Source of the DNA: Salisapilia sapeloensis CBS 127946
Taxonomy: Eukaryota > Protista > Oomycota
DNA: 64,000 nucleotides
Direction: 5' to 3'
Assembly (NCBI GenBank): GCA_023334545.1
Contig: JAADVB010000084.1
Coordinates: 3,358-67,357, forward strand
In this document: positions 1 to 64,000 of the stretch, one piece after another
How the letters are laid out: the number at the start of each line of letters is the position of its first letter
How positions within the stretch are numbered: the first letter of the stretch is position 1
Made by a program: the position numbers and the translations under genes
The notes under the pieces: model-generated
Database searches by the model: none
What the model was told of the DNA's origin: nothing
Seen by the model: the letters and a program-made list of their open reading frames with translations, nothing else

Positions 1-385
1 GCCTGTTTAATGCATGCCAGAACAGTGGTAACTTGGCAGAAAGGAGTACGTACACGTCGTGGATGTTCTTGTCGAGCTGGAGAAGGCCAAGGCGTTGGAA
101 AGGAGCGATGCCGGCACTGTCATTCGAGTCAGCGGGGGAGAATGCCCAGCGAGAAGTACTGTCCTCGAATGGCTCGAGGCAGAAGGCTGCTCGGCCATTA
201 TTGAGCGTCGCGCACTGTGTATTGTTCGTGCAGTCAATAGAGTTGCTAGAGGATGACCCGAGGATGACACAGGCACTATCGCCATTGCAGGCTCCGCTGC
301 AGCTCGTCGTGAGTGTATTCAGAGCCATTTGCATCGGTGCAGCGTGTACCTGGACCGTGAGTAGGAGCAGGATAGCGATCCACAT
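1..385 (-). CDS. Secreted or receptor-like protein with signal peptide and Cys-rich N-terminus, 3' partial (runs off window start)
   Basis: Manual translation from ATG at 385: MWIAILLLLTVQVHA-APMQMALNTLTTSCSGACNGDSACVILGSSSSNSIDCTNNTQC...; frame stays open to position 1. Absent from the ORF track because there is no stop in the window. Confidence 0.65.
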   Translation of the reverse strand, partial: MWIAILLLLTVQVHAAPMQMALNTLTTSCSGACNGDSACVILGSSSSNSIDCTNNTQCATLNNGRAAFCLEPFEDSTSRWAFSPADSNDSAGIAPFQRLGLLQLDKNIHDVYVLLSAKLPLFWHALNR

Positions 386-815
386 CTTGGTTTGGATTCG
401 ATCGAATATGGCTTAATTGGCTATCGTGAATAGATGAGAAGGAAGGGGAGGCTGTCGTTCGGACAATCAAGGAGGAAATGAGAATGGGAGATCTGGTCAT
501 CGTGTGTTCGCGAGTTAATTGATCGAATCCATCACACGCGGATTGGGTGAAATCCGTATTTGTGCAGTCACGATTGGCATAAAATGTAGTCACAAAGGAG
601 AGATAGGCTTCGAAGGAAGTTTTGTTACGATGAAGCGAGCGAAGAATGTGCTAAGCATTAGACAAGTACGTGGACATCCACCAAAGCTCCTCGATGCCGT
701 GAAAATGTACAACGGCGCAAATTAAAGTCAGGTCGAAGCGGTCGCGTCTCTACATGTATGTCACATTTTCATAGAATGCCACACATTTTCGACACCCTCT
801 TCCAACACTTAAATC

Positions 816-1398
816 ATGAGCTCGATTTCGGCGAACCCGCAGCACGTTATTGACACGGAGGACGCAGCGGACTTAAATCTCGGCGATGATTTTCGTAACG
901 AGACGTGTCTGTCCAACGCCGAGGTCGCTGTCATCTTAGAAAAGCAAAAGTCAGACTATGAGAACCAGGAGAAGCAATTGACCAAGTACGATCGATAGAA
1001 AAACACATACTTTCCATTCCAATGATCTTAATTCCTACCTAGTGTCTTCCAGAAGACGTACTCGTACGTCCAGCGGTTCAGTGGCACCAAGGATCCAGTT
1101 GCGAACCAAGCTTCTGTTACAGAACTACGAGAGTACGTCCTCTCGCCTCCTACCATCGAACGTATCATAACATCCACATAGAGCTCTGATGGCCCTCGCC
1201 TTTCCACGTGAACAAGATGGAAACTCCGAGCCTTGCCGCCTAGAAGAGTTCGAGATCGCCTGTCTTTCGAACCTGAATCCAGAGGAAGTGGAAGAAGCCA
1301 ATGCGCTCATTCCGAGTCTCAACAAACGCTTTAATGAAGAAGAGATCGAGGACATTCTGAACATCGTCTCCCGCACGGCTGCACGCATGTTCAGCTAG
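816..1398 (+). CDS. RPB4: RNA polymerase II subunit RPB4 (3 exons)
   Basis: EDAADLNLGDDF..CLSNAEV..ILE, VFQKTYSYVQRF, FEIACLSNLNPEEVEEANALIPSL match the HRDC-like Rpb4 family; introns about 985-1041 and 1132-1181 (GT-AG). Confidence 0.9.
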
Positions 1399-1466
1399 AC
1401 TGTTCGACCCAATAGCACCTACCTTTGTGACGAAACAGATTCTGTATTTGAAATTATAAAAATCCG

Positions 1467-3079
1467 CTAGTCCTGATAAGAAGAAAAGTTTTTCACGAGA
1501 GGCATGACCTGGTCGCCAGCGAACCGCCCGAGAGCTCCACGAGCAGCACTCAGTTCCGAAAAGCTCTGGACGCCATCCGTCAATACGCCACTGGTCATGG
1601 CAGATCCCTTGAGCTCCTCCGTCGCAGCGTTCGTGCGAGAGATGGCGAACGGCACGGGCTCAAAGCTATGGTCTCCGTACCTTACAGGCGTCGTGTGGTC
1701 TCCCGTCACGACGATCGATACCTCCTTGTCGTCTAAATTCAGACGCTTGGGCAGTTCCTCCAACACTTTCTTGACCATCTCGTCCGCCTTTTCAATGAAA
1801 TGAATCTTCTGCTTCACGTCTTTATCATGTCCAGCGTCATCCACTGCCTTGACATGGATGAACGCAAACGTCTCTTGTCCTGTTGATAGTCGATCGACCG
1901 CCGTTTCAGCCTTAGACAAGAGGTTCGTGTGGTAGTCACCTGTGGCACCAGGAGCTTGGACGAGCTCCATGCCGAGCGACATACCCAACCCGGCGATGAT
2001 ACACGTCGGAGCGATCATGAACGACTTCATGCCATGCACCTCTTCAAACGTCGGCACTCGAATGCGTTCACCAGGTCCACGCAGCAGCACGATGTTGGCT
2101 GGTGGCTGTCCTTCTTCCTCCCGTTTCTTATTGATCGGATGACTCGATAACTTTTCATGAAACACATCCGACACTTTGTTGAGGACCTAGATACACATCG
2201 TATAAGTGGATTAGATCGCATCGTATCGACGAAACAAAAGTACTTTGCTAGAATAATCTGCTTCCGACGAATCGTCCATCGGGACAGATGTCTGGAGAGG
2301 AAGGCTACGATGCACAACGTCAGTTACACTGTATGACGGTAGAAGAGGTAGCGTACTTGTCCTTAAGAGGATCTGTGCCAGTCATTTTATCACATAAGCC
2401 AGCGCCTTTGAAGACGATGCCGAGACGATGCTCCGTCGCGTACTTTGTCTCGATACGGACATTTGGGAAACCAGGAATGGGCATGTCGTTTAGATAAGAG
2501 CACAGGTCGATACCCCACGCAGGAAAGTTTCGATCCACTCGTCTCCTCACCACTACCTTCTCTCCGTCTGCGTTCTAAATGACAACATAGGTAGTCTAGG
2601 TCCGACCCAAGAGGATGATACGATCGAATACCTCTTGAAGCGTGGCAAAGTTGCACTTGAAGGCAACATCACCTTGGTCCATGGACAGGCCTGTACCCAT
2701 GGCCTCAAAAGAACCTCGTCCGCGATAATTCCTAGTGCTATAGATTACATGGTATCCTACGATGCGATCGACTAGAGATGATACACGAAGGGGTTGTAGC
2801 CAAGGATAGACATGTGCGCCGTGTCACTGCCGCATGCGTACCCTGGTGCGACAGGATCCATCAATCCATTCAAGCCGCCACCTAGATCGATCCGAGAAAA
2901 ATTCATCATGTCAGAACGCATCCTGACGCAAGAAAGAGAGAGGATATACGAGCAATAGCGTCCATGGCAGGCGTGGAAGCTGCTTCCAATGTTGTACGGC
3001 CATCGAGCTCTTGTAGTGACACGTCGGCTAATCCGTCAATAAGCACAAAGACGACAAGAGGCTGCTTCGTACTCGTCAT
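1467..3079 (-). CDS. Cofactor-independent phosphoglycerate mutase, archaeal-type (ApgM/AlkP superfamily), multi-exon
   Basis: N-term VFVLIDGLADV, GLMDPVAPGYACGSDTAHMSILGY (catalytic Ser), C-term FIHVKAVDDAGH and VTGDHTTP..GDHS metal ligands; about 5 GT-AG introns. Confidence 0.85.
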
Positions 3080-3248
3080 CTCGGTCGACTATGCTGATCG
3101 AAAGTATGAAGATGCCAAATTCGCATTACGATCTGCGATACGTAATTCATCCTATCGTAACGAGCCAGATCTTGTAAAACGTACGAATAATCCACATCTG
3201 GATACTCACATCACGACACATCTACTTATCACTTACGAATAAGACAAC

Positions 3249-4376
3249 ATGGAGATCAGTCGACGCCCGCAGACACCGCAGGGACGGCCGCGTATGCCGC
3301 CGCCACCGTCGCCTTCGATCAAATCTACAACGGTGTCTGCATCACCGGCAGTCCGGCAGAATGAAGCACAACGACCAAAGGTCCAGCCACCGAAACAGAC
3401 CCAAGCGTCGCAAGGACAGACGCAGACGGACGAAGTCTTGCTCGAGCATACGTGGGGCGTGCATTTCGTTTCACAGCTTTATCGTTTCCATCGAGAACAG
3501 CTAGGTAATTACGCCCACGACCTTGTCAAGTTCCTGCGTGCGGCTGCAGTCCAAGCGACTCGTGGACAAGAGTACGGGTACTCTGTCAGCGTCCGGACGA
3601 CCAACCAGTTTATCGTCTTTCAAATCCAAGAAGACCGTCGAGGCGACGGCACGAAGACCAAATCCGGCTTTGTATTGCACCAGCAAGCTATCGATGGCGC
3701 CTCGTCCTCTCAACTCCAGCGACGCAGCTCTGCCTCTTCCATGTCCTCTTCTAGCAATGGCACACAGAATGCTCGTAAGCGATCTGCCTCTCGTCAGCGA
3801 GAACATCAGTACGTAGTGCTTTTGCGTGGTTCGAACCAGGTCTTGGCCTGGACTTGTTCATGGCTCCAGCAGCGTTTCCAATGTATCGTCGGTCGGACGC
3901 CTGCACGCTTTGGCAAGCAGCATGTCCGGAAGCTCGCGGCAGAATGCATCATCGACGTTGTTTCGGCACAAGCCAAGTCAAAGAAACCGAACGACGTGGA
4001 CATTGACGACAAAGGCGTCAAGGCCCCTTTATTACTTAAATTCAGAAATAACGCTGCAAGCGCTACCTTGCGAACGTATACGCTGACCGTGCCGTGGAAT
4101 ACAGTCATCCGTCTGTACAAGAAGCAACTCAAGTCATCGAAACTCCTAGCGCCAGACATTGTAACGCATATTGAATCCGAGTACTTCCCGTCGCTCCCGA
4201 TGGACCTGTCCCAATTCCATCTTTCCAGCTTTGAATTGCAGGAAGTTGCAGCCGATGACATTGGCCACTTGGAGCTATACAAGATGCAGATCGTACCACA
4301 TATGCTAAATCACTTGACAAGTATCGGAAGTCTCTTGCAGCAAGACCAAGTCGCCAAGCCACAACTTACGCTGTAG
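3249..4376 (+). CDS. Putative centromere protein L (CENP-L/Fta1-like)
   Basis: 375-aa ORF with low-complexity N-term, then TWGVHFVSQLYRF (cf. W..SPLY.F of CENP-L) and a C-term HIESEYF..PMDLSQFHLSSF..GHLEL resembling the CENP-L tail. Pattern recall only. Confidence 0.45.
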   Translation: MEISRRPQTPQGRPRMPPPPSPSIKSTTVSASPAVRQNEAQRPKVQPPKQTQASQGQTQTDEVLLEHTWGVHFVSQLYRFHREQLGNYAHDLVKFLRAAAVQATRGQEYGYSVSVRTTNQFIVFQIQEDRRGDGTKTKSGFVLHQQAIDGASSSQLQRRSSASSMSSSSNGTQNARKRSASRQREHQYVVLLRGSNQVLAWTCSWLQQRFQCIVGRTPARFGKQHVRKLAAECIIDVVSAQAKSKKPNDVDIDDKGVKAPLLLKFRNNAASATLRTYTLTVPWNTVIRLYKKQLKSSKLLAPDIVTHIESEYFPSLPMDLSQFHLSSFELQEVAADDIGHLELYKMQIVPHMLNHLTSIGSLLQQDQVAKPQLTL

Positions 4377-4528
4377 ACGCTTTTGTCATCTTCGCTCTGT
4401 ACCATCGTGTACGCAGACCACTCGTATCGACATATCATTCGATCCAGTACTTTGATCCCACCTCTTCCAACTATGAGGACTTTAGTTAATGAAATCATAA
4501 AAAGAAATTCCCATTTACACGCTTGTAT

Positions 4529-7500
4529 TTAATGCTGATATCGACTCAAATCAATCTTCCGAGGCGTATTAGTCGCTGACGTACCAGGACTCAAGCTCGA
4601 AGCCTTTTGCTTGCCATCGCTTAACGCTCGACGTAAAGCAGACTCGAGCATGCTTCGAGACTGAGACTGCATGGCTCCCACAGCTTCTTTAAACGCACTT
4701 GGTTGTGTCTGAGCATATTGTAGCAGCGATCTCGACACTAGAAGCGAGAGCTGAGTATGCACATGCTTATCTGCAGATGCTTCCAACACATGCGCCAGCT
4801 TCGGAAGCACTAGACAGACAGACGCTGGACTGTAGCTGTCATCTAGTTGAGACATCAGTAGCCTCAGAAGCTGCTCTGCTTCGTCGACTTCAGATAGATC
4901 AGTCGGGAGGACACCACCATGCTCAATGATGTTCATAACCGGACCACCTACTTGCCCAAAGTACCTACGAGCGTTCATGACGTCACCGGCTTGCACCAGC
5001 TTCTGGGTTACGCCTCGAACTCCACGAACGATATGAGCGACCACGGGTGCCACTTTAGCGTCATGATCCTCGTGCAACTTCGTCAGCATCGTACCTACTA
5101 GCTGAGCCACTGTTGCGTGGAAACTAGCGACGTCCTCGTGCACACTCTCTGGAAACTGCACGACGTAGCTACCAATCACTCGTAACGCAAAGTCGACACC
5201 AGCCACTGTCTTGTGTTCACGAGCTCTCACCAGCTCTTCCTGCAGCCATTGCACGAGCAAGATAAAGCTGCGTCGGATCTTCGACTGCACGTCCACCTGG
5301 AAAGTGGAAGCTTCCTCAGAACAGGCGAACGTTGCGAGCGTCTGGACAGCTGCGCGAGTGAGCGTCACGCCAACTTCATGCAGCTCCGTCCGATGAGCTA
5401 GACCATGGTACGCTGGCTCCACTACGCCAAGGGCCAGAGTGACATAGTGACGTGCGACCTTCGTTTGATGCAAGGCGATGATACCTCGTGTCGCTAGAGT
5501 TAGCACTTCCTCCAAGTTTTCATCCTCATGACTAGTTTTCTCTCCTACTACTTGCATTCTTGTCCTGACAACTTCCAGTGGACAGATCGCTGCTTTACCA
5601 ATCATAGAAGCCAAACTCTTACTCGTCGGTAGTTCATGGACGACAGGAAGGTAAAGCACATTCATCAGAGCTGACAAAGCAGCGTTCTGCATCCGACCTT
5701 TACGCTGGAGAGCTGTAGTAGAGAGTATATGTAAAGCATGCTCGAATAAACCATACTCTGTCCTATCAACTAGGGTAGAAAGGAAAAGAGGAATGGACTC
5801 TAAGAGATCGACTACGCTTTCTTCCGACCGGTGCGTGCTGTGGCTGCTTAGATACAGCAGAGCAGTCGAGACAAGTAGCTTCAGCTCATCTTTGTGTAAA
5901 GACACTAACTGTGCGTCTGGGAAACACTGGGGCAACGTGGCTAGTGCGAGGCACATTTCAGGCCAGAAGCGATCGTACAGTGCCCGCAACTGTTTCACTA
6001 GACCTAGATCGTCTCCAGTATGTTTCGAGAGATTTGGTACAACGACCTTCAGGACAGGTGATTTGCTAAGTACCTGGACATGATCTATCGACGGTTGTTC
6101 TAACGCAGGCCAAGCGTCACTACTTCCCTGCATGATAAAGCCACACACTCGAGTCACATCGAGCCAGCAGCTAATGATAGTATCTAAAGAAGCTGAGAGA
6201 GATGAAGTCACAGCCTTCAAGAGAGTAGACGGGCGCATGCTTTCACTTCCAGGCCCAGATTCCTGAGCCAGTCCGTTGCTATCGATCACGAGACGAGCGA
6301 GGCAGGACAAGTGCGCCAAGACAAGCTCCGTTCGCTGCACTTCTCCACCAGCAAACTCCGCCTGGCCGTATGCTTCCGACACGACCATGCGTAGAATCCG
6401 CTGGATCGCGACCTTGTCTTCCGCGATACGGAGCTGAATGCACCGACCACTGATGTCATAAGCTTCCATCGCAAGCTCCGCGTGGAACGGTGCAGCCGAC
6501 TTATTGTCAGCACCACCACTCACCTCCTTCACAGCATGTCGTACAGCTGAGGAGATCTGAGCACGATATGGCTCCAGCAAGTAGCTCTCGCCACTTGAAA
6601 CCTCCGGGTCTCTCGCGTCCTTAAATTGCGTCACGACAACATTCAAAAGCTCTAGTCCAGTGGATTGGAACATGAGGAGTTCACTCGCATCGCTAGATGT
6701 AGTCGTCGCTTGACATGCGAGTGTCACAAACTCATCTAGATACATGCAAATAAAATTGTCTTGCGGCGTCAACGCCTCCTTTCCTCTCGACACTTCTCTC
6801 GACAAACCCGGTTTAAACGAACTATCTTCTCCACATCGCATCGAGAAACGACTACGTGCTTTCAACATATCAAAATGAGCTTCGGCATCACGCTTACAAC
6901 CATCGACGAGAAGCTTGAACACGCGCAAGACACAGACGAGTGCAAAGTGACGTGCTTGACGACAGAGTGGAGGAAGGAACGTCGTGAGCTTGGCCACTGC
7001 CTTCTTCGTCTCTCGCCACACGTCCATCTGCGCTGTAATCGCAGATGCTGATGGTGATCTCACCTCTCGAGAATGCGTAGAAGGTGGTAGCGGCATCTCG
7101 AGAGATGAAGCTTCATCTACATCCGACCACGCGTCATCTGCGTTATAGTTCGTAGCGCCACTTGGACTCGACATAAGCTCTACGTCTACTTCACTACCAG
7201 GCATCTCTGACGTCGCGCCAATAGCGATACTTCGACAGAAGAGCGCCCAGTGACAAGGTCGAGCCGTCGGCTGGTACCCTCCATCGACATCCAACATACT
7301 CCAGATCGTGGAGCAGATAGCATCCACAACACTTTGAGACTTGTCAGCGAGACTGGAAAAGGATAGGGAGTCGGCCATGCCATGCAGCGTCGGCATGTAT
7401 TTCCACGTGAGGTTCGTGTACTCTGCATGGAGAGCATGGAAGAGTAGACATTGAATACGGAATTGATGGATTAACGACGGCTTGCGTTCCGTCAAAGATC

Positions 7501-10500
7501 GAATACATGCCATCGCTCGATATTGGAGCATGCTACGAGCCGAACCGGACATGGATAGCAACGGTGATTTTGTCACATGCGTTCCGATCGTATCGAACGT
7601 ATCGCCTGCATCTTCTGTCGCAGGGCATAGGATATCCGCAGCATCTGAAACGATATGGAAGATATAGAACAAGTCATGAAGACGGAACTTGGTCGGTGCA
7701 TACACGACCACTTGTTCTAAGAAGGCAAGGTACTCGCGTTCGACGCGTATGTCGCCGTCTTGACGCAACGTTCCCCACATGACATGCAGTTTATTCAATC
7801 TGTCTTTCGAGTCCACGACATCCGGTCCGAGCGTCGAGACGATGCTGTTAATGACTTGACTAAGCGCGACTTTTGATCCAACATCCCACTTGGGACGATT
7901 GAGACCTTTGGATGACTCAAACCCAGCCAAGATTTGAGTCTCCAGCAGCGCCATGGACGAGTTCACATACTGCGTCTGATCTGTTCCTGAGAGAGCGATC
8001 GAATCTAGCACAATGCTCCACGAATGCAGCATCCACGTACGTAGCGGATACGCTACTTCGGCACCAAAGCGGTACATGAGTCCAGTGTCGATAGTCACTT
8101 TCGTCCCACAGCGTCGCTTGATACATGCCACGGCAAACAACGTACCTGCTAGCTGGATAGATGTGTCCGAGGCAGAAGATGATGTTGTCACAGATGGCAG
8201 TCTTTCGTTCGCGAGCTTCTTCTCCAGTTCTTGTATCAACGCACGCCTGTTGTCATCGCGAAGGAGCTCTGCCAAACGTCCTAATGCCTCTCCAGCTCCA
8301 CGTCGGACAGTCGGATTGTCACTCATGACCATCTCCCACAGCATGCTCTGCACCTGCATGGACCATGATGGTGCTGCTTCTGTCTCAGACGGAATAGACG
8401 CTTCCTGTAGTGCTGCCATCAACAACGAGCAGACGTTCACGTCACAATGACTACGCGACTCGCCTAGGACGTTCGAGTAGTGCTGAAGACAGCGAAGCTG
8501 CAGATCTTCCGGCAGTAAATGGAATAAACGACCAAAGAGCAAGACACTCGCGTCGACTAAACGCGTGTGGGCGAGACTGCTGCATGGGTAATAGTCATAC
8601 ACATCTTCTTCTTTTCGTTCACATACGGATGCATAAAAGACATCCAAGTACTGCGTCTCCATCTCTGTATCGGTTAAAGTATTCTCTGGCTGTAGTAAGA
8701 ACAAAATATGATTTAACTCTTTCGAATACAAAGCACTCGGACCATCTCCTGCTTCCAAATGAGCCACTGATGATACGTCTAGGACGTCATCGGCGTTCGT
8801 AAGCGCGTGAGAAAGGAACGTCGTGTCTACAGGGGCCACTGGTGACTGCGTTAGATTCGTCAGCGACTGACCAGTCGTGAACTCTGCTACAAGATCCACA
8901 AGTGTAATGAAAGAATCCTTGTAGACGGATGGGAGCAGGGTAAAGCATCTTAAGATCCACGTCAAAAGACGATATCTCGCAGTCTGTCCTCTCCGCTTCG
9001 TCGGATGACTCAATTGGTCTTGTAAAGCCATCACGAACGTATGCAGAATATGCCCAGACAACATATAAAACCCATCCGTACTACCAGCTACATCTTTGGC
9101 GCAAGTGAGAAAGTTATACAGAGCATGAAGCTGTCCTTCCATACGCAGAATCTCAAGCGAAGACTCGCGCGTTTGCAAGACACTCGCTTTCAGCCACAAG
9201 GACATAAGAGAACTCATCTTGGACTGCACCCAAAAGTCATCTTTCACGGCGGACAAAGCGCCAATAAGAGTCCATCCGGCTCGAGTACATGTGAGCCAGA
9301 CACTGTCCGAAAAGTTCTCCGCGAATTGGCTTTCCACGAGCTGAATCGCATGCGTGAGTACTTGATCTAGAACTGAATGCGAAATATCCGAGTCCGCTCG
9401 CAATCGAATCGCACGAAGCAAGTGTGCGATGGCAGAAGCGACACCTTGGATGCCATATAAAAGAGATTTGCTACCAGTAGTACTACTTTCGTCCAATGAT
9501 TCTTCTAGACTATCACCGATGGTATCCTCAACTTGCGAGTGATTACTCAGTAGCGTCGACGTCGTTTCACTCAATCGATCGACGCAATAGGTCAGGACGG
9601 TCTTTAGTTGATACGGCAACGCCGTCACGAGCGATGCGAGGGCCACTGCTGCTTGGAAACGTACTCCTTGCTTCTCATGCGACAGGAAGCGTTGCAACAG
9701 CTCAATACTCTGACCGACGCTGTCTGCGCTGCTCTCACCTAGTGCCTGGTACATGTGACTCACTTCCACAAGCAGCGTCAGGATCTTGTGATGATTACAG
9801 AAAGATGCATCAGCTATCGACTCGGCCTGGAGTTTCTCCAAGTACACACCAAGGAGCTCTGTCTGCTGTCGTTCGATCAAGGTGCTATTCAGTCCATAGC
9901 GAAGAACAAAACAAACGGAATTTCTAGCTCGCGTTAAATCGCCCAGACCAAACGGATAGTCGAGAATTGCAAGCAATGCGTCGACAATCTCTCGCAATTG
10001 CGTCCCACCGATCGAGTCTGGCGGAAGACGCTCGAGCATACTACACAATGCGATCGAATAGGACGCGAGGATACCTCCATGGCTTTGCGTAGGTACAGTA
10101 CTAACCGTCAAGAACTTGGACTCGATCATCTCTTTTAGGTACAACACGATGCTAGCGATCGTGGAGAAATTGACGGCTGCAGCTTTCCGTCGAGACATGC
10201 CGAGCAGTTGGACACTCGGGAGCTTGAAGCCGAGCTTGGACTTGCTAAAGGCTGTTGGGGCAGCCACAGGGGCTGGTACAGTCGCACTGGACGAATCGGG
10301 CTCGACAGGTGGCTGCGACGCATCGGTCGAATCGTCTTCATCACTTCCGATGCCGCCAGAGTTGGGTGCACTCGATATCTCATTCCCGTGACTTGTAGGT
10401 TCATGCACGACCGCAGTGCCTGAAGCGAATTGTGCCAAGACGATGCCGATGACGACCGAGAAGACACGGCGCGCTTCGGGCGAGACATCATCCATACCTT

Positions 10501-11392
10501 TGCTAGCGATCTGCATGATAATATCAAACGAAATACCCATATTGGCAGTCGCGTTCGTTCCATTCGTTGGAGCTCCAGTAGAATTCGGTCCGCCACTAGA
10601 GCCTAAGCTAGCGGTAGTCGAGCTAGAGGTAGACCCAGCACTATTTCCAGTAGCATTTGGTCCACCGCTATTGCTTCCATTGAATGTACTGACTGTGCGA
10701 CTGGCAAGGACGCGTAGTAAAGTGCCGGAGAGGACACGTACTTGTGGATCCTTATCCTGCACGCACTTGTTTACGATCTTGAGCGCGTCGGCATGAAAAT
10801 AAACTAGTCTAGGCACATCATGGTCTAATAGACGGATAATACTCTCCAACATCGTATGCTTTAGCAACATCTCGCCATGGCGAATGTGTTTAACGACAAA
10901 GGCCATGACGTCCGGCACGAGCGTGAGGGCGTCGTGCAATGGCAAACGAGCAATCACCTTTACAAGCCACGTCTTCACGGGCACAGAAGTCGGTCTCGTC
11001 GCCATGGCATCGCTCAAGGCCGCAACGGCGGAATAATCAAAGCTACGCACGAGAAGATCGCAGAGCATGCTCAAAATGCCATCGGACATGGGAATCGACA
11101 CGCCTCCCGCAGCTGTCAGTGTCGATATCGATCCAGACGCCCCGGATCCCGAAGAATGGCTAGTCTGAAGCGCACAATACGCTGTTAAAGCATTCAAAAG
11201 CGGATGGAAGCTCAGCTGATGCTCATTCCCGCTGGCTTTCACCGGGCTTTCTTCAACACCCTGAGGACGACAATGACGTTCTAATGATATCAGTGTCTTG
11301 AGCAGTCTCTTGTGCTGCTTGAGGTGCTCTGCTGCAGTCGAAGCTGCTCGGAGGTCCTCTACACAGGAGCTCAAGCGCTCCATCTTGGCCAT
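4529..11392 (-). CDS. HEATR5: HEAT repeat-containing protein 5 (HEATR5/Laa1/SWEETIE family), single exon, ~2290 aa
   Basis: Uninterrupted 2304-aa ORF with HEAT-like helices (GVRFQAAVALASL, RRGAGEALGRLA, YPLRTWMLHSWSIVLDS); first in-frame ATG at 11392. Confidence 0.75.
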   Translation of the reverse strand: MAKMERLSSCVEDLRAASTAAEHLKQHKRLLKTLISLERHCRPQGVEESPVKASGNEHQLSFHPLLNALTAYCALQTSHSSGSGASGSISTLTAAGGVSIPMSDGILSMLCDLLVRSFDYSAVAALSDAMATRPTSVPVKTWLVKVIARLPLHDALTLVPDVMAFVVKHIRHGEMLLKHTMLESIIRLLDHDVPRLVYFHADALKIVNKCVQDKDPQVRVLSGTLLRVLASRTVSTFNGSNSGGPNATGNSAGSTSSSTTASLGSSGGPNSTGAPTNGTNATANMGISFDIIMQIASKGMDDVSPEARRVFSVVIGIVLAQFASGTAVVHEPTSHGNEISSAPNSGGIGSDEDDSTDASQPPVEPDSSSATVPAPVAAPTAFSKSKLGFKLPSVQLLGMSRRKAAAVNFSTIASIVLYLKEMIESKFLTVSTVPTQSHGGILASYSIALCSMLERLPPDSIGGTQLREIVDALLAILDYPFGLGDLTRARNSVCFVLRYGLNSTLIERQQTELLGVYLEKLQAESIADASFCNHHKILTLLVEVSHMYQALGESSADSVGQSIELLQRFLSHEKQGVRFQAAVALASLVTALPYQLKTVLTYCVDRLSETTSTLLSNHSQVEDTIGDSLEESLDESSTTGSKSLLYGIQGVASAIAHLLRAIRLRADSDISHSVLDQVLTHAIQLVESQFAENFSDSVWLTCTRAGWTLIGALSAVKDDFWVQSKMSSLMSLWLKASVLQTRESSLEILRMEGQLHALYNFLTCAKDVAGSTDGFYMLSGHILHTFVMALQDQLSHPTKRRGQTARYRLLTWILRCFTLLPSVYKDSFITLVDLVAEFTTGQSLTNLTQSPVAPVDTTFLSHALTNADDVLDVSSVAHLEAGDGPSALYSKELNHILFLLQPENTLTDTEMETQYLDVFYASVCERKEEDVYDYYPCSSLAHTRLVDASVLLFGRLFHLLPEDLQLRCLQHYSNVLGESRSHCDVNVCSLLMAALQEASIPSETEAAPSWSMQVQSMLWEMVMSDNPTVRRGAGEALGRLAELLRDDNRRALIQELEKKLANERLPSVTTSSSASDTSIQLAGTLFAVACIKRRCGTKVTIDTGLMYRFGAEVAYPLRTWMLHSWSIVLDSIALSGTDQTQYVNSSMALLETQILAGFESSKGLNRPKWDVGSKVALSQVINSIVSTLGPDVVDSKDRLNKLHVMWGTLRQDGDIRVEREYLAFLEQVVVYAPTKFRLHDLFYIFHIVSDAADILCPATEDAGDTFDTIGTHVTKSPLLSMSGSARSMLQYRAMACIRSLTERKPSLIHQFRIQCLLFHALHAEYTNLTWKYMPTLHGMADSLSFSSLADKSQSVVDAICSTIWSMLDVDGGYQPTARPCHWALFCRSIAIGATSEMPGSEVDVELMSSPSGATNYNADDAWSDVDEASSLEMPLPPSTHSREVRSPSASAITAQMDVWRETKKAVAKLTTFLPPLCRQARHFALVCVLRVFKLLVDGCKRDAEAHFDMLKARSRFSMRCGEDSSFKPGLSREVSRGKEALTPQDNFICMYLDEFVTLACQATTTSSDASELLMFQSTGLELLNVVVTQFKDARDPEVSSGESYLLEPYRAQISSAVRHAVKEVSGGADNKSAAPFHAELAMEAYDISGRCIQLRIAEDKVAIQRILRMVVSEAYGQAEFAGGEVQRTELVLAHLSCLARLVIDSNGLAQESGPGSESMRPSTLLKAVTSSLSASLDTIISCWLDVTRVCGFIMQGSSDAWPALEQPSIDHVQVLSKSPVLKVVVPNLSKHTGDDLGLVKQLRALYDRFWPEMCLALATLPQCFPDAQLVSLHKDELKLLVSTALLYLSSHSTHRSEESVVDLLESIPLFLSTLVDRTEYGLFEHALHILSTTALQRKGRMQNAALSALMNVLYLPVVHELPTSKSLASMIGKAAICPLEVVRTRMQVVGEKTSHEDENLEEVLTLATRGIIALHQTKVARHYVTLALGVVEPAYHGLAHRTELHEVGVTLTRAAVQTLATFACSEEASTFQVDVQSKIRRSFILLVQWLQEELVRAREHKTVAGVDFALRVIGSYVVQFPESVHEDVASFHATVAQLVGTMLTKLHEDHDAKVAPVVAHIVRGVRGVTQKLVQAGDVMNARRYFGQVGGPVMNIIEHGGVLPTDLSEVDEAEQLLRLLMSQLDDSYSPASVCLVLPKLAHVLEASADKHVHTQLSLLVSRSLLQYAQTQPSAFKEAVGAMQSQSRSMLESALRRALSDGKQKASSLSPGTSATNTPRKIDLSRYQH

Positions 11393-11483
11393 GATTTGTG
11401 CTATATTGGGGAGGAGATAGGTTTTGTTGTAAGTGGTATACAATTACTTATATAAAAGAGGACACAACGAAAAGCACATCAAG

Positions 11484-12476
11484 ATGATGCAGACGGCGAC
11501 GGTCACGAGCTCTTCCTGGGAGGACTTGCGTCGAGCTGCACGTGCGTCGGAACGTACGTTGGAAGATAAAATCACGTCGTACGTGACGATTAGCAAGACG
11601 ACGAAACGTGGAGAGAATGTGCAGGACGAAGGTAGGCTTGATAAGATAGGAAGAAGGAATGGCATCATAATTGAAACAAGCATAGATCACGTATCGGAGG
11701 AAGTAACTGGGGAACGACAATTGGCACTGGAGATTGAAGATGCTTTGACTACGGTAGACTGGCTTAGTTCACTACAGGGTTCATGCAAAGATAATAACGA
11801 CGTTTTGCACGTAGCTCTCCGACACGATCGATGAGATGAGTGCGTTTGTCGGATCGTCTGGAGCCAAAGCACAAGAAGCTCTGCTCCAGCGGTACCGTGA
11901 ACTATATTTTGACTTTAAAACCGAGTTTCGTCGTGCTAGTGTACGTCCTTTAAACATTTTATCATGGTCGAAGCTAATAGGAAGCGCCATGTAGACGGTG
12001 TTGCAGGAGAAACGGGATTCACAAAAGCTATTCGGAGACAGGTACAAGATCCTCTGTACAAATCGATTCGTAGGATGAAAGCTAAGTAGCGATTCGATAT
12101 ATCTAGAGTCCAGATTGGCGTCTCTGACGATGCAGAGATGGATTCTCTGCTCAACGAACGTCGGGCAGTGGACTCATCACGTTCCATTACGAGCAGCATC
12201 ATTGAGTATGCTATACTTATATCGTTTACTCCATACACAGCTAACATGATGCGATACAGCCAAGCAATGGCGACCAAGACGTCTTTACAAGAACAACGCG
12301 ATCGGTTCATGAACTCTCGTAACAAGGTGTACACCCTGTCGACGTCTTTCGCCGGCATCAATTCGCTCATGGAGCAGATCCGCCGCAAGAAGCTGCGTAA
12401 CAACACGATCCTGGCGCTCGTCATCGCCGGCTGCATCTGCTTTACGCTCTGGTGGACCGTTCTATCCCACTTTTAA
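11484..12476 (+). CDS. GOSR1: Golgi Qb-SNARE GOS1/GOSR1 (multi-exon)
   Basis: WEDLRRAARASERTLEDKITSY, LQRYRELYFDFKTEFRR, GINSLMEQIRRKKLRNNTILALVIAGCICF plus C-terminal TM anchor. Confidence 0.85.
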
Positions 12477-12938
12477 AGTATATTTTCATCGTCCACATGC
12501 TCTTCCTTTGATCCTCCCCATCGCTTCCTCCACTTGTATCCTGTATACTGTGTCATATAAACACTTGGACGCGCGATGGAACATCACGCCATCCACCTGT
12601 CTCGATTCTAGAGTTACCCACAAGACTAGCTACCTATATCGTCAATAGCCCCCCTTTCCATGCACCCACTTCGTACGACCAATACAAGATCCAATGTCCG
12701 AGCTAGAACTCGCTTCCGTCCAAAGAAGCGAGGAGGAGCTCTAGCTAGAGTGGACGCGTGTCCCATAAAATAACATGCTAAAGGACTCGCGCTTTGTGTC
12801 CACTTGGAGCGAACCATATCGAGACGCCGGCTCTCCACACTTTTTTTCGCCAAAGCAGCGGGTTGCGTCCCATCCACCGGGCGACCGAGTTCCATCTAGC
12901 GACAGCTACTCGCTCGATAAGCTTCGTATTAAACGACA

Positions 12939-13780
12939 ATGAGTGATCGAACGGGAGTCTCGCTGCTCGTACGCAACATAAGCCGTCGAGCGAGGTACGT
13001 CTCGACCCTTTATTCTATCTTTTTTCATCACTCGTGATCGAAGTGTTTGAATGGCCGTCAATGCTCATGCCATCACCTCCATAGAGTCGAAGACATTCGA
13101 AAGGAATTTGAACGATTTGGAACCGTCCGAGATGTGTATATTCCTCGAGACTTTTACACTCGGTGCGTCGAGTCGATAAATCATCTCGTATCAAGCTAAC
13201 GTCGTGTCGTCCGTAGCGAAGTGAAAGGCTTTGCCTTTGTCGAGTTCGAGACCGACAAGGAGGCTGAAGATGCTCGAGATGCACTTGATGGCACTAACCT
13301 CGATGGACGCGACATCCATGTCATCTTTGCGCAAGAACGTCGAAAGACGACGCAGCAGATGCGCGATCGCGAGCGGTACGTCACATTTCCACTTGACATT
13401 GATATCGTTTAACACTTGGCTCTAGACACGACAGTGGCGGACGTCGTAACAACCGCAATCGCAACCGCTCTCGTTCGCCCCGGGACTCATCTCCTCGTCG
13501 ACGTCGAGACCGATCTCGTTCACGCGAACGCGAGCGTCCTCGTCGTGGCGGTCGTCGCTCCCGCTCGAGATCGAACCGACCGCGCCGTGGTGCATCCCCG
13601 AAGCGTCGATCCAAGTCCGGCTCGCGTTCACCTGCTCGGTCTCGCAGCCGCTCACGCCGGAAAGAGGACCGCTCGGCGTCGCCCCGAAGAGGACGCGCTA
13701 GTGACGAAGAGATGGAGGCTGAATCTCCTCGCCGCAAGGCTGGAAGCGATGACGACAGGAACAGTGAGGAGCGGGATTAA
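12939..13780 (+). CDS. SR splicing factor with single RRM and RS domain (SCL/SRSF10-like)
   Basis: SLLVRNISRR, EFERFGTVRDVYIPRDFYT, RNP1 KGFAFVEF, then an RS-rich tail; three introns. Confidence 0.85.
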
Positions 13781-13820
13781 ACGTCGACACCCGAAGCTTC
13801 AAGTAGTGAGGACGCAGTCG

Positions 13821-13846
13821 AGAGAAAGAGAGAGAGAGAGAGAGAG
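13821..13846. repeat. (AG)n microsatellite
   Basis: agagaaagagagagagagagagagag just 3' of the SR gene. Confidence 0.9.
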
Positions 13847-14087
13847 GCAAAGGAGAAAACAAGAAGCCGCCATCTGCCTGGATCCGTCTCGAGCTTCGTG
13901 GGAGCTGTTTCTTTTTTTTTTCTTTTACTACTTGTCTCGATCTTCCTATATACTTGTAGCTTGATGCCGACTAGAGGTAGATACGAACTGCCACGACACA
14001 ATATAGTTGCACGCACGTAGAACGCTTAGTACATGTCTGTTACATACCATTCACCTCGGTACCGTTGTCTCCCGTCCACCAATTCAT

Positions 14088-15422
14088 ATGACCATGCGCT
14101 GTCACTACGAAGTCCTAGAGGTACAGCAGGATGCTGCCAGTAAAGATATCAAGCGTGCTTTTCATGTACAAGCTTTGAAATGGCACCCGGATAAACATCA
14201 GAGTCGAAATGTCTCGCATGCCGAAGCCACGGAGCGATTTCAAGAAATACAGGCTGCGTATGAAGTGCTGAGTGATCCGCATGAACGGCAGTGGTATGAC
14301 GACCATCGAGAACAGATACTACGTGGAGATGATGAACAGACAGAGGAAGAGCTGAATCTGTTCAAGTACTTTTCTCCGTCCATCTACAAAGGTTTTGGGA
14401 CTGATCGTCGAAGTTTCTACACGGTTTATCACGACTTATTCCTCGAAATCGATCGTCTTGATGCGGATAGTCATGCCAAGGGATGGGAGAAAGCTCCTGC
14501 ATTCGGCGATCAAGACGCTGGAATTGATGATGTGCTAGCTTTCTATCGACATTGGGAAGGATACGTTACCAAGCGAACGTTTGCGTGGCTAGACCAGTAC
14601 AAGACGACGGATGGTCCGACGAGACAGGTGCGTCGTGCGATGGAAAAGGAGAACCAAAAGGTTCGAGATGCTGCCAAGAAAGCGTTTACATCTCAAGTAC
14701 GTGAACTCGTGGAGTTTATCAAGAAACGAGATCCGCGTATGATCCAATACGTCCAAGAACGAGAGGAACGGAAGCGACAGCAACAGCTTGAGAAGGAAGA
14801 GAGGCAGAGGAAGAAGAAAGAGGAGTATGAAGCACAGCGTAAAGCTTTCCAGGAAGCTGAAGAAGCTCGATTAAAGAATGAACCGAGGAGAAAGCAGCTA
14901 CAGCAGGAGGAAGAAGAGGAACTGGAAAAGTGGAGACGAAGGATGAATGCAGAGGTATGGAAATGTGACGTGTGTCAAAAGTCCTTCAAGTCGGAGAAGC
15001 AGGTCGCGAACCACTTGGACTCGAAGAAGCATCGGGACAAGGAAAAAGAGCTGGGGATCACTAGCGATATCGATGCCGTAGATGCTGCCATGGAAGCCGA
15101 GCTACAGGCAGAGTTGGCAGCAATGGCTCTGGACAAGCACAAGCAGACAGACAAAGCTACAGACAATGACAAGATAGATAGTAAAAAGCAGGAAGAGGAG
15201 GAACGAGAGGAGAAGGAACGAGCTGACAAAGAGGAAGCTGCTCGCATTCGTCAAGAAAAAGAGGCACGTGCAGCTTTAAAGCGCAAGGAACGTAAGGAGA
15301 AACGCAAGGCGGAGCGACATGGGGAAGTAGAGAAGATTGTGACGGCTGCACGTGACCAAGACGATGATGACGACGATGGGAAGAAGCGCAAAGGCAAAGG
15401 TCGAAGGCGTGGTAAAAAGTAA
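14088..15422 (+). CDS. DNAJC21: DnaJ protein C21/Jjj1 (J-domain, C2H2 zinc finger, charged tail)
   Basis: CHYEVLEV..LKWHPDK J-domain, FAWLDQY..RQVRRAMEKENQKVRDAAKK, CDVCQKSFKSEKQVANHLDSKKH. Confidence 0.9.
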   Translation: MTMRCHYEVLEVQQDAASKDIKRAFHVQALKWHPDKHQSRNVSHAEATERFQEIQAAYEVLSDPHERQWYDDHREQILRGDDEQTEEELNLFKYFSPSIYKGFGTDRRSFYTVYHDLFLEIDRLDADSHAKGWEKAPAFGDQDAGIDDVLAFYRHWEGYVTKRTFAWLDQYKTTDGPTRQVRRAMEKENQKVRDAAKKAFTSQVRELVEFIKKRDPRMIQYVQEREERKRQQQLEKEERQRKKKEEYEAQRKAFQEAEEARLKNEPRRKQLQQEEEEELEKWRRRMNAEVWKCDVCQKSFKSEKQVANHLDSKKHRDKEKELGITSDIDAVDAAMEAELQAELAAMALDKHKQTDKATDNDKIDSKKQEEEEREEKERADKEEAARIRQEKEARAALKRKERKEKRKAERHGEVEKIVTAARDQDDDDDDGKKRKGKGRRRGKK

Positions 15423-15465
15423 AATACAGCCTTTGTACTTGTACCAGTGCTTGTGTCTTTCTTCC

Positions 15466-17194
15466 TTACGACTGGTTGCTCTTCAAGCGATCAGCACACT
15501 CTTGACACACAGGCATCCACTTGGAAGCTGCACATTTCGCGACGGCCGGTTGACTCTTGCAGCTTGAGCACATGATCACATCCTCTTCATGTGCTTCTGG
15601 TGACTCTTCTTTTGTCGTGGCTGTTCCCTTCTCATTTATTTCTTGCGAATCGTACTTGTCGTGTGCCATCATCTCCTGTCGTTCGTTCTCTTCCCTCCAC
15701 GCGGAAACTCGGTTCCGTTGGGCAGCACGTCGAGCTTCCACCTCCTGCTTCTTCGTCTCAATGTCAGATCTTACGCGAGCTTGTAGCTTACCGAAATCTT
15801 GATCCAGCTTCTCGAGCAACCAGTGCAGTCCTTGCTCAAGTCGATCATCCACCATGTTGTTATTCTGAGAAGCCTTGGCGATGCACGGCATGAGCATCGT
15901 ATTAGGTCGGTCGTCCGTGTGAAGTAGACATCTCAACTCCTGCTCTTCCATGACAGAAGGATCATCGCGTTTATTGGCAAAACTGATCAAAGCAACAATC
16001 ATGGTCATCTACTCGTATATCTAATGCGAGTGCTATCGAGCTGTACATACATGAGGAGAGGCTTGTCGACCATCATCGAATGAGACATGGATGTGCTGAG
16101 TACTTGAGCTGCTTCATGGATGCTGTTCTGATCAGCAGAGTCGACGACGAAGATGATACCATGAACCTACTTGCACAAAAGCTCTTTTAGTCGATACACG
16201 ACGATAATCGAGTCTGAAGCAGAGTGTACGTCAGCATAGTACTCTGGCCAGACGTTTCGGAAGGCAGGACCTCCGCCAAGATCGTAGAACTTGATGTATC
16301 CTGTTTCCGTCTGGAACTCTGCAGACGTGAAGCCTGCGCTTGGTACATGCTCCTTCTCTAGCTCACCTTGCAAGGTAGACAGCAGCGTTGACTTGCCAGC
16401 GTTATCAATGCCGATGATCAACACAACGAGCGACTTGGGCTCAGAAGCAGGCGCTGCATCCCTGTTTTCATCCATAACACTTGTCGAGTCCTTCGGATCG
16501 GTCGATTCCTCTAATGTAGGCTCTTTATCGGGCACGTTGGGCATGGTAGGTGCTGCTGACGTATCTGGCTTTAAGCACATGCCATGCACGCTATGCTCCG
16601 TCTTTCCATCGCCGTACTGGACCGTGTAAAGTTGTGTCTGTGGATCAAACGCAGTGATAGTTGCTGGCCAATATCTCGGTCTTCCTTTGTACCGACATAG
16701 CACTCGGTCATTGACTGCGTACACGACGTCGTTGTCTTGATTTGAAGTAGCGGCAAGTGCATGATCTCCGCTTCCGACAATAATCCTTGCCTGGACAATG
16801 TCCTTGATAAAACCTACCAGGTTACCACTGAGTTTCCATCGGACATAAATTGATACGTCCAGCATACCTTTGACGGAGCTCGGACGCTCACGAAGTATCT
16901 GGTGCGCCAAGTCGTCCATGATCGGAATTACACTAGTTGCCATGTAATCCACCATTTGCTGTCGCTTGCTAAGCTTCTTCGTATAGCGAGAGTATGGAAA
17001 CTGCTGATTCTGATGGGAGAAGCGGTCAGACTTGGATTCGTCGACAAAGTCGTGGATGAACTCATAGATGCATTCCGGCTGATAAAGTAGTAGCGCTTCA
17101 ATGAGGGGCATGAGGACAGGATCTACATACTTTCGCAAGTACTCGTGCTCGTTCGTATCCGCTGGCTGGTGAGGCGTCGCTGCCGCCGGTTGTA
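15466..17194 (-). CDS. ARL13: ARL13-like ciliary GTPase with N-terminal 2x Dpy-30/RIIa-like motifs and a Tudor-like domain; 5' end uncertain (further exons may extend to ~17500)
   Basis: GIDNAGKST P-loop, DLGGG (Gly instead of catalytic Gln, typical of ARL13), ANKRD G4, coiled coil, C-terminal CxxC..C..CxxC. Exons seen in ORFs 16167..17306 and 15466..16008. Confidence 0.75.
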
Positions 17195-17593
17195 CTGTAG
17201 CAATTGCAATAAAATCATATCGTATTTGTTTTAATGAAAAAGTAAGTGGTAGTTGCATCCGCACCAGAGTCATTAAGAGATGGCCTCCTCTGTGGTGGGC
17301 TTGCATTCATACTTCCGAAGCTGACGTCGATAACCAGACGTTTGTCCTGCTTGCGTCACGTACCGGGATAGAAAGACTAGCACATGCATTAGACACGTCT
17401 TTGAAGGTACTCTATAAGCTAAGGGACCTATGGCAATGCTCTCGTGACGATCGCCGATGGTAGCTGCGTAGGAGACAAGGAGGACGAGCGACGGTTGTTA
17501 CGTAGCTATCTGTCGCTTCAAGATACCGTCGAACGGTATACAAATTTCTAGTCAAAACCTTTTGGTCCGTAGGCACCTAATATCGTGTCAATC

Positions 17594-18658
17594 ATGCTGT
17601 CGACGGCGACGAAGAGAGCTGCTTCCTCCACCGCTACACGTGCCTTTTCATCACAAGCAGGGCATGCTGGTGTCTCCGGTACGACCATGCAATCCACACG
17701 GAGTATCAATACTATATATTGATCCTTTTATATCTATTGACAGGTGCCAAGCTGGATGGCATTGCTCGATTCTATAAGACGGCGGACGTAAAGGAAGTGG
17801 AGGACGAGACAAACGGAAAGAAGGAATACGCAGTCGTGCTAGATGGCAAGACTGTGAAGACACCAGCTTTCCGTCCGCTGCGTTTACCGTCTCGATCCAT
17901 GGCATTTGCTGTCGCTCAGGAATGGGACGCTCAAGAAAAAGAGATTCGTCCTGCGACCATGCCCATGATGACACTCGCCTCCACGGCCATCGACTTTGAC
18001 AGGAGCTCTACGGTATCGGAAGTCGTCAAGGAGATCATGCGTTACTTCCACTCGGACACGCTGTGCTACCAGGTGACGGGCGACCAACAGGATAAGCTCG
18101 AGTCTTTGCAGGAGCGCAAGTGGGGTCCCATCCGTAAATGGTTTTCTGACAAGTTCGACGGTGAGGTGGACGTCAGCCACGGAACCATCGGTGCTATCAA
18201 GCACGATGACACGCTCGTTGCCAACGTCAAAGATCATCTAGACAATGTACTTACATCTCGTTCCTGTGTTTATCATAAAAAAAACTCATGACCTGGACGT
18301 AGCTGTCGGTCATGGAGCTTATCGGCTTGAGGACGCTTACAAAGGAGTGCAAGGTAGAGTCCCTCGTAGCGTATCACCAGCCACTAAAGTACTAAAACCA
18401 CTTCGTACAGTCCTTGATCGCAGCCATGGCCATTAAAGAACGACACTTGTCCGCCAAAGAGGTACGTCTTCCTCCTCTATCTCGATAGCAACGTACTAAA
18501 TGATCCTATAGGCGATGGACTTGGCGCGTGTGGAAGAGGAGTTCCAGATCGAGCGCTGGGGACTCGTCGAAGGAGGGCACGACCTCGATCGAGCCAACGC
18601 GAGCGTCCGCATTTCCAGTGCCTCCGTCCTCCTATGGCTTCTCCAGCACCAAAACTAA
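17594..18658 (+). CDS. ATP12: Mitochondrial F1 ATPase assembly factor ATP12/ATPAF2 (multi-exon)
   Basis: Presequence MLSTATKRAASS.., RFYK, LDGKTVKTP, AVAQEWDAQ..IRPATMPMMTLASTAID, last exon ARVEEEFQIERWGLVEGGHD. Confidence 0.9.
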
Positions 18659-18766
18659 CGTCTTCACTACCAAGATGAAAGAAACCAAATAAACCAATGT
18701 GGGCATTAAAAAACTCCATGTTGCATCCACCTATAGCAAACGTATACGTCTACAAACACACACTTG

Positions 18767-19507
18767 TTACTCGAGCTCTTGGTTGCAAAGCGGGCACACG
18801 GGCATGCGACTCGACCCTGCGGCAGTGTACGCCCATCGGTCGAGACATTCCAAATGGAATTCATGCTTGCACTTGCGAACGACACGCAGAACGTCTCCTG
18901 AACCGTACTCGTCACAGCAAATGCAGCACGTGTCATTGTTCGACGGACCTCCTCGATAGTCCGCCAAGAGCTCCACCAAGTCATCTCGCTGGACGCAATT
19001 GGAACTATCGACGTCTCGACGCTTAAGACGCTGTTTTAAATCCCCGATCGATGTCGTCTTGAGCTCCTCTGGCGTTTTGTACTCTTCCGTCGGCATGGCG
19101 TGGATGATGTGCATGATGCGATTGTACACTTGCTCCGTGTCGACAGTCGGCTGACTGCGTGGAGCGTTCGCACGAGCAGTGTGGTGGTCGATACTAGCTC
19201 GAACGACTTCGCGCCATGGCATCGCAGGGTGCTGCTGATGGATGTGATAGGCCGTACGACCGTAGAGGCATATACGATAGAAGCCATAGAGCGAGATGCA
19301 CATGAGAATCAGTCCAGCGAGCCGTAGATTGTCCGTCGAGTCGCTCCCTGCACCCGACTGCAGTATCGGTACGGCTGCTTGGGCTATCACCATCAACATG
19401 ATGACCCAGGGACTATCGGAAGCATTGTAAATGACCATCATGGTGCTTTCGGACGTGAATATGGCAATGACGTTCTCTCTCTCCGATTCTGATTTCGGAC
19501 GTGTCAC
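18767..19507 (-). CDS. Membrane-anchored RING-H2 E3 ligase with SAP-like helical motif
   Basis: Two hydrophobic segments, SIGDLKQRLKRRDVDSSNCVQRDDLVELL, CCICCDEY..C.HEFH..CLDRW..CPLC. ATG start likely at 19441. Confidence 0.75.
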   Translation of the reverse strand: MTRPKSESERENVIAIFTSESTMMVIYNASDSPWVIMLMVIAQAAVPILQSGAGSDSTDNLRLAGLILMCISLYGFYRICLYGRTAYHIHQQHPAMPWREVVRASIDHHTARANAPRSQPTVDTEQVYNRIMHIIHAMPTEEYKTPEELKTTSIGDLKQRLKRRDVDSSNCVQRDDLVELLADYRGGPSNNDTCCICCDEYGSGDVLRVVRKCKHEFHLECLDRWAYTAAGSSRMPVCPLCNQELE

Positions 19508-19586
19508 GCTAAATACGCGCCCATAGTTAGCTCGGCACTAACTGCGCACGCAGATAAGACAGAGCTCCGAACAGCTTTCGATCGAG

Positions 19587-20481
19587 ATGGCGAATCGAGC
19601 GCTCGTACCTCCATTTCGCTTCAGTACAGTCCAACAGGAGCTCTATCGAGGTGCTTATCCGTCACTTAAAAACTTTCGTTTTCTACGAAGACTTTCGTTA
19701 AAGACAATTATCTCTCTCATCCCGGAACCACCGACCGTCGACCTCGCCGAGTTCTGTGCCGCCGAAGGCATTGTCAATTATCATTTCCATGCAGATAAAT
19801 TCACGTCGGATAATGTTACTGTGCCGCCGGCAACAGTGGCACAGATCCTACAGCTTATGCTGAAGAAGGAGAACCTGCCGCTCTACATCCACTGCCTCGA
19901 TGGCGCCAATGTCACGGGTATTGTCATCATGGTCCTCCGAAAATTGCAGAACTGGACAAAGGTCGCTATCACGTCCGAGTTTTGTCGGTATAATTTCCTT
20001 TATTACTCATCCTACCATCCAATAGCACTAAGCTAGCTCTAGCTTTACTCGAGACCACAACATTGAAAAGGATGAATCCGAATATCTCGTCGCCTTCTCG
20101 GAAGAGATCATCGTCACAAACGACGCTCCTCATTGGCTATGGAATGGCGTCCGTATCTCCAAACACCCGACAATGATCATCCACCAGCCCGACTTGGAGA
20201 CGACTACCGGCAACACCGACACACCCTTTGGCCCGACTAGGTATCATGTCGATCTTTTGGTCGTAAACATCATGTCTCACTCTGTATCCAGCACCCAGCC
20301 GTTGGAATCCGATATAGATAAGACGGAAGCTCTCATGCGCCAGTTTGAAGAAGCCAGCCGCTCTCGCACCTTCCACGACGCTGCCAGTAGCCACGAAGAC
20401 ATGGATATGAACGCAGATGAAAGCGTCGTCGACGTCTCGATCCCGAAATCACTAGATGCACTCGACCTCGCAGGAGTCTAA
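19587..20481 (+). CDS. Plant-and-fungi atypical dual-specificity phosphatase family (Siw14/OCA6-like), probably catalytically impaired
   Basis: VPPFRFSTVQQELYRGAYPSLKNFRFLRRLSLKTIISL; P-loop HCLDGANVTG lacks the CX5R Arg; intron about 19988-20042. Confidence 0.75.
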
Positions 20482-20588
20482 TCGCGTCCAAGTATAAAGC
20501 TTTCGTTTCGTACCGTTTCGCATCTTCCTGCCTCCATCTCTGTACGCTTCTGTCGCCATGTTGTAAGCCACGTCGCTTGACGATACCC

Positions 20589-21099
20589 TCCCGATCTTAA
20601 AAGTGAAGCCACCACACGTATCCGGATAAGGAAAATGACAAAACGAGAGTACGAAATTTATGCATGTGAGTAGTTTTGAAAGCTGCATTCGTTTCCAGAG
20701 ATGGAGAAGCATTAAATAGATGGCATTACACAAGTAGCTGTCATTGTAAGAGAAGCTTCATGGAAACGACGGGTATATGTAAATGCATCGAGTTTTTATT
20801 GGAAGACTAGACCAAAATATGTAGTGTCTAGTTTTCACGTCTTCTCGCATTTCATCCTACTCATCCCCATTCAACGATGCAAGCAAAGCAGATCCAAAGC
20901 GTGCCTACTTACAAAGTACATGCTCTTTAACTTTTATCTCCTGCATAAATACAAGTCGTACTCTCACTTCGTCATTATCTTTTAAGTATACGCCAGTTTT
21001 CATGAATTCTCTTCCCGCCCGGGCTCTCTGTTCCCAAATGTGCTCCCGTTTTGTCATTTCCCGATCTTCAAAGTGAAGCCACCACGCATATCCGGATAA
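20589..21099 (+). repeat. 41-bp imperfect direct repeat (20589-20629 and 21059-21099)
   Basis: tcccgatctt[a/c]aaagtgaagccaccac[a/g]c[g/a]tatccggataa; 3 mismatches, 470-bp spacing. Confidence 0.9.
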
Positions 21100-21140
21100 C
21101 CTACGCCTACGACATCAAGCTCACTTTGGAAATCATCGAC

Positions 21141-22323
21141 ATGGCGACGGACGAGAATTGGCTACCAGGAAAGATTAAGCGAGGCGAAGTGCCGGCACGG
21201 GGCGTGAACCTCGGAGGCTGGCTGGTCGCAGAACACTGGATGACGTGGAGCTCTCCTATTTGGAATGGAGTCCCGGAAGAGATTGCGTCAAAGGGAGAGT
21301 TCGCGACGATGCAGTACCTTGGCCATGAAGAGGGAGACCGTAGGTTTAATGAACATCGCGCCGAGTGGATCAAGGAGGAAGATATCATCGAAATGAAGCG
21401 ATATGGACTCAACATGGTGCGTGTGCCGGTTGGGTACTGGATCCAGGAGATCGACCCGACGGACATCTCGAACAAGCAAGAGTGGAAGGTGTATGCACCG
21501 CACGCGATCTCGTATCTCGACCGACTGGTCTTTGACTGGTGTGTCAAGCACGAGATGGGCGTCTTGATTGACATCCACGGTGCCAAGGGAAGTCAGAACG
21601 GCAAAGACCACTCTGCACCGGCCGAACCAGGTATACATTCTTCCTAGGATGTGAATTGCATTGATCTCGACTTAGCTACGGTTGCCTATAGGTGAGAAAT
21701 TCTGGTCGCAGTACCCAGAGAACGTCGAGAACACGGTCCAATTCGCGTGCTTCCTCGCGATCCGCTACCGCTACGCTGCATCCTTTGTCGGACTGGAGAT
21801 GATAAACGAACCAGAGCATCCGATGGACGTAGATGTGCTGCACAACTACTATGACCGTGTCTACAAGGCGATCCGGAACGCAGATATCGACTGCTTGCTC
21901 ATCACGAGTCCGCCACTGACGGAGCAACATGCTCCGGTCATGGAGAACTTTATGCGCTACCCAGAGTACTACTACGTTGCACATGACTTCCACCCGTACT
22001 TCATCTGGGGATACGAAGGTCAAGATCAAGATGATATCCTCGACGCCGTCAAGGGATACAAAAAGATGCTAAAGCGTTGGGAAGGCAACTGGCTCTTCAT
22101 TGGCGAATGGAGCTGTGGATCCCACGCAAGTGCCTTCCCGGCCGAGAACCGAGGCGACTTGCGAAAGTTTGCTCGTGCTCAGCTCAAAGCCTTCAAGCAC
22201 GCGCATGCCGGATGGACGTTCTGGAGCTGGCGCCACTCGGACGACAGCCACAACCGTGCCAGTGGCTGGTCGATGCGTCAATTGCTTCGTGACGGCATCA
22301 TCCCGCACATGGACGAGCTCTAA
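21141..22323 (+). CDS. Glycoside hydrolase family 5 exo-beta-1,3-glucanase-like (2 exons)
   Basis: RGVNLGGWLVAEHWMT, VRVPVGYW, LIDIHGAKGSQNG, acid/base INEP, nucleophile FIGEWS, GWTFWSW; intron about 21631-21690. Confidence 0.85.
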
Positions 22324-22330
22324 GAATTGA

Positions 22331-22374
22331 AAAGAGAAAGAAAGAGAAAGAAAGAGAAAGAAAGAGAAAGAAAG
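22331..22374. repeat. Tandem repeat (AAAGAGAAAG)x4 plus partial unit
   Basis: Four exact 10-bp units at 22331-22370. Confidence 0.9.
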
Positions 22375-22466
22375 AAAATGGTGAATGGAAATATCTTTAC
22401 AACCGTTCAAGATTTATCCTTTACAAAATGCCACCCGTCGTAAGCTCCACACAAATATCACGAACC

Positions 22467-23180
22467 ATGGCCATGACGCTGCGTCGAGCTCTGTCCAAGG
22501 CTTCGAGACACCTAGTGCAGCCTTCTGCTACGCCGCTTCGGTGGAATGCACCTGCCAAGGCCTTGGCTGTATCCACGCGCCATATTTCGTACTCATCGAA
22601 GCGTATGGCCAAGATGGTAGACGATGGAGAGGATGAAAAGGAGGTGGAGGAAGAGATTGTGGATGAAGAAGAGCTCTACGATCCGTACAAACAGTTTGAG
22701 CAGGAAAACGATGGCGCTCGGGGCTACCGAGAGTTTAACTCGGACAATGTCGTGATGGACGAAGTAGACTTTTTGTGGGAGGAGCCGGAGAACATGATGG
22801 CGGACAAGTCGTGGCCGGCGACGTCTGGTACAGAGATGTTCCAGGATCTTATCAATGTAAACGGTGATGATGAAGAGCTCAGTGCGGACAAGATCGAGTT
22901 GGTCAAGCAAGAGGTCTTCCGTCGAATCGGCCACCCGCAGTCGATCGCCGATATCCAATTGCCAGAGATGAGTGTGGACATCCCAGAGGAAGACCCAGAC
23001 AAGGAAGCCATGGAGATCATGAAGCTTTCGCTCATGAACAACGGTCGGATTAACATGGACGACAAGGACGAGATCATGCAATCGCTTTTGAACGAGATGC
23101 AGCACTTGCGAGCGGACAAGACAGTGCTGTTCAAGGGCATGGAAGAGATGAAAAAGTCTTTAAAGGAAGAAGAGAACTAA
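22467..23180 (+). CDS. Uncharacterised acidic protein with mitochondrial presequence
   Basis: Arg/Ser/Ala-rich, acid-free N-term (MAMTLRRALSKASRHL..) followed by D/E-rich body; single exon within ORF 22428..23180. Confidence 0.65.
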   Translation: MAMTLRRALSKASRHLVQPSATPLRWNAPAKALAVSTRHISYSSKRMAKMVDDGEDEKEVEEEIVDEEELYDPYKQFEQENDGARGYREFNSDNVVMDEVDFLWEEPENMMADKSWPATSGTEMFQDLINVNGDDEELSADKIELVKQEVFRRIGHPQSIADIQLPEMSVDIPEEDPDKEAMEIMKLSLMNNGRINMDDKDEIMQSLLNEMQHLRADKTVLFKGMEEMKKSLKEEEN

Positions 23181-23464
23181 GTCGCTTCATGCCAATAGAT
23201 ACTGCAGTCGCTTTCTACCTTGTCGAGTACTCGGTCGTTCGATTCCTACGCGTCTCAGAAAATAGACGTCCAAATATACATACCTCAAGACATTTTGTCC
23301 CATATAAAACCAGACAAAGCATAAGAATAGCGACGTCGAGAGCTACTTGGAGGCACCGCCATCGCTCTCGTGAAGCCCACGTAGCACTAGTTTCGACACG
23401 ACCGACCTTTACATACAACTCCTATCTACCTCTAGATACTAGATAACCTCGAAATAGCCGTACC

Positions 23465-25050
23465 ATGGAAGCAAATAGCAGCACAAGTCGGCAGATGGAG
23501 ATCTGGTCGAATCGCGTTCGGTCTGAACTGGACAAGTGCAGACGTCCAGCAAACCTTCCAAGCGGCATAAAGCTCCAAGGATCCCACTTGGATGTAGAAG
23601 CAGGAGCTTGTCTTTTGAAATTCCGATGCTTTATCCCGTTCCAACCAGGTTCCGAATTGCTCACGATCATCCCACTCACGGAACTGGAGCTTTCCATGCC
23701 GTTTGTGCCTGAAGTAGCTAAACGCGGACGAGCACAGTTTCCTTATAAACCACCTCGAGTCAGTATTCGATACGGCAGCCTCCATCTCCCGAGAGATATC
23801 GTCCATAAACGTAGCATATCGCTTGGATCGAACGGAACTGCATTGGATAATACAGTCTCTTCACCTCCTTCTAAACGCAAATGCGTCGATACGCACCAAG
23901 ATTCCGACGGTTCTATCGTAAAAAACAGGTACGAGCTGACACTACCTATGCTCGAGCACTGGAGTCCTTCCAACACGCTCCTCATGGTACTCCAAGAGCT
24001 CGTTCGTGTCGTCCAACAAGTACATTAATCTTGTATCCACCACTCGATCTATCCTCTCCTAACTCTTATATAATCAGCATGATCCACAACCGATCGCTCC
24101 GTCTGAAAACACGACGCCAGACTCGAACGCCAATCGATCTGCATCTAGCTCCAAGAGCAGCAAGTCTCGTATCGCTCGACGTAACATCCATGGCAATATC
24201 TATCGCTGCCATGAAGTCGATACGCAATCCAGTACACTTCGTCCATCCCCTCTGCTCCTCCAAGCTGGCAACATCGTCTTTCTAGATGCAAACAGTCTTG
24301 ATAAACGCACAAAGCGTCCGAACGAGAGCGATCGAGACGACTACGTCTACGTCCATGAGCTCCTTCACTTGCGAGAGCTAGAACGCATCGCTCCACAAGA
24401 TCGTAAATCCATCACACTCTTCTTTAAGTCTCGATCTCGACCATGTCGTACGCTCATCACGACCGAGACGGACGGCATCGTGTCTGAGATTCGACACATG
24501 ATCAGCTCGACAGGTACTAGAGCACCTAGTGGGAGTCATTCGGATGCGCAGGCAGGTACGAGCTTAGCGCAGCTACTGCCGTTCTTGAACGAAGATCCGG
24601 CAGATAAAGTCAAAGAAGTGTCGAATAAAGTCATGGGCAAGATCGGCAAGTGGTCCCAGTCGTTTTCGAGACTCTTTAGTGGGGAAGAAGAAAAGGAGAG
24701 TGGGAATCAACGAAATGCAGCAGCAATGGCGCTTGGAGAGATTGATTCGCTCAAGATCAACTTTTTACGTGCACCATCCAAGCAAAAGGTAGGTCTTGAT
24801 CTAGAGATAGCTTCTAGAAGAGTGTTGACGGAAATACTTGTTGGATGGCATGTAGATGACGGAGATTATTCGACGCTACCAAGCGCTTGCAGAAGAGTAT
24901 GTGCATAAGCAGTCGAATAAAGATGGTGTGGTCGAACGAGCGATTGAAGAGCTGCAGATCTTTATTGAACACCCAGCGACGCAAAAGGTTTTGAAGGAGA
25001 GCGCGGAGTATGAAGAAGCGAATCGTGGTATTCGCGTCGGACCGGCGTGA
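23465..25050 (+). CDS. UEV/UBC-like fold protein fused to PH-like and helical C-terminal regions (3 exons)
   Basis: FPYKPPRV..LPMLEHWSPSNTLLMVLQEL (UBC-like); introns 24020-24078 and 24789-24855 join ORFs 23465, 24369 and 24856 in frame. Confidence 0.6.
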
Positions 25051-26220
25051 GCATGGAAGGTGTTGGTCAGTCAAAGGCTATCCGACGACGATGTAAATAC
25101 AGAGTGAAACTCTTATCCACGTTGCTTTACCGAACGTTTTGTACATTTGTGCTGAGTTTTTAATCGTTCGTGCACTTCTGCTACAAAGTTGGACTGCACT
25201 CTCGTAGCATTGTAGCGATTATTTCTTTGCATACAGTCGTCGGTTGCTTACTTTCAGTAAGGCTTCTCTCTAAAGAGCTAAAGCCTCATCTCCACCTTCA
25301 CGGGACACAACACGAAATTGACAAAGGCTGTGTTTGTTGAGTAGATAATCGAGTGCTAAGCAAGGAGTTATAGGCATTGTGTGAGCAGACATACAAACAC
25401 TGTAATAGGAAGCAATGCCCAAGTCTTTAGTGGGGTATAGTGTCGGGTATATCATGGTTGATCGCCAAAAGCCCTTCAGGTTGAAGTGTCATTCGATTTA
25501 CTTGCGCCATTGAGCTATTCGCTGCTTTACTGGGACGACTACAGTGCGAATCGCAAATATCGCTTACTTATTCCGTCCACCACTGTACATTCCCTGTTCC
25601 GAAATAATAGCGAAGAGCTAACTAGCGCAAGTAAAGCGAAGAGCTCACCAAGTCTTTCGCGCGCTTTTTCAAATGTGCACATTTCGAGCACCAGACATGA
25701 CCTAGAGTCTTCTCCAAGATCGTTTCCTCCTGATTGCATCCAAGACGAAGACAGAGATGGACCAAGAGTATAGAGTGGTATCTATATTGGCCCCTCCATC
25801 ACTTGCTTTTGTACTCCTAGTCTGATGGAATAGTTATATCGAAGTGTTACGCTAGATTTCCAATGGCAAATGGCAAAACAAACTCGGCTATTCTCAACGA
25901 CCGCAGAGTTTATCGATTCTATTACCATGAATAGAACTACAAAGTACAATCCTCAATTATGCCGAATACCGATTCAGTGCAAACACGGCCTAAGCCTTTC
26001 TGAATCTACACCACCCTGTTTAGACGTTTCCTATATAATTTTGCCGTGCATAGATCCCATAATATCCTTCTTGTTCCGACATGTCCGATAGCGATAAAGT
26101 TACTAGGACGAACAAGATACTGTTCTGCCATTACATTCTAACGACTACCTGAACAAGAGATTTACGCAAAGCAAGACAGGAAATCATGATAAGCATGCAT
26201 TATCATCCCTATAGACGATT

Positions 26221-27975
26221 TCAACCTAAAAGCGCTCCTTCTCCTTCCGTCAATTCCGGCATCGTCGACAAGTACTTGACCATTTGCTTAATAACCTTCT
26301 TATCCAGCTTTTTCCTCCGAGCGTGCATCGTCTGCAGTCGCTTGTACGCCGCAACGATTTGAGGATGTAGCTTCCTCTCCTTCTTATTTGCTCGACGGCA
26401 GCAATCGTTCGCGGTCCAGAGATCCTCTTGCGCCGGCTTTAGGTAGTGAAGCGTCATGTACGCCACGCCACGAGCATACAGAGCCGGGATATATCGCTCT
26501 CTCTGCTGCAAGACACGCGTGAACCACTGCACGGCGTCTTCATGGTCATACAGCTGAGCAGCAGCTTTCCCGAGGTTCATCATGCAGTCGACTCGGAGCG
26601 AGACGAAGGACTCTATAAGCTTCGTATCCATACGTAGACGAATATCTTTCACCGACACGATCGCTTCGTCTCCATCGTCATCGTAGATCACTTCCACGAC
26701 ACCCTCCGACGCCAGGTCGTCTGCATCCGACACCATCGCGTCTCTCCATGAACCTTCCGTCGATGACGTAGACACCTGCACGGAGCTTCCGACATTACAT
26801 TTCTTCATCAGCTCTTCCACCTCCGTCGTAGATGCTCGACCAGTCTGCTCTGCCTCCACTTGATCCAGGATCGTCAGAGCGAAATGGTAAAAGCTCTGGG
26901 CAGTCGGGGCATTGCCTCGACGGAAGAACCAGTTACCACGTAGCTTGCTCTTATCAGCGACCTTGAGTGCCCTCGGAGGTTCCACGTTAGAGTGGAAACC
27001 TACAGGAAGACCTGTCAAACTGCCGACAGTCTCTTCCAAAGCATCGATCTTGGGAAGAAGAAGACGTAAGGTCTGACCTAAAGCAACTACCTCTTCATCC
27101 ATTATATCTCGACTCGTAGACTGATTTGACAGCGAAAAGATCTTTTGCAAGGCGCCGCGGAGATCCATGACTTGTACGAGGGACGGATGGAGACTGTCGA
27201 TTTCAGTCATCATCTGGAGTAGACGCACGCCTTCTTGGAAGACGATGGAAACACTTGAGAGGACAAACGTCACGACCTTCTCGCACACAGCTCCAAGTGC
27301 TGATTCAGTCTTCATATTCGTAGTACTACAAGAGTGGGGAGCCAATAGGGATACATGATCATCGGATGTGAATCGAATCGGTTCGTTCCGAGTGTCCGAT
27401 GGGTAGCAAGTGTACTCTGCGACAATGGACATGACGTCTACGATATGCTGCAGAGTCGATCGAGATGAAGTGGGTGCTGGAGATGCTGCCGTCGGGAGTG
27501 TCGTCTGCACGGCACGTCGGAGGAAACCAGAGCGCACAACCTCTTTCGCTTGCTGCTTGCTCTTGATCCCATTCGCAAGTGCTTGTAGCAGAACTGGTCG
27601 ATCGTCCTCTTGACTAGCAACAGAATAGAATTGCTTTACGAGCTCCATCCACTGCACATTCGCCTTCGAGTCCGACGTCAGCCATCCGTCACATGCCGCC
27701 AAGCACACGACCATGGCATGCACCACTTGCGACGGACAGAACCTATCGTCCACCATCGCTTCCATCAACCTACGCTCTTCCTCCATAGCACCATGCACCT
27801 CTAAAACAGCTCGCACCGTCCTCCATCTCTCTACTTTGGCATTTGTACTATCATGCGACGCCGTACATGCCACTCGTAGCATTTCCAGCGCTCTTTCGTC
27901 CGTAGCCAACGCTACTTCCTCCTGCATCTTCTCATAGACCTCCATAGCCTTATGCTCATCAAACTCTTCCTCCAT
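26221..27975 (-). CDS. TPR protein with ARM-like N-terminus and a Tudor-like insert
   Basis: KLRGNWFFRRGN..AQSFYHFAL (TPR1), VGSSVQV..WRDAMV..VEVIYDD (Tudor-like), CMMNLGKAAAQL and ALYARGVAYMTL (TPR2/3). Confidence 0.65.
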   Translation of the reverse strand: MEEEFDEHKAMEVYEKMQEEVALATDERALEMLRVACTASHDSTNAKVERWRTVRAVLEVHGAMEEERRLMEAMVDDRFCPSQVVHAMVVCLAACDGWLTSDSKANVQWMELVKQFYSVASQEDDRPVLLQALANGIKSKQQAKEVVRSGFLRRAVQTTLPTAASPAPTSSRSTLQHIVDVMSIVAEYTCYPSDTRNEPIRFTSDDHVSLLAPHSCSTTNMKTESALGAVCEKVVTFVLSSVSIVFQEGVRLLQMMTEIDSLHPSLVQVMDLRGALQKIFSLSNQSTSRDIMDEEVVALGQTLRLLLPKIDALEETVGSLTGLPVGFHSNVEPPRALKVADKSKLRGNWFFRRGNAPTAQSFYHFALTILDQVEAEQTGRASTTEVEELMKKCNVGSSVQVSTSSTEGSWRDAMVSDADDLASEGVVEVIYDDDGDEAIVSVKDIRLRMDTKLIESFVSLRVDCMMNLGKAAAQLYDHEDAVQWFTRVLQQRERYIPALYARGVAYMTLHYLKPAQEDLWTANDCCRRANKKERKLHPQIVAAYKRLQTMHARRKKLDKKVIKQMVKYLSTMPELTEGEGALLG

Positions 27976-28071
27976 GATGAGAATCTACTTGTCTACTTAG
28001 AGATACAAATGGAACCAATCTTGAAACGAAACTAGCCAAGCGATCGTGTTTCATGCCTACTTATCTCCTAG

Positions 28072-29389
28072 CTAGAAGAACATGTGATCCGAACCAAACG
28101 GTCGATCCATATCTCCTCCACGACGTCCACGACCAGGCATACGCAGTGGATTATCCTCCTGGTCATCCATCGGCATACGCAAGTGGTCTGGATTTGGCTC
28201 TCCAAACGGAGCGTTTGGACCTGGCATGCCGCCACGTCCAGGCGGAGGACGGAAGCGACCAGGAGCGCTTGGATCGATCAATGGGTCTCGAGGAGGTCCG
28301 TACGGATCGAACCGAGCGCCTGGCACGGGACCACGAGACGGATCGCCGCCTCGACCGAACATAGGGTGATCCGGACCGACGAGCATACTCGGGTCTTCCC
28401 GTCCGTTCAACGGAGCTGGGACCGTATCTCCACGTCCGACCTAGGTCTAGTCAATCATTCATGCAGCTCAAAATATACCAAGTGGATCTACCGGAGGGAT
28501 CTGAACGGCAGGGATGTCCGTGTCGGAAAATGTCGGCGTGAGAGTGGACGACGCACCGACGGTGGCGCCAGTGGAGGCGGCTGCAGTCATCCGGGGCACG
28601 ACCTTGTCCATAAAAGGCTGGAGCGTCGACCGGAGCGACGGAAGAGCACGCAGTGTCTCTGCTGCCGACACTCTTCCATCGCCTGACGTTTTACCAATGT
28701 ACTTGTCGACACTAGAAGACGTGAGGAGTCCATAGGCATGAGAGACGGAAGGTAGACGTACCTGAGCTCAATCGAGTACGTATGATCCTTGTCATCAGAC
28801 AAGTAGACTTCGAATTTATTCCCGACGAAGAGACCCTAGGTAGCACAGTTGAGACTATCACCTACGACCAAGAAAGAAGAGGATAGACCTGTAGCTCATA
28901 CGTGATACGGACGTCGTTCGGATGGCTGTACTTGGTTCCAAAAAGACCATTGTCGCTACCATTCTCCCAGTTCTCTGGCAGTAAAAGGTCGTTTAATGCT
29001 GCACCTGCATTCGTAAGTGTCTTGAAACCTACACAGGACGATCGTAAGGCCCATAGCTTCTGTCATACACGTCGATAGACGCACCAGCTTCCTGCGCGAG
29101 TGCATGCGCCACTAAGAAGAGAGCATTACGTGCCTTGGACACAGTTGCACTCTTGTCTTTTAAATACTTGTACGTCGGATCAGCCTTATCGTCGTCCGTC
29201 TGCCCACTCTCGTCCGACGCACCCTCCACCGACTCGTCATAACGCTCCATCGCACGGAGCATATACGCCTTTACAACACACAAGCTTTAACACGCATCAT
29301 TGCACACATCCAACAAACAAAGGGACCTTGAAATCATCGTTCGAGATGGCCTCTAGAGCCGCTCGTAGCCGCTGCTTGTCGCTCTCCAT
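28072..29389 (-). CDS. PSMF1: Proteasome inhibitor PI31 (PSMF1), multi-exon
   Basis: FP-domain-like ALFLVAHAL; Pro-rich C-term GPDHPMFG..PVPGARFDPYGPP; ends DHMFF (HbYX-like). Confidence 0.8.
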
Positions 29390-29500
29390 ACCTACGCTTC
29401 TTCCGTCTGATTCTTGAAGTTCGTCTCGTTTTAATACCTACATTCCATATTACCACCAACACCATTAACGCGGGAACTTCCGGCTGGACGTCTACTAGGC

Positions 29501-29821
29501 ATGAGCCACGACGAGAGGCTACGAAAGGACATGTACGTCCAATATGAAACTAGTACGAAATGGGCCAGTCTCTACGGCCAAAAGGAGGTAGCACTCGTGC
29601 GAGACTTTGGTCCGGCCGTGCCACCGCCGCCAGAAGGCTATCGCTACCTCCGTCGCGGCCAAGACACGCCAGTTGACACCGATCGCGTGTCGCTCGATAC
29701 ATTGTCATGGAATGATCAAATGCTGGAAGAACGACTATTATCACTACACAAGTGGCAGCGTCGACCGCCGCCATCGACACAACGACAGGTAGATAAAGTG
29801 AACGCTATGATGCCCAAGTAG
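29501..29821 (+). CDS. Small uncharacterised protein (106 aa)
   Basis: ATG-initiated ORF filling the gap between PI31 and IBA57; no family recognised with confidence. Confidence 0.5.
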   Translation: MSHDERLRKDMYVQYETSTKWASLYGQKEVALVRDFGPAVPPPPEGYRYLRRGQDTPVDTDRVSLDTLSWNDQMLEERLLSLHKWQRRPPPSTQRQVDKVNAMMPK

Positions 29822-29851
29822 CCAAAATCCATCCTCTTGTACCCTCCTTCT

Positions 29852-31066
29852 CTACAAAAGCATCTTGCCAGTCTCTACATCTAATGGCGGCCACCACGCT
29901 GGCTCATACGGAATCGCATGGAAACCTCCATCCGCCGTCTGGAAGCGCATCGGTCGAGACTCGTCCTCTGTCGGCAATAGGTGCTGCAGACGGACCATGG
30001 CTAAGGCAGCGTGGATGCCGTCGCCACTCGTGCGGACGGTACCCACAGCCTTGGTCGAGTCTGGCTTGACGATCTTCACGCCATCGCCAAGTGCAGACGT
30101 CAGGTTGGCTGCTGCTGTATTCGCTAAAAAGTCTCGTAGAGGAGCGTGGGAAGCGTCGTCGATGCGTCCGAACGGTATGTCCTGCAGCGCATCCACGAGG
30201 TCTGTCTCGGAAGAAGGCACCATGGCTACTGGAAGCAACCTCTTGCGCACATTGCCCTTGAACTGCGTCCGAGCCGTCAGCTCCTGTCCGACGTAGCAGC
30301 CCTTACGGAACGAGACGCCACCTAGGAGCTCTAGATTCACTTCCAACGGAATGTTGTCGACCAGTTCATGCCTGTAGATACCTTTAGTACTCTCCATCTA
30401 CTCTTTATAATTCCAAGGTAGACGTACCCTTCACCAGCACCTAAAAAGACACGGCGGTCTGTATAAGCCTGCAAGTCCATGTCGTCATATCCCTCTGGCT
30501 TTTGCACTACTTTCTACCTTAGTACACTTGTATCTCCATGATGAAAAGGATTCTCTACCTTGCATGCCACTCGGCACGATGGCTCGGACGCCAAATGTAT
30601 CGCCACGAGGATCCATGTAGGCGATGCCACTACCCGACCCATCCAGCGAGTTCAGCTCTTTCACAGACTGCAAGAGCGCAGACGGATTGTCAAGAACATT
30701 CGCGTCCGTGTCGGACGGCAGTGTCGCCGGGAAGGCTGCGACGGACTTGAGCTCGTCGCTCTTGTCCTCGAGCGTCACTTTCATCCGGATCTTGTACCTC
30801 TTCCAATGCTTGAGCATCTGCTCGTTGATAGCGTCGTCGTACTCGAGCAAAAAGGTATCGTCCGTGGTCTGGATGACATGACAGTCGCCAAGAACACGTC
30901 CTTTGGGCGCCAAGAACGCGCCATACAGCGCATCTCCTGGACCCTCCATACGCTTCATATCGTTCGTAAGGATTGCCTGGATGTACTTGCTAGCATCTCG
31001 GCCGTACACCTGCAGCACACGCCGATTCCCTAGCTCCGCGAGCCCACTCTTGGCGAGAATCGACAT
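29852..31066 (-). CDS. IBA57: IBA57/Caf17/YgfZ folate-binding Fe-S assembly factor (3 exons)
   Basis: Signature [16 protein letters not shown]; N-term [22 protein letters not shown] and [11 protein letters not shown]. Confidence 0.9.
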
Positions 31067-31120
31067 GACCTTCTTCTTTTTTGACTTGATTAAAGTATAG
31101 TGCCAACTCTTATTTCCACC

Positions 31121-31888
31121 ATGACGGAGCGAGGCTTTGGGATTAAGTCGGATGCGACCAAGACCCAGTGGGAGCAAGAGGACTTCCCGCAGCTATGTGA
31201 ATCATGTCTAGGAGAAAACCCGTACGTCCGAATGATGAAAGAATCCTTCGGGTCCGCATGCAAGATCTGTAGCCGTCCGTTCACGGTCTTCCGGTGGAAG
31301 CCTGGCAGCCAAGCACGGTACAAGCGGACGGAGGTCTGTCAAACCTGCGCTCGCATGAAGAATGTATGCCAGACGTGCGTACTCGATCTGCAGTATAACC
31401 TGCCGGTACAAGTGCGTGATCAGTTCCTGGCACAGGACAGCCAGGCCGTCGTGAACGTCCCGGAGAGCGACGCGAATCGCGAGTGGTTCGCGCAGCAGCA
31501 CAATCGGATGCTCGAACAGGAAGGCGCCGTGTCTGCCTATGGCAAGTCGGCGCCTCCGAACCGCAAGATGCTCCAGCTAGCACGCAAAGAGCCCTACTAC
31601 AAGCGTAATCGGCCGCACTTGTGCTCGTTCTTCGCGCGAGGCGAGTGCAATCGCGGGGAAGAGTGTCCGTACCTGCACGAGATGCCGCGCGACAAGGACG
31701 ATCCGCTCGCGAAACAGAACATCAAGGACCGGTACTACGGCCGGAACGACCCGGTCGCGAACAAGATGATGAACAAGAAGAAGAAGAGTGCGAAGCCACC
31801 GCCGCCGCCACTGGCGCCAGGCGAGAAACCTCCACTTCCGCCTGGTCCGCCACCAAAGGATGCACAAGACAACGTAGAAACCGAATAA
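31121..31888 (+). CDS. RBM22: Pre-mRNA splicing factor RBM22/Slt11-like, lacking the C-terminal RRM
   Basis: WEQEDFPQLCESCLGENPYVRM, CKICSRPFTVFRW, CARMKNVCQTCVLDL, CCCH CSFFARGECNRGEECPYLH, NIKDRYYGRNDPVA, then Pro-rich tail and stop. Confidence 0.9.
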   Translation: MTERGFGIKSDATKTQWEQEDFPQLCESCLGENPYVRMMKESFGSACKICSRPFTVFRWKPGSQARYKRTEVCQTCARMKNVCQTCVLDLQYNLPVQVRDQFLAQDSQAVVNVPESDANREWFAQQHNRMLEQEGAVSAYGKSAPPNRKMLQLARKEPYYKRNRPHLCSFFARGECNRGEECPYLHEMPRDKDDPLAKQNIKDRYYGRNDPVANKMMNKKKKSAKPPPPPLAPGEKPPLPPGPPPKDAQDNVETE

Positions 31889-31897
31889 ACCATCTTG

Positions 31898-34620
31898 TTA
31901 CTTCATCTTAAGTCCATACAGCATCAGTGCCTTGTCGCATGCAGCATCCTGCGCCGCCGAGATCGTCCGTCCTGCGCCTCGTGCCACCATAAAGTCGTTC
32001 ACGTGAAGCGCGACGGCGTGGGCGGACTCAGACGGCTCCTTGCCTGTCTTTTTGAGCGTCTTGAGTGTGCACTTGATGGCGTTCGACCGATTCAAGTTCC
32101 ACTGCGCGACGTGATGGGCAAACACTTTCTTGGGTGTCATCCACTCCCGCTTGGCGATCGCGTCCTTGAGTAGCGGGTGGAGCGTCTTTCGTAAGATCGC
32201 GTCGACCTTGTCCAGGTCGTTCGGGTGCTCGAGATACACTGCGCCGAGCGTTGCCTCAAACGCGTCGGCCAGGACGTCCTCGACGTACAAGTTTCCTTGC
32301 TTGACATCCTTCCCGAGCCGCAAGAACGATTCGTACCCGAGATCTCTCGCCACGACCGCTAGTCTCGTGTTCTTGACCAACGCCGAGCGCACTTGCGTGA
32401 GCAAATGTTCTTGATGGTACGGAAACGCATCGACGAGGAACACAGACGACAGGAGCTGCAAGACTGCGTCACCTAGAAACTCAATACGTTCATAATTCGG
32501 ATCGGAGCTCACGTAGTCCGACTCGAGTATCTGATGGTCCTTAAACGAGTAGTGCGTTAGACACTGGACCCACAGGTGTGGTCGCTGGATGTCCACACCT
32601 GTGGCACGAGAAAACGCTTGATGCTGCCCACTTATCTCACTCGACGAGCTCGAAGCCTCCAGTCGTCCCTTATCCTTGTCCACATACGCTCTCGCTAGCT
32701 CTGTCACCTGCTCCCTCCGGAGATAGTACTTGTCTCTCGCCTCCGGATCGAATCGAGCCATGAGCTCAAGCAGCAACGTCCGACAGGCGTCGATCCCTTT
32801 GTCTTTGTAGACTGCACCCAGCAGTGCTTCGAAGCAGTCGGCAACGATCTTGGAGATCGTCCCGTCATCCAGTTTCGTCAGGTCAAAGGCAGAGAGTAAG
32901 AGCGATTCAAAGTTCGCAGCACGTGCCATGCGACCCAAGTACTCGTTATTGGCCATTTCGACACGAATGCAATGGAGCTCTTCCTCCGTCGCGGATGGAC
33001 GTAAGAGGAAGGCAGAGGACGCAATGAGGAAACTTAAGACAGCGTCACCTAGGAACTCTAGACGTTCGTACGGACAGAGGAACTTGGAATGGAACTCTTG
33101 GTGGTACCCGACCAAGTGCTGAGACGCCGCTCGACGCGTATCGGCCGTCATCGTCCCTTGAGTGTGCTCCATCGAGTCTCGAGACCTCTTCAAGTCTCGC
33201 GTGTTCTCAAACACATGACCGACGCGTACTCTCGCCAACGTCCCTTCGACCGTATTCACATTCTGCATGCCGACATCCACGTACGATCCATGGGTGAAGG
33301 CCTGTCGCAGGAGCGACGGGTCGGAAAACTCGAGGCCTAAGCTTCCCTGGAAACTCATCAAGAGTCGACAGTGCCGCATGTGCTTTAAGACCATCGGCAT
33401 GGCACTCCCGAGCTCAAACACATCCGTACGGAGACCTGTCAGGTGAGGCTCTGCTAAGCCCAGCACCTGCCTCCGGGCCGCGACGCGAGGCGAGAGCTGG
33501 AGGAACATGCCCTTCTCCCGCCACTTGCGCACCTTTTTCATGCCTTTCGATCCATCGTAGTTGTGCGCCTCTCCACCGTCATGCAAGAGACCGACGTAGA
33601 CCTGTTTATGGCGCTCGACGGACGGACCAGTCGGGAGCGAGAGCTGACGCTCTTGTGCTGTCTCCTGGGTAAGCACCTGGTCGACTCGGAAAGCTTCCAA
33701 GTGTCCATTAATCTGGGAAGACACGATGCAATCAACTAGTTTCTTCGGATCAAACTGCTCGATGTAGTGCTTGGCCGTGAACTTGGCGCTGTTCTCGAGG
33801 TGGAAGAGGATCTGGCCGATCGAGAGGACGTCGCCAGAAGCGAATCCGATGCAATTGGGTGCATGCAACTCGCCCTTCTTCCGCCTCTGCTCCGTTTGAA
33901 CCGACACGAAGCGAGGGATCAAGTGGTAGTCGCCACACTCTTCTTGTGTCTCATGGAAGAGGTGGAAGGGGACGATGCCTAGTAGTCGACGGAAGAGGTA
34001 GCGCTGTAGTAGGAACAACGCTTGACTAGGTTCTCGACCTGTCGGGTCGACTGCACTAGTAGACGTCAGACACAGTTGCTCTGGCAGCTCTTCCTCGATA
34101 AAATCCACTTGGCATCGCACGCCTCCTCTCGTATATTCGAACTAGGAGACTACTTATATGTCATATCTCTTGCTATACACAACTGCAGAGGTACCTGTGG
34201 AATGGGCGGTGTGTCCCCATGACAGAGAACGTAGAAACCATCGAATAGATAGACCTGTCCGTCTTGCACGAGCGGCGTCTTCTCCCTACATCTCGGATTG
34301 ACTGGCACAAAGGAATAAGACGATGGCTACACTACTCTTCAAGACTTATTACTCTCGTACTCCCACTGCAGTCGAAAGCACTTGGTGGCATTGCATTTCG
34401 AAGACACGTAAAGGTACTCATCTCCTTGCTCCATCGTCCGTTCAGCCGGAGTAGACGTAGCCTCCGACGTCTCGGCAGTCGCTAATGGAGCACTCTTCGC
34501 CTCCATATCAGCTCCAGATGGAAGCATGCTGCATCCAGAAAAAAAACCTCCTTCCACATCCTCTGCAGACTGTCCGGAAGGAGGTGCTGCTGCTGCGAGC
34601 GCTGACGGTCGTTCCTCCAT
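31898..34620 (-). CDS. Drosha-like class 2 RNase III (central domain, 2x RNase III, dsRBD); 3 exons
   Basis: ERLEFLGDAVL/ADCFEALLGA and ERIEFLGDAVL/ADAFEATLGA; C-terminal dsRBD; upstream exons encode GQVYLFDGF..IPQ..VDFIEEELPE and HLIPRFV as in the Drosha central domain. Intron 34142-34194; first intron boundary uncertain. Confidence 0.85.
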
Positions 34621-34777
34621 CGCCACTGAAGCTGTGGACGTGTCCTCGGTTGTTATGATTGGTAGAAAATGAACTCCTGCATCGAAGTGAACCGTCATGG
34701 TCGTGTAGGATGGAAACGAGAGACAAGGGAGAGTCAAGGGAAGGCGGTGTATTACAAGATCTGTCGACGACATCATT

Positions 34778-35264
34778 CTATTCGGCCGAGGAAGTTTCGC
34801 CGCCCGTGCGAGCAAAGTACGTGCCCTTCTTGAAACAGTTCATGCACAGACGGTGACGCAACTTCTTCTCGCCACACATCTCGCACGTCTGCAAGTGCAC
34901 AATGTTCTTCAATCGCTTCGTCGGCGCATTGTTACGGATACGTTTCCGAGACGGCGTCACCTAGTGATATTACAACATGAATATTTCCATCTACTACTTT
35001 GACTACAATCTCTAGCCGTAGACGATAGACTAGTCTTCCTATATGACGTAGATTCCTATCACAATATAAAGCTCATCTACGCACCTTGGACTTGGGGGCT
35101 GCCATCCAGATTGCCTGGTCCAGTGGCGTCGGCATGGACGTGTCAGCCCCGTGGGCGAGTGCAGGGCCGAGCACGGCCATCTGCGGGTGTTCAAACAAGT
35201 TACGCTGGCGCGTAAGCAGTGCCCGTGCCCGTTGCAACGCGCGCTCCACTAGCATCGTGACCAT
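34778..35264 (-). CDS. MRPL32: Mitochondrial ribosomal protein bL32m (2 exons)
   Basis: MAAPKSK|VTPSRKRIR..CEMCGEKKLRHRLCMNC zinc ribbon with a presequence upstream. Confidence 0.85.
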
Positions 35265-35321
35265 CTTTCGACTTGTTTTTCTTGGCTGGTGGCGCGTGGC
35301 ATTATATAGAAACTTCGAAGG

Positions 35322-36350
35322 ATGGACTGCCAGGAGCTCCGGCGGTGCATCCGGTCGGACCATGACGAGTGGATCAACGAAAGCAGGACTGTACCGAGGA
35401 TTACACTCACGTATGCGCAGAGTATAGATGGGTCTATTGCCGAGAAACGAGGTTTGTATGTCAGAGAAGAAGACATGAAAGACGGTGCTCATGGGTGTCT
35501 AGGCAAGCCGACGAGGCTGAGTGGAGATGCGTCGATGGAGATGACGCATCTGTTGCGTACCTTGCATGCCGGCATCCTTGTTGGTGTCGGGACTGTAGCC
35601 GCTGACAACCCGTCTCTCACAGCGCGCCTCGTGCCTGGTAACCTTATAACATGATAGGAGCTGTACTTGACTTGTACCAAGTGTCCATGTATCCTTCTCA
35701 GGTCCGAATCCGACACCCATTGTCCTCGATACAACACTACGATGCCCTCTCGATAGTAAACTCTTGACAAGCGACCAGTGCATTCGACCGATCATACTGT
35801 GCTCGGACGAAACGCTATCGTCATCAGGTACATTCATGGTCCTTTCGTCTCCGTTAGACTTGGTTGATATATGGAGCAATAGATGGAATCGCAAGGAAAG
35901 AAGCACTAACAAGTCGAGGCGCCAAAGTGATCAGCTGCCATTCTACAATGACAGAAGACCATCACGCCCGTCTTAATCTTCGTGATGCCTTCCGTACGCC
36001 ATGAAGAGTCGTAGAACACATGTGTGGATACATATCTTAGGTGTCATCTGTAGAGAAACTCTATGCAGCAGACATCCAGAGCGTCATGGTCGAAGGAGGA
36101 GCAAGTATCTTGGCAGCTTGCCTCCAAGAAAGCGCTACCTCGCACTTGGTCGACCGAGTGATCGTCACCATCGCGCCTGTATTCGTACGTTACTTTCTTA
36201 CGAAATACATCCAAAACCAAACCATGACGCCTACAGATCGGCGGCTTGCGTGCGGCTGACTCTGTGATGACGCCGACATTCCCTCGCCTCCAACACGTCA
36301 CGACGTGGCAGGTGGAGCAAGACGTGGTCATCTCGGGCAAGTTACCGTAG
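35322..36350 (+). CDS. RIB7: RibD C-terminal/Rib7-type pyrimidine reductase (riboflavin synthesis), multi-exon
   Basis: PRITLTYAQSIDGSIA, THLLRTLHAGILVGVGTVAADNPSLTAR, VMVEGGASIL, VDRVIVTIAP. Confidence 0.8.
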
Positions 36351-36415
36351 AAAGAGGTGGCATTATATAAAACCAAACACGAACAAAGAACAAAGAAAAG
36401 AATTTTCTCATTGAC

Positions 36416-36904
36416 ATGCGAAGAGCGATCTGCAAGTACTTGTCTCCGAAACAGTCCTTCCAACGCCCACTCTCCTCTCGCTACTTGTCCAACATGTCTG
36501 ACAACGACGTCTCCAACCTCTCCAATAATGAGTGGAAGCAAAAGCTGACGCCCATGCAGTTCGAAGTGCTGCGGCTCAAGGGCACGGAACGCCCGGGAAC
36601 AGGCGAGTACGACAAGCACTTTGAAGAAGGCACCTACGTCTGCGCTGGGTGCAAGACGCCAGTGTACACGTCCAACACTAAGTTCAACTCTGGCTGTGGC
36701 TGGCCAGCATTCTACGACGCTATTCCAGGCGCCATCAATGCCACCACAGACGCTGACGGACGCCGGACTGAGATCACTTGCGCCAAGTGCGGAGGTCACA
36801 TGGGTCACGTCTTCAAGGGCGAAGGTTTCCAGACGCCGACGGACGAACGTCACTGTGTAAACAGCGTCTCGCTCGTCTTCCACGCCGGCGAAGGCAGCAA
36901 ATAA
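36416..36904 (+). CDS. msrB: Peptide methionine-R-sulfoxide reductase MsrB (Cys type, Zn-binding)
   Basis: GTERPGTGEY, CAGC and CAKC zinc ligands, SGCGWPAF, GHMGHVF, RHCVNSVSL. Confidence 0.95.
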   Translation: MRRAICKYLSPKQSFQRPLSSRYLSNMSDNDVSNLSNNEWKQKLTPMQFEVLRLKGTERPGTGEYDKHFEEGTYVCAGCKTPVYTSNTKFNSGCGWPAFYDAIPGAINATTDADGRRTEITCAKCGGHMGHVFKGEGFQTPTDERHCVNSVSLVFHAGEGSK

Positions 36905-36930
36905 AATGACAAATTCTTTCTTTCTCTTTC

Positions 36931-37975
36931 TTACAGCACCTCGGTCTCCTCTTCCGAGCTACTCACGTCATCTTTCAATCCATACATCTCCTCCCCTATG
37001 CCTTTAGAGATGTGAGAGTCATCTGCTAGAGGTAGGAACCACCGCCGCTTGTCCTCACCAAAGACTGCCGTCAGGTTCCTCCGCCAGCCACGGTTGAAAG
37101 GACTGCGCGTGCCATAGCTATGGAACTCGATGGTCGTGGTGCCGAAAAAGATTAGGAAAGAGTGGACACAAAGAAAGAGAAAGAGACTGAGGACAAGGGC
37201 GCCTGCGAACATGACTTGGAGGAAGACGACGAGAGACCTCGGCGCTCGAAAGTCGTTCGTCAGTGCAATGTGGTAGAACCTCTGACCTTGTGCCATGCAG
37301 ATCATGACTAGAGCTAGGAAAGCGTAGGAAATGAATTGGAAGAAGAACCGATAGTTCCTCTGGCCAATGCAGTTCGCGACCCACGGGCAGTGGTGGTCTG
37401 TCTTTATACGTCAGTCTAGTAGCCTTGGAGATACAAACAAGAGTCCAAGTACCCATACGAAGGACGCAGCGGTTGCAAAAGCTACAGTGGTGAGCTCGAA
37501 GAGGTTTATGCACTCGACATCGGTGGCAGTATCTACGCGTGGGAGCTCTATTGGGGCTCGGCGCTCCGGATTCCAGGGCGTTCTGAGCGTTTGTCTCCAT
37601 GTCGTGAACGATGTCCTCTGTCACGTATCCAGGATCTGTGCATGAAACGACACATGAGAACGGAGCTCATCGTATATGAAGACAAGAGAGACCTGTGAAG
37701 ACGACACGATAGTACGCCACGAGCAGCAGACAGACAAAGGTATGGAAAGCGATTGCTTCAGTAATACGGATATACAAGGCATTCCAGGACGCTGTCGGCT
37801 TGGCCAAGTGCTCCAGGACGTACACGAGATACTCGAATGCGATGAGCCCGAGCACCAAGACCACCGCCAAGGATGATACACTCCTCAGAGCAAAGCTAGT
37901 ACATTCTCAGGCTTAATACAGACGAATATAGAGATCGTACAAAGGTACATGAGACCTCTTGTGCAGGCGAAGCAT
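36931..37975 (-). CDS. DHHC palmitoyltransferase (multi-exon; start uncertain)
   Basis: [27 protein letters not shown]|[16 protein letters not shown] motif, PFNRGWRRN. Confidence 0.9.
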
Positions 37976-38103
37976 CCTCTAGGACGTCGATCTCTCCTCC
38001 CATTGGCTTCATTTGTGCTATTTCCAACGTTTTAGCTGATGCACTTCATTCCACCAATCAACATCTCTGGATGTATATAAAACCTTTGTTTTAATCACTT
38101 TTT

Positions 38104-40362
38104 ATGAATATGGAGGTGACGAAGAGTAGGAGCAGTACGCGGACGACCGACGTGGATGTGAACGCGATCGACTTTGACGAGCTAGATGACTACCTCGAAC
38201 GCTTTCAAGAAGATGACGAAATTAAGCAAGCTCTAGATCAAGGCGTCGATTTACGTGCCTATGCTCGGAATATTGACTCGGAGCTTCGAGAGGCTGAAGC
38301 TGACGCCGTGACACAGTATGTGAAGCACTCGAGCGACATTGTGTCCCTCCATGATGAAGTCCAGAGCTGTGACAACCTCTTGGCTAAGATGCAGGAGCTT
38401 TTGCTAGGTTTTCAGGCCGATTTAGGCGGAATTAGCGACGAGATCCGACAGCTCCAGGACGAATCCGTCAGCATGAACGTCCGTCTGCACAATCGTCGAG
38501 ACGCAGAGGCCAAGCTAGACCACTTTCTAACGGAAGTGGCTCTCCCTCCATCTCTTGTGCAGACAATCGACCAAGGAGAGTTGGACGAAACCTTCCTCCA
38601 TGCACTCGTGACGCTTAATGGGAAGCTCCAGTACGCTGCTCTCCGAGAGCCTGATCCGAAAGGCTCGTCTCTAGATATAGTTCCTAGTAAAACAAGAGCT
38701 CTCATAGACGTTCGGTCGAATCTCGATAACCTGTGTGCCAAGGCCGTGAACAAGAGCAAGGGCTTTCTACTCACGAAAATCAGTGAGCTCACGCGCCCCA
38801 AGACCAACGTACAGATGCTCCAGCAGCATGTCCTGCTGCCAGTGCAGTACATGGTGCAGTTTCTATCCGAGCACGCGCCCAAGACGGAGCAGGAAGTCCG
38901 TGAGTTCTACGCCGAAAGCATGAGCAAGACGCTCCTGAATGTCTTCAAAGCCTATCACGCTGGTCTTTTGCGGCATCAGGAAGACGTTGCGACAAAGAAC
39001 GATCTCTTGGTAGTCGACGCACAGACGCTGCAGTCGGGTGCGACTACTTCGACCAGTCTCTTCTTTGGCACGAATAGATCGAGGTCGCCTCGAGCCACTA
39101 GCAACGGCAGTCCTGTCAACAGTCAGAGCGGTAGTAGATCTCGTCGCAGTAACCCGTTCGATTCCTCCGGTCGAGACGACATTCTAGACGACCCTGCGTC
39201 TCCACCTGTGATCCTTCACGTCGCGCAGCAAGAGGACCTTCGTCTTCCGTACGAACAGATCTTTCGACACGTCCAGCAGCACTTGCTCAACTCTGCAACA
39301 TCCGAGTACCTATTCCTCTCCGACTTCTTCCGTCCCTCCAATGCTGCATCTATCCATGGAGCATCCGACCGGACCCATGACCTCTTCCTCCGCATCTTTG
39401 CTAAAACTCTTTCGTTGTGTCTCGAGAATTTAGAAAACTACTTGTTCAATTGCCATGACGCCGTGGCTCTGCTGCTCATGGCACGCATCACGAGAGCCCA
39501 GCGTCTCGTCATGGAAAAGAGACGACTGGCGTGTCTCGACTCGTACTTTGATCGCGTCGCACTTCTCATCTGGCCTCGCTACAAACTCGTCCTGGACGCT
39601 CACCTCAAGAGCATCAAGTCGGCGAACGTGAAGAAACTTGGTCAAATCGACCTCCACCCGCACTATGTCTCTCGTCGCTACGCCACCTTTGTATCTTCGG
39701 TCTTGCATATCACCAGTACAAGTAGACGTGCTAGTGTAGATGAAGACGAGTCGTTGGAAGATGCGTGGCAAGAGGACGGCTCGCACGATATGATTGTGAA
39801 TAACTTGCGTCAGCTACGCGAAGCCATGATGACGCTGCTGATCAAGATGGCCGATCACCAGTACAGACGCAATGCTCGTGAGCGCAGTGTCTTCCTCATC
39901 AACAACTACGACTTTATTCTAACATCGTTGCGGCCGTCGAACGTCTCGTCAGACGACCAGTCTGCGTTTGAAGATTTGTTGGGGATGGAACGAGAGCGGT
40001 TCGTGGAAGAAGAGCTGCAAGTGTGGTTCAGTAAGCTCATCCATTTTGTCCATCAGTGGGAGAGTGCTGGTGCGGACACTAGCAATATGCAAGCACGAGA
40101 GGTGGAGGTCATCATGCGAGAGTTCGATCAGACTTGGAAGAGTGCGATCAGCAAGATGAATGATGACTCTATGAACTATTTTTCCAACCTCCGCAACGGC
40201 ACAGAGGTGCTTAAGCAAGTGCTGACACAGCTGCTGCTATACTATACGCGCTTCATGGAGTTGACCAAGAGCGGTCCATCGGACCTATCGGCGTTTGAAG
40301 ACGCAGTGGTAACGACCCAAGAGATGCTTCAGGAGATTAAAAAATATAACAGATCGATTTGA
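38104..40362 (+). CDS. VPS52: GARP/EARP subunit Vps52
   Basis: GVDLRAYARNIDSELREAE, LHDEVQSCDNLLAKMQELLLGFQADLGGISDEI, HPHYVSRRYA, VFLINNYD, LTQLLLYYTRF. Confidence 0.92.
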   Translation: MNMEVTKSRSSTRTTDVDVNAIDFDELDDYLERFQEDDEIKQALDQGVDLRAYARNIDSELREAEADAVTQYVKHSSDIVSLHDEVQSCDNLLAKMQELLLGFQADLGGISDEIRQLQDESVSMNVRLHNRRDAEAKLDHFLTEVALPPSLVQTIDQGELDETFLHALVTLNGKLQYAALREPDPKGSSLDIVPSKTRALIDVRSNLDNLCAKAVNKSKGFLLTKISELTRPKTNVQMLQQHVLLPVQYMVQFLSEHAPKTEQEVREFYAESMSKTLLNVFKAYHAGLLRHQEDVATKNDLLVVDAQTLQSGATTSTSLFFGTNRSRSPRATSNGSPVNSQSGSRSRRSNPFDSSGRDDILDDPASPPVILHVAQQEDLRLPYEQIFRHVQQHLLNSATSEYLFLSDFFRPSNAASIHGASDRTHDLFLRIFAKTLSLCLENLENYLFNCHDAVALLLMARITRAQRLVMEKRRLACLDSYFDRVALLIWPRYKLVLDAHLKSIKSANVKKLGQIDLHPHYVSRRYATFVSSVLHITSTSRRASVDEDESLEDAWQEDGSHDMIVNNLRQLREAMMTLLIKMADHQYRRNARERSVFLINNYDFILTSLRPSNVSSDDQSAFEDLLGMERERFVEEELQVWFSKLIHFVHQWESAGADTSNMQAREVEVIMREFDQTWKSAISKMNDDSMNYFSNLRNGTEVLKQVLTQLLLYYTRFMELTKSGPSDLSAFEDAVVTTQEMLQEIKKYNRSI

Positions 40363-40390
40363 ATTGTTAAGCTAAGAACACTCGTTTGTA

Positions 40391-43300
40391 CTAAAGACGC
40401 TGTTTTTTTATCGGAGGTTCGCTCGAGGGATATAGTCTAGCTGACAGCGCCGGGAACGAAGTATCGCCTGTGGATGGGTCGGACACTAGCTTTTGTAACG
40501 TGGAAGCGATGGCGTCGTCCTCCAGCAGAGGCAGCGAGCTGGCCTCCCCACTGACATCGACCTTTGCCTGCAGCCGATCAAGCTTGTGCAGGATCTCGTC
40601 TACCTCCCTCTTGGCATCGTCTGCCGTTTCGAGTATCACCAGGACATACTTTTTGACCACGTCCGTAGAGCTCGCTGTCCACTGGCCCAAGACAGCAAGA
40701 GGAAAGTCGCCAAACCTGTCTAGAGACAGGTTGAAGATCGTCTGGAGGACACTCGCATCCGGAGCCACCCGCACGAGTCCTCTCAAGAGTCCATTCATTG
40801 CCTCCGGGTGGTCCTCTGGCTTGTGACTAGACAAGAGTTTCCTAGCTGCTGACATGAACCGCTTGTTGGCCGTCGTAGCATCCGCACTGGCGATCTCGGC
40901 ATCCACGAGGTCCCAGACGCCAAACTGCTCCCAGGACGTCCAGCTAAGAGACGTCTGGAGCGTCTGAGCCAGTTTGTCTCCAAAGACCTCAAACTCTCGT
41001 AGCATCAGGCGTCTGCACAAGCCTGTGAGCGTGGCTGGGGACCCGAGAGTGACCATGAGCCGCACCACTTCATCTCGTCGAGACGAGAGTTTTGTCAGAG
41101 CACTCGAGTGGAGGTTCTGTAGCAGCCACGGAGCAACATACAGGACGGCAGCATCTGTGGCGTCGACTACGTTGCTCGTCTCCGAGGCTTCGACGCTTGG
41201 TTTGTCTAGAAACGCACAGGAGAGAGCTCTCGCGTCGTCCATTTGCTGAGTGACAGCCAGGTCCTTGACGAGCGCCGAGTCTAAGCTACTTCCGAGAGCC
41301 TCGACGAACGTCGTGTATGGAGCCAATGCATTCTCAAAAGTCTTTGTCTTGGCTGTAGCGCAGCAATAGGCCAGTAATCGGAAGCTGGTCGTAGCGTCAT
41401 GCGCGTGCATGGCGAGTAAGAGAGGGACGTATGTGTTGGGAGACTCTCCTACCACGTGCTCCAGCATCGAGGAAAAGAGTCCTGGGCAAGAGTCCGTTGG
41501 AGAAGCGTTCATGTCGATCTTGGCGGACACCACGACATTCTCTAGAGAGGCCATGAGGAAGGTCCCGAGGTCTGTCGCTAGCTCACCTGCGTTGTCCATC
41601 CGACTCCACGAGATCAAGAGGTCGTTCAGACACTCGACAAAGGACTCCGACGGGTGGGACGTTGGATCCGGAAGTTGCTCCTGGAATTTCTTCAAATCGT
41701 CTCCTCCGAGTGCTAGTAGACTTCCTGGTATCTCTGGCAGCTGAGACGCTTCCGAGAGAGCAGTGTCCGTGATCCGTCCTTCGAGGTTCGTATCAGTGAC
41801 ACCCGTCTGCTGAGCTTCTTGGTTCGTGGGCAGGAAGGAGGAAGAGCTGAGGGCATTGGAGTCCGTAGACGTTCCAACGGACGCAGCACTGGAGTCGGAG
41901 TGCGTCGGACTCTGCGCTCGGACAGGAGACGAGAGGGGGCTGCCTGCGCCCAGAGGACTGCTCGTGACTGGACTGCCTTCCGCGACGGGAGACGAAGGGT
42001 CAACGGACGGAGGGTGGGGGGAAGACGACGCAGAGACGTTCTTCTGGATGGCGTCTGGGTGGGGAAAGTGTTCCGGGAAGATGCGATGGAGGTCGCTCTT
42101 GAGGTTGGGCGCAGACGTCTCGAGCGCCGGGAAGCACTGGAGAGACTGGACGGACTGGACGACGCCGAGCTTGAGCGTCTGGGAGAAGACGCTCGAGACG
42201 CCCTTTTGCATGATCTGCTTATTCGTAGGCGACGCAGCGAACTTTTCGACGGCAAAGACGAGGAACTGGACCATGGCCAGCGTCATCGTCGGGTGGCTCT
42301 TGACGCTCTTAACCATGAGCAGCATGGCTGGCTCGACGTTCATGATGCTGTCCGAAGGCTTAAAGTACAAAAAGTCAAAGAACATGGACAACTGGACTCG
42401 AGCCAGGACGTTGGGGCTCTTGCAGTGGAGGTAGAGCCACCCGAGCATGTGGTATCGAGGCGTCACTTTACTACTTAGGATCTGGTTCGACGGGTGATAG
42501 ACGGCGCAGATGTATCGCACGAGGTCTGGCACGAGAGCATCCGACCCTGGGCTCGTTAGGAAGTGAGAGGAAAACCACTTTTGATACCGAGTGACGTGGC
42601 TCAGCTGCACTCGCTCCATCATGAACACCAGGTGCTCTTCCATCTTGGGCGTCAGACGATAAGCCAGGTACTTGGGAGGCGTCACGATCGCCATGAGCTG
42701 CGCCACGGAATAGAACGGTGAGTCGGCATCGGCCTCGGCGTCCTTGACGTTCCGCAGTTGCTTCCACAGGACGTTCATGCCTTGCACGTCCTTGGCGTCG
42801 TTCATGATGCGCACGGCCTCTCGGCCGAGCTGCGCCACCTCTCGCTGTCGGCGGTTCCACATGACAGAGCACAGATCCGTCTCCTGCTTGAGGAGGGACG
42901 CGTGCTGCTGGCCAGTGTGGTCCGGAGCGATGCGAGCGAGAGCGTGGAAGGCGAAGGGGATAAAGTTGGAGCTAGCTAACAGCCAGCTCTCGTGCTCCGA
43001 CAAGATGCGGACGATGGAGGACGCTAGCCAGACGGAGGAGCGAGTGGCATCTCCAGGCGTCAAGTGCCGCAGGAGACTCATGAGTGCCTTGTCTATATTC
43101 GGCGCGTTGGCATGCACGAGCTCTCTTACGAGCCACAGGAGCTGGCTGCGGCAGGTGGTCTGGAGCTTGGAAAACTTTTGATCAATGAGTTTCTGGAGAT
43201 AGCCCATGCTCAGCTTGTACCCATCCATAGATGCCACGGACGTCAGGTACTTTAGGTGTCGCTTGGAAGAAGAAGCGTCCGTCAGGAGAGCATAGAGAAG

Positions 43301-43666
43301 AGCAGACTCTGGCTGGAAGGTCTGTGCGTCTGGAGGAGACTGGTGCTGCGTCTGAAGCATCTGAATAGCCGTCTGCTCGTCCTTTTCGTGTACAGACTTG
43401 AGCATATTCTGGTAGTGGAAGCTCCATTTTCTATCGAGCTCATCTGGAGCGTCCAGAGGCTGATGCAAGATGAGCTTGGACGCAGGTGTCGATTCTGCGT
43501 CCTGCTCCTTCGTCTCGTTCTCCTGATGCGGAGAGACTGCTCTTGCGGTGGAGGGTATAGAAGCTGGAGGCGGACTGGACGTCGGAGGTGGCGGAGGTGG
43601 CGTCGGAGGAGGTGGAGGAGGCGCCTCTCCTCCGTCGTCCTTGACCGGCGGCGACGGAGAGCTCAT
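40391..43666 (-). CDS. INTS3: Integrator complex subunit 3 (INTS3/SOSS-A)
   Basis: RYQKWFSSHFL, DLVRYICAVYHPSNQILSSKVTPRYHMLGWL, DSIMNVEPAMLLM. Confidence 0.85.
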   Translation of the reverse strand: MSSPSPPVKDDGGEAPPPPPPTPPPPPPTSSPPPASIPSTARAVSPHQENETKEQDAESTPASKLILHQPLDAPDELDRKWSFHYQNMLKSVHEKDEQTAIQMLQTQHQSPPDAQTFQPESALLYALLTDASSSKRHLKYLTSVASMDGYKLSMGYLQKLIDQKFSKLQTTCRSQLLWLVRELVHANAPNIDKALMSLLRHLTPGDATRSSVWLASSIVRILSEHESWLLASSNFIPFAFHALARIAPDHTGQQHASLLKQETDLCSVMWNRRQREVAQLGREAVRIMNDAKDVQGMNVLWKQLRNVKDAEADADSPFYSVAQLMAIVTPPKYLAYRLTPKMEEHLVFMMERVQLSHVTRYQKWFSSHFLTSPGSDALVPDLVRYICAVYHPSNQILSSKVTPRYHMLGWLYLHCKSPNVLARVQLSMFFDFLYFKPSDSIMNVEPAMLLMVKSVKSHPTMTLAMVQFLVFAVEKFAASPTNKQIMQKGVSSVFSQTLKLGVVQSVQSLQCFPALETSAPNLKSDLHRIFPEHFPHPDAIQKNVSASSSPHPPSVDPSSPVAEGSPVTSSPLGAGSPLSSPVRAQSPTHSDSSAASVGTSTDSNALSSSSFLPTNQEAQQTGVTDTNLEGRITDTALSEASQLPEIPGSLLALGGDDLKKFQEQLPDPTSHPSESFVECLNDLLISWSRMDNAGELATDLGTFLMASLENVVVSAKIDMNASPTDSCPGLFSSMLEHVVGESPNTYVPLLLAMHAHDATTSFRLLAYCCATAKTKTFENALAPYTTFVEALGSSLDSALVKDLAVTQQMDDARALSCAFLDKPSVEASETSNVVDATDAAVLYVAPWLLQNLHSSALTKLSSRRDEVVRLMVTLGSPATLTGLCRRLMLREFEVFGDKLAQTLQTSLSWTSWEQFGVWDLVDAEIASADATTANKRFMSAARKLLSSHKPEDHPEAMNGLLRGLVRVAPDASVLQTIFNLSLDRFGDFPLAVLGQWTASSTDVVKKYVLVILETADDAKREVDEILHKLDRLQAKVDVSGEASSLPLLEDDAIASTLQKLVSDPSTGDTSFPALSARLYPSSEPPIKKQRL

Positions 43667-43844
43667 TTCAAAACTTGTCTTGTCCTCCTTGGTCTGGCAT
43701 AGCTATGCGGACATTTCTGTATGCTTACATCTATGATTTGTCCATGGTATTTGGATTTTACGGAAAGAAAAGAATAAAGAAAAGGAAGAAGGCAAGATGG
43801 AAGTAGAGGAAAATCCAAGTGTGTTATCAGCTAGTAGGTGACGT

Positions 43845-45233
43845 CTAGATCTGGGAATGTCTCGCGGATACTGGCCACAGCGTCTTTTGGGATCCTAATT
43901 CACATAACATGACTATTTCGGCGTAAGAAGCTACAAAAGTAAATGCATACGATGTGTATCGAAAGTTGATCTTCTTGAGCTTCTTCCGCGGAGGCTCCTC
44001 TGTGTCCGCAGCGTCGTGGGCACTCGGACTGGGTGCCGGAGCCGCCTCTGCTTCTGTGAACGCACCCATCTTGGCGTTGACCGTCGACAGAATGGCCTAG
44101 AGACCACGTTAGACGAGGCTTTTTCAAAAATAAAAAGATGGAGGCGTACGTCGGCTGTAAAGGTCTTGACGCCGCACATGTCCAGCTCCTCTAGGTTCCT
44201 CCCGTTCGTCGCAATGTAGTGCAGCAGTCGATCTCTACTAGCTATAAGTACCCAAGCGTACCTTCGGACCATGATAGCTTACGTGATGGCTCGGTTCCAG
44301 TGGACGTGGAGCTTGGCCACAGCGTCTCTCTTGGTCAGAAGAGAAATGACGGCATCGTCCGAGACGTCGCAGTATCCGATACTGAGGCTCCTAAGCTTTC
44401 TGCACTTGCTCATGATCGTCTTTAGGGCTCTAGTTTATACACACGTGAGGGTTCCATCTACTAGTAGAGAGAAGGAGTCGTACGCATCTGTAATCGGTTG
44501 TCCTGAGACGTGGACGAGAGAGAACTTGGCGTGGTTCGGGTGCTTTTCAATGAGCTTGAGGATGGCTGGCAGGGTCATGTTAAAGTCTCCTCCGATATCA
44601 AACCCCTAGAGGCGATCAGCAGACGTACTAGCCTATAGGATAGATAAAGGGAACCTGCAGCTTTGGCGCCATGTCCTGCAAGTAGCCCAGCGTCTTGTCA
44701 CTGAGCTTGCGGCAGTTGCTCAGGTTGATCTCCTTCACCTCTGCAGAGCGTCAGACATTCGGAAGCATGCAAACGATCGCTTCCACTCACCTGTACAGTG
44801 CTTCAATAAGACCTCGATGGCGTCGTCTGTCAGTCGAAAGCAGCCAGACAGGTTGACCGTGTGGAGCTTGGGGCATTTCGGTGCCATCTAGGAGCAGCCA
44901 CAGCAATCAGTCTCCTATCCGTCTACCTTTTGCAATCTAGTCTACTCGCTCGATGAACTTGGTGGTGATTTTGCCACCGACAACCTCCAGCCTCGTCATG
45001 CTCTCGTCAAAGAACGAGAGCGGAAGGACGTCGTCCGTGAGCTTGCCGCCCTGCAGCAGCGCCTTGAGGATTTCGTTCTTGACGCGATGCATCCTCGACT
45101 TGCTCGGCTTGCAGATACGGTAGGCTCTATCTAGACTGGCGTCATTGATGTAGTCCTTCGGGTCGGCCCCGGCCTTCGTGAACTCCTTGAGGACGAGGTC
45201 CTCTAGCGGCGGCACCTGTCGACGGAACGCCAT
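43845..45233 (-). CDS. AMN1/RNI-like leucine-rich-repeat protein (multi-exon)
   Basis: [10 protein letters not shown]-term; LRRs [36 protein letters not shown] spread over several short exons. Confidence 0.65.
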
Positions 45234-45294
45234 GCGTGTGCCTACAAAACGCGAGTCAAATTGGAAAGAAAAGAGAGGTATATTCTTTTCTTAT

Positions 45295-46140
45295 CTAGTT
45301 GTCGAAGGCATGCATCTCGTACACGTCCTTGGCCAGCACGTGCTTGAAGCCGTCCTCCTTGAACAAGTAGACGTTGCAGATGCCGCCGCTGAAGGCGTCT
45401 CGGTGGGTCGCGTGGTAGATGGCGCGAGAGCCGAGCTCGACGGCCTCGTCGTCCGTCAGGTCCGACCGGTAGTTGGTGTCCAAGACGCCGTAGGCGTACG
45501 TGCTGCCGGAGCCGACCGAGAAGAGCGGGTGCGTCTCGCTGGCCTTGGTGCGAGAGCCCTCGTCGTCCACATAATAGAGCGTCGGCTTTCCCTCGTCGTA
45601 CCCCATCATCATCATGCCGATCGACATGCCGTACTGCTTGTAGTAGTTGCACGTATTCGCGATGAGCTTGGAGGCAGCTCGCACCGAGATGCGGTGGCGG
45701 TTGCGCAACTCGTACATGCGGCACTGGACGGCCAGGTTGCGCTGCCAGAACTGGCAGTCGGCGGCGCCACCGGCCAGCGTCGCGAGGATGTAGTCGTTGA
45801 TCGGGTTGATCTTCTTGACCTGCTGCGACGCGATGAACGGACCCATGGTGGACCGAGAGTCGACTGCGACGCAGACGCCGCCGTCGTAGATGAAGGCCAA
45901 GGTCGTCGTACCCTTGGCGAATTTGAGCTGCTGCTCGTTGTCGCCCATGTACTCGACCTTGAAATTCGCGCGCGAGTACTCAGCCGGGTCCGCCACGGAC
46001 GGCAGGAGGAAGCCAGGGTGGCCCAAGGACTCGGTCTGGTCGTCCTCGTCGACATCGTTCTGTCGAGGAAGGGTGTCTGGCATGGCGCCGAGCGACGGCA
46101 TGGTCCGCTTGCTTCTCATAAAGTCGATCGAGAGGCTCAT
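45295..46140 (-). CDS. PSMB5: 20S proteasome subunit beta type-5 (chymotrypsin-like) with propeptide
   Basis: KGTTTLAF (catalytic Thr1), DSRSTMG, GGAADCQFW, FSVGSGSTYAYGVLD, HATHRDAFSGG. Confidence 0.97.
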   Translation of the reverse strand: MSLSIDFMRSKRTMPSLGAMPDTLPRQNDVDEDDQTESLGHPGFLLPSVADPAEYSRANFKVEYMGDNEQQLKFAKGTTTLAFIYDGGVCVAVDSRSTMGPFIASQQVKKINPINDYILATLAGGAADCQFWQRNLAVQCRMYELRNRHRISVRAASKLIANTCNYYKQYGMSIGMMMMGYDEGKPTLYYVDDEGSRTKASETHPLFSVGSGSTYAYGVLDTNYRSDLTDDEAVELGSRAIYHATHRDAFSGGICNVYLFKEDGFKHVLAKDVYEMHAFDN

Positions 46141-46592
46141 TCTTCTTCTCTTGTTTCTCTTGTGCTGGTGTCTTGGATCGCTGTCTCTTATGACATGTCT
46201 TCCGAGGTACCAGCAGCTCTTCCGCCCGCCAAGAGGCGCATGCTCAACTAGTAGCTACTAGGCCCCAAATGCACATTGCACTTTAGAAAGTATCCTTCGT
46301 GCTAGTTCAAGAGTATGCAGTAGGGTGTATAGACATGAGCAATGTTCAGGAGTGCATACCACGACGTCATTGGAAAGATTGATCTAGTATCCTTGCAGTC
46401 TAGATTCATCTACTAGATTCCATGTCTACTTCCTACTACCTATCCTTCCTCCTAGCATCCATCTTCTCCACGAGGACTGCAAGAGGCATCTAGCTTAAAA
46501 AACGCCCATGCAAGCTCCTCCAAAGTGGTAGCCATGGGGATTTGTTGTAGTCGACAAGTGGTGTCCGTCCGCCACAAGCTCCTTGACATCCC

Positions 46593-49037
46593 ATGAAGTT
46601 CGGCAAGCAGCTAGAGCTATCAGCGACGCCCGAGTGGCGAGACTCGTACGTCAAGTACAAGCGCCTCAAGCGCCTTATTAAGCGCGTGGCGTTCGAGATT
46701 GAAAAAGAGGAGCGCAAGGAGGAAAAGGAGAGAGCCAAGAGCCCAGCTAGTGCCGGTGCGACCAACGGAACCTTTGCTTCCTCCTCCTCTCCTCCCCAGC
46801 AGACCACCAGAGTCAATGTGAACGAGACCCAGCCACTTTTGGCCACGACGGAAGACGGCGTCCAGGGCGCGAGGAACGAGTTCTGGAGCGTCGTCCACCA
46901 GAACCTGCGTGTCGTCAATGACTTCCACAGCGCCAAGATCACTTCCCTACGCAAGGCCGTGCAGGACTTTGAGAACGACCTGCTAGACGAACAGATCCGG
47001 TCCCATGGCCACGTCCACTCTCGCTCTCGAACCTACTCCCAAGGTCCTCCTCCTCCACCTCCATCCTACCACCAACGATACTCATACGCCCTTAGAACGG
47101 ACCTTTGCTGCCCTCCAAGAGATCTACGACACGCTCGTCGACCTACGTACGTTCGTCCAGATCAACCACTCTGGCTTCCGTAAGATTGTCAAAAAGGTTT
47201 TGGTTGGATCTAGCTCTGCTCCTACTCCTGTCTAACACTCTCTCCTAGTACGACAAATCGACCGGAGCCAAGACCCTGCCAGAGTTCATGACGCGACTGA
47301 ACCAACAGCCTTTCTACGCCTCCGACGATGTCGACAGCCTCCTCAACCGCATCTTCATGATGACTTCGAGAGACAAACTGGAGGCTGGGAACGTCGAGCG
47401 GCGCATCAAGATCAAGCAGAGTGAGGAGAACACGCTCCTGCGCAAAGTCAAGCGCGTTCCGTTCGGCGTCTCCGTCTGCCTCTTCATCCTCCTCCTGGTC
47501 TTCGACATCATGCCGGAAGGAGACCAAGTGCAGCAGAGGTGTCTCGCTATGCTCGTCTTCATCACGTCTCTGTGGGTGACGGAAGCCCTGCCGTACTTTG
47601 CCACTGCGCTGCTGGTGCCTCCGCTCGTCGTCTTCCTCCGCATCCTGGACGACCCGGAGCGCCCCGGAGAGCTCCTGGACCCCAAGTCGGCCGCAGACGA
47701 CGTCACGTCCAAGATGGTCAACCACACGACGCTCCTGATCATGGGCGGGTACGCCATCTCGGCCGCCTTTGCCAAGTGCCAGATCGAGCTCTACATCGCC
47801 GCCGCGCTCCAGCGGCGGTTCAAGAAGAAGCCCAACCTCTTCCTCTTGGCCATCATGCTCATGGGGCTCTTCTTGTCCATGTGGATCAGCAACCACACGG
47901 CGCCCGTCCTCTGCGTCTCCGTCCTGTTGCCCATCATCCGAGACTTCCCCACCGACAGCACCTACGTCAAGACGCTGCTCGTCGGACTCGCCTTCGCTTG
48001 CAACCTCGGAGGCATGATGACCCCCATCTCGTCTCTCCAGAACGTCCTGGCGGTTTCTTTTCTGGAGAAAGCTGGCTACGTCGTCACCTTTGGCAACTGG
48101 ATGGCGCTAGCAGTCCCCTTCTGCACCATCTCCACCGTCCTCGTACGTCATGGCATGTCGTTTTCCTATCACCTCTAGCTAATCTTGTATAAAAACCAGT
48201 GCTGGGTCTTCCTCCTCTATGTCATGGACCCGCAGGACGCCCAGTTCATCCCTCAGATCGTGTACGACCAGCGGCAGAAGATCAGCTCCATGCACATTGC
48301 CGTCGTAGCACTCAGCCTCCTCACCATCTTCCTCTGGGCGACACTGAGCGTCACGGAAGACGTCTTCGGAGACCTCTCCGTCGTCTCCCTCCTCTTCATG
48401 TTCTGCATGTTCGGCAGTGGCATGCTCAGCCAGTTCGACTTCAACTCCTTTTCTTGGCACATCCTCTTCCTCATCGGAGGAGGAAATGTCCTGGGAGACG
48501 TACGCTTTTCCTACTTTAGCTACAGAAGCCCAACTAACCCACATGCCTAGGCTGTCAAGAGGTCTGGGCTGCTGCAGACGCTCAGCAGCTCGGTCATCCA
48601 CGCGCTGCCCGACAGCAGCGTCTGGGTCGTCACGGCCTCCCTCTGCTTCCTTGTCCTGGCGCTCACCACCTTTGTCTCCCACACGGTCGCCTCCATCATC
48701 CTCCTCCCTATCATCGTCGACATGAGCGTCGACATCGGGCACCCGCACATCCCAGTTATCTGCTGCGCCCTCGCCATCTCCGCAGGTACTCTCTCTCTTT
48801 CGTACATCTAGCTCTAGTCTACTCACGCTACGTACAGCCATGGCGCTCCCCTTCTCCTCCTTCCCCAACATTAACTCCCTCCTGGTGCTCGACGACCACG
48901 GACAGTCCTACCTCCAGGTCAACGACTTCCTCCGCGTCGGCGTCCTCTTCTCCCTCATCACCGTCGTCCTCATCCTCACACTCGGATTCGGACTCATCGT
49001 CGGCGTACTTGGCTACTCGATCGAGCCAAAGTTCTAG
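46593..49037 (+). CDS. SPX-domain SLC13/CitMHS low-affinity phosphate transporter (Pho87/Pho90/Pho91-like), multi-exon
   Basis: MKFGKQL..YVKYKRLKRLIK and INHSGFRKIVKK (SPX); LWVTEALP, SMWISNHTAPVL, CNLGGMMTPISSLQN, FSSFPNIN. Confidence 0.9.
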
Positions 49038-49134
49038 GTTTCTACAGCCTCCATCACACCTAGACGTAGCAAGACAAAGGATTGGAATAGACACAAGCAT
49101 GTCGACGCTGTATTCGTTCTCTCGTTCAATAGAC

Positions 49135-49428
49135 CTACTGCGGCGTCTGGCCTGCCGCGCCAGTCTGCTCCTGCTGCTGCATGATCTCCGCGTAGCTCTC
49201 CTGCAGCCGGACGGACGTACGCATCGTGTGGCGCAAAAGTTTCTCGGCGCAACTGTTCATGCACGAAAGCTCCTTGTCGTCCAGCTTCTTGCTCCGGAAC
49301 GAATGGACGCAGTCGTTGAAGCAAAGCTCCACCGTGCGGCTAAAGTACGCGATCGTCTGCGTCACGCGCATCTCCTCGATGTGCTCCTCCATCTTCCGCT
49401 GGAACTCGCGCTCTTGTTGGTTGCTCAT
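49135..49428 (-). CDS. TIM9: Mitochondrial IMS chaperone Tim9 (twin CX3C)
   Basis: LCFNDCVHSFRSKKLDDKELSCMNSCAEK. Confidence 0.85.
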   Translation of the reverse strand: MSNQQEREFQRKMEEHIEEMRVTQTIAYFSRTVELCFNDCVHSFRSKKLDDKELSCMNSCAEKLLRHTMRTSVRLQESYAEIMQQQEQTGAAGQTPQ

Positions 49429-50056
49429 CTTGTCGCTACGATCCGCTCGGCTCGACTTTAGTGGTGGCAGCGGTGGCCTATATTCAGTTTCAGAGGACTC
49501 TATTAAATATGGGAGGTATAGAGGAAAACAAACAAGAGACTTGGGTCAGTATCTGCCGATGCGGATATGCTGATGCGTCCATGGCTTACTTCCATACATG
49601 AGATATTCTGTAATAGTACTCATCTTGCCTGTTATAAAAATGACGGAAGGCTCAGATTACCATATCATCCCAACATGACCATATTCACTTACAGAATCCT
49701 ACATACGCTTCAATTGTCCATGATAGACGTCATACGAGTGACCCCGTAGCCATGTCCATCAAAACGGACGCGCAAGGTAGTCAAACAGATGAGGCAGAGA
49801 ACCACTACAAGATAATACTGGCATGTACCTAAACCCTACGTTTTAGATAAAACGGTCCAATCAGAAGTGCGTCCTACACCCATCTCTCATCGGAATCAGT
49901 CCATCCGAGAGCTGCTCAGATCCTCTTCCTCCAGAGCAGTTCCTTGCTACGTAGACCCACTCGCACGTCCTAAAATATTCTCATTGCCACCACCATCAGA
50001 CGACAGACGACAGATCTCTGCCTATTAAACTGTTAAACTTTTCGTGAACTATTGAG

Positions 50057-50966
50057 ATGAGGCAGAATACATGGGGAGCGTGGCTCGACCGGCTCGAGAG
50101 CGCTCGATCGCAGGAGAATAACATTTCCAGTCAATTACGCAATGGGAATGCAGACAACGTCGGTGCGAGCGTGTTCTCGCTGCAGCAAACTGTGTCGCGA
50201 TTGAAACGCGATTTCAGTCAGCTCGAGCGATCAAGCTCGGATGATGTGTACAATTCCTATTGTCTTCAAGTGCATTGACTTTGGCTGACAGTATTTTGAC
50301 AGGACGGAAGATGAAATGCAGCGTCGAAAGCAAGTGCTCAAGCAGCTAGATGAAAGCACAGTAGGACTCTTTGCCATTTCACGTCTAGACTACGGAAGAT
50401 AGCACGTACTTACCACTCTATCCAGCAAGCAGACGTGAGTGCCTATGACCGGCGAAAGTCTAACGGAGCAAGGTGCTGCTCATATCAATTTGCTTCTGAT
50501 GAGGACCATCTAACATACGCGGTAGAGGACAGAATGGCAACGACTACCACCGCAACCTCCTCGGCATGCAAAACCAAATTATGAAAGGTATGTCTACAAT
50601 ATGCAAATGGCCTATTGCACTACATCTGACTCGTGTCCTCTAGATCAGGACGACCAGCTAGATCTCATCAGCAGGGGTGTCTCCAACCTCCGCAACTACA
50701 GCAACGCAGTCAGGGACGAGTCAGATCTGCACACGCGACTGCTGTCGGATGTCGGCAATGATGTGGAGAAAGCAACGGGCGGTCTCGAAAGCGAAGGAGC
50801 GCGCGCTGACTACGTGCGTTCATTTCTTTTTATAATGGCTCGTCTTGTAGTCTTATTAATGTATCCAACGTAGGTGGCGCGTCAAAGCAGCAACTTTAAG
50901 CTGTACATCATCATTATCATCCTCATCGCCATCCTCATCCTGCTGCTCATGCTCGGCAGCGGATAA
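50057..50966 (+). CDS. Qc-SNARE (syntaxin 8/SYP5-like), multi-exon
   Basis: Helical N-term; SNARE motif DQDDQLDLISRGVSNLRNYSNAVRDESDLHTRLL; C-terminal TM KLYIIIIILIAILILLLMLGSG. Confidence 0.8.
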
Positions 50967-51252
50967 GGCGATTGCTTTCTTTCAAAAGGTCCTGGTGGGA
51001 CTGGCCGATGAACCGCCACTAGGTACGCAAATAGGTGGACATTGAATTCCTTCAAGACCAAATCAAAAAATATCCGTCGTCATTTTTGTTTATTCCGTCT
51101 TATCACTCTTCTTATACCTTTGGACTGTTCTCTGTCGTGGAGTCCGTCTCGGCTGCTTCTTCTGCAGATCGTTCTTCATTATAAACCGGAGCACATCGTA
51201 AATCACTCGCACCTATGTTCATTTTAACACTTGTAAAATGTACAGAGCGATA

Positions 51253-51701
51253 CTAGTCTTGGAAAGCAAGTACATTGTTGAGGAAAACGATGCTGGACAA
51301 CCCAATCTGCACACATGGAAGCAGTGGAAGCGTAGGAGCGTCGTACAGTTTCTTTGCCGGTAGAAAGATGTCACCGTAGAGCGTCAGCAAGGAGAGGAAC
51401 ATGCCAAAACGCACAAACTACGCATACGCACGCACATTGTCGATAAAATCCATATGCACATGACTAAGCATATCAATCTACTTACAAGGCTTGGATTGCG
51501 AAAGTAAGCTGCTGTGGATGCGAGAGACGCTGTCATACGAATCCAGCCAGCTTTGGTGCCGCTCGCGATGTAGCAGCCGATGAGGACAACTAGCAGCACA
51601 GCCTGAGCGTACATGAGTCGGTCGGTCCTCACGCTACGTCCACTCTTTTGGGCAGGACCCCAGAGAGCTTGGTGCACGCTTTCGTGCTTCAAGATGACCA
51701 T
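51253..51701 (-). CDS. Small multi-pass membrane protein (~127 aa, 2 exons)
   Basis: Exon 1 51701-51486; intron 51485-51418 (GTAAGT...GCGTAG, phase 0); exon 2 reads FVRFGMFLSLLTLYGDIFLP..VQIGLSSIVFLNNVLAFQD*; 3-4 hydrophobic segments. Confidence 0.6.
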
Positions 51702-54239
51702 TTTTGACTTGCCGCCCTTTTATCAGTGTGAATGAGCTGATTGAGGATGAAGAGACGTAATCCAATTAATACTTGATACAGCGGTAACTGAGATTTTGAT
51801 CCTAAGAAGAGGAACAACGCTATGTATATGAATACTGGTCTACTAGAAACTTTTATTCAAGTTGTGATACTTTTGAATGACGGACCGATGCTACGAACTA
51901 CATGCATTGCAGCTCAAATACTGTTCTAGTGACCGTAGCCATCAAGATTCAGCATTTAAAACTACGCAGCCGACAGAGTTGCTCTTTATGACGGGCGCTT
52001 ACAATAAAAGCCAACAGCTGACAATGAGCTGGATATAAGTATCTGTTTGAAATGTCCTACACTACAGTGGTGCCTCCCCTGACATCATTTGGGTTATAAC
52101 CTCTGGCTCGATCCTACTAGCTAGTCCAGACGCACCGATCAGCAAAACAACACTGCATAATTGTGATTGATACAACTCGTGCACCCATATCTTTCAGTGT
52201 TGCTGTCAAAGAGATGGGGCAGGACACATTTGGTTGACCCAGCGAAACAGGACGAACTTATGGGTTACAGCTATGCATCAAAAGATTTTACAATGAAGTT
52301 ATTCACCCAGTAAGCCCCCAGTCGAGATCATTGTGGGCTGCAGCATTAAACTGAATCATCTACAGGTAAACAAAAACGAAAATAAACACGGTAGTAATTA
52401 AGCATACCGTAGATGTAAAAACTGCTATCTAGACGTCAGAAAGCACTTCAATTGCTACGAACTGCTTATAGAGCAAGAAGAAAGATCACGATGTACCACC
52501 TACACTAAGCAGAGGGTAAACGACATGAGTTGAAAAGAACGAGCTCATTGCCGCAATTTGAGAACTGCAAAAAGATCAGAGGTTTTTACGAAGAATCTCA
52601 CAAATTTGGCTACTACCGTAATGTAAGTTTTGTTATTCCATGTTGCCTACAACTACTGCGCTAGACACTGGTCATACGCTTCCTGATGTAGCTACAAAAT
52701 TAAGCAGAATTTCACGGACATAATCTGGTTTTAAAAAGATGATGAGCATATAATTGCTTTAGCGTACTCTGTTATCGTTGATTTCCATGGATGCTCTGGC
52801 GCTGGATTATGTGGAACGGATACAGTTGCCACATTAGTTGTGTGTTTTGTAACAAGCCATCTATAGCAAAGCATTGCTTCATACTTTCGTCCACGACTGA
52901 TCATTTGGAAACTCAGCCGGTATCTACCACCAACCTACACAAGTAATGCAAATGTTGTAGCAGAAAAAGAGGATACATTTATTTGTTTCTCGAGCTGGAG
53001 CTCCAGTAATTAGTCACACATGTGCAAATAGTGGACGCCATACCCGTCTACGCCGGTGCTTGATTAATATGTACTGGAACAAGCATTAGATTTCATACGT
53101 GACTTTACGCCTTTTCACCTCACTTTCAATTGGAGAACATATCAAGCTACGACAAATCTTATCAACATACCGTTATTGCTTCTATCCGAGCTTAGAATCA
53201 AGTAGATTTCCCTATCACTGAACCCGCATATTTTAAGACACTGGCAGCTACACCAAGTTATAATTTTATACGCATACCTCTAGAGCAAAATGAAATAATG
53301 CAATGTATAGCCTCGAGCTCGTGTCGCCTGACAAGTTGAAGCGAATACGCTTACTGTTTAGTATGAGTTTCCTTACGCGTAATGTTGATCGAAAGAAGAC
53401 ATACACCTTTCATACACATATACTACTGCAGATAAGTTAAGATAAAAATACAAACGCTTTCTAGCAATCAGAGAAGCAGTCATGAATAACAGGGATGCAG
53501 TTGCTCTTTTAATCTTTTACCGACACGTTATGTCTTTCCCATCTAAAAGGTCTTACATGCAGGCAGTCAATGACCTAAAACATACAGTATTGAAACAAGC
53601 TGCGGACCATCTCGGTAAACATTTTGTATATGATTCTGCTATTAAGAGATCTTCTCACGGGTAAACAAGTATCATCTTTACTGATTTAAAGCGTTTATCG
53701 ATTACATGCAGAGGCGGAACTCGCAGCAATGTATCAAATAGGTTTTCATTTCCAAACCTTCTTCGAACTCAAGTCGTCAAAGTATCGCCTTCAAAGGTCA
53801 GACCTTCAGCCTTTCAAGAAAAAAGCCCCCACCTGAGGCTCTAGAAGAAGGATAATTATGGCGGAGATGGGCTCCGCACCGCCTAGAGTGATGGTTACGC
53901 GGGAAGTTTGACATTATACGCGGTGGAAAAGACGACCCGATTATCACGCGAGCTACTTACATACAAGAGCACCAATAGGGCACATTAGCCAACACACTTA
54001 ATAAGTATTACACATGACCAAACAGCTCTGTCCAAGTTCACACAAGAGCAGCATATGAGGAAATAAGACAGCAAGCTTAAACGAAAAAATCACAGCCTGG
54101 CCCAAAATGTTGTTTATAATTTGCAAAAGCTCTGGATGGACATTATATTTCAGAAGGGACTTCGCATCCATGTGCCTCAGTACCACAAATAGACTTAAAT
54201 GTTCTCCCTGCATTGACGCAATTCAATTCGACGCTTTAA

Positions 54240-56860
54240 TTCATAAACTTCCAAAAACTAACAAACAACAAATAATGATTAATACCAAAAAAAAGATGTA
54301 AACTATACGCAACAACTTTATAAAAAACAACAAATAGAACACAACAAAGCTTAGTTATACAATATATTGTTTAAAAGCATACGCAAATATTTTTGATTAC
54401 ACAGTACATATGTCGTTCTCAAAGATCTAAATCTTAGATTCATTTGTTTTCGTTAACTAAAAAAAAACACACACACAATCCTATTTTAACACACACGACA
54501 AAAATTTTGCACAAACTAAATGCAATCATATAAATGCTTATATACATGCAAAGGTCTATACCAATAAATGACACAAAGTTATAATCGATCTAACAATGAA
54601 CAAATCTCGTTTATATAAACAACAAATATGTAACAAATGCAATAGTTTCAATTAAAAAAAAAATCTATTTACTTATACGAATTAATAAACAATTGATTAA
54701 CATTAGTTTCAACGTTTGCGAATTAAACGGAAACTTTTTAGCTCAGTGTTTACACTCAAAATAACAGTTAAAACGGTAGTAAATTCTAAACAAGCTTGTA
54801 CATTAAAAATAATTCAAATTTGACAATTTTCTATTTACACATCGACATTAATCACAAAAACAATTATATGTTAAGCAGAACACCTAGAAATATAGGACAT
54901 CTTCATATTGTCAAAATATTTTTCTTTAGTATATTTCTTTTATTTTAATACCATTGTATACAAATTTATCGCTATAAGTAAACATATATAATACAAAAAG
55001 TTCATTAAAATAGGTTTAATGTTGTACTGTTCATACGCATAAAGAAAGACAAATTTGTAGCTCAATAAAAATTAGCTCCTTTAAACTATCAACATTTCAT
55101 AAGCAAAACATTTATTATATATATTTACAAAATTTACATGTTTATTTTCAAAATCTTTTGCACAGCGTAAGGCGTTTCTTAAAATTTGAATCTATGATAT
55201 AATAACTTTTTTAAAGTATGATTTATACGTTGAGAACTAATCAAAATTTTGTTAAATACAAAGAGTTCTGCAAAAAATGTAAAAAACTTTTAAAAAAATA
55301 ATTTTTTCTAACTAACATAAGATAATTACGCATTTGCCTACTAGAAAGCTTTATTGAGGTTGTACAAAAAAAAATAACTAACAAAATTTAGTGTTTAAAT
55401 TTCAGTATTAAGACTTATAAAATGTTTTGCTTATTAAAGGTATATTCAAAAGCTTGTTTTGTTGTATTGTAAAAATGTAAAGTTCACTTCTAATTTATAT
55501 TTTTATCAAATTGACTAATTAGTATCTTTTTATGTTTTTTAGCATACAACTTTCATAATATAAAAAAGTTAAATTGTATTATTTATTCAACAGAGGATAT
55601 AATTTAATATGCAATCCACGTTCATAAAAAAGGTGTTAAATTCAAATGATAATATTCAATTATTTTTGTAAATTGTTGGCATACGTAAAGCATCTAGTAT
55701 TATATCTATACGTCATGTAATGGTTTAATTTTATTTTATTTTTTGTGCGAAAACAAATTGTTATAATTATTTAAGTTTGTCATATTAATTTTTTGTGTTT
55801 TTTATTATTCATATTTTGAATAAATACCAAATCTTCTAATGATAGAAAGATTATTAATTGATAATACTTTGTTTCTTTACTGTTTCTGTATAACAAAGTT
55901 TTGAATTTAATGTTTTGCTAATTCGTAGACTAAGCATAAGTATTAAATTCTGTACTTATAGCCGCTTATAAGAAAATGAAATTTAATAATACAATCTTAA
56001 TTACGCAGTTTGTTATAGCTGCAATATTAAAGAATATAAATTTTTTACTTGTAAACAATGATGTTTAGCAAAACTAAGAATATATCAATATTTTAATCAC
56101 CTTTTTTTCTAAAACACTACTTAACTCTGTTTTAAGATTCTGTTAAGTAATTAGTTCTTATTTAAAAAAAAGAATTTGTCTGATTACTTCCATTACGAAA
56201 GTTTTGTTTGTAATTAAAACATGGGACTTATACTTTTGAGTAGCTTTCTATAATAATTTTATGGACATGTTTTTACACTATCTTGTATAAGACTTTTGTT
56301 TTAATATTTTTTAATAATTATAACAGTTTGTTGTACACGTTTTTGTATTACTTTTAGAATTTAATGAATTCTTTATTATAATGTATTTTTGTATGACTAA
56401 AAATATCTTGTTTATTTTATGCTTATAATTGTAGTCTAACCAAAGACATTTATGCACTCAGTGTTGTAGAGTTCAAAATTCGTTTACTTTTGCTCTTATT
56501 AATGTAATAACGAATACAATAAGTAGGTGTTTTGACATTCGGTCTTTGTTTGTGTTAAATATGTGGAGTTCAAGGTTTTTGGATCTTATTATTTGTACAA
56601 AGCACATCATTGTTTTTGTTTAAAGTTTTGTTATACATTTTATATTTTGCAGACTAACAAAAGTTTCTTCAGTCGCTTTTTTGCATTAACATGGTTACGC
56701 AATCTGTTTTTTATATCAAAATTGGTTTTATTTTAGAGTTTTGTACAAAGTTTTGCAGTCTTAAGTAATGTTTCTTCGTTGGATATAAAACAATCTGATG
56801 AATGTTAAAACGTGTTTTTGCGTTTTTATAAAAGTACAAAACAGAAGTTGATGTTGCTTA
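54240..56860. other. AT-rich trough (~20-25% GC) with strand-skew inversion near 55.2-55.5 kb
   Basis: Hand counts: 54301-54900 C~98 G~55, A>T; 56221-56820 C~62 G~90, T>A; ~40% GC shoulders on both sides; no genes between 51701 and 58388. Confidence 0.9.
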
Positions 56861-58387
56861 TTGTCGCTTTAAATGTATCACATGCGAACTGTTATGAAAC
56901 CGGTTGGTGACATAGCTGTTTATTTGGCGTAAATAAATGTTATGCGGGGCGTTGAATATGATGCTATACATGAGTCTAAACAACTTGTTAGGATCCGGCA
57001 AGGTATGATCAAAAGCGATAAACACTACTAGAAAATTGTTTTGACTGCCCATAAAGGCTCCTTTTAGGTTTCGTACTTCGTAAGTTAGCTGATAGAGCGC
57101 ACAGAATTGCCTACATGATCCATAGAATGACGTACTTGTGTCTCCGATCTATTTCATCACATTCGACAGACGTTACGCAAGGAATCGAATTCTGCCGTGG
57201 TCGACATCGCTCGGTTTAAGTTTATACGTCAGATAGTTCTATCCTAACTTTCTGCTTTCTCTAGTGTAACTTGAGTGGACTTCACCAATTATAACTCAGG
57301 GCAGTCGATGAGTAAAATGGGTTCTCATTTTCTTATGAGGATACACGCAAGAGATATGGACATGTCCTTCGTCCAGCTCTTTCGGCTCCGAAATGATGAT
57401 TGCCATGCGACGGACTCAGGCTCTTCTACCTATCACTTTCACTATCTCAAACGGATCCAAAAGATCCTGCTTGGCGCGACTGACGGCTTGATTCTTTCAA
57501 AGTTGAATAGGCCTAATACTCGAAATGTACTTTCATGATACTAACCATGATCTCTCCATGATCTTCATGCGACAAAGTTGTCTATGAGCTCTACGAGCGA
57601 AAATCTAAATTTGAGTATTCATTGTTTTTGTGGTGAGTTGTATAGATGCTTAGTAGTTTGTTATCAATAAACGAGCTGACTGCTAAAGCGAAAAAAACAT
57701 GGCGCCAGGACCAGAACATTTTACTCTTTTGTTTTGACTGTACTTCTGACAAACGAAGTCGTTTTTAGTTTGGCAAGGAAGCAGTAGAAGTACTATGATC
57801 TCCGTATGTTGAGTTGAAACTTTCATATATTCAAGAGTCTGCATTGAAAAATGTCATACAGCAACATATATCTCGTATCTATCGAATCAGTTTTTTGGTT
57901 AGGACGAAGGGACACAGTCTCAGGATGCTCACAAACTCTGTGTCGGGTGACGCGTACGCCAGCTTTTGACCGGTCGTGAAGCAATTTGTATTCGTGGGAT
58001 ATTTGCTACAATGATTTAATAGATGACCCTATCGTGGTTTCAAGGCAATTCTATCGCTTCTAGGTACATTTACAGACATTCTAACAGCTAAGAGCTAAGA
58101 ACTGAAGGAGTGCTTTCATCACACTCTTACCTACACAGTTGAAGTGTCGCTAACTGTTTGCACTTTTACGATGGTCGTTGATCTGAAGACTCATCGATAC
58201 CGATATGCAGAAGGTTTCACCGGTGAGGAGATCGTTCTCACGCAGACGACAGCTAAGCAGAAACGTGTATATCAATCGAAGAGTTAACTAAATTACTACA
58301 ATCCAACGGTGATAAGACGTGTATTCGTTTTAACGTTCCAAAACCAAAAGACTATTGCATTGATACTCTGCTAGTAAATCTAGAAAC

Positions 58388-59770
58388 CTACTGACTGTCG
58401 ACGGATTCGGACAAATCGGTGCTGACTAAAAGTCTCTCGCTCGTGCATCGTATATCTCCTGCTGGTCTCCATCGATCGATGAGATGATACGGCGCGTACA
58501 CTTTCACGTACTTGTTGGGACCCAAGTCGAGGGAGTTGAAGACGTCGGATGAGAAAACGGCCACAATACGTGTATGTAGAAGACCAGACTCATCCTGTGG
58601 TTCTATCGACTCGACGTACGCATCGTAGATGACCTGCCCTTGTCCAGCCTGCATGGATCGAGCCTTGCTATCGAGCCACAGGACCACGTGCTGTCTCTGC
58701 TGAATCAAATCTGTCGTCTGGCTCTGTCGCTGCCACAGACTCTGTCCGTTCGAGTGCAGAAGCGTCCGATCTTGTTGGATCTTATGCGTCGCTTTCTCCA
58801 ACAGCCTCCCAATCTTCCCTGGGACGACTCGAGGTCTCGACGGACCAACAGATCGTCGTTGTAGACCATTGGACGGCAACGGCGAGGAAAAGGATGTATT
58901 AAGCGCTTCGGAGCGCATGACTTGAGGCGTGTCTTCGATCCGGTCCGATCGATCGACAGCAGGATGTGGACTCATGTCGATGTTATTATTCTGGGAGTTA
59001 CGTATGGCTTGATTCAGTCTGTCTGAAAGTCGAATCTTTGGCTGGGAACTGGTCTCAGTAGGTAGAATACTGCGTGGTCTCGTTCCGGCAGCATGGCGTC
59101 TACATAAATACTGTCAATAACCATGGACTCTACTGTGCCATACAAGATTGACTTTGTGGACGCCTGGCGAGCACGCTTCTGACGCTGGAGACTTGTCTCT
59201 GCTTGCCTTTTGGCTCGGAAGGACGTCGTGGGGCGAGACCACCGGGCCGGTCGAGCGTCTGCTCGCTCGACTTTACACTCCAGAGGCTCTGGCTGATGGA
59301 TAGACGACTCACGACGCGGAGGCTCGTTCAGTGGCGTTTCATCCGGCATCTGAGCAATAGGAGACTGCGACCACCCGAGAGACTCTGCTGCTCTCGGCGT
59401 AATCTCTCCTCCGAGACTCTGACTCGCGTTCTCGAGCGAATCTGGCTGCGGCACGACTTGATCCTCTTGAGGTGGAGGCGTCATGGGTCTCAGTAGCGAT
59501 GCGAATGGGTTTACCTGGACATCTCGACTCTCTTCGCATTTCGAATGAGCTTATATTCAACGTATGTAGAGAGATGGAGAGCGTACCGACTTCGAGGCTG
59601 AAGGCTGCTTGCTCTCGAGGTCGTTCTCGGACGACAGTGGTGCTGTAGCTGTGCTCAGAGGATTGACTTTCGCCTATGATGGACTCATCTAGCTGTGTGG
59701 AGGGTTGGAAGATGTGTCGGCCTCGGGCGTCGGCGTCCAAGTCGTAGTAGACTCTCCGCTCGCCTTCCAT
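58388..59770 (-). CDS. SPIDR/DUF4502-like DNA-repair scaffold protein (3 exons)
   Basis: Three ORFs join in frame via a 37-nt GTACGC..ATAAG intron and a 44-nt GTATGG..TGTAG intron; disordered N-term; C-term GKIGRLLE..SLWQ and IVAVFSSDVFNSLDLGPNKYVKVYAPYHLID resembles SPIDR VAVLFTKET..VRIFPPW. Confidence 0.45.
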
Positions 59771-61139
59771 GCCTAGTTGTTGGGTTTCGCGGGTCTTTTG
59801 CTCCTTAAATGCTACTTTTTAGGAATGTAAAACTTCTCTCTATATGGAAGTTGGGTTGAAGAGTAGATTTGAAGAGATGCTTCCAATCTCAATAGCTCCA
59901 GGGTAATCACGGCTTTATCAGGTTATTAGTAGAGCGAAGAGCTCTACATGCCGATAGATAGCAAGTCTTTAGGAGCTGTTAACATATTTATAAATGCAAG
60001 CTTTGACGTGTTCATCAAAGAGACCGATGCATCTAATAACGCTACTCAGCTCTAGATAAAGCCTATGCGATGCGAATAGCACGAGGAGACGATCGCTCAA
60101 TACGACACCATGGTCTGCTAGATAGCTCTGTCCTAAGGTTAGACGCTTGCCATATATGTTATACCGTTTTCGCTGAGCATAACCGATGTTGTTTTTCGAC
60201 ATGCCAATGAAAATCTAGCGAAACAGTCCAATGCAACTTTCCCCTTCTATTGAATGCAAAAGCGATCATTCTGTACTGCCAATGCAGTTGCATTTACATA
60301 TTATTGGGCTAACTTGTCTCCCGTGCTCAATTCTATGCTAAAAATTACGTTTCCATCGCCATGCGCTGTAGCATGAGTTGTGTGAAAATTGCTGCATATA
60401 GATTACGCCTTTGAAGCGGACTAGACCTGAATCGATATACCCTCCGATATAATCTATCTTTTCGTCGACTAGGGAAAGAAAGATTATCGAAGCATAACAC
60501 CGATCGAAATTCGCACGTGCTCGTTCTCATATTGCATATTTTATCTCGCATAATCCTCCATGGTACTGTCAGCGAACACGACCATAAATGGTTTTGGTAC
60601 ATCTCGGTCTTCTCCTTTGATGCAATCAATAGGAGGGAATATTCGAGGATACAGTACGCGTCACAAATGTAGCCCAATTATGCCGACTGTCAATGTACTG
60701 CCCCTGCTCTGAAATAATACCGAAGAGCTCAATGTTGCAAGTAAATAGAATGCAATTTCAACCTGAAGGACTTCCGGCGATACACCACGGTACGCTCGAC
60801 ACTATTGCCCGACTATAGCATGACAGAGGAGCGGACAATCTAAGTGAATAGAAGTTGAGAGTGACGTAAGAGAAGGACGAATTGCCAAAGAGTCTGAAAT
60901 TGATGCTTATTACGGTTTTTGCGTATTCATTTTCATATTGCCTTATACTCCTTGCTTAATACCCGATTATCTGCTCAAAGAACACGACCCAAGTAGCTGC
61001 GTGTTTGCGCTAGTATGGCAATGGCGAATATGATCTAAAAGCTGTAGAGCATAAATATATATGAGCGAATCAAGATAAAAATTATTTTCCATTTGAAATG
61101 AAAACAAGTTAGGTTCCTCTCAGTCGTTTGCCCACGACC

Positions 61140-63245
61140 TCATTCTCGCTGACATTTCCTCTTCGATCGCATCTCTCGCTGACACTCTTGATATTCGGCA
61201 AACATTGTGTTATGCTTTTTGAGCCACCGTGCCACTACATCTCGTCCCCTCTTTCCACACCATGTAATCGCACTGGTACTATAGTCCTCCGGCCAATTGC
61301 GATGGAGATGTATGATCGTATCTAAATGGCCATAAATGGCCGCTAGATCAATGGGTTGGTCCGAGCATCCTTCCGTCCGACTCTCGTGGAGAAACTTGAC
61401 GACATCGAGGCGGCCGTGTTTGATGGCACCGTTCAGTGCCTCTTGGTCGCCTTCTTCCGACCGATTTTCATGCAACCACTGGACAACATCCAGATACCCA
61501 TTTCTACTCGCCTCGTTCATCGCTGCAGTCGAGTAACGTTCGTCGCTGCTCTCATGGAGGTACTGGACAATGTCTAGATTCCCGTTGGCAGCTGCAGCAT
61601 CCATGGCCTCTTGAGTGGACCCTTCGCTTCGATCGGCACGCAGCCATTTGACCATCCTCAAGTGACCATTTCGACAAGCGTAGGCTAAAGCATTTTAAAT
61701 GCACCCGTCGTTTCGATTCTCCTGCAGCCACTCGGCAACGTTCAAGCTTTCGTAGGTTGCTGCCGTGCCCATCAGCTCTTTCGTCGAAATGACAAGTTGC
61801 GTCTCCAAGAAAAACTGGACCATCTATAGATGACCAATGGCAGCTGCTACTACCGCACACGATTTGGTGTCCGTTTTCTCTCTCTCTCCAAAAGAAAAGA
61901 AACTGTTTCAATATCAGCATCTCGTATCGCTGCATATTTTACCTGGTCTATATTCGCATGAGGAAATACAACTAGCAGTTTTGCACTATTTCTAGCCGAT
62001 CATACCTTCCTGTATCGTCCTGCAGTGCACCGACGAGGTACGCTACGACATGCATTTGGCCAGAAATGGATGCCTTCCATATCCACTTTTGCTTGTTCCG
62101 ATCTACTAGTTCTGGACAATGCTCACGGATCACATGAATGCAATCGAGATCACCTTCATGCGCACACTGGTCGAGTCCGATACTGACGGGAGCAACGTCA
62201 CCAAGTGCCCGTGGTAACAAGCAGCGCACTACGTTCACACACGCCCTATATTCGCTTCTACTCAGCAACTTCGCTATTTGTTGCTCTTGCTTATGCGCTG
62301 AGAAGTGTTCTAAAAGAAATTGAACAGCTTGCAGTTGATCTTTTGCAGCAGCCTCTTCAATTGCTTTTGACTCTACCAGCTTTTCCTCTGGATGAGCCAG
62401 TAGCCATTTTATTGTTTCGATATGACTATTCCCGGCGGCCAGCTCGAGCGTGTGAGGTGAAGTTTTAGGACCTTGCTTTATCTTTCGAACGGATAACCAC
62501 TCGAGAATATCGATGTGGTTGTTTGAGGCTGCTCCCTCCATCGCTTGGATCGTGGACCCTTCTTGTAGATTTTCTTTCAGCCACTCCAATACATACGAAT
62601 GACCGTTCGTTGCTGCTCCATCCATAGCATCCGTCGTACACCCCTTACTTCGGTTATGGTGGAGACATTGGATTAGCGCCAGATAGCCTCCAGCACAAGC
62701 ATTGTCCATGGCATGGCGGGTGGCAGCACCGCCATCGTCTCAAAGAGAATGGAGACTCTGGATTGTTTCTAGATGACCTCCTTCAGCTGCGTTGCCGATG
62801 CATTGGCAGGTGAACGATGTATACGGTCGATTGGTATACATCCATTGGGCTAGCGCCAAATGCCCTCCCATGGCAGCGGTATCCAACGCTCGAAGGGACA
62901 AGTACAATTGTGGACGGAAGGAATACAGAGTAGTGACGATGTCAAAGCGACCATCTTTGGCAGCGTTTTCAATTGCATCGTCCCACTCGTCACGAGAGAC
63001 GGAGCACTCGACGAGGGTACACTATCGCCGTAAGAGATGACTCGATTCATATTTACTCGCTTTTAAAATGCGTATACTCGGAGATGGGTCAAGGAAAACA
63101 GTGATATACTCAGCTACGTCATCGCTAAGGCATGGAATCTGGAATTGCTTGCTCCGAATTACCACGGAGACGGAAGTGAAGGAAGGGTTTTCATTTGTGT
63201 TGGAACAACCAGCGTGAGCTTCGGAAGGGAAATCGGAGAGTGCTT
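61140..63245 (-). pseudogene. Oomycete-type ankyrin-repeat protein pseudogene
   Basis: Repeats such as MDAAAANGNLDIVQYLHE and TTDAMDGAATNGH; in-frame stops at about 63022, 62740, 61824 and 61695; frame change near the (TC)n tract at 61877-61888; no in-frame ATG. Confidence 0.85.
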
Positions 63246-63499
63246 CATTTATCCTCTAATATGCAAATATCGAATATGTCTCCAGTCTTTGTGATGATTG
63301 CTGCAAAAGTAGCATCCGGTGTCCAGATTATTCGCCATGACTCCTCTAATGGGCCAGATCTGGGTCTGGTGCCATCTTGGGGTACCACGAAGGGCTCCAA
63401 GGAACAGCGTCTTGTTTGTTGTATCGTAAATTCCGTACCGTACTTCCTGAGATCATGCCTACATTATCCACTCATTTTGATTCAACGTCAAGTTGATTG

Positions 63500-64000
63500 A
63501 TGAAACGCAGCTTACCGATCCAAACACATACGACCTCAAAGTCCTCATTATTCAAATATCCACGCAACCTGCAAATGGCAGCTCTTAACTTTCAGAGACA
63601 ACTCGAACACAAGCGGAATGCTTCTGAAGAGGTTCCACCCTCTTTCCAACTATCCGCTCACGCCGTGCTTAAAACCCACTCAAGCGTAGAGCTGGATCAA
63701 CCTGTAGGTAATGGCACGTTTCTGCCAAACTCAGGCCCTACGACTACTTCCACCGTCACCTGTAAATTTTCCCGGTTGAGTCCACCAGGAAGAGTGTGCG
63801 ATGAGATACGACGAGCTTCTGTCGTTATGCGTCAAGTCGTTACGGAAGCTTCACATCTAGTAAACTTGCATGTTCGCCGATGCATCAAGGACGGGAAGTT
63901 TTACCCCAACTAGACCAAAACTTCTTTTACCGCTGTCAGTCCGCTGTGCTTACAAACCCAAAGCACGGTAAACAAAAAAACGCTCGTTACCAAATACCCG
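63500..64000 (+). mobile_element. Probable Fanzor1 (TnpB-derived RNA-guided nuclease) ORF, N-terminal part, with 1-nt frameshift; 3' partial
   Basis: TVTCKFSRL..VCDEIRRASVVMRQVVTEASHLVNLHVRRCIKDG, continuing in the -1 frame from ~63901 as LPQLDQNFFYRCQSAVL; matches my recall of the Fanzor1 N-terminal pattern (vK..l..i...V...s.i..EA..l.NLHv.Rc...g.plP.LdQ.Ff.rc). RuvC lies outside the window. Confidence 0.6.

What the first reader, a model, noticed from the sequence alone, without database searches (positions are those of the whole stretch)
63500..64000. Probable Fanzor1 (eukaryotic RNA-guided TnpB-like nuclease) element at the window edge
Seen: ORF 63500-63913 ends ...STVTCKFSRL..CDEIRRASVVMRQVVTEASHLVNLHVRRCIKDGKF, and the -1 frame continues LPQLDQNFFYRCQSAVLTNPKHGK to the window end. 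An Inr-like TCATTTT lies at about 63472. Established: Fanzor1 proteins are transposon-encoded TnpB descendants, reported in oomycetes, algae, fungi and giant viruses, that use an omegaRNA encoded at the element's 3' end to cut DNA. Inference: this is the WED/REC N-terminus of such a nuclease, inserted in the accessory zone head-to-head with an ankyrin pseudogene. A new oomycete Fanzor family would bring its own TAM and omegaRNA.
Basis: partly seen in the sequence, partly recalled or inferred. Interest (0 to 1): 0.85.

Follow-up and report, generated by a model that had tools for sequence, protein, structure and literature searches.

The report
Broken Fanzor1 gene start at window edge
The last 350 bases of the window are the start of a frameshifted copy of a Fanzor1 transposon nuclease gene.

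Summary
ORF 63497-63913 (138 aa) exists, and a second frame continues to base 64000.

Only ORF residues ~85-133 and the shifted-frame continuation have relatives. They match the N-terminal domain of an oomycete protein family (hhalign E 2.6e-10; hmmsearch E 7e-9, the only hit in the window).

Full-length members of that family (740-816 aa; Phytophthora, Nothophytophthora, Pythium, Globisporangium) carry the Fanzor signatures:
- a DPG RuvC-I motif;
- Glu-x6-CxxC (RuvC-II plus zinc finger);
- the TDG motif;
- RDVNA (RuvC-III).

Their best solved-structure match is Spizellomyces punctatus Fanzor1 (8GKH, E 7e-9). The same N-terminal domain is printed in the Fanzor1 proteins PUl-1, PUl-3, PUl-4 and PCa-1 of Bao & Jurka 2013, so the family is not new.

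The window copy looks dead. One base is missing at GGG 63893-63895, and an independent DNA run shows no gap there. The homologous part has no start codon of its own. The first ~50 codons of the ORF lie in single-copy flank; the multi-copy DNA begins near 63647.

The catalytic half, the omegaRNA and the element ends lie beyond base 64000 and could not be reached. The scan has unchecked Fanzor notes on other pieces of this genome.

The parts
63497..63913 (+). Mechanical 138-aa ORF. It is a chimera of flank read-through (residues 1 to about 50), an unconserved stretch, and the Fanzor1-homologous part (residues about 85-133).
63647..64000 (.). Multi-copy (repeat) DNA. Its left boundary is near 63647, and it runs at least 486 bases beyond the window.
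   Evidence: in DNA run X1 the single-copy unitig (depth 44) ends at 63676. From 63647 the unitigs are short with depths 64-121. There are 4 substitutions and 1 indel against the window in 324 bases, versus none in the 2.7 kb before. A 544-base unitig starts at 63942.
63749..63895 (+). Homologous segment 1, in the ORF's frame: STVTCKF ... NLHVRRCIKDG. It equals profile positions 77-129 of full-length oomycete Fanzor1. By position it is the first WED strand and the first REC helix (inferred).
   Evidence: hhalign E 2.6e-10, probability 96.8%; 44-46% identity to P0011, P0004 and P0003.
63893..63898 (+). Frame break. One base is missing relative to relatives at the GGG run; base 63895 is shared by the Gly codon of one frame and the Glu codon of the next.
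   Evidence: piece 1 ends at P0011 residue 116 and piece 2 starts at residue 115; the X1 unitig 63767-63971 has no gap there.
63895..63975 (+). Homologous segment 2, in the shifted frame: EVLPQLDQNFFYRCQSAVLTNPKHGKQK. It is collinear with profile positions 128-147.
   Evidence: E 0.0032, directly adjacent to segment 1; 53-58% identity to P0011, P0009, P0023 and P0027.
63974..63980 (+). A7 homopolymer. DNA run X1 has A6. With A7 the family-like reading (TLVTKYP, compare family ESKYPAF) falls back into the ORF's frame.
   Evidence: one base left out at 63974 in X1; end of frame 1. The match is only 7 residues, so this is weak.
63472..63478 (+). It is not distinguishable from chance.

Best explanation
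From about 63647 to the window end lies the 5' part of a decayed copy of an oomycete Fanzor1 gene, nearest to the PUl-1/PCa-1 lineage of Bao & Jurka 2013. Fanzor1 proteins are TnpB-derived nucleases carried by eukaryotic DNA transposons. With an omegaRNA transcribed from the element's 3' end they cut double-stranded DNA next to a short TAM, using a RuvC Asp-Glu-Asp site (established: PMC10432273, PMC11423790). In oomycetes they ride in Mariner-type elements with TA duplications (PMC3627910).

Shown here: the homology of the fragment; the full Fanzor1 motif set in its full-length relatives; a frame break at 63893-63895; no ATG in the homologous reading between 63647 and the conserved domain; and multi-copy DNA starting near 63647.

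Inferred: this copy cannot make the nuclease. The 138-aa ORF is an accident that fuses flank to the remnant. The encoded piece would be the first WED strand and the first REC helix.

The stated confidence is for the whole statement. That the fragment belongs to the Fanzor1 family I put at about 0.93; that this copy is non-functional at about 0.75.
For: The hits cover only ORF residues 73-137. One search found 23 family members, nearly all Phytophthora or Nothophytophthora hypothetical proteins. Searches show gene models and ORFs that join this N-terminal domain to GLDAG or IGIDPG, DE[FY]RTS-CxxC and RDVNA motifs. Searches give full-length members of 740-816 aa, many with PF07282. One search finds DPG, then 186-212 aa, then DEF[RK]TSKLCSxC, then C..C, then RDVNA in 8 of 15 members. 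One search gives 8GKH SpuFz1 at E 7e-9 and 9CER GtFz1 at E 1e-3 as the only real PDB matches. One search shows PUl-1, PUl-3, PUl-4 and PCa-1 carrying the same N-terminal domain. Searches place the window pieces collinear with the family. One search shows the repeat boundary and the frame break without a gap in an independent DNA run. One search finds a DDE_3 (Tc1/mariner-type) transposase fragment just upstream of the relative in L004.
Against: Only about 85 codons of homologous sequence lie inside the window. None of the catalytic motifs, the omegaRNA or the element ends of this copy could be seen. The X1 unitigs over the repeat differ from the window at 5 sites, so they may come from a sister copy. 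The frame break is then shown for the lineage, not strictly for this locus. The A-run length differs between the window and X1, so homopolymer errors in the assembly cannot be excluded. Four RNA runs hold 52% of the sampled words of 63650-64000, so the fragment or a sister copy may be transcribed. The structure model of a full-length relative failed (pLDDT 38.8), so there is no fold-level confirmation.
Confidence: 0.8

Rival explanations
1. It is the start of an intact, active Fanzor1 gene. The apparent frame breaks would be homopolymer errors of the assembly, and the true start codon would lie in an upstream exon, as in P. kernoviae relatives that have a short first exon and an intron.
For: Both breaks sit in homopolymer runs (GGG, A7), and the A run differs between the window and X1. 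L005 shows a first exon, an intron and a second exon that starts about 27 codons before the conserved domain. RNA runs hold about half of the words of 63650-64000.
Against: The X1 unitig 63767-63971 has no gap at the GGG run. The DNA upstream of 63647 is single-copy and shows no similarity to family leaders. There is no ATG in the homologous frame before the conserved domain.
Confidence: 0.1
2. It is a host gene or exon derived from the Fanzor1 N-terminal domain (a domesticated fragment), expressed from the promoter region it shares with the ankyrin gene.
For: RNA-library contigs run continuously from the ankyrin region to 63642. RNA runs also hold words from the fragment.
Against: The DNA is multi-copy with copy-to-copy differences. 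The homologous reading is frame-broken. No protein of similar length and sequence exists in 5.8 billion clusters.
Confidence: 0.03
3. It is a chance ORF in non-coding DNA with no relation to Fanzor.
For: No Pfam hit. The protein-atlas hits are below its own reliability line. The first 80 residues have no relatives.
Against: hhalign E 2.6e-10 and hmmsearch E 7e-9 as the only hit in the window. Both pieces are collinear in adjacent profile positions.
Confidence: 0.01

Closest known systems
Fanzor1 proteins PUl-1 (Pythium ultimum) and PCa-1 (Phytophthora capsici), Bao & Jurka 2013, Mob DNA 4:12 (PMC3627910); here represented by P0011, P0010, P0009 and P0004
   Same: The same N-terminal domain pattern: S-V-x-C-K-L ... 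E-I ... Q-V ... N-L-H-V-x-R-C ... L-P-x-L-x-Q-x-F-F-Y-R-C. Identity is 44-46% over segment 1 and 53-58% over segment 2, and the pieces are collinear.
   Different: The window copy is frame-broken. It lacks the basic and acidic leader and a start codon, and no Mariner transposase lies upstream. At 45% identity it is a separate sub-lineage. Its catalytic half was not seen.
Fanzor1 proteins PUl-3 and PUl-4 (Pythium ultimum) and their Phytophthora, Nothophytophthora and Pythium oligandrum relatives (P0040, P0034, P0038, P0043)
   Same: A homologous N-terminal domain (hhalign E 2.6e-10). These full-length members show what should follow: the TDG, DPG, Glu-x6-CxxC and RDVNA motifs.
   Different: Only 32-40% identity to the window piece, so this is the more distant of the two oomycete lineages.
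Spizellomyces punctatus Fanzor1 (SpuFz1, PDB 8GKH; Saito et al. 2023, PMC10432273)
   Same: The best solved relative of the family profile (E 7e-9 over RuvC-II, zinc finger and RuvC-III). Its mechanism is shown experimentally: omegaRNA-guided, TAM-dependent cutting of double-stranded DNA.
   Different: There is no significant sequence match over the N-terminal part that the window encodes. SpuFz1 is 638 aa against about 750-816 aa here, and it sits in a different host transposon.
Bacterial TnpB of IS607 and IS200/IS605 elements (Pfam PF07282, Cas12f1-like TNB domain)
   Same: A RuvC Asp-Glu-Asp site and a zinc ribbon. PF07282 is precomputed on many family members and hit weakly here (E 0.0027, below the cut-off).
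   Different: The N-terminal half is unrelated in sequence, the proteins are eukaryotic with long insertions, and the gene is carried by DDE transposons.

Membership tests
Fanzor1 | Sequence homology to catalogued Fanzor1 proteins | tested here: met
   Window pieces against the full-length oomycete profile: E 2.6e-10 and a collinear second piece. The same domain is printed in PUl-1, PUl-3, PUl-4 and PCa-1.
Fanzor1 | RuvC-I aspartate in a DPG motif | not testable with these tools
   It lies beyond base 64000 in this copy. It is present as GLDPG in relatives. Attempts to extend the sequence failed.
Fanzor1 | Rearranged RuvC-II glutamate six residues before the first CxxC (Yoon et al. 2023, PMC10711439) | not testable with these tools
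   Outside the window. Relatives have D-E-F-[RK]-T-S-K-L-C-S-x-C.
Fanzor1 | C4 zinc finger (PF07282) followed by the RuvC-III RD motif | not testable with these tools
   Outside the window. Relatives have C..C followed by RDVNA and carry PF07282. The family profile matches 8GKH over this region.
Fanzor1 | TDG motif in the WED domain (PMC10711439) | not testable with these tools
   Outside the window. T483, D484 and G485 are invariant or nearly so in relatives.
Fanzor1 | Open reading frame able to give the full protein | tested here: not met
   There is a frame break at 63893-63895 and a stop at 63911-63913 in the ORF's frame. There is no ATG before the conserved domain within the repeat.
Fanzor1 | Carried by a transposable element (multi-copy, with TIRs and TSD; TA for the oomycete Mariner hosts) | tested here: inconclusive
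   Multi-copy DNA starts near 63647. There is no second copy in the window, so ends, TIR and TSD are undefined, and no transposase lies upstream.
Fanzor1 | omegaRNA encoded at the 3' end, and a TAM | not testable with these tools
   The 3' end is outside the window.

The most novel reading that the evidence does not exclude
The fragment may belong to a third oomycete Fanzor1 sub-lineage, at most 46% identical in the N-terminal domain to the PUl-1/PCa-1 and PUl-3/PUl-4 lineages. No protein of 76-241 aa in 5.8 billion clusters resembled it. That sub-lineage could still have intact copies elsewhere in this genome, with their own TAM and omegaRNA.
Probability: 0.25. Interest if true: 0.3.

Novelty: new member of a known kind. 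Interest (0 to 1): 0.15.

Why it matters
It matters little beyond annotation. It marks where a transposon-derived repeat begins at the edge of this gene-poor region, and it adds a divergent, dead copy to a Fanzor1 family described in oomycetes since 2013. Only an intact sister copy elsewhere in the genome would be of practical interest, as a candidate RNA-guided nuclease.

Tried and rejected
1. Pfam on the two pieces gave only Myc_target_1 at E 0.016, taken as chance.
2. The protein atlas gave PDF2_C/START clusters at 0.89 with 158 shared features. That is below the tool's own reliability marks, so it was rejected.
3. The phmmer hits P0001 and P0002 are internally repetitive proteins that match the non-homologous N-terminal part of the ORF, so they were rejected.
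4. Extending the sequence beyond base 64000 failed. Exact-product look-ups of three window ORFs found nothing on record, and a word-based search with the ORF found nothing.
5. AlphaFold2 of the full-length relative P0040 with a 24-sequence alignment gave pLDDT 38.8 and pTM 0.27. The model is unusable, so no fold search was run.
6. A short intron that would remove the frame break was considered. GT 63898 to AG 63913 is only 16 nt and would delete conserved residues, so it was rejected.
7. TCATTTT as a promoter element is at chance frequency.
8. No second copy or other Fanzor remnant was found in the window.

Full report
**What is in the sequence.** The + strand carries a mechanical ORF at 63497-63913: 138 aa from a TTG, with the first in-frame ATG at 63575. 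A second frame, in the phase of 63499, reads on to the window end through LPQLDQNFFYRCQSAVLTNPKHGKQKNARYQIP. TCATTTT is at 63472-63478. The window holds 13 such heptamers against 9.25 +/- 3.1 expected, so it carries no information. Nothing else in the window resembles this stretch at the DNA or protein level.

**Which part has relatives.**
- Pfam gave nothing for either piece, and the protein atlas gave only sub-threshold plant START/PDF2 clusters.
- phmmer of the ORF against 1.84 billion representatives gave eight hits. Two are repetitive proteins that match the N-terminal junk. Six (P0003-P0008, E 2e-5 to 7e-4) all match residues 73-137 only.
- Those six read straight through the point where the window ORF stops. 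They continue with L-P-x-L-x-Q-x-F-F-x-R-C-C, which is the window's second frame.
- A profile of them found 23 proteins, nearly all "hypothetical protein" of Phytophthora species and Nothophytophthora, with no Pfam domain.

**What the family is.**
- Two gene models gave it away. P0014 ends with CxxC ... C ... C and YWDRDVNAVINM. P0024 ends with IPMDEYRTSIMCSCCH.
- The DNA behind P0014 (L003, Nothophytophthora) holds a 734-aa ORF that runs from this N-terminal domain through GLDAGMR. After one interruption comes a 142-aa ORF with MDEFRTSKLCSQC, a second Cys pair and RDVNA.
- A search with that ORF returned full-length proteins of 740-816 aa from Phytophthora, Nothophytophthora, Pythium oligandrum and Globisporangium ultimum. 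Many carry PF07282 (Cas12f1-like TNB domain), and some are named "Transposase" by UniRef.
- Their alignment shows four conserved signatures: TTDGY, VIGLDPGMR, MDEF[RK]TSKLCSxCH, and CHAVLRC..C..YW[DN]RDVNAAIN.
- A regular-expression check found DPG, then 186-212 aa, then Glu-x6-CxxC, then C..C, then RDVNA in 8 of 15 members. The others are truncated gene models.
- These are the signatures that Bao & Jurka 2013 (PMC3627910) and Yoon et al. 2023 (PMC10711439) use to define Fanzors: the DPG motif, the rearranged RuvC-II glutamate, and the Fanzor1 TDG motif.
- Against all PDB sequences the family profile hits only Spizellomyces punctatus Fanzor1 (8GKH, E 7e-9, over RuvC-II, zinc finger and RuvC-III) and Guillardia theta Fanzor1 (9CER, E 1e-3).

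**It is not a new family.**
- Additional file 3 of Bao & Jurka 2013 prints the Fanzor1 proteins PUl-1, PUl-3 and PUl-4 (Pythium ultimum) and PCa-1 (Phytophthora capsici). All four have this very N-terminal domain.
- The paper lists Fanzor1 copies in Pythium ultimum, P. sojae, P. capsici, P. ramorum and Albugo laibachii. It places the Pythium and P. capsici elements in Mariner-type transposons with TA duplications.
- In keeping with that, the P. kernoviae relative in L004 has a DDE_3 transposase fragment directly upstream.
- Yoon et al. 2023 use a Phytophthora cactorum protein as their example of a large Fanzor1.

**How the window fragment fits.**
- Piece 63740-63910 aligns to profile positions 77-129 of the full-length alignment (hhalign E 2.6e-10, probability 96.8%).
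- Piece 63895-63999 aligns to positions 128-147, directly adjacent.
- An HMM of the full-length family scanned over all 1,936 six-frame pieces of the window hits only this ORF (E 7e-9).
- The fragment is nearer to the PUl-1/PCa-1 lineage (44-46% identity and 53-58% for the two pieces) than to the PUl-3/PUl-4 lineage (32-40%). No close relative of similar length exists in 5.8 billion clusters.
- By position the piece corresponds to the first WED strand and the first REC helix. In SpuFz1, residues 21-25 are WED and 96-157 are REC (PMC10432273). This assignment is inferred, because the N-terminal part does not align significantly to SpuFz1.

**State of this copy.**
- Relatives have five residues between R-C-[LI] and [LVF]-P. 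The window gives K-D-G in one frame and E-V in the next, with base 63895 shared between them. So one base is missing at the GGG run 63893-63895. The T run proposed in a sister note is not the site.
- In the ORF's own frame a stop follows at 63911-63913.
- After the A7 run 63974-63980 the family-like reading (TLVTKYP, compare ESKYPAF) seems to fall back into the ORF's frame. That rests on seven residues only.
- Contigs of a public DNA run of the same organism (X1) are identical to the window over 61000-63676 at depth 40-44. From 63647 they break into short unitigs of depth 64-121. These carry four substitutions and one base fewer in the A run, and no gap at the GGG run. A 544-base unitig continues at least 486 bases past the window.
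- So the DNA right of about 63647 is a repeat with slightly different copies. The frame break is not an artefact of this assembly alone, and the first ~50 codons of the ORF are single-copy flank.
- Between 63647 and the conserved domain the homologous frame has no ATG. The basic and acidic leader of the family is also absent.

**Transcription is unresolved.** RNA-library contigs that could be laid stop at 63642. Yet four RNA runs hold 52% of the sampled words of 63650-64000. That is about the share I calculate (56%) if they carry the X1 variant.

**Mechanism and verdict.** The family works as Fanzor1 does. A transposon-borne RuvC nuclease binds an omegaRNA made from the element's 3' end and cuts TAM-flanked double-stranded DNA that matches the guide. 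This is established for SpuFz1 and others (PMC10432273, PMC11423790) and is inferred for the oomycete family from its intact motifs. The window copy most likely does nothing: it is a frame-broken remnant without a start codon, whose apparent ORF is a fusion with flank. The interesting parts (catalytic half, omegaRNA, TAM, element ends) lie outside the window and could not be fetched. A structure model of a full-length relative failed (pLDDT 38.8). The scan holds unchecked notes of Fanzor-like ORFs on other pieces of this genome.

Noticed in passing
window 61140-62907 (- strand): Three ankyrin-repeat ORFs (Ank_2 E 3e-24, E 1e-10; Ank_4 E 3e-5) lie divergent to the Fanzor remnant, and RNA-library contigs cover them. 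One RNA contig skips 62036-62107 (72 nt). The skipped ends read GT..AG on the + strand, which is antisense to the ankyrin ORFs. So 'pseudogene' is doubtful, and a spliced + strand transcript may overlap it.
   Followed up: partly
L003:665-3396 (Nothophytophthora sp. Chile5, MBAC02004204.1): This is a nearly intact Fanzor1: a 734-aa ORF, then a 142-aa ORF that holds RuvC-II, the zinc finger and RuvC-III. One interruption near 2869-3040 separates them. The deposited gene model (387 aa) splices out the whole middle, including RuvC-I.
   Followed up: partly
L004:7021-9521 (Phytophthora kernoviae, MBAD02002698.1): A DDE_3 (Tc1/mariner-type) transposase fragment (E 3e-17) lies directly upstream of an internally deleted Fanzor1 of the PUl-1 type. 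This fits the Mariner-Fanzor1 elements of Bao & Jurka 2013.
   Followed up: partly
P0035 and P0061: Two oomycete Fanzor1 family members are named 'DNA phosphorothioation-dependent restriction protein DptG' in UniRef/NCBI. This looks like a mistaken transfer of annotation.
   Followed up: no
window 63677-64000: DNA run X1 is identical to the window over 2.7 kb of flank but differs at 63709, 63729, 63816, 63865 and in the A run at 63974. Either the assembly mixes repeat copies here, or the laid unitigs come from a sister copy.
   Followed up: partly
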